The position numbers and the translations under genes were made by a program. DNA of 20,784 nucleotides. Origin: Promethearchaeota archaeon (GTDB taxonomy: Archaea > Asgardarchaeota > Hermodarchaeia > Hermodarchaeales > Hermodarchaeaceae). Under the pieces are notes generated by a model, which was not told the origin of the DNA, made no database searches, and saw only the letters and a list, made by a program, of their open reading frames with translations. This document shows positions 1 to 20,784 of this stretch, in pieces. The stretch's first letter is position 1; each line of letters opens with the position of its first letter. The DNA lies in assembly GCA_048939245.1 (NCBI GenBank), contig JBHLPR010000037.1, positions 1-20,784 on the forward strand, in the 5' to 3' direction.

Positions 1-3000
1 ATCACTTGGAAGGGAAATATTATACCAACCAGAAAGCCCTGTGGGCTTTAAGAACCCCGAGAGATTCCCCCAGACATATTGAATATTTGCGCCAGTAATG
101 GGTTGTAAATTATTGTCGTGGAATTCCACAAGCACGGTGAAATTTTCACCCCATTCTACAAGGATTACCGGCGTATCGGATTCAAGGTACGCAGGCATAA
201 CGATTAGAGATACAGAAATAGTTCGAAGTTGTTCAATGACATTTGGATGACTTGCCGTGATATAGATCGTATATTGTCCAGCATCTAAACCTGAGGAATT
301 AATCATCACAGTAAATGTATAGCCACTATCATAAGTCAGCGTAGCATTGCCTCCTGCCCAATTGAAGTAAACGGTGGCGTTTGGTAATGCTGCACCATAT
401 ACGGTACTGAAATTAGCGGAAACTTGGAAGGAATCCCCAGCAACGACAGGAGACCCTGGTCCTTGGACTGTAAGAAGCGAATCAATCGGCAGAATATTGA
501 GCATAATAATTCCGATGCTAGTTTGATAGTTAGGGAGATTACTCGCTTCAATAGTAACTAGATAAGTCCCCACGCTTTGATTAGCCAGGAATGTAATATT
601 ATACACTCCACTACCGATGAATACCAAATTCGAAGGGGTGAGTCCAGCCCAATAATATGTAACTTGTGTGTTGTTCATTAACCGATTATATTCGTCGGTG
701 ACTCGGACTGAGATATTAACCGCTGTTTGATACTCTGCGGTCCAAGGAGAAACGGATAAAACTTCTATATGCAGCGGTAAGGGATTAATTGTAAATTGAA
801 CATTTTGCTCACTTGTGTCGTAATTAGATTCAGAAAACCGGATAGTGAAATTGGCTAGCCCTATATCTTCAGCTGAACTGTTGATTTGTAATAAATAGGT
901 GCCATCCATATATTTTTGAACGATTGACCAGGAAGCCCAGCTTAACCAGGCAGTTACGGAGCCTCCGAATAATACGATATCATTATCAATATCACGATAT
1001 GTTGCATTGAGATAGAGGAAATCGCCCCAATATACGAAACTATCAAAGTCTAATTCCAATGTTGTTTGGATTGATCGAACGTACCCACTGATGGGAAGAG
1101 AGTGGTTTTGATAGTAAGGTGCAACATTAGACCAGGTAACGTTGATTGAGAATCGATACCAGACATTAGCCTGATCGAAGTTGTTGGTTAGAATTGTGAT
1201 GAGATAACCATTATTTCCATTGTTAATCATTATGACAGTATAATTCAAGCTTAATGCAGGATGGGAGGTACAGGCAAGAGAAATGTGAACATTCCCTGTT
1301 ACATTTTGGATTGCAGTTGTGGTATCAGTATCATTATAGAATATTGTAAAGGTAAGATTCGCCAGGTAAGGAATGGGTTGCGGAGGGACATACGAAACCT
1401 GAGTGTTACGACTACGTAAAGTAAATTCAACTGAAACTTGTTGCGATTCATAATGGGCAGAATTAAGAGTTATTATGACCATATGTGTGCCAACATCTCG
1501 ACTAGTAGTGTTTAGTTCAACGAAGTAGGTTCCATTTTGGAAATCGTATATGGTGTAATAACCAAGATCCCAATTCGCAGTGAGAAGGGCCCCAATAACA
1601 TAATCACCATGATCGGTATCTTGATAATCAATCTGGATCGTCAGATTTACGCCCCAAGCATGAGAGGAGACATATAATGGATCTGCATCTGTATCAGTTT
1701 GAACATCACGCAATGTAATTCTTACTTGGAGATTTTGGCTTGCATAATGAGACCAAGTAAGTGTGACTTGTGCGAGGTGTAACCCATTATCCCGACACGT
1801 AGTATTGAATTTTATTAGATATGTTCCGTTTCCATAAGAGTAGATTGAGTAATAACTAATATTCCAGTTAGTTGTAATTAGAGCATTACTGACATATGTG
1901 TCATGATCGATATCGAGATAATCTAATCGAACAGTGACATTATCGCCCCAAGGATGAGAAGGAAAGACGGTGTTTTCGGCTTCAAAGTCAGTTTGGATAC
2001 TTCGGAGAATAAGATCAACTTGAAGATTTTGACTAAAATAATGTTCTAAAGAAACGGATATCCCAATCGAATGGCTTCCGATTTCTCGACATGTGGTATT
2101 TATTTCGATAAGATAAGTGCCGTTACCTAAATCATAGATGGAATAGTAGCTAGCATTCCAATCAGTTGTTAGGAGGGCTCCTGAGATGTATATACTGTGA
2201 TCAAAATCCATGTAATCAATTTTAATTGTAACATTGTCTCCCCACGGATTTGATGGAATGTAGCCCGGATTAACTGTGTAGCCGGTTTGGATCTTGCGTA
2301 AAGTAAGAGCAACATCAATAAGTTGACTAACATAATGCAACTGACTTAGGTTAATTTGAAGGTAGTATGTACCAGCTTCGCGACATGTAGTATTGAGTAT
2401 AATAAGGTAGGTTCCGTTTCCAAGATTGTAAACAGTATAGAAAGTGGCGTTCCAATCAACAGAAATTATTGCATTTACGACGTAGTCGTTATGGTCTTGA
2501 TCTATATATTCAATGTGAATTGTAATGTTATCTCCCCATGGATGAGACCATATGTAGGCTGGATCGATGTTAATATCAGTGACAATGTTTCGTAGGGTAA
2601 GATCAATCTCTATAATCTGTTGAGTGTAATGGCTTCGAATGAGAGTGATCTGAAGAAGATGGGTTCCAATTTCACGACAAGTAGTATTGATTTCTATTAG
2701 ATAGGTTCCGTTTCCAAGCCAGTAAATGGAATAATAACTTTCGTTCCAATTCGTCTCCATTTCAGCAAATGGAATGTATCCACCGTGGTCCAAATCCAGA
2801 TAATGGACTCGGATTGTTAGATTATCGCCCCAAGGGTGTGATGGAACAAATAATGGATCAGCTTGGTAATTTGTTTGAATATTTCGACTTACAAAACTTT
2901 GTAATGTCATGAAGGTTTGATAATGACCTTTACTAGCATAGATATGAATTGTGTAGCTTCCTTCTAAACGGCTTTCTGTTCGAATTGTAAGAATGTAAGC

Positions 3001-6000
3001 ACCGCTGGTTACATTATAGAAATAGCTCCAGTAGAACTCATCCCAATCACAAGTAAATGTGGCATCTAAGATAGAATTGAAACCGTGATCCGTATCATTG
3101 AAGGTTAAAGTGATTTTGAGTGCGTCTCCCCAGGGAACAGAGGTTCCGGGATCTATAGCGATAATATAGAGGGCTGTTAATCTGTCTCGAACTTGGAATG
3201 AAATTGCTACTTGAGCTGTCTCGTAATGTATTTTTGTAAAAACGAAGTTAATCGTATAACTCTGCAACCCTGTGCTGACTTTGCTTGTATTTAGTGTAAC
3301 AGTGTAAGTTCCATTGCCATGGTCAATAATCCAATAATCAACACCTTGTATATCATCAAGCCAACTGAAGCCAATTAGAGCATTATCTATTCCAATATAG
3401 CCATGATCCGTGTCGTTGAGGAGCAGCACTAAGGTTACATTGTCTCCCCAAGGTACTGATCCAGTTACAGCAGACCCTGAGGCGTAGGTTTTGATGGATG
3501 AGATTGTTATTGCGAAGTATTGGTTTTGAGTTGTATAATTGGTTCGGCTGAAGTATATCGTCACATCATAGGTTGTTTCGGTGATATTTCCCCAGAAGGT
3601 GATTGCATAGGTGCCATTAAGGTAGTTTTGGATTGAATATTTGCCTGCTTCGTAGCCATCAATTAGAATAGTTGCATCTGAAATAAATGTGGAACTGCCT
3701 GTGACAATATCTGTGAAGTTGAATCGAACAATGAAGTCGTCATCATAGGGGATTTCAGCAGTAGAACGGGGATGGTCTTTTGTTAATTGAGTAGCTCGGG
3801 ATTCGACGCTAATCCGAATTTTGATGGTCTGCGTCGCATGGGCCATTTGAGTAGCGTTTATATAAACATCAGTTTGTCCTAAACCCAAAATGGTCGAGTT
3901 GAGACCATAGTAATAGTATCCATTGCTTGTCTCGGCAAGTGATGTAAGATCGGAGCCGATAAGAATTTTAACGGTTGCGCCGGTGATTCCAAATGAAGTA
4001 CTTTCATTGATATAGCAGACTGTAATATTCAGAAGCTCATTCCAGTAGAGATGTGCCGTATAAACATCGGTATCATTTTCAAACTGGGTCCACCCATCAC
4101 CTGTACCTGTAGGCGGATATTCTATCTGGGTTCGGACAGCATCAAGATTTGTGGCAAAAGAGACAATTTTGATTACAATTGTGAAATTTTGCCATTCATA
4201 CTCCCAATCATATGAGCCACTAATGTGCATGGTTATAACGTATTTGACGGCTTCGACATCACCATATGACGAATCGTACCTAAGGAATATTGTAGGATCA
4301 ATATCATCAGGGACAAAGTGATCAGTATCAATAAGAGTCCAGCTTGTCACACCGGTGGGGTCTTCATAATATGTATAATTGACCCGCACATTATCTTTCC
4401 ATATTCCTGAATCATTTCGAACATAAGTACTTAGATAGGGGTCATAAAAGCGCACTTGACTTGTATAACCTTGATCTCGTGTCGTTTCTGCTGTATATTC
4501 ATCAGGGCCAGTTAGCTGAGTAGGTTTAATCATTACATACTCTAAATCATTGACAAGGTTGATGACAAACGTCAGATGAGTGCTGTCATCGTAGGTTGCA
4601 TTAACAAAGCCATATCGGAGGAGTTCAACATAGATTTCAATAGATTGACCTGGGCTCATGGTGCCTGTATTAAAAACGAGCGAGTAAGCCCCAAATCCAT
4701 TTGCAGTCATGAGTTCATATTGGACGTGAAGATTGCGATCAACATACCGGACACGAGCAGAAGCATCAGAGATGTATTCTAAGGTATCATTATTTTGCCA
4801 GGTTACATTAACAAGAACTGTCTCATCCCAGATTACTCGTTGTTGGTCGCCAGGTGAAATTTTAGTACCTCGGCTTGGAATAACGACTGCAAAGGAGTGT
4901 TGTAGCATACCGCTCTGGGTTGCATTATGGTAAGCCATGGTGGCAAGCCATGCACCTCCTGCATCTGTTTCTTGGATACTTGGAATCTGCCAAGCTGAAC
5001 TTGTTAAGGTCTCATTATGTTCATGAAATGTTGGTGAAATATCAGATTGCCACAAAGTCTGATTCGGATAAAATAATGAGACATTTGCAGTATGGCTTCC
5101 GGAACCAATTGGTCGTAATAAGGCTTTAGCCCGAATCCATTCACCAGCTACGAAGTATTGATCGGTGCTGACATTAACCCAGTTTCCCAAGCCCGTGGTG
5201 CTTTTTTGTAAGTACATTTGAAGAATGTAATTGAGACTTGTGGCGATGATTGAAAAAGTATCTTCTGACTGTGCGATTCCATCGTCTAGTTTCACAAAGC
5301 GACTGGACGTATTATAGCTGTAAGTGGTTATTACCTGCCCTGTGTCATTTCTAACTTCACTTAGGCTCCACAGAGGCTCAAGATAAACTCCAAAGGAATA
5401 ACCAACGTGACCACTGGGAGGTTGATCGCTAGGAATTGAGTAGTTTATCTCCCAACTTGGATTAGCATCCACGGGAGCGGAAAAAGAAGTTGTCGCAGAT
5501 GTTGAGGATTGGTGTTTGATATACATCGCATAATCATAATGAAAGGTAATATTGAAAGAAGAGGTGAATTGAAAGTTTTGAGTTGTTGTCCAGCAATTAG
5601 TTATTGGCACTTCATCGCGATTGGCGGGATCTGCATAAAGGAGTATACTACCAGTTTGGGCACCAGTGTCGGAAATAGGTTCACCATTAAGTTTGAGGGC
5701 GACCTCACTAGGTTTACTTGGGGTATCTAGGACATATCGGAAGTTATCAAAGTAAATGTGCCCATTAACATAACTCCATTTTGAGCCACCTTGTTTCATG
5801 ACGGTTATTCGAAGAGTGACTGTACCATTAATTGGAGTAGTGGTCATTGAATGATGATCCCAACTTGTGGGATGATAAGTATCTGTGGTTTGTTGCCAGC
5901 TAGCAATAAGCGTGGCTTGGTATTCTAGACTAATATTTACATATAGCCAGTTTTGTTGGGTGATATCATTGGAGAATTTTATATCAAATGAGAATGTGAG

Positions 6001-6570
6001 CGTTGAAGGGGAGATAGCTGATGTGTATTCGAAATCACTTTCAAGATAAGCGATGGCTGTGGTTAATCTTGTATACCCATATCGTAAGGTGATGTCCATA
6101 CAATCTCCAGGTGTTCCTCCCGTGCCATTATCGATGCTGGAGAGGATTCGGTTGGCATCATTATAAGGTTCTTTCCCATTTTGGGTCAGAGTCCAATTGT
6201 GAACTTCATAGTTTATATCACTACCAGCAATGTGGAAATCCTCGTTGTACTTATCGAAATCGCCGTTAGGAATTGGATCTTCCGTTCTTGCGAGATTTGA
6301 AACACTCGTGACCAGTTGATACCCCCCATATCCTGAAGGAAACCAGCTTGCATCATAATTAAAGGCTGTAGCATTTACCCCATCCGTGAAAGTGCCACTA
6401 TCATTACGCGCAAATTCAAAAACATCGAGTACCCCACCACTTCCAGTATATGGAGAATTTGGTGGTGCACCAGCATGAACAGGAGCAAGTGGATTTTCTG
6501 AAAAGGAACCAAGGGAGATACAAGCGAAAAATAATACCACCGTTAATACACGTATTTTCATATTCCCCAT
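1..6570 (-). CDS. Giant secreted/cell-surface glycoprotein (>=2190 aa, 3' end outside the window) with an N-terminal CBM-like domain and tandem Ig-like beta-sandwich repeats
   Basis: Translated by hand. ATG at 6570 follows GGTGAT, with an in-frame stop upstream at 6583-6585. It begins MGNMKIRVLTVVLFFACISLG (signal peptide-like) and reads open to base 1 (...GWYNISLPSD). IPNGDFD...YFDNFRY resembles a jelly-roll CBM. It has repeated PWGDN...DxDH...GNGTY...NTT units and many N-x-S/T sequons. Probably absent from the ORF track because it has no stop codon in the window. Confidence 0.92.
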   Translation of the reverse strand, partial: MGNMKIRVLTVVLFFACISLGSFSENPLAPVHAGAPPNSPYTGSGGVLDVFEFARNDSGTFTDGVNATAFNYDASWFPSGYGGYQLVTSVSNLARTEDPIPNGDFDKYNEDFHIAGSDINYEVHNWTLTQNGKEPYNDANRILSSIDNGTGGTPGDCMDITLRYGYTRLTTAIAYLESDFEYTSAISPSTLTFSFDIKFSNDITQQNWLYVNISLEYQATLIASWQQTTDTYHPTSWDHHSMTTTPINGTVTLRITVMKQGGSKWSYVNGHIYFDNFRYVLDTPSKPSEVALKLNGEPISDTGAQTGSILLYADPANRDEVPITNCWTTTQNFQFTSSFNITFHYDYAMYIKHQSSTSATTSFSAPVDANPSWEINYSIPSDQPPSGHVGYSFGVYLEPLWSLSEVRNDTGQVITTYSYNTSSRFVKLDDGIAQSEDTFSIIATSLNYILQMYLQKSTTGLGNWVNVSTDQYFVAGEWIRAKALLRPIGSGSHTANVSLFYPNQTLWQSDISPTFHEHNETLTSSAWQIPSIQETDAGGAWLATMAYHNATQSGMLQHSFAVVIPSRGTKISPGDQQRVIWDETVLVNVTWQNNDTLEYISDASARVRYVDRNLHVQYELMTANGFGAYSLVFNTGTMSPGQSIEIYVELLRYGFVNATYDDSTHLTFVINLVNDLEYVMIKPTQLTGPDEYTAETTRDQGYTSQVRFYDPYLSTYVRNDSGIWKDNVRVNYTYYEDPTGVTSWTLIDTDHFVPDDIDPTIFLRYDSSYGDVEAVKYVITMHISGSYDWEYEWQNFTIVIKIVSFATNLDAVRTQIEYPPTGTGDGWTQFENDTDVYTAHLYWNELLNITVCYINESTSFGITGATVKILIGSDLTSLAETSNGYYYYGLNSTILGLGQTDVYINATQMAHATQTIKIRISVESRATQLTKDHPRSTAEIPYDDDFIVRFNFTDIVTGSSTFISDATILIDGYEAGKYSIQNYLNGTYAITFWGNITETTYDVTIYFSRTNYTTQNQYFAITISSIKTYASGSAVTGSVPWGDNVTLVLLLNDTDHGYIGIDNALIGFSWLDDIQGVDYWIIDHGNGTYTVTLNTSKVSTGLQSYTINFVFTKIHYETAQVAISFQVRDRLTALYIIAIDPGTSVPWGDALKITLTFNDTDHGFNSILDATFTCDWDEFYWSYFYNVTSGAYILTIRTESRLEGSYTIHIYASKGHYQTFMTLQSFVSRNIQTNYQADPLFVPSHPWGDNLTIRVHYLDLDHGGYIPFAEMETNWNESYYSIYWLGNGTYLIEINTTCREIGTHLLQITLIRSHYTQQIIEIDLTLRNIVTDINIDPAYIWSHPWGDNITIHIEYIDQDHNDYVVNAIISVDWNATFYTVYNLGNGTYLIILNTTCREAGTYYLQINLSQLHYVSQLIDVALTLRKIQTGYTVNPGYIPSNPWGDNVTIKIDYMDFDHSIYISGALLTTDWNASYYSIYDLGNGTYLIEINTTCREIGSHSIGISVSLEHYFSQNLQVDLILRSIQTDFEAENTVFPSHPWGDNVTVRLDYLDIDHDTYVSNALITTNWNISYYSIYSYGNGTYLIKFNTTCRDNGLHLAQVTLTWSHYASQNLQVRITLRDVQTDTDADPLYVSSHAWGVNLTIQIDYQDTDHGDYVIGALLTANWDLGYYTIYDFQNGTYFVELNTTSRDVGTHMVIITLNSAHYESQQVSVEFTLRSRNTQVSYVPPQPIPYLANLTFTIFYNDTDTTTAIQNVTGNVHISLACTSHPALSLNYTVIMINNGNNGYLITILTNNFDQANVWYRFSINVTWSNVAPYYQNHSLPISGYVRSIQTTLELDFDSFVYWGDFLYLNATYRDIDNDIVLFGGSVTAWLSWASWSIVQKYMDGTYLLQINSSAEDIGLANFTIRFSESNYDTSEQNVQFTINPLPLHIEVLSVSPWTAEYQTAVNISVRVTDEYNRLMNNTQVTYYWAGLTPSNLVFIGSGVYNITFLANQSVGTYLVTIEASNLPNYQTSIGIIMLNILPIDSLLTVQGPGSPVVAGDSFQVSANFSTVYGAALPNATVYFNWAGGNATLTYDSGYTFTVMINSSGLDAGQYTIYITASHPNVIEQLRTISVSLIVMPAYLESDTPVILVEWGENFTVLVEFHDNNLQPITGANIQYVWGNLSGFLKPTGLSGWYNISLPSD
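1370..3460 (-). repeat. Intragenic tandem protein repeat, ~98-106 aa per unit; at least 7 clear units, five motifs spaced exactly 294 bp apart
   Basis: The P/A codon of (P/A)WG begins at 3453, 3135, 2835, 2541, 2247, 1953 and 1659 (spacings 318, 300, 294, 294, 294, 294). More degenerate units lie near 1371 (PYLAN), 1030 (YWGD) and 150 (EWGEN). Confidence 0.9.
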
Positions 6571-6753
6571 GTCTATCACCGACTAGTGATGAGTTAGCGC
6601 GTTCAGTCCCCACTGTACAGCCGCTCCTTCTAGGCTTAGAAACGAAATTTAAATAGATTTTGTGAAATGCGCGCTTAAGGAAAAATCCACAATTTTTTCG
6701 AAACATGAAAGATAATTAAAGGACAAATCCGGTTGAAGAGCAGGAACTTCATT

Positions 6754-7725
6754 ATGACCGCTACCCGATTTGATCTCGTTGTTGTAGGGCATCTTACCAT
6801 TGATCTTATGAAATTTGGAGACGTGGAACAGAAGCGATTAGGTGGTCCTCCTGCATATGCAATGATCGCTTCCAGCTTAGGTTTCAAAAATGTTGGAATA
6901 GTATCACGAATTGGAAAAAAATTCCCACAAAAATACTATGAGATATTAGGCGCTTCAGGATTAAATCTTGATGGCATTATTAGGGATGAAGAAACAACAG
7001 AATTCATTAACGAATATTCTAAAGATGGCCATCGAATTCAGTTCGCGAATCACGTGGCGAATTGTCTAACGAGTGCTGATGTCCCCAAACTGTATTGGAA
7101 TACTGAATGGATACACATCAGTCCAGTGCTTGGAGAAACAGATTCGTCTCTAATCGTGACTGCAAAAGAACATCAAGTAAAGGTATCTGTCGACGCGCAA
7201 GGTTTTGTCCGAAAACGGATAGAACCAGAGAATAGAATTGTTGGCTGCGAATGGCCTGACTTTGTCAACGTTGCATCTAAAATTAATATTCTCAAGGCAG
7301 ATATTGACGAGATAAGACACCTAACCCAGAAGCCCACCTACCAAAAAGCCGCAAAAGCCATCCATCAGATGGGGTGCCCCATAATCCTGATTACTCGGGG
7401 ACAACAAGGATCCTTTATTTCCCAAGAAACATCTTTGATTAAAATTCCGCCAATGACACCGGAAAAAGTTGTTGACCATACAGGAAGCGGAGACGTCTTT
7501 GCCCTTAGTTTTCTCATCGAGTATCAACGCACCCAACGACCCATTTGGTCTGCGTTCTTTGCGTCATCAGCTTCATCCTACAATCTTGAGACGCCTGGTC
7601 CCTGTAATTTTCCATCGTTTCAGAAAGTGGTATCTCGGTTGCGAAGGTTCCTTTCTATTCCAGATAATCGTGACCTTGCTGATCTACTTATTAACGAACC
7701 AGGTCCTGGTGAATGCCCACTTTAG
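6754..7725 (+). CDS. PfkB/ribokinase-family carbohydrate kinase
   Basis: N-terminal VVVGHLTIDL and LGGPPAYA; C-terminal PfkB signature DHTGSGDVF. ATG 6754 is preferred over TTG 6733. Confidence 0.9.
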   Translation: MTATRFDLVVVGHLTIDLMKFGDVEQKRLGGPPAYAMIASSLGFKNVGIVSRIGKKFPQKYYEILGASGLNLDGIIRDEETTEFINEYSKDGHRIQFANHVANCLTSADVPKLYWNTEWIHISPVLGETDSSLIVTAKEHQVKVSVDAQGFVRKRIEPENRIVGCEWPDFVNVASKINILKADIDEIRHLTQKPTYQKAAKAIHQMGCPIILITRGQQGSFISQETSLIKIPPMTPEKVVDHTGSGDVFALSFLIEYQRTQRPIWSAFFASSASSYNLETPGPCNFPSFQKVVSRLRRFLSIPDNRDLADLLINEPGPGECPL

Positions 7726-7764
7726 TTTGAATCCCATCATATTTTAATCCAGATATCGGTTGTC

Positions 7765-7806
7765 CACAAAGTTTATATCGGAAAACGATAGTATCGAATC
7801 CCGATA
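7765..7806 (+). promoter_or_regulatory. Archaeal promoter (BRE-like CAAAG + TTTATAT at 7772-7778) overlapped by two tandem TATCG-N5-CGATA palindromes; putative PadR operator
   Basis: TATCG-gaaaa-CGATA at 7776-7790 and TATCG-aatcc-CGATA at 7792-7806, plus a degenerate third copy TATCG-gttgt-CCACA at 7754-7768. They sit directly upstream of the PadR-family gene. Confidence 0.75.
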
Positions 7807-7824
7807 TTCCCTTTAACGACATAA

Positions 7825-8439
7825 ATGAGAGATTCATTCATGCACCCGAAACCCAAAACAGAATCAGCAGGACCCACGAGCACAGTCAAATCTTTAGGCA
7901 AAGGGTACATGCGAGCGATAATTTTAGCACTATTAGCTGAACATCCGCGTTATGGTTATGATATTCTTCAAACCCTCGCTGAGGCAAGCGATGGTTGGCG
8001 ACCTTCCCCAGGAACCATCTATCCCCTTCTACACGATCTCTATGAGCGTGGATGGATAACAAAAAAAGAAGTGGAGCAGGAGGGACGTCAGCGTATAATC
8101 TACCGATTAGGAGTAAAGGGGAAACGGCACCTTGAACACGATGTGATGGAACACGCTCGATTCGTGGCAATGATGCGAAAAATCCTCATTAGACATGGCA
8201 GCCCTCATTTTCCAGGCGCCCCCGCGTTCAATGTGGATAAGGCTTTGCGACAATTACAACATATGGATTTGCTTCTTGACGAAGTTGCCTTACTCCCTCA
8301 AGAGGTCGCATCGAGCCCATCGGAAGCCTCGGAGTTATTGCAGCGTCGACTTCGGTTATTAGAGCATCATGCAAAGAGCATCAAGAACGCGATTCAGAAG
8401 GTTCAAAGGGAAATTCAAAACCGCGAGAAGAAACCTTAG
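7825..8439 (+). CDS. PadR-family winged-helix transcriptional regulator with a C-terminal helical/coiled-coil extension
   Basis: ILALLAEHPRYGYDILQ...WRPSPGTIYPLLHDLYERGWI...RQRIIYRLGVKG is the classic PadR pattern. ATG 7840 is an alternative start. Confidence 0.92.
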   Translation: MRDSFMHPKPKTESAGPTSTVKSLGKGYMRAIILALLAEHPRYGYDILQTLAEASDGWRPSPGTIYPLLHDLYERGWITKKEVEQEGRQRIIYRLGVKGKRHLEHDVMEHARFVAMMRKILIRHGSPHFPGAPAFNVDKALRQLQHMDLLLDEVALLPQEVASSPSEASELLQRRLRLLEHHAKSIKNAIQKVQREIQNREKKP

Positions 8440-8447
8440 CACCATAA

Positions 8448-9704
8448 ATGAGTAATGGAGAAGTGAGAGCAATTAGTATCATCGAAGTGAAGGAATTAAC
8501 CAAGATTTTTGAGGATAACCTGACAGCAGTTGACCACATTTCATTTACTGTCGAAGAAGGAGAAATTTTTGGATTCCTCGGACCCAATGGAGCCGGAAAA
8601 ACGACAACCTTGAATATGCTTGCAACCATCTTAAGACCCACTAGTGGAACCGCAGTAATCAACGGATTTGATATTCACGAAGACCCAGATGCTGTTCGAC
8701 GGAGTATTGGATTCGTTTTCCAAGACCCGACATTAGACACCGAACTCACAGGTCGCGAAAATCTTGATTTTCACGGACGTCTGTATGGTCTGTCAAAGAA
8801 AGAACGACAGGAACGCATTGATGAAATTCTTAAAGTCGTTCAGCTCTCTGATCGAGCAGATGCTTTTGTGAAAACATATAGTGGTGGGATGAAGCGACGG
8901 CTTGAGATAGCTCGTGGTCTATTACACTATCCGAAAGTACTATTTCTCGATGAACCAACTTTAGGCCTCGATCCACAAACACGACGAGCTATCTGGGACT
9001 ATATAGTCAAACTCAATCAGGAGCAGAACGTAACGATCATTTTAACCACCCATTATACTGAAGAAGCTGATCATTTGTGTAACCGTATTCAAATTATCGA
9101 CTTTGGAAAAATCGTCGCTAACGACACCCCAGAAAATTTGAAAGCCACCCTGAAAGGCGATGTAGTGGGTCTTACTTTCACTGAGCCTGAGGATGCTCAA
9201 AAGCTACTCCCAGAATTAAACGGCATTGAATGGGTGCAAACTGCCCTTCCGGTGGCAGGGAATAATAGCCAGTTGGGTTTGAGCCAGATGAGCCAAATGC
9301 TCCATCGAATAGCAGGTGGAAGCGGAATAAGCACAATGGGCGCAATGGGCGGTATGAGTGCCATGGGTGGTGGTAGTGAAGGTGGAAAACCTGAGATGCC
9401 TAAAGACCCAGAGAAGGTGGCGGAACTGATGCAAAAAATGGGAAGCCACTTAGGACCAAAACAAAATTTCCGGCAAGTGAACCTATTCGTAGATAACGCT
9501 AGTAAAAGACTTCCGGAGTTAGTTAAGATCGTCGCTAAAGCCGGAGTTGAACTCGCCTCTGTCCAAATGCATAAACCCACATTGGACGATGTCTTTCTTA
9601 CGGTGACAGGACGAAGCATACGGGATCAATCAGGGAGCATGATGCAGATGTTTCGCCAATTTCGTACAATTAGCCAAGCCCGAGGCAGGAGAACACCCCA
9701 TTAA
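8448..9704 (+). CDS. DrrA-like ABC exporter ATP-binding subunit
   Basis: Walker A GPNGAGKTT, signature YSGGM, Walker B LFLDEPT, H-loop TTH and C-terminal PTLDDVFLTVTG. Confidence 0.95.
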   Translation: MSNGEVRAISIIEVKELTKIFEDNLTAVDHISFTVEEGEIFGFLGPNGAGKTTTLNMLATILRPTSGTAVINGFDIHEDPDAVRRSIGFVFQDPTLDTELTGRENLDFHGRLYGLSKKERQERIDEILKVVQLSDRADAFVKTYSGGMKRRLEIARGLLHYPKVLFLDEPTLGLDPQTRRAIWDYIVKLNQEQNVTIILTTHYTEEADHLCNRIQIIDFGKIVANDTPENLKATLKGDVVGLTFTEPEDAQKLLPELNGIEWVQTALPVAGNNSQLGLSQMSQMLHRIAGGSGISTMGAMGGMSAMGGGSEGGKPEMPKDPEKVAELMQKMGSHLGPKQNFRQVNLFVDNASKRLPELVKIVAKAGVELASVQMHKPTLDDVFLTVTGRSIRDQSGSMMQMFRQFRTISQARGRRTPH

Positions 9705-9721
9705 TCAAGGTGATATGTGAA

Positions 9722-10507
9722 ATGCAACCAATCTCAGGACAAGCAATTTACGTCGTCTTACTCCGTGAGCTCAAACGATTCTGGCGAGCCAAAGCCCGAA
9801 TCATTGCGTCAATAGCCCAAAGCTTCTTTTTCCTCCTCATTCTGGGTTTTGGAATCGGAGGTTTATTTGGAGGCGCCTTAGGCGGGAGTTATCTCACCTT
9901 TATTGCCCCAGGCATCATCGCGATGTCTTTACTATTTGCCTCAGTCTTTTCAGGGGTGTCAGTGATTTTTGACCGCCAATTTGGATTCTTCAAAGAGATG
10001 CTTGTGGCCCCTGTTAGTCGTACAAGCATCATAACCGGCAAGATATTTGGCGGAGCAATTACAGCCGCAATTCAAGGAATGCTGATCTTAGTGATTTCAA
10101 CACTCTTAGGTGCCTATGTAGTTGATCTTCGATTTGCCGTCGGAATATTTGCAGGAGTAGGAGTGATGCTCCTTATCACAGCAGGTTTTGTTGGACTAGG
10201 TGTAGCCATTGGCTCAGCCCTCTCCGATTTTCATGCATTCCAGTTGATTACCACTTTTGTCATGTGGCCTTTGTTCATGTTATCTGGAGTGTTCTTTCCA
10301 ATTGATACCGCACCGCTACCCCTTCAACTTGTTATGCTGGCAGACCCACTCTTTTACGGGGTGGAACTGCTACGGTTCTGTCTAGTCGGCTATGTTACAC
10401 CAATCTTAGGACCTTTAGGATCACTAATCGCTCTTGGGGTTCTTGTTGGATTCTCCATGCTGATGATTGCGTTGGGTACCTATTTGTTCTCACGAGCTGA
10501 AGCTTAA
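9722..10507 (+). CDS. ABC-2 type (DrrB-like) permease
   Basis: About six hydrophobic segments with motifs RELKRFWR, DRQFGFFKEMLVAPVSR and LSGVFFP. ATG 9722 follows AGGTGA; the track start is 9710. Confidence 0.93.
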   Translation: MQPISGQAIYVVLLRELKRFWRAKARIIASIAQSFFFLLILGFGIGGLFGGALGGSYLTFIAPGIIAMSLLFASVFSGVSVIFDRQFGFFKEMLVAPVSRTSIITGKIFGGAITAAIQGMLILVISTLLGAYVVDLRFAVGIFAGVGVMLLITAGFVGLGVAIGSALSDFHAFQLITTFVMWPLFMLSGVFFPIDTAPLPLQLVMLADPLFYGVELLRFCLVGYVTPILGPLGSLIALGVLVGFSMLMIALGTYLFSRAEA

Positions 10508-11040
10508 TCAACGGAAAATTCTGGTGCTAGCATTTCGTACAGAAGTAGGTCGTGATACGCTCCTTCGAAGAAGGAAGCCTGGCGGCGCCGTCCACCGGGT
10601 TTAAACCCTATTTTTTCGTAGAGGCGCTGTGCCGCTTTATTGATATCATGGGTGAAAAGTAGGATTCGGTGTAGGTTGAGTTGGTTAAAGCCAAATTGTA
10701 GAAGCAGTTGAAGGGCTTCAGAGCCATATCCTTGTCCTCGGTGGCGTTTCTCGTAGATTACTATCATGAGTTCAGCTCTTTGGTTGATTTTGTTAAGGGC
10801 AAATAAGCTACAGACACCAATCAATTGTCTTGGTTTGAGGGTTTCAATGGCGAAAAAATAGCTTTGGTGAGCTTTTCGTTGGTTCCAGCCTTTTTCTATC
10901 CACTGTTCAATATCTTCTTTGGAAAGCGGGGTGGGATCATCAAGAAACCGTCGGGTTTCTAAATGATTGTAAACTTTGGCAATATGTGGTGCATCCTCTT
11001 TTGCTAAACTGCGAAGTTGAACCATTTTACCTTTGAACAT
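10504..11040 (-). CDS. GNAT N-acetyltransferase, RimJ/RimL (Acetyltransf_3) family
   Basis: RGQGYGSEA acetyl-CoA loop, LNLHRI and N..A..LYEKIGFK. Confidence 0.92.
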   Translation of the reverse strand: MFKGKMVQLRSLAKEDAPHIAKVYNHLETRRFLDDPTPLSKEDIEQWIEKGWNQRKAHQSYFFAIETLKPRQLIGVCSLFALNKINQRAELMIVIYEKRHRGQGYGSEALQLLLQFGFNQLNLHRILLFTHDINKAAQRLYEKIGFKPGGRRRQASFFEGAYHDLLLYEMLAPEFSVD

Positions 11041-11046
11041 TGATAA

Positions 11047-11619
11047 CTACTCCTTAATCAGAGGAAAATGGGAGGGATTTCTTTTTCGGAATTCATCTTC
11101 AAGGATATCCATGAGAAGGACGTCTTTGAATCGCCCATCCTGGAATAGTGCTTGTCGGTGCCGTGCAGAATGTTTGAATCCTACCTTTTCGTAAGCATGA
11201 ATGGCGCGAGGATTGTCCTCATGTACGTAGAGGTATATGCTGTGAAGGTTGAGAAAATTGAATCCGTATCCCAATAGAAGTTTGAGGGCTTCTTTTCCAT
11301 ACCCTTTACTCCAATATTGTTTGTTCCAAATCGCAATTCCAAGCTCTGCAGAACGATTAATTGGATGAATATCAAAGAGACTACAAGTTCCAATTAGAAG
11401 GTGGTTTTGCTTCAATTCAATTCCAAAAATATATTCCCTTCCTTTTTTTCGGTTTTCCCAGGTGTTGCGAATCCATTTTTCTTCTTCTTCCTGGGAAATT
11501 GGAATTGGAGGTCCGAGAAATCGTTGAAATTCAACATCATTGAAGTGTTTGACGACTTCTCCAGCATCTTTTAGTTCTAATCCACGGAGTAGTAGGTTTT
11601 TGCCTGTTATCATTGCCAT
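11047..11619 (-). CDS. GNAT N-acetyltransferase, RimJ/RimL family (paralog of the adjacent gene)
   Basis: WSKGYGKEA, LNLHSI and NPRAIHAYEKVGFK. The start is more likely ATG 11619 or 11613, after GGTGAT and matching the paralog's N-terminus, than 11712. Confidence 0.9.
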   Translation of the reverse strand: MAMITGKNLLLRGLELKDAGEVVKHFNDVEFQRFLGPPIPISQEEEEKWIRNTWENRKKGREYIFGIELKQNHLLIGTCSLFDIHPINRSAELGIAIWNKQYWSKGYGKEALKLLLGYGFNFLNLHSIYLYVHEDNPRAIHAYEKVGFKHSARHRQALFQDGRFKDVLLMDILEDEFRKRNPSHFPLIKE

Positions 11620-11693
11620 ATCACCTGGCATTGAAGCTTGGTTGAACAGAGAATTACTGGAAGGGCTATTTTTCTGTTTCTTATTAGAGGGAT

Positions 11694-12227
11694 TTATTGA
11701 GGAAAGTTCCAACCCATCATTTGGCGGATTGCATGTCCAGTAAAACTCATGACCAAAATGAAAGGCGTGGCGAGAACCAGAAATAAAAGAAAACTTTGGG
11801 CATAGAGCAGGCTAAAGCCAACAACAACTTCCTGGAGAATGGCAACCCAATCTGGAGAAGTACCCCAAATCCATTCATAATGAGGGATGAGTGTTGATCC
11901 GTAGGCAGGATTCAACAGAAGCAGAACATACAGGATTAAGTAATTTACAATTAGGAACAGAAAGGGACCAAGGAAGGCTGCTACAACGACATCCTTTGTT
12001 TCAAAGTTTACGAGGAAACCGATAAGAAATGCCATGCCAGCAAAGGTAAACAGATAGAAGAAGAAGTCAAATGCAGCGGTAGGTGAGAGAGGATTGATGA
12101 GGTAAGTAAATTTTGTACCAAAAATTAAGAAGTGAAGCCAATCGATGCCTATGAGAGCTAAACACATCACTCCGGAAATTACGATGATGTGTCGCCAAAC
12201 AACTTTGGGTGTGATATCCTGTGCCAT
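11694..12227 (-). CDS. Hypothetical integral membrane protein (~4 TM)
   Basis: 177-aa ORF with about four long hydrophobic stretches; no family recognised. Confidence 0.75.
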   Translation of the reverse strand: MAQDITPKVVWRHIIVISGVMCLALIGIDWLHFLIFGTKFTYLINPLSPTAAFDFFFYLFTFAGMAFLIGFLVNFETKDVVVAAFLGPFLFLIVNYLILYVLLLLNPAYGSTLIPHYEWIWGTSPDWVAILQEVVVGFSLLYAQSFLLFLVLATPFILVMSFTGHAIRQMMGWNFPQ

Positions 12228-12490
12228 GTGGTATGCCCCTACTTTCTTATGAAGAAACTAGAATTTTAGAGGATTTCTAGGCTTTGCCTATTGAGTATTA
12301 AAGTTCATGGTTTTGAACAAGTATTATGAATGTTTTTTCATTGAAAAAAAATAGGATTGAGTGGGTGCTAAATTTTACCTTTTGCTGTTCGTTCAGTTCT
12401 AGTTTTCGTTTAGGCTTTCGTTCTATCGAAATAAAGAGTATTTAAGGTTGAAGTTTGTAGAGATAATTTAATGGTTGAGGGTGAATTTGA

Positions 12491-13894
12491 GTGGTCCGAT
12501 TTCGTAAAACCCACTTGTATCTTGTCTGGTGTATTCTCATTCTATCCTTGTTCTTTGTAAATTGGGTTGGACTCAGGGACCGTTATGTCACGCATTCCTT
12601 TTCCACCAACGATGTTACTCAAATCGCCCTTGGGGACATAGATGTCTATAAGCCGGGTTTAGAAATGGCTTATCTGACGCCCTCTAGTGTCTATATCATT
12701 GGTGGGCTTTCCTCAACTCCCTGGCAAAACAGCACATATCAAAACGTTGATTGGGAAATTAATCCCCTGATTGCTTTGACTGTGGGTGATTTTGACATCA
12801 ATCATAAGGGAGACGAAATCGCTGTTCTTATGGAAAATGGTCTTTTGAAAATGATTTATCGAGGATTAGCTATCTGGCACACAGTGGATATTGGTATGCT
12901 TCCGGATGAACCTCCGGTCTGGACCACTAATCAAATGTTTGCTGGTCAACTCATCGCGTCATCCGAAGCCAACGAAATTGCGATTGTCGGACAATATTAC
13001 AATTGGACCACGACAACGTCAAGTGGTCGCATCTATGTTGCGAATCGAGTCAATGACACGATCTGGGAAATTAATCAGATTCACGAAGAACCCACACCAT
13101 TGCTATCGGGTACAGTGGGTGATGTGGATACAGGCAATTCAGGTGAAGAATTAATTGCTGGTGGAGTTGATAACTGCATTTTCTATCTAGGCTATGATAA
13201 TGGAAGTTGGACAGAAACACGGTTTCATCCGTGGCTGGGTCTTAGCAAATCAATTTCAGTGGGAGATTTCATGGTTTCCCATTCGGGAAATGAAATTGCT
13301 GTGGTAAGGGACCAAGACATCTTTGTATTCTATAAACAATCAGGCAATTGGACCAGCTCCACAAGCTGGGTTGCCCGGTTTATGGATGTTGGCATTGAAT
13401 CCGTGTATATTGGTGATATTGATCCCTTTAGTCCTGGTCAAGAGATCTTAGGTGCTGGAACCTCCTTGAATGATAATCAGCCAACGCTGGTAGTATTACG
13501 GTATACATCTCTTTGGGTTCCGACCATTCTCTCAACTTTAGCTGAACCCCCAACTTCCATTGCTGTAACTAATTTTGATTTTAGCCGTATGGGCACCGAG
13601 ATCCTCATCGTTTATTCCCCTCAAATCGCAGTCTTATCGATACCTAATGGATTGGATCGGATATTCCGAGCAGGACAAACCGTACTTCTTCCTGCAATTC
13701 TGCTTCTCCCAGCGACAATCTTGTTATTTGCAGCAGCGGATTATTTAGGACGAGTAGCAGAGGCACGTCGTCGAAACCGCACTCTGGAAATGGTTTCGAA
13801 AGGTTATGTGAAATGTCCAATCTGTAAACGGTTCATTCCCAAGGACAAAGCAGAAGCGCATCGAAGGTGGCACCAAACGATGCAGTTTCGGTAG
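12491..13894 (+). CDS. Single-pass membrane protein: signal/anchor, 7 FG-GAP-like repeats (predicted beta-propeller), TM helix, cytoplasmic C2H2 zinc finger
   Basis: GAGGGTGA RBS lies before GTG. Seven hhhGDhD-x4-G-x-EI-type repeats, TM VLLPAILLLPATILLFAAA, basic RRRNR and CPICKRFIPKDKAEAHRRWH. Confidence 0.85.
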   Translation: MVRFRKTHLYLVWCILILSLFFVNWVGLRDRYVTHSFSTNDVTQIALGDIDVYKPGLEMAYLTPSSVYIIGGLSSTPWQNSTYQNVDWEINPLIALTVGDFDINHKGDEIAVLMENGLLKMIYRGLAIWHTVDIGMLPDEPPVWTTNQMFAGQLIASSEANEIAIVGQYYNWTTTTSSGRIYVANRVNDTIWEINQIHEEPTPLLSGTVGDVDTGNSGEELIAGGVDNCIFYLGYDNGSWTETRFHPWLGLSKSISVGDFMVSHSGNEIAVVRDQDIFVFYKQSGNWTSSTSWVARFMDVGIESVYIGDIDPFSPGQEILGAGTSLNDNQPTLVVLRYTSLWVPTILSTLAEPPTSIAVTNFDFSRMGTEILIVYSPQIAVLSIPNGLDRIFRAGQTVLLPAILLLPATILLFAAADYLGRVAEARRRNRTLEMVSKGYVKCPICKRFIPKDKAEAHRRWHQTMQFR

Positions 13895-13895
13895 C

Positions 13896-15002
13896 TTATG
13901 ATTTTAGAACGCGCCTGGGAAGTTCCTGCAACATTGTAGCCGCATCTTTGATGATGGTATCAATTAGCTCAGCAACGGTAGGTAAATTCGTAATTCTTCC
14001 ACTCACTTCTCCCCCAAACATGAGTGCCGTGTTGGCTTTGCGGTCTAAAAGGTCCATAAATCCTGATTGCTCCAGTTGTAGAATGGCTTTGTTTGATTCC
14101 ACGGGCTCTCCCAGATAGAACCGGGGAGCATCATCCAATGTTTGTTCGACTAACATTTCAGCGCGTTTATTGCGTAGAAACCGCATTGGACCGAACAAAC
14201 CTCGGCCAACTAAGGTTTGACGTTCTTCCCGTGAGGTGATTGCTTCTTTCCAGATAGGTTCGAAATCAGCCTCTTGTGTTGCAATAAACCGGGTACCCAT
14301 TTGAATGCCTACAGCACCTAAACATAACGCTGCAGCCAACGAATCACCGTCACTAAATCCCCCTGCAGCCACAACAGGTTTATTCACAGCTCGAGCCACC
14401 GCTGGCACTAGGACCATTGAATGCACCGGATCCCAAGAAACGTGGGCCCCCCCTTCATGACCAGAAGCCACAATCACATCAGCACCAGCTCGCTCAGCTT
14501 TCTTTGCATGATATACGGAGGGAACCACATGAATCCAGATCAGCCCATGTTTCTTGACTTCCCCCCAGGGCATCGGATTACCTGCAGAGGTAATGAGCAC
14601 GCGGAGACGCTTCTCAATATCTGAGTCGGCTTTCCGTGCTTCGATGACTTGCTCCACAAACATTTTGGAGGCTAGTAAAAATTCTTTGGCTACAGGCACG
14701 TTAACCCCAAAAACACCCTTTGACGATTTTGTCCTCTTGGCTACTGCTTCCATGGATTTTTGTAACAACACTAGGGGCGGATCATCCCCAAATAATCGCT
14801 TGGCATCAATAGGCGCTGCTTCTGGTAACAGAGTGGCCGCCATCCCTATACTGCTAATCACACCTAACGCCCCCGCATTAGAGACAGCAATAGCAAGGTC
14901 CTCGGTCTTGTAGGGTCCCATTCCACCCTGAATAATCGGAACTTTAAGACCCAAAAGGTCACAGAGCTCGGTACGAAGATGCGTCATGTTATAGCCTGCC
15001 AT
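13896..15002 (-). CDS. Nitronate monooxygenase / FabK (enoyl-ACP reductase II)-family FMN TIM-barrel oxidoreductase
   Basis: PIIQGGMG, GHEGGAH (catalytic His region), VVAAGGFSDG and GIQMGTRF. Confidence 0.92.
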   Translation of the reverse strand: MAGYNMTHLRTELCDLLGLKVPIIQGGMGPYKTEDLAIAVSNAGALGVISSIGMAATLLPEAAPIDAKRLFGDDPPLVLLQKSMEAVAKRTKSSKGVFGVNVPVAKEFLLASKMFVEQVIEARKADSDIEKRLRVLITSAGNPMPWGEVKKHGLIWIHVVPSVYHAKKAERAGADVIVASGHEGGAHVSWDPVHSMVLVPAVARAVNKPVVAAGGFSDGDSLAAALCLGAVGIQMGTRFIATQEADFEPIWKEAITSREERQTLVGRGLFGPMRFLRNKRAEMLVEQTLDDAPRFYLGEPVESNKAILQLEQSGFMDLLDRKANTALMFGGEVSGRITNLPTVAELIDTIIKDAATMLQELPRRVLKS

Positions 15003-15044
15003 ATCTGGGTGATTTAAGTTTAAACCATATGAATCAATGAGAGC

Positions 15045-15449
15045 CTATTTAGAGGGCGAATAGGCAATCACATCGATTTCAAGAGCAACGCCTTTGGGTA
15101 GGGTTGCAACACCGATTGTCGTCCGTGCGGGAGGATCAAGATCAAAGTAGTTACTATACGTATCATTGACCACTCCAAAGTCATGCATATTCGTCAAATA
15201 AATGGTTGTCCGCACAATATCAGCTAGATCTGATCCAGCGGCACTCAGAATAGCTTTGATATTTTCCATACACTGCTGTGTCTGCAGTGTGATGGATTCC
15301 GTTACAAACTCACCGGTTTCCGGATTTACCGGAACCTGACCTGCTACGAACAGAAAATCTCCTGCACGAATCGCTTGGCTATATGGTCCAACTGGCGCAG
15401 GAGCGTTTTTGGTAAAAATCCGAGTCTTCTTTGAAGGCATTATATTCAT
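15045..15449 (-). CDS. ridA: RidA (YjgF/YER057c/UK114) reactive enamine/imine deaminase
   Basis: APAPVGPYSQAI, FVAGQVP and PARTTIGVATLPKGVALEIDVIA with the conserved Arg. The start may be 15440. Confidence 0.93.
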   Translation of the reverse strand: MNIMPSKKTRIFTKNAPAPVGPYSQAIRAGDFLFVAGQVPVNPETGEFVTESITLQTQQCMENIKAILSAAGSDLADIVRTTIYLTNMHDFGVVNDTYSNYFDLDPPARTTIGVATLPKGVALEIDVIAYSPSK

Positions 15450-15635
15450 CTCAGAATTTACAAATTAGGGGGAGAGAAAGGATTCTTTGCATGCACTTAT
15501 TATGCTTGCGTTTAAGGTGCTACTTGACTTCGAAAACCTTGACCGAGTGTAAAGATTAAAAAACAGATACTATCCTGTGAAGATAATCTCACATCCCACT
15601 CATAATGGGAGAACCTTAAAGGATGGAAAGAAACC

Positions 15636-15812
15636 ATGCCCCCGAAAGTAGACGAAACCAAATGTACAGGTTGTGGCACATGCGTCGATGTGTGTCCCAG
15701 TGAATGCTTTACCCTGGAAGACAATAAGTCTAAAGTCACAGATCCTGACGCGTGTGTTGAGTGCGAAAGCTGCGTCGAGAACTGTACAGAAGAAGCAATC
15801 GTCTTAGAATAG
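15636..15812 (+). CDS. 2[4Fe-4S] dicluster ferredoxin, 58 aa (not in the ORF track)
   Basis: MPPKVDETKCTGCGTCVDVCPSECFTLEDNKSKVTDPDACVECESCVENCTEEAIVLE* contains two CxxCxxCxxxC motifs. Confidence 0.95.
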   Translation: MPPKVDETKCTGCGTCVDVCPSECFTLEDNKSKVTDPDACVECESCVENCTEEAIVLE

Positions 15813-15951
15813 CCGATTAATTGGCTTGAGACGATTTGCGTACGGTTTACTGGATAGCAGGTTCCCTGTTTTAATTCATCAGAGGGGCTAATGCTCACTG
15901 GTAGTGAATCTCGACTTCTTAAGCCACAAGTTTCTGTTATCCTGTAAAATA

Positions 15952-17148
15952 TTAGAGTGAGGTAGTTTCTAGATTTTTTCGTCGCCTTATTACATAGATG
16001 ATGACGAGAATCACGATAGCAATGATGATGATTACGATAACTATCTCAACGTGGAGTGGAGGCGGAGGGGGGACTGTACACGGAATTGAGATTGTGCCAT
16101 TTACCCCAATCATATCGGTATAGGACCCTGCATTAACGCCCGCCCCGCTGACAGACCCATAAACCTCGATTGCAATTTCGCAGCTTTCGTTTGCAAACAT
16201 TGAGGGGGCTTGACAAGTCCAATGGATTGAGGAAGTTTCTGAGTTGAGGTCAAGTGATGAACTGGGTCCCGAAACAATCGTAAAATTCGCGGGGAGTGTT
16301 AGGTTTGCTGTGGAAGAACTAATGGGATATTGTGAGCGGGAAAAAGGGTCAGGACAGGGACTGGTGATATCAGCCGTGATATTGAAGTTTTGATTGGGGA
16401 GTATGGGTGAAGTATCGGAGGTAATAACAAGAGTCCAGGGTTGTATAATCATCCCCCAGCGGCTATATTGGAGCCAGAGATTATTGATGAGCAAAGTTTG
16501 GTCAATGGTTTCATTGGGACCTTGATAGATCCCTGAATACCAAGGGTCATGGAGGATGAAATTGTTGGAAGTATCATTGTAGCCTTTGAGAACTCGGTAA
16601 TGTCCGACAGAATGACTGGTGTCATAATAGGTGAGGACGAGGAGGGGAATATCGTTGAGGAGGAGAGTTTTCACCGAGGAACTTATCGATTCATAGGAAC
16701 CGCTCCATTGATGCCAGTATGCAGGAAAACCGAACTTACGCATTCCGAATCCGTCAGGAGGAATATCTGTGGCATCACTGAGATAGCTGTAATGTGCGGC
16801 ACGTATCATATCACTGGTATAGGTTCCGGAAATATCTGTTGCAGCAGCCAAAGCAATCTCCGATTGGGCGATATCGGGTCCATAATAATCGAATAGCATC
16901 TCTAGCGCAGCGGGGCCACACCAGACTGATGTAAGTTGTTGATAATAGGGTACTTCAAACTCATAGACAAGGGGCAATGGTTGCCAATTAGTGTATGAAT
17001 GGAACATAGAGGGCTTCGATTCATGAGATTCAATTTGCGATTGGGGAAGTTGAAGCGAAGCTGAAGTCGGTCGAACCAATCCGCTGATTAGTAGAGTTCC
17101 GATTAGAATACAAAAGAGGGCTTGATGTGTTGTTTGGGAAACGTTCAT
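15952..17148 (-). CDS. Secreted, C-terminally membrane-anchored C39-like (papain-fold) cysteine peptidase with an Ig-like domain
   Basis: Signal peptide; VPYYQQ...WCGPAALEML (Gln/Cys), GHYRVLKGY (His) and ILHDPW (Asp); then a beta-rich domain, PPPPP, a hydrophobic TM and RRRK. Confidence 0.88.
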   Translation of the reverse strand: MNVSQTTHQALFCILIGTLLISGLVRPTSASLQLPQSQIESHESKPSMFHSYTNWQPLPLVYEFEVPYYQQLTSVWCGPAALEMLFDYYGPDIAQSEIALAAATDISGTYTSDMIRAAHYSYLSDATDIPPDGFGMRKFGFPAYWHQWSGSYESISSSVKTLLLNDIPLLVLTYYDTSHSVGHYRVLKGYNDTSNNFILHDPWYSGIYQGPNETIDQTLLINNLWLQYSRWGMIIQPWTLVITSDTSPILPNQNFNITADITSPCPDPFSRSQYPISSSTANLTLPANFTIVSGPSSSLDLNSETSSIHWTCQAPSMFANESCEIAIEVYGSVSGAGVNAGSYTDMIGVNGTISIPCTVPPPPPLHVEIVIVIIIIAIVILVIIYVIRRRKNLETTSL

Positions 17149-17303
17149 TGAGACTACCCCTTTAAGATGGCTGTTAGAAAACTAATACCACACAGTAAAC
17201 AAAGGAGTAGTTAAATCTTCATCAACTGAATGAGAATAAGAGCATAGAGGGATTCTGATTATTTTCGACTATACAGATGAGTGAATACAAAGGTGAACCA
17301 TAA

Positions 17304-17338
17304 GCCAAAAAAAGAAGTGGCGCAAAACTCTGCGCCAC
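17304..17338 (-). terminator. GC-rich hairpin followed by a U-tract (minus strand)
   Basis: Minus strand reads GTGGCGCA-gagttt-TGCGCCAC-TTCTTTTTTT, a perfect 8-bp stem at 17331-38/17317-24. Confidence 0.7.
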
Positions 17339-17580
17339 CCAGTAGCGGAATGGGGCAGTCCTAGAACGAGGACATAAAGGAGGAGAGGGGGAGAGGGGAA
17401 TGAAAGACACAGGGAAGGATACCCCATCCTTTCGCCGTAGTAAGTTCGTTTTACCTCGTTTGGTGTCTTGTGCTTGATAACTGTGCTCCCGTCGAAGTGG
17501 AATTGTGCAGAAAGTATGCTCTTTGACACTTAAGTGTGAATTATTGTGCTCTATTCCACCTCGGGGAACTCCCGTTATCC
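17305..17580 (-). ncRNA. Candidate structured non-coding RNA (~275 nt), family unrecognised
   Basis: Nested helices 17574-79/17476-81, 17564-69/17485-90 and 17553-63/17493-503. A second domain is closed by 17463-69/17404-10. There is an upstream TATA and a downstream hairpin + U-tract. Confidence 0.55.
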
Positions 17581-17600
17581 ACGGTTTATAAGGCGTAGGG

Positions 17601-17621
17601 AATTTAAAATGCTTTCCTTTT
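17601..17621 (-). promoter_or_regulatory. Putative BRE/TATA promoter for the candidate ncRNA
   Basis: Minus strand AAAAGGAAAGC-ATTTTAAATT. The TATA is centred ~25 nt upstream of position 17580. Confidence 0.5.
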
Positions 17622-17685
17622 GGTTATGGAGTTTTTTCCGGAAATTGGTCGTGATTCGGAAAAAATAATGTTTGCTTCAATTGGT

Positions 17686-19455
17686 TTACAGGGATTGACG
17701 GCGCTTTCGATGGATTAAGATCACTACGAAGCAACCTAGAATTAAACCAATGAAGATTGAGACAATGGGATACCCTGGTATCTCTGGAAAGGAAGTGGGT
17801 ATTGTGGATTCTAAGAAAGTAACTTTGAAGGTGGTAGAAAGTGCATTTCCGTAGGGATCACTAACGGTGACATTAAGGCCATAGGTTCCTGGAGAAACAC
17901 CTGAGACGCTTTGAAGAAGTCCAGAACTAGAGAGAAGGAAATTCGTTGTATCGTTAATATACCACTGGGCAATACCGGATCGGTCAGTGGCATTGAGTTG
18001 AATGTGAAGCGCGTTGCCAAAATTAAGAATTAGGTTTTGGGGTGAATTAACCCATGTGGGTACGGTAGTATCGCGGATAGAGAAGGTAAACGTGGTTGTG
18101 AGTGTGAGTGCACTGGTGTCATTGACTCTGACTTCGAGGCCGTAGTCTCCTACGATTAGAGGTGTAGCGTTTCTGATGAGACCGGTTCCGTCGATGGTGA
18201 AGTGAGTGGTGTCATTGATCCACCAGGTGTCGATGGGATTCGTAGAAAAAATATTGAGTTGATAGTAACAGGGGTCTCCAAATTCGATTTGTTGGTCTGT
18301 GGGTGAATCGAGCCATTCAAAGGGGAGGTGTCGTGGGACAAGGCCGAAGGCTTCGAAAAGGTATTCGCCGATATCGGTCAGATGGGTGAAGCTGGGGAGG
18401 ATCTCTGATGTATTATGATACACGAATACAGGAACGGGAGCAGCGGTGTGGTATGTATCGGTGAATTGGTACTGTAAGTCGGGGTTACTCATATTGACCC
18501 AAAGGCCACCGCATTCGTGGTCTGCGGTTACGATTAGAAGCGTCCGAGGGGTTTGCCTGGCGTATTGATATGCTACTTGCACAGCTTCGTCAAAGGCGAT
18601 AGTTTCACCGATGGTGTGGTTGATATGCCAATCGTGACAGGCATGGTCGATGCGCCCACCTTCGACCATCAGGAAGAATCCGTCGGTATCTCGGTCAAGG
18701 ATTTGTAAGGAGACATTGGTCATTTCAGTGATATGCGGTTCATTTAGTGGGTTGCGATCATATTCATAATTCATTGAAAAATCGGCAAACAAGCCAAGAA
18801 GATAGTCTTCAGTGACACTTGCTAGCATATCGGTTCGGTTTTCAACAATGTGGTAACCTTTCGCTATGGCGGTCCCTAATCGCGCTGAGTAATCTTCTAG
18901 TCCACCGCCAAGTAATACTTCAATGCCTTTAGTTAGTTGCTGTTGGGCAATCGTTGCATATTGGTTTCGATGCGAAACATGGGCAGAGAAGGGTCCTGGT
19001 GTCCCATGGTAAAGTGGAGTGGTCGTCACTAAACCAGTCGCTTTGCCTAAGGCTTCAGCAGCTTCAAGAATCGTGGTCAGAACTTGCCCATCAGGAAGCA
19101 TGGAGACCATATTATTGTTAGTGCGATTGCCAGTTGCTAGGGCTGTTGCTGCAGCAGCGGAGTCTGTTACAGATGCATCCAAGGAATAGGTTTCGATATC
19201 ACCGAGATAGGATAACTCCGCCATAGTTAGATTGGCTGAGGTACCCAGCCATTTTTTGGTGGCATTAATTTGCCCCCAGCCCATCCCATCACCAATCATC
19301 AGAATAACATTATCAAAAGGTGCATCGGGAAGTGGTGGAGTGAGATCCACGGATTGGTTGGCCAGCTGACTTGTGTTTCGTGGACTCGTGAAATAAGGAT
19401 TGATAAGCAGCAGACCGAAGAGAAGTATGATGGCTGAGAGCTGACTATTTTTCAT
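17686..19455 (-). CDS. phoA: Cell-surface alkaline phosphatase (PhoA family) with two Ig-like repeats and an IPGY-TM-basic C-terminal sorting signal
   Basis: NVILMIGDGMG, TDSAAAATA (catalytic Ser), MVEGGRIDHACH and VTADHECGG. Two ~85-aa W...INDTT.F...G.YGL.V.V.D repeats. Tail IPGYPIVSIFIGLILGCFVVILIHRKRR. Confidence 0.92.
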   Translation of the reverse strand: MKNSQLSAIILLFGLLLINPYFTSPRNTSQLANQSVDLTPPLPDAPFDNVILMIGDGMGWGQINATKKWLGTSANLTMAELSYLGDIETYSLDASVTDSAAAATALATGNRTNNNMVSMLPDGQVLTTILEAAEALGKATGLVTTTPLYHGTPGPFSAHVSHRNQYATIAQQQLTKGIEVLLGGGLEDYSARLGTAIAKGYHIVENRTDMLASVTEDYLLGLFADFSMNYEYDRNPLNEPHITEMTNVSLQILDRDTDGFFLMVEGGRIDHACHDWHINHTIGETIAFDEAVQVAYQYARQTPRTLLIVTADHECGGLWVNMSNPDLQYQFTDTYHTAAPVPVFVYHNTSEILPSFTHLTDIGEYLFEAFGLVPRHLPFEWLDSPTDQQIEFGDPCYYQLNIFSTNPIDTWWINDTTHFTIDGTGLIRNATPLIVGDYGLEVRVNDTSALTLTTTFTFSIRDTTVPTWVNSPQNLILNFGNALHIQLNATDRSGIAQWYINDTTNFLLSSSGLLQSVSGVSPGTYGLNVTVSDPYGNALSTTFKVTFLESTIPTSFPEIPGYPIVSIFIGLILGCFVVILIHRKRRQSL

Positions 19456-19610
19456 TGTGTTTCCAACTCGAGGCTATAGCCGTCTCGTCAACGTAATCTT
19501 AAATGAATCGAATGAAGGAAGACTGATTGGTGTTTTACGTCATTTCAGCATAGAACATACCTGTTTTTATAGAACTAGAAGTGAAGAAGCCAACGGAAGG
19601 TTTCTTTGAA

Positions 19611-20339
19611 ATGCTCTTTATTGCCGAGTCTCCCTTACATTTTGCTCTAGCACTTACGACGACCATCGTGATATTGATTTCAGCGCTCTTGATATTTCTT
19701 GGTGTAATCCGAACTGAAAAGCCCCTTGCTGGCTTCTGGTCTGCCTTCTTAACATTGTTCTTTGCGTTCTTCACATTTCTTATTTTGACAATAATGATGT
19801 ACCAACTCCCTGCTGCAGCCACGGCTGATCAACTCTTTCCCTATTACATTGGAGCTTGGACCTGCGTTGGATTACATGCGTTCTTCCTACTGTTTTACGT
19901 TGTTGGATTCGAGTGGTTTCGAAAGCGAGTTTGGGCAGCTTTTCTCCCTTTGCTTGGGACAATTTCGTTTATGGTAGTCCTATGGGTTTTCGCAACTCCT
20001 GCAACCTCTATAGTAGTATCGGATGGAGTTATGAATTGGTTAGCTCTGCCTTTGATCGTGGTTGGATATGGCGGATTTTTAGCGATTTTTTACATGCTCT
20101 TAATTCCACTCATTAGAGTTTACAGTGTTACCAAAACACAGACAGGACTCTTAAAACAAGCCAATTGGTTTGCGTGGATTGGACTCCTACTATGGTTCAT
20201 TGCTGCAATTATGATGGCTTTAGTCCAATACACGGCTCCCTATATGTCCATTGCCTTAGCTCTCGCAGCGTTAGCCTGGTTGATCATGCTCATTGCGTGG
20301 TTTCTTTTGGTCCGAGGTCAGGGTAAACCAGTAGAATAA
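19611..20339 (+). CDS. Stand-alone 7-TM membrane protein of unknown function
   Basis: Seven hydrophobic segments with short loops and no soluble domain. ATG 19611 or GTG 19581 are possible starts. Confidence 0.8.
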   Translation: MLFIAESPLHFALALTTTIVILISALLIFLGVIRTEKPLAGFWSAFLTLFFAFFTFLILTIMMYQLPAAATADQLFPYYIGAWTCVGLHAFFLLFYVVGFEWFRKRVWAAFLPLLGTISFMVVLWVFATPATSIVVSDGVMNWLALPLIVVGYGGFLAIFYMLLIPLIRVYSVTKTQTGLLKQANWFAWIGLLLWFIAAIMMALVQYTAPYMSIALALAALAWLIMLIAWFLLVRGQGKPVE

Positions 20340-20347
20340 ACAGGTTC

Positions 20348-20392
20348 ATGCCTGATCTGCGTTTACGCAGCATCGGGCGTCCATCTTTTTTT
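20348..20392 (+). terminator. Hairpin + T-tract terminator of the 7TM gene
   Basis: ATGCCTGAT-CTGCG-ttta-CGCAG-c-ATCGGGCGT, then T7 at 20386-20392, starting 9 nt after the stop codon. Confidence 0.7.
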
Positions 20393-20424
20393 CTTCAAAG
20401 CAATCGTTTGAGTAGATACAAGAT

Positions 20425-20784
20425 TTTTAGAGAGGGGAGAGAGGGTTGAATGTTCGATAAATGAAACACCTGCGCATTTTGCTGTTGCATTGTGTATTTG
20501 CGTGAAAACTTTCGTATTCGTGTTGCTATTCATAATGTCCAGGAGTTATGTGTCCCGCGAAGCATAGATGCCCCGGCTTTTCGGTTTTTTGTTTGTCCTC
20601 TTTTTCTTCCTGGCATATACGGTGTCTGCCGTTACAATAGCACTTTTTCTAAGAACAGCTAGCTTGTATGAGCTCTCAAAGCAGAAGAGTGGCTGATGGT
20701 AACACATAACTACGGAGGTATGGTTCTTGTAGTGCAAAAGTAGAGTGGAGGTGCCCGACCAATGAGCGCGGGCACGTCCTGTGT
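20425..20784 (-). ncRNA. Second candidate structured RNA element (5' end outside the window)
   Basis: Several complementary segments: 20751-57/20769-75, 20702-11/20544-53, 20608-13/20539-44 and 20520-24/20465-69, plus a GAAA-tetraloop hairpin at 20504-19. No convincing ORF. Confidence 0.35.

Follow-up and report, generated by a model that had tools for sequence, protein, structure and literature searches.

The window, the whole 20,784-nt stretch of DNA that was analyzed (contig JBHLPR010000037.1 of assembly GCA_048939245.1), belongs to an archaeon of the Asgard family Hermodarchaeaceae. On its forward strand, one ORF with a GTG start encodes a protein of 467 amino acids followed by a stop codon (Table 1). 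A previous reading based on the sequence alone (the sequence-only reading) had placed the feature at positions 12491 to 13750; the start holds, but the coding sequence continues for another 144 nt, the last part of which encodes a C2H2 zinc finger. The GTG start is supported because homologues begin MVRFRK and because the start is preceded by the Shine-Dalgarno sequence GAGGGTGA and a conserved TATA-like box. Upstream of this box, the sequence is unalignable across the 10 orthologous loci, and the alignment of these upstream regions contains no conserved operator-like motif, with only the core promoter, the leader, and the Shine-Dalgarno sequence being kept. Full-length homologues span 21% to 100% identity. 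Among those of 21% to 88% identity, the protein length, the repeats, the two hydrophobic segments, and the finger are all retained, so the repeat architecture is not due to chance.

Table 1. Features of the propeller-finger gene and its upstream region (window positions; residue numbers refer to the encoded protein)
Feature	Position	Strand	Basis
TATA/BRE-like promoter element AGAGTATTTAAGG	12435..12447	+	Read from sequence; nearly invariant in 10 orthologous upstream regions
Shine-Dalgarno-like GAGGGTGA	12477..12484	+	6 nt before GTG start; GGTG invariant in 10/10 loci
Coding sequence, complete	12491..13894	+	ORF list; full-length homologues
TM1 (residues 9-27), probably retained N-in signal anchor	12515..12571	+	Hydropathy; AF2 helix 6-27; conservation; charge flanks
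Seven-bladed FG-GAP-like beta-propeller (residues 32-383)	12584..13639	+	AF2 strands; VIA alignment; ESM Atlas neighbours
Blade 1 (residues 44-84), loop GDIDVYKPGLE	12620..12742	+	
Blade 2 (residues 93-136), loop GDFDINHKGDE	12767..12898	+	
Blade 3 (residues 144-200), degenerate loop GQLIASSEANE, invariant sequon N171	12920..13090	+	
Blade 4 (residues 204-244), loop GDVDTGNSGEE	13100..13222	+	
Blade 5 (residues 251-293), loop GDFMVSHSGNE	13241..13369	+	
Blade 6 (residues 300-349), loop GDIDPFSPGQE	13388..13537	+	
Blade 7, strands 1-3 (residues 356-383), loop TNFDFSRMGTE	13556..13639	+	
TM2 (residues 397-417), conserved prolines P401, P407	13679..13741	+	Hydropathy; AF2 helix; alignment
RRRNR basic cluster (residues 426-430), cytoplasmic side	13766..13780	+	Sequence; charge flanks
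C2H2 zinc finger (residues 438-467), G-[YF]-x-x-C-P-x-C-x11-H-x3-H	13802..13891	+	Invariant residues; fold; profile

Between the two hydrophobic segments lie exactly seven repeats of about 50 amino acids each, as the sequence-only reading had counted. All of the repeats it quoted were found, starting at residues 45, 96, 149, 207, 255, 305, and 357 (nucleotides 12623, 12776, 12935, 13109, 13253, 13403, and 13559), and the invariant Glu residues that mark them are spaced 48 to 58 amino acids apart. Each blade also has one conserved Trp. The AF2 model (pLDDT, 85.8; pTM, 0.75) consists of a helix at residues 6 to 27, 28 strands over residues 32 to 383, a helix at residues 387 to 436, and then a beta-beta-alpha finger. 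Superposition of model residues 30 to 385 on closed seven-bladed propellers with VIA aligned 330 to 334 residues. The best match was aldos-2-ulose dehydratase (AUDH) (4a7k; Z, 29.6; 334 residues aligned; 14% identity), and high scores were also obtained with the heads of integrins alphaIIb, alpha5, and alphaV (Z, 27.3 to 28.0; 329 to 332 residues aligned), the lectin BP39L (Z, 26.6), CRTAC1 (Z, 25.7), and the lectin CV39L (Z, 24.9). WD40 propellers follow closely at Z values of 24 to 26, only 2 to 5 Z units below the FG-GAP propellers, so structure alone does not fix the superfamily. The top Foldseek matches of the model were 4a7y/4a7k and CRTAC1, and all 10 of the nearest structure clusters in the ESM Atlas carry FG-GAP or FG-GAP_3. 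The structure prediction and comparison proposed in the sequence-only reading thus support an ectodomain that models as a closed, FG-GAP-type propeller with seven blades.

Searches of Pfam and NCBIfam with the window protein returned nothing significant. The Pfam families FG-GAP (PF01839) and FG-GAP_3 (PF13517) were weighed at their curated gathering cut-offs; FG-GAP_3 was matched below threshold in 5 of the 25 family members (best E value, 9.7e-4), and no member reaches the Pfam FG-GAP cut-offs. PF13517 had no match in a six-frame search of the genome, and sequence searches of the PDB with phmmer and with a 19-sequence profile yielded no FG-GAP protein and no meaningful match. The phmmer relatives of the propeller (E values, 1e-29 to 1e-10) include two proteins that pass FG-GAP_3, P0031 (59.9 bits) and P0040 (40.4 bits). 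The loop motif is common to both, and in P0040 the same long GDxDxxxxGxE loops stand next to one canonical GDADNDGTTE. This remote homology to proteins passing FG-GAP_3, together with the nearest structural neighbours, places the ectodomain in the FG-GAP-like superfamily, of which the propeller is a divergent member. The nearest named relatives of the propeller are hypothetical proteins of Thermoplasmata and are not eukaryotic, and a search of genome contigs with three distant members (P0047, P0055, and P0089) returned only generic propeller relatives from one Thermoplasmata MAG and one Phycisphaerae MAG. Prokaryotic FG-GAP_3/VCBS propellers (Thermoplasmata P0036, P0038, and P0039; AUDH 4a7k) share the fold, the GDxDxxxxGxE loop, and the Trp in each blade. 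However, these proteins are mostly 600 to 1000 amino acids long with extra Ig-like domains, none has a zinc-finger tail, and the window protein, unlike them, stays below the Pfam thresholds. Each loop lies between strands 1 and 2 of its blade. The consensus is D-x-D-x4-G-x-E, which exceeds D-x-D-x-D-G-x-x-D by one residue and has no acidic fifth position, and blades 3 and 5 lack the Asp pair. The acidic Ca2+ loops of the sequence-only reading therefore lack the integrin motif.

The N-terminal hydrophobic segment and the C-terminal transmembrane helix of that reading were recovered as TM1 and TM2, and its RRRNR cluster is present, although just past the end it had given at position 13750. Among distant orthologues, amino acid identity is 0.41 in the propeller, 0.68 in TM1 (0.62 to 0.68 over the transmembrane helices), and 0.80 in the finger, and P407 of TM2 is invariant down to 21% identity. 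The protein had been described as single pass. However, it is probably a two-pass protein anchored at both ends, since conservation is higher in the N-terminal helix than in the propeller; TM1 also lacks an A-x-A cleavage site. Cleavage of TM1 as a signal peptide is still conceivable, and A-x-A-like sites follow the hydrophobic segment in the distant subgroup of P0047, P0055, and P0089. The N-terminal flank of TM1 has a net charge of +2/+3 and its outer flank one of about 0, while the flank after TM2 carries +2 to +5 in all 25 family members; in each of the 25, the charge flanks favour an N-in and C-in topology. A zinc finger needs the cytoplasm, which was counted for the C-in orientation. The ectodomain of the window protein contains five N-x-S/T sequons. 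Across 19 orthologues, sequons are found at N80 in 17, at N116 in 15 (absent in the window protein), at N171 in all 19, at N188/189 in 7 and 13, and at N237 in 16. The conserved sequons are confined to the propeller and, together with the charge flanks, favour outward-facing repeats, as had been supposed. Only residues 384 to 396 separate the propeller from TM2, which agrees with the claimed lack of leg domains. An archaeosortase/PGF-CTERM-type sorting signal was considered and rejected, as 40 conserved residues with the zinc finger follow the basic cluster.

The C2H2 finger at the C terminus had been left out of the sequence-only reading. All 25 sequences, the most distant at 21% identity, have C442, P443, C445, H457, and H461. 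Both the full-length and the tail models show a beta-beta-alpha fold, and the core F-x5-hydrophobic-x2-H is kept, with F448 and a hydrophobic residue at position 454. The tail therefore has the classical C2H2 ligand pattern (C-x2-4-C ... H-x3-5-H), core, and fold, but with x11 rather than x12 between the second Cys and the first His, and the best zf-C2H2_4 score of the family is 14.3 bits against a cut-off of 27. Profile comparison matched the tail to Sp1 finger 3 (E value, 3e-4), Zif268, and a consensus finger, versus E values of 0.023 for the ubiquitin-binding zinc finger (UBZ) of WRNIP1 and 0.094 for that of RAD18. The helix of the finger is strongly basic, and no second copy of the 50-amino-acid tail was found in the genome. 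The finger resembles both classical C2H2 and UBZ fingers in its Cys2His2 ligands, beta-beta-alpha fold, and aromatic/hydrophobic core. It differs from the former in its x11 spacing, from the Pol eta UBZ in lacking the ubiquitin-contact Asp, and from both in standing alone, about 20 residues away from the membrane helix to which it is tethered.

A taxonomic survey of the full architecture, which the sequence-only reading had recommended, confined the family to 1 of 33 sampled Asgard families. The propeller-finger gene is real and maintained, being single copy in the genome, present in 14 of the 18 other genomes of that family, and preceded by a conserved promoter and Shine-Dalgarno sequence. 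In a metagenome scan, 10 more loci came from sediment-type metagenomes, and none had a new architecture. No RNA run is listed as covering the locus. Neighbouring genes encode GNAT acetyltransferases, a 177-amino-acid membrane protein, a nitronate monooxygenase, and RidA, with no operon partner pointing to a pathway. The 177-amino-acid protein is divergent, with no Pfam family and no informative Atlas neighbour. Synteny is kept across both genera of the host's family, which may only reflect relatedness. The same window also contains a gene for a giant surface protein at positions 1 to 6579 on the reverse strand.

A cytoplasmic N terminus, a glycosylatable FG-GAP-like propeller directly on the outer membrane face, and a TM2 that continues on the cytoplasmic side as a conserved basic helix and one C2H2 finger are strongly supported. 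On balance, the gene seems to encode a lineage-specific transmembrane receptor with a TM1-sensor-TM2-output plan. Beta-propeller sensors are found in such receptors, including PknD-type kinases and hybrid two-component systems of Bacteroides. The window protein shares with prokaryotic receptors of this kind the extracellular sensor between two membrane helices and the cytoplasmic output; however, their output is a kinase, HAMP, or HTH domain, whereas that of the window protein would be a 30-amino-acid zinc finger with a putative signalling role. By strand order in the AF2 model, the N-terminal strand (residues 32 to 38) is the fourth strand of blade 7, so both membrane helices would leave from the same blade, and the very short linkers (4 and about 13 residues) would make for a rigid connection between the propeller and a helical hairpin. 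The TM1-TM2 packing, the propeller orientation, and the velcro closure were deduced from DSSP order and alignment ranges. The fast-evolving propeller may bind an external ligand (a glycan, a protein, or the surface of a partner cell), and the slowly evolving hairpin and tail may link this event to a cytoplasmic partner of the finger. Because the finger has a strong positive charge and a classical-C2H2-like core, its partner is most likely a nucleic acid or else a protein or lipid with an acidic surface, with ubiquitin being less likely. A single short finger can also simply be a protein-protein adaptor.

Instead of a receptor, the protein may be a passive surface adhesin, lectin, or envelope scaffold, in which the propeller would bind glycans or adjacent cells and the helices and finger would serve only as an anchor or for positioning, with no signalling. 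The good structural matches to the seven-bladed lectins BP39L and CV39L, the Trp in each blade, the conserved glycosylation sequons, and the giant surface protein gene in the same window are consistent with such a role. However, conservation is highest in the finger and the transmembrane helices and much lower in the ectodomain, which is a receptor-like pattern, and a mere anchor would not need a zinc finger that is invariant down to 21% identity. A purely passive role is thus considered unlikely.

The tail may also be a UBZ that ties the surface receptor to the Asgard ubiquitin/ESCRT machinery, for example in sorting or turnover. Its C-x2-C-x11-H-x3-H spacing fits this possibility, and the genome encodes a ubiquitin (contig C54, positions 6411 to 6593) adjoining an E2. 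Pfam zf_UBZ was matched weakly in 13 of the 25 members (best E value, 0.039) and zf-WRNIP1_ubi in 4. The top Foldseek neighbours of the tail were the UBZ fingers of WRNIP1, TAX1BP1, Pol eta, NDP52, and RAD18, and the tail model superposed on the Pol eta UBZ with an rmsd of 0.8 A over 29 residues, all at E values of >1. However, the zf_UBZ scores of 12 to 14 bits fall short of the 25.6-bit cut-off, neither the Pfam nor the Foldseek scores are significant, and classical C2H2 fingers match better by sequence profile. Ubiquitin binding by Pol eta requires D652, the Asp located two residues past the first His (PMC2965212). None of the 25 sequences has D at the corresponding position, which is occupied by R, K, E, N, or A, and the helix is strongly basic, which makes a UBZ function distinctly improbable.

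The sequence-only reading had described the propeller as integrin-alpha-like and had considered it relevant to the origin of eukaryotic adhesion receptors. The likeness holds for the fold but not for the Pfam cut-offs, the Ca2+ motif, or any sequence link. As in the integrin alpha head, a closed seven-bladed propeller with an acidic loop between strands 1 and 2 lies outside the cell on a membrane protein, and the integrin alpha heads are among the best structural matches, with about 330 residues aligned; this resemblance is at the fold level only, and other propellers score similarly. It is very unlikely that the protein is an integrin-alpha homologue or precursor, that is, a minimal receptor for adhesion with a Ca2+-loaded FG-GAP head that shares a specific relationship with that of eukaryotic integrin alpha or LINKIN, even though the host is an Asgard archaeon, the loop is conserved where the integrin Ca2+ loops lie, and LINKIN has a similar plan, with a propeller on the membrane and a short, highly conserved tail (PMC4275582). 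No sequence or profile search of the PDB matched it to an integrin or any other FG-GAP structure, and an enzyme propeller scores higher structurally. It also lacks the canonical D-x-D/N-x-D-G-x-x-D motif (blades 4 to 7), the thigh, calf-1, and calf-2 domains, and a GFFKR-type tail, and it probably has two membrane helices and a zinc finger. The 88%-complete genome has no match to Integrin_beta (PF00362), although the control genomes have none either. In addition, Thermoplasmata proteins are its nearest named relatives by sequence, its distribution is limited to a single Asgard family, and better candidates are found elsewhere in Asgard among canonical FG-GAP membrane proteins. One such canonical protein, far more integrin-like, is encoded on contig C36 of the same assembly. 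It resembles the window protein in its N-terminal hydrophobic segment, seven-repeat propeller, single C-terminal transmembrane helix, and short basic tail but differs in passing Pfam FG-GAP (126 bits) with seven canonical repeats, in its D-x-D/N-x-D-G-x-x-D loops and 'GAP'-like ends, and in having no zinc finger. None of the 18 further genomes from the window's own family has a protein of this type, but relatives occur in other Asgard families (30 of 381 other Asgard genomes). A literature search on FG-GAP in Asgard found no papers. PMC9258230 cites Liu et al. 2021 for 'integrin repeat-containing ESPs' in Asgard, while the preprint text of Liu et al. does not mention integrin. The propeller protein is not an integrin, showed no specific link to integrin alpha or to eukaryotes, and has no current bearing on integrin origins, with the propeller being placed among prokaryotic FG-GAP-like proteins.

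A membrane-tethered enzyme outside the cell (for example, an AUDH-like sugar dehydratase or a PL11-like polysaccharide lyase) is the least credible alternative, as the best structural match to AUDH and the weak RGL11_C and AUDH_beta_propeller Pfam matches in some relatives are outweighed by the facts that the AUDH propeller is one domain of an 879-residue multidomain chain sharing only the fold at 14% identity, that the window protein matches no Pfam enzyme family, and that no carbohydrate-utilization genes are adjacent.

For the receptor reading, the best analogy for how the protein may work is LINKIN/ITFG1, a metazoan adhesion protein encoded by a single-copy gene, with seven atypical FG-GAP repeats, a propeller near the membrane, and a short intracellular domain whose conservation greatly exceeds that of the ectodomain (PMC4275582). 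LINKIN is a type I protein of about 600 amino acids with a cleaved signal peptide and Dx(D/N)xDxxxD motifs, and its tail of 22 to 24 amino acids has no zinc finger and binds RUVBL1/2 and tubulin (PMC4275582). Compared by described architecture only, the two share the membrane-proximal propeller, the single gene copy, and the short conserved tail (PMC4275582) but differ in type I topology, the cleaved signal peptide, and the zinc finger. A slowly evolving finger paired with a fast-evolving ectodomain fits the expectation for a receptor that has a conserved partner inside the cell, and LINKIN shows the same pattern.

FG-GAP propellers and C2H2 fingers are each well known; no description of the two joined across a membrane was found in Pfam, NCBIfam, or the literature searched. 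Whether as DNA or RNA binding at the membrane (a ToxR-like one-component system whose output is a zinc finger) or as a noncanonical engagement of the Asgard ubiquitin system, a true signalling output for the finger is a speculative proposal of rather low probability. If true, an extracellular FG-GAP-like sensor and a eukaryote-style C2H2/UBZ-like finger would be connected within one chain of 467 amino acids, and archaeal relatives of eukaryotes would have a form of transmembrane signalling not described before. In this uncultured Asgard group, the protein is a conserved surface protein that is lineage specific and encoded by a single-copy gene, and identification of the finger's partner would show how the cell surface is coupled to the cytoplasm, which bears on how these archaea sense or hold syntrophic partners.

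The window protein, the product of the propeller gene, is composed of an N-terminal hydrophobic segment (TM1), a seven-bladed FG-GAP-like propeller, a second hydrophobic segment (TM2), and a C2H2 zinc finger, and this architecture and its topology are well supported. The gene is one open reading frame (ORF) from position 12491; the sequence-only reading gave this start, ended the protein too early, and did not mention the finger in describing it. The GTG start is supported by the MVRFRK with which homologues open, by GAGGGTGA lying 6 nt upstream, and by a near-invariant TATA-like box, beyond which the upstream region is unalignable among the ten orthologous loci. The stretch from this box to the Shine-Dalgarno sequence (12448-12476; TTGAAGTTTGTAG.AGTATCTTA.TGGT) is conserved across the 10 loci nearly as well as the promoter and may be a leader or regulatory site.

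Features of the propeller gene, its product, and related loci (amino acid positions are those of the window protein)
Feature	Location	Strand	Remark
Open frame, at least 2193 aa	1-6579	-	Continues past the window end
177-aa multi-pass membrane protein	11694-12227	-	Without Pfam family; divergent from propeller gene
TATA-like box AGAGTATTTAAGG	12435-12447		Almost invariant in ten orthologous loci
Propeller gene	12491-13894	+	Single ORF, GTG start, 467 aa
Nitronate monooxygenase gene	13896-15002	-	Convergent with propeller gene
Helix	Residues 6-27		AlphaFold2 model
TM1	Residues 9-27		Hydrophobic segment
28 beta-strands	Between residues 32 and 383		AlphaFold2 model
One long helix	Residues 387-436		AlphaFold2 model
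TM2	Residues 397-417		Hydrophobic segment
RRRNR	Residues 426-430		Slightly past the end first proposed for the protein
C2H2 zinc finger	Last 30 residues		Absent from the sequence-only reading
Beta-beta-alpha unit	Residues 439-466		AlphaFold2 model
556-aa canonical FG-GAP protein	C36:4052-5722 (L035:1053-2723)	+	Another contig of the assembly
Ubiquitin gene (PF00240, 44.5 bits) adjoining E2 gene (UQ_con, 116.6 bits)	C54:5780-6593		Another contig of the assembly
Second UQ_con match	C54:9217-9498		3 kb from the ubiquitin/E2 pair

A word-indexed search retrieved 23 proteins with identities of 47% to 100% to the window protein, nearly all 466 to 468 aa long. Where a source is named, it is a MAG of Promethearchaeota or Hodarchaeota, i.e., of Asgard archaea, consistent with the Asgard host that the sequence-only reading considered. 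An exhaustive HMMER search added the full-length relatives P0025 to P0029 (34% to 38% identity) and the distant P0047, P0055, and P0089 (21% to 25%), all of which retain the whole architecture. Among the positions that never vary in the 25-sequence alignment are the Glu of four of the seven blades, five Trp residues, P407 of TM2, and G438, C442, P443, C445, H457, and H461. The gene is single-copy in its genome. Among 400 sampled genomes of the phylum, it was present in 14 of the 18 that share the window's family, its own genome not counted, and in none of the 381 that belong to 32 other families. Judged by these sequence comparisons, the propeller gene is a real, conserved gene. The sole length variant seen in the family, P0029 (530 aa), has a Pro/Arg/Glu-rich extension of ~60 residues C-terminal to the zinc finger, and the metagenomic P0047, P0055, and P0089 keep propeller, TM, and finger with a less basic finger helix (H-I-x-L-H).

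The gene order 177-aa membrane protein, propeller, nitronate monooxygenase, and RidA is kept in both genera of the window's family. The first two genes are paired at 8 of the 12 orthologous loci, with the second genus (36% propeller identity) represented among the 8, and the 177-aa protein gene runs at its end into the start of the GNAT gene downstream (11047-11712). The propeller and nitronate monooxygenase genes end 1 nt apart, which leaves no room for separate terminators.

All seven repeats originally quoted are present (residues 45, 96, 149, 207, 255, 305, and 357), and by sequence the protein is only remotely FG-GAP. Neither Pfam nor NCBIfam gave a match for it, searching the genome in six frames with PF13517 gave none, and FG-GAP_3 was sub-threshold in 5 of 25 family members; some phmmer relatives do pass FG-GAP_3. 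One of these, P0040, has long loops like those of the window family (GDLDPDREGAE and GDIDKQYPGNE) beside one canonical GDADNDGTTE. The loop of the window family reads D-x-D-x4-G-x-E and, like integrin Ca2+ loops, joins strands 1 and 2 in each blade. It exceeds those loops by one residue, has no third acidic position, and does not carry the integrin motif; the Asp pair is absent from blades 3 and 5.

An AlphaFold2 model built on a 19-sequence alignment (pLDDT of 85.8, pTM of 0.75) orders the strands as strand 4 of blade 7, blades 1 to 6 with four strands each, and three strands of blade 7. This order suggests a "velcro" closure: the first strand of the chain would complete the last blade. In an exhaustive VIA search over model residues 30 to 385, the matches included aldos-2-ulose dehydratase (AUDH; Z of 29.6, 334 residues aligned), a BBSome subunit (28.1, 294), a KICSTOR subunit (28.0, 315), integrins alphaIIb, alpha5, and alphaV (27.3 to 28.0, 329 to 332), BP39L lectin (26.6, 319), CRTAC1 (25.7, 333), and WD40 propellers (24 to 26, about 290). 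The top Foldseek matches were AUDH and CRTAC1, and all ten closest ESM Atlas structural clusters carry FG-GAP or FG-GAP_3. Together these matches support the predicted closed seven-bladed propeller of FG-GAP structural type, with a modest margin over WD40.

Both hydrophobic segments and RRRNR were found as first described. In essentially all 25 members, the flank preceding TM1 carries a net charge of +2/+3 and the one following it about 0; for TM2 the values are +1 on the preceding side and +2 to +5 on the following side. Five ectodomain positions have conserved sequons (N171 in 19 of 19). These flanks and sequons, together with the zinc finger, a domain expected on the cytoplasmic side, place the propeller outside, as proposed. 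Rather than the single-pass protein first described, it is probably a two-pass one with TM1 retained as an N-terminal anchor: in the most distant orthologues identity is 0.68 in TM1 versus 0.41 in the propeller, the junction N24-W25-x-G27-L28-x-x-R31-Y32 is invariant or nearly so, and the orthologue alignment has no small-x-small cleavage site after it. A cleaved signal peptide is the less probable alternative; in its favor, the N-terminal hydrophobic segment of P0047, P0055, and P0089 is followed by an A-x-A-like site.

No part of the protein is better conserved than the finger (identity of 0.80 to 0.87 where the propeller has 0.41 to 0.66). A profile built from 11 tail sequences matches fingers of the classical C2H2 type (Sp1 finger 3, E value of 3e-4) ahead of ubiquitin-binding zinc (UBZ) fingers (WRNIP1, 0.023; RAD18, 0.094). 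UBZ fingers do top the Foldseek list of the tail-only model (pLDDT of 86.3), with E values above 1 throughout, zf_UBZ recurs as a weak Pfam match, at about 13 bits, in 13 of the 25 members, and the genome encodes, on contig C54, what its Pfam matches identify as a eukaryote-type ubiquitin cluster. However, the Asp at His+2, which Pol eta is reported to require in order to bind ubiquitin (PMC2965212), is present in none of the 25 sequences, where R, K, E, N, or A takes its place, and the finger helix is strongly basic. Canonical ubiquitin binding is unlikely.

The protein is not an integrin alpha: neither the Ca2+ motif nor the leg domains were found. A search for a beta subunit gave no match in the genome, and none in the control genomes either. 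The nearest named relatives are Thermoplasmata hypothetical proteins. On its sequence features, the contig C36 protein fits the proposed minimal receptor, an integrin-alpha-like propeller on a single-pass membrane protein, much better. Its N-terminal hydrophobic segment is followed by seven canonical FG-GAP repeats (PF01839, 126 bits) with D-x-D/N-x-D-G-x-x-D loops, and these by an acidic linker, a single TM, and the tail RKRRKP. None of the 18 further genomes in the window's family gave a match to it, but another Asgard family gave full-length matches of 52% to 60% identity, so C36 may be mis-binned or horizontally acquired; the estimated contamination of the assembly is 3.6%, and, of 381 Asgard genomes outside the window's family, 30 have a match. 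Integrin-repeat proteins in Asgard archaea are already noted in a passage of PMC9258230 citing Liu et al. 2021.

A TM1, extracellular domain, TM2, and cytoplasmic module in succession form the standard prokaryotic receptor plan, and the window family combines a fast-evolving ectodomain with a slow-evolving tail. This gradient resembles that of LINKIN, a metazoan propeller-on-membrane adhesion protein with a highly conserved tail of 22 to 24 aa (PMC4275582). The layout and the gradient incline us, slightly, toward a receptor or sensor, which would bind an external ligand and signal through a partner. No description of the propeller and zinc-finger combination was found in Pfam, NCBIfam, or the papers searched; the fold and the finger are each of a known kind, and their combination in one protein may be what is new.

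Follow-up and report, generated by a model that had tools for sequence, protein, structure and literature searches.

The window, by which we mean the whole 20,784-nt stretch of DNA analyzed here, contains an intergenic region flanked on the minus strand by an alkaline phosphatase ORF (17686-19455) and, downstream, a C39-like peptidase ORF (15952-17148). The first-pass annotation had proposed a stand-alone RNA gene on the minus strand, starting at about 17580 and ending near a T-run. Every element of its motif list is indeed present on the minus strand where it had been placed, and conservation among homologues begins at 17580 and stops at 17307, so that in the alignments the edges of the conserved unit coincide with the predicted +1 and the T-run. 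The predicted transcript delimited by these boundaries (17580-17307, minus strand) is 274 nt long, and its 3' part (17307-17442) is matched by a covariance model described below. Judging from comparison with homologous loci, it is highly probable that this stretch is an independent and genuine ncRNA gene of a Hermodarchaeia (Asgard) archaeon. The fuller reading, in which the gene is at the same time the long, A-type member of a lineage-specific family of small RNAs and acts in trans through its loop, appears reasonably probable to us.

The window contig belongs to an Asgard archaeon of the class Hermodarchaeia whose genome encodes TBP, and exact matches to the invariant core of the RNA are confined to MAGs named Hermodarchaeota or Promethearchaeota. 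Because the host is an Asgard archaeon, a BRE/TATA promoter and an oligo-T terminator are the right frame for reading the signals around the RNA. The predicted promoter (17617-17602) consists of a BRE-like GGAAAGC (17617-17611) and a TATA box TTTTAAAT (17609-17602), and is nearly invariant in all homologues; in the sister genus it reads GGAAACC plus TTTTAAAA, at an unchanged distance from the RNA. The distance from the TATA center to the first conserved transcript base is about 25-26 nt. The conservation of the box and its constant spacing bear out the BRE/TATA assignment made in the first-pass annotation. Comparison of the upstream 45 nt of 11 homologues further revealed a semi-conserved, AT-rich proximal promoter element, YTATA, at about -12 to -5 (17592-17585), followed by T/G at -1/+1. 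Further upstream lies a palindrome (17632-17665) composed of T6CCG, a 16-nt spacer and CGGA6, the arms of which are invariant and the spacer variable in 10 same-genus homologues. It ends 14 nt before the BRE and accompanies the RNA gene irrespective of the upstream gene. This palindrome may be a site for a regulator, or an oligo-T insulator or stop that acts in both directions.

At the other end, an 8-bp GC hairpin (17339-17317) and a T7 run (17313-17307) together look like an archaeal oligo-T terminator with a protective stem (17339-17307). The hairpin varies in sequence yet keeps its pairing, with compensatory changes in four of nine stem pairs, and the T-run is found in every homologue. The RNA thus shows a conserved BRE/TATA, a co-varying 3' hairpin and a T-run of its own within an intergenic region.

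The A-type unit is present in 13 of the 19 Hermodarchaeia genomes, namely in 10/14 of the same genus and 3/4 of the sister genus. Across these 10 same-genus genomes the whole unit shows 77-80% identity, and in the sister genus the 3' half reaches 88-89%; the neighboring phosphatase, for comparison, shows 64-77% protein identity. Conservation is unevenly distributed along the RNA. The first 37 nt (alignment columns 1-37) carry no substitution in most congeners and differ in the sister genus, the middle is variable and rich in indels, and about 55 nt comprising a C/U-rich block and the start of the hairpin P3 are free of substitutions in all 15 sequences, which come from two genera. Single-sequence folding is far less informative. 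The minimum free energy fold of 281 nt recovers a long 5' helix and the terminator, and beats shuffled sequences marginally and not clearly above chance (z = -1.87 on the minus and -1.27 on the plus strand). Computed by domain, the z-score for the 5' hairpin is -5.5 (plus strand, -3.5) and that for the 3' domain -2.8, so that the two-strand comparison gives a weak signal for the unit as a whole and a clear one for the 5' hairpin. We therefore regard comparative conservation, above single-sequence folding, as the decisive evidence for the RNA unit. The same alignments speak to the strand. G-U pairs had been taken in the first-pass annotation as pointing to the minus strand, and variable sites are mostly C/U exchanges opposite G and A/G exchanges opposite U, by which pairs are kept only on the minus strand.

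Such a conserved unit might in principle encode a small protein, either as an 86-aa ORF overlapping the RNA (17269-17529, minus strand) or as a short plus-strand ORF antisense to the loop. Both options exist here, and the plus strand even reads a strong SD followed by an ATG. However, the start codon of the 86-aa ORF, whose protein-level conservation would have spoken against an RNA gene, is lost in 12/12 homologues, stops interrupt it in 10/12, the invariant block is found in all three frames, and the ORF has no Pfam match. The antisense ORFs vary in length and position. A complete lack of synonymous variation across 55 nt does not fit a coding sequence, and the unit carries no coding signal; a small protein gene is scarcely credible.

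The first-pass annotation had offered as an alternative that the RNA acts in cis on the downstream peptidase gene, as a 5' leader or attenuator, with a CCCA/UGGG hairpin competing with the terminator. The peptidase does lie on the same strand, with the RNA 159 nt upstream here and 388 nt upstream in one relative (G010), and such a hairpin could compete with the terminator. Synteny turned against this idea: the peptidase lies downstream in just 1/11 other loci, in 5/12 loci the nearest ORF on the downstream side is convergent, and the neighbors of the paralogous RNAs described below are unrelated to a peptidase. The competitor hairpin fared no better, since it did not exceed shuffles and its CCCA belongs to the co-varying 3' strand of the helix P2. 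With no conserved synteny at the locus, a leader function is highly improbable.

We also compared the region with known RNAs. A search of the whole window against Rfam 15 gave no match at the gathering threshold. At E<=10 it returned only noise, namely plus-strand hits to mir-1902, ylbH, and ES003 that scored far under the cut-off. This agrees with the first-pass annotation, which had seen no hallmarks of SRP RNA, RNase P RNA or tRNA. The window RNA resembles archaeal SRP RNA (RF01857) in its archaeal origin, its length of the order of 300 nt and its promoter of the type seen with abundant RNAs; unlike SRP RNA, its 5' and 3' ends do not pair and the model gives no match at the locus. SRP RNA was detected at other loci in 16/19 Hermodarchaeia genomes, and the full-length copies of relatives (104-137 bits) lie on contigs other than those carrying the C/U-loop RNA. 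The archaeal RNase P RNA (RF00373) of this genome is located elsewhere (C31:5750-6136, 167.5 bits), and ARAGORN found no tRNA or tmRNA gene in the window. An identity as C/D-box sRNA was rejected as well, as neither box C (RUGAUGA) nor box D (CUGA) occurs, even in relaxed form, in 13 same-genus homologues. A literature search on Asgard or Hermodarchaeota ncRNAs retrieved nothing relevant. SRP RNA and 16S rRNA were not detected in the 88%-complete MAG of the window, and relatives have both, so they probably fall into an assembly gap.

The core of the predicted structure is a long-range closing stem. Its 5' strand (17436-17422) comprises P1, GGCG (17436-17433), a 3-nt A-rich bulge and P2, GGAUGGGG (17429-17422); its 3' strand (17355-17344) comprises CCCCAUUC (17355-17348) and CGCU (17347-17344). 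In 15 A-type sequences the 12 pairs of P1/P2 are 100% paired, with compensatory changes at three positions: GGAUAGAG/CUCUAUCC is found in the sister genus, and C-G replaces U-A in two congeners. For all five pairing and covariation measures, at most one of 500 shuffles reached the observed value, and every slid control was beaten. When the paralogues are included, seven of eight P2 pairs show both-sided changes, a count that leans the model's way as the extended alignment was fitted to the model. Based on this covariation, we interpret the C/U tract as part of a large loop (roughly 65 nt here, about 50-60 nt in the core shared by the family) that is closed by the P1/bulge/P2 helix and contains P3. 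The C/U-rich part (17421-17374) carries a CAU and several CCUC/CCUCC motifs, and positions 17414-17373 are unsubstituted in 15 homologues from two genera. P3 itself (17373-17358) is a GUCCU-loop-AGGAC hairpin with an invariant stem and a nearly invariant loop. The first-pass annotation had instead drawn an AAGGAU/AUCCUU hairpin in this domain. This element is paired in 72% of the alignment with no compensatory change, and we discarded it; its GGAU belongs to P2, where compensatory changes are found. Inspection of GGCG-AAA-GG as a possible K-turn showed no tandem G-A pairs on either strand.

The covariation also bears on the possibility that the conserved unit is a DNA-level repeat, the end of a mobile element or a recombination site rather than a functional RNA. 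Such a view could appeal to contig C88 of genome G018, from the sister genus, in which the 3' third of the A-type unit occurs three times (at about 230-300, 1246-1327, and 2013-2090), each time directly after one of three consecutive ORFs, one of which encodes a RING-finger/PCI-like protein. These copies carry the P3 hairpin, the 3' strands and the 3' stem; the first folds as a mini member of the family (z = -3.8), and the remaining copies fail to fold and look decayed. In the window's genome, on the other hand, the A-type unit is single copy, with no repeated or complementary copies beyond 14-15-mers, no inverted terminal repeats and no nearby transposase, and viral contigs contain no exact match to the loop of either the A-type RNA or the paralogues. 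Strand-specific, G-U-preserving changes together with compensatory pairs argue for selection on the RNA, and we consider a DNA-level element very unlikely.

At its 5' end the RNA carries the purine-rich 37-nt block noted above (17580-17544), which shows no substitution in most congeners, carries an SD-like GAGGUG and has the option of forming a CGGG/CCCG mini-hairpin. Together with a variable 3' arm (17504-17476) and small, species-specific hairpin caps, this block is predicted to form the 5' hairpin domain (17580-17476). The duplex between block and arm reaches -36.3 kcal/mol here and z-scores of -1.2 to -4.6 in most congeners, but its z-score is about 0 in two congeners (G005 and G006), and the arm is missing altogether in the sister genus. 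The long nested 5' helix of the first-pass annotation is thus strong in this genome and is not a constant feature of the RNA.

An alternative partner for the 5' block emerged from RNAalifold, which joins it to the first half of the loop (GAGG-U-GGAAU-AGAG-CACA with UGUG-U-CUUU-C-AUUCC-CCUC). For three sequence versions of the 5' block this duplex amounts to -20 to -27 kcal/mol, with z-scores of -2.1 to -3.2 against shuffles. Two sister-genus RNAs have different 5' blocks and keep the complementarity to the loop via a shifted bulge. The pairing shows no true covariation within the genus because both strands are invariant there. It crosses P1/P2 and would therefore have to be a pseudoknot or an alternative state. 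In this genome the 5' block pairs with its own arm at -36 kcal/mol vs -27 kcal/mol with the loop, and the two values are comparable in most congeners.

The linker (17469-17454) adds two further pairings of this kind, as its AAGACAC (17469-17463) and AACGAGG (17460-17454) are complementary to parts of the loop region. AAGACAC/GUGUCUU (17410-17404) is paired in 93% of alignment cells and shows 11 one-sided, wobble-keeping changes; AACGAGG/CCUCGUU (17371-17365) is paired in 98% and shows one compensatory change, C-G to U-A. Both cross P1/P2 and would again be pseudoknots or alternative states. AAGACAC/GUGUCUU is the helix by which the first-pass annotation had closed a second domain.

To delimit the family, we used two covariance models: R1, built on the 3' domain of the A-type RNA, and R2, broadened with paralogues. 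The window RNA scores 143 bits with R1 and 131 bits with R2 (17307-17442). R1 also produced weak second matches within Hermodarchaeia, which correspond to small RNAs (about 120 nt) that have TATA boxes and T-runs of their own. These small paralogues have a freely co-varying outer helix followed by P1, an A-rich bulge and P2 arranged as in the A-type, and they fold unaided into outer helix, P1, P2 and C/U loop. They retain P3, with a U-rich loop. Their large loop is a different yet related invariant C/U loop, and both loop types share the core CAUUCCC-UCUCCCC-UCC. With R2 we found 63 matches in 19/19 Hermodarchaeia genomes, with one to five per genome and four in the genome of the window. Neither R1 nor R2 had a match in 132 other Asgard genomes, which is to be read as not found in this sample under strict filters rather than as absent.

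The three other members in the window's genome, all on the minus strand of their contigs (C96:22380-22523, C105:21782-21899, and C93:13742-13864), are about 110-145 nt long and have the closed stem with a nearly identical pyrimidine loop. The genes next to these three are metabolic and unrelated, and include glycerate-kinase-like, ADP-forming acyl-CoA synthetase, radical-SAM, H+-PPase, and acyl-CoA dehydrogenase genes. The window RNA fits the definition of the C/U-loop family, with a P1 of 4 bp, a 3-nt bulge, a P2 of 8 bp and P3 within the loop. Taken together, these comparisons indicate that it is very probably the longest, A-type member of a previously undescribed, Hermodarchaeia-specific, multi-copy family of small RNAs.

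Some related tracts lie outside this definition. A second intergenic element of the window (20425-20784) contains a similar CAUUC...CCCUCUCUCCCCUCUCU tract at 20429-20452 on the minus strand; it gave no match to R1 in a search of the window at E<=10 and can be no more than distantly related. Near 15482-15466, just upstream of a RidA-like gene, there is another, weaker C/U tract. In the sister genus, the copy in G016 (C131) has extra CCCCUYCU-like repeats upstream of the invariant core, and the contig ends inside the RNA.

What might such an RNA do? We consider a role in translational control most likely. The loops carry anti-SD-like CCUCC/CCUC motifs and a CAU, and the 5' block of the A-type carries an SD-like GAGGUG. 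The SD consensus of the genome is GGAGGTGA (also given as GGAGGUGA), and the 16S rRNA of a relative ends in GGAUCACCUCCU (...CACCUCCU). By analogy with known small RNAs, we tentatively propose, as the simplest reading, that the exposed loop acts in trans as an anti-RBS and blocks translation initiation. The closing stem, made of P1, the 3-nt A-rich bulge and P2, would hold out the sequence-invariant C/U-rich loop, and the CAU and CCUC/CCUCC motifs of the loop would pair with start codons and purine-rich ribosome-binding sites, so that initiation on the bound mRNA would be blocked. In the A-type, the SD-like 5' block (GAGGUG...) could be either locked in its own hairpin or paired with the first half of the loop. 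The latter state would mask the loop, and the 5' block may thus represent a built-in decoy or switch.

The complementarity of the loop to 800 initiation regions, scored as contiguous pairing, averaged 14.7 compared with 14.6 for dinucleotide-shuffled loops. As the loop is no better than shuffled loops at initiation regions, the anti-RBS idea draws on composition and short motifs only. RNAduplex applied to 3192 initiation regions returned only long, gappy, meaningless duplexes, and no long complementary target was found in the window's genome. Likewise, neither the loops nor the 5' block were more complementary than shuffles to the 16S rRNA locus of a relative. Moreover, about 55 nt unsubstituted across two genera is more than a short seed needs and points to a partner that recognizes the loop over its full length, be it a protein or a second RNA. 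The loops of paralogues without the 5' block are completely invariant as well.

A serious rival is therefore a protein- or ribosome-binding role, with the RNA as sponge or scaffold. In its protein form, which we consider possible but somewhat doubtful, the C/U loop would be a platform for a pyrimidine- or C-rich-binding protein, for example a KH-domain (Dim2/Pno1-like), S1-, Sm- or Csp-like protein, which the family would titrate or deliver as a sponge or RNP scaffold. Dim2/Pno1-like KH proteins read the CCUCC end of 16S rRNA. Consistent with such a platform, loops of about 45-55 nt are wholly invariant in both A-type RNAs and small paralogues and the surrounding helices co-vary; UCCC/CCUC/CCUCC motifs are repeated in the loop and expanded in G016; the invariance of the P3 hairpin and the constancy of the 3-nt bulge are reminiscent of recognition features; and complementarity to initiation regions is nothing beyond composition. 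Against it, no gene for a candidate protein is linked to any of the copies, and the signatures of K-turns and C/D boxes are both absent.

A bolder version of the ribosome-directed idea, which we regard as improbable, is that the family serves as a global, class-specific regulator of the translation machinery rather than repressing mRNAs one by one. The CCUCC loops would then imitate the 16S rRNA 3' end and the GAGGUG of the A-type a Shine-Dalgarno site, so that the A-type would carry an internal copy of the SD:anti-SD helix. What the RNAs titrate would be a factor recognizing this helix or the free anti-SD tail, for which a Dim2/Pno1-like KH protein, an initiation factor and 30S subunits are candidates. 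If true, the archaeal lineage closest to eukaryotes would possess a counterpart of 6S RNA directed at the ribosome.

The anti-RBS reading has its closest counterpart in Methanosarcina mazei, in which anti-RBS loops of sRNA154 (loop 2) and sRNA41 are proposed, in a review, to mask RBSs and repress translation (PMC5867862). Like these two, the Hermodarchaeia RNA is archaeal and intergenic and has its own promoter, and it would expose a loop with anti-RBS-like motifs. It differs from them in having no sequence or Rfam relationship to either, in a wholly invariant loop of about 50-60 nt on a long bulged closing stem, in forming a family of one to five copies, and in the self-complementary SD-like 5' block of the A-type. 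In bacteria, RsaE/RoxS and hairpins of Staphylococcus RNAIII use unpaired C/U-rich motifs to pair with G-rich Shine-Dalgarno regions and have a 3' terminator hairpin. The Hermodarchaeia RNA shares the unpaired C/U-rich motifs and the terminator hairpin at the 3' end; however, in bacteria small hairpin loops present short UCCC seeds, the invariance of the Hermodarchaeia loop is far greater, and these RNAs belong to another domain of life with no homology to it. A parallel for the protein-binding rival is provided by CsrB/RsmZ, which titrate CsrA. Both systems are multi-copy families with repeated short motifs in single-stranded regions, but the CsrB/RsmZ motif is GGA, recognized by CsrA, whereas the Hermodarchaeia motifs are pyrimidine-rich and their partner protein is hypothetical.

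To our knowledge, regulatory RNAs of Asgard archaea are almost entirely uncharacterized, as most lineages are uncultured and known from MAGs alone. The locus and its paralogues constitute a well-delimited RNA family with strong comparative evidence from promoter, terminator, co-varying stem and a loop unchanged between two genera. Within the genomes sampled the family is restricted to a single Asgard class, and the covariance model supplies an annotation for 63 otherwise empty intergenic regions. The 120-nt minimal member and the 274-nt self-complementary member are experimental objects with which control of SD-dependent initiation in Asgard archaea, or proteins reading long pyrimidine tracts, can be tested. 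Should the loop prove to be a decoy for a protein or the ribosome, the family would represent a new type of archaeal riboregulator.

Two observations made along the way concern other genes. In G006 the match to the 16S rRNA model, which has 1478 positions, is stretched over 3.6 kb (C71:619-4212), and in G004, G015, and G017 it is fragmented, which suggests that Hermodarchaeia 16S genes hold large insertions or introns; any 16S match at all was obtained in just 6/19 genomes. Finally, the window contains a previously unlisted gene for a 58-aa 2x[4Fe-4S] ferredoxin (15636-15812, plus strand; Fer4, E 5e-13). A 128-aa frame on the opposite strand ('orf128', 15512-15898, minus strand), considered as a conserved partner gene, turned out to be a shadow frame of this ferredoxin. 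The ferredoxin region is 70-76% conserved in relatives and lies near the RNA gene in both genera, in differing orientations.
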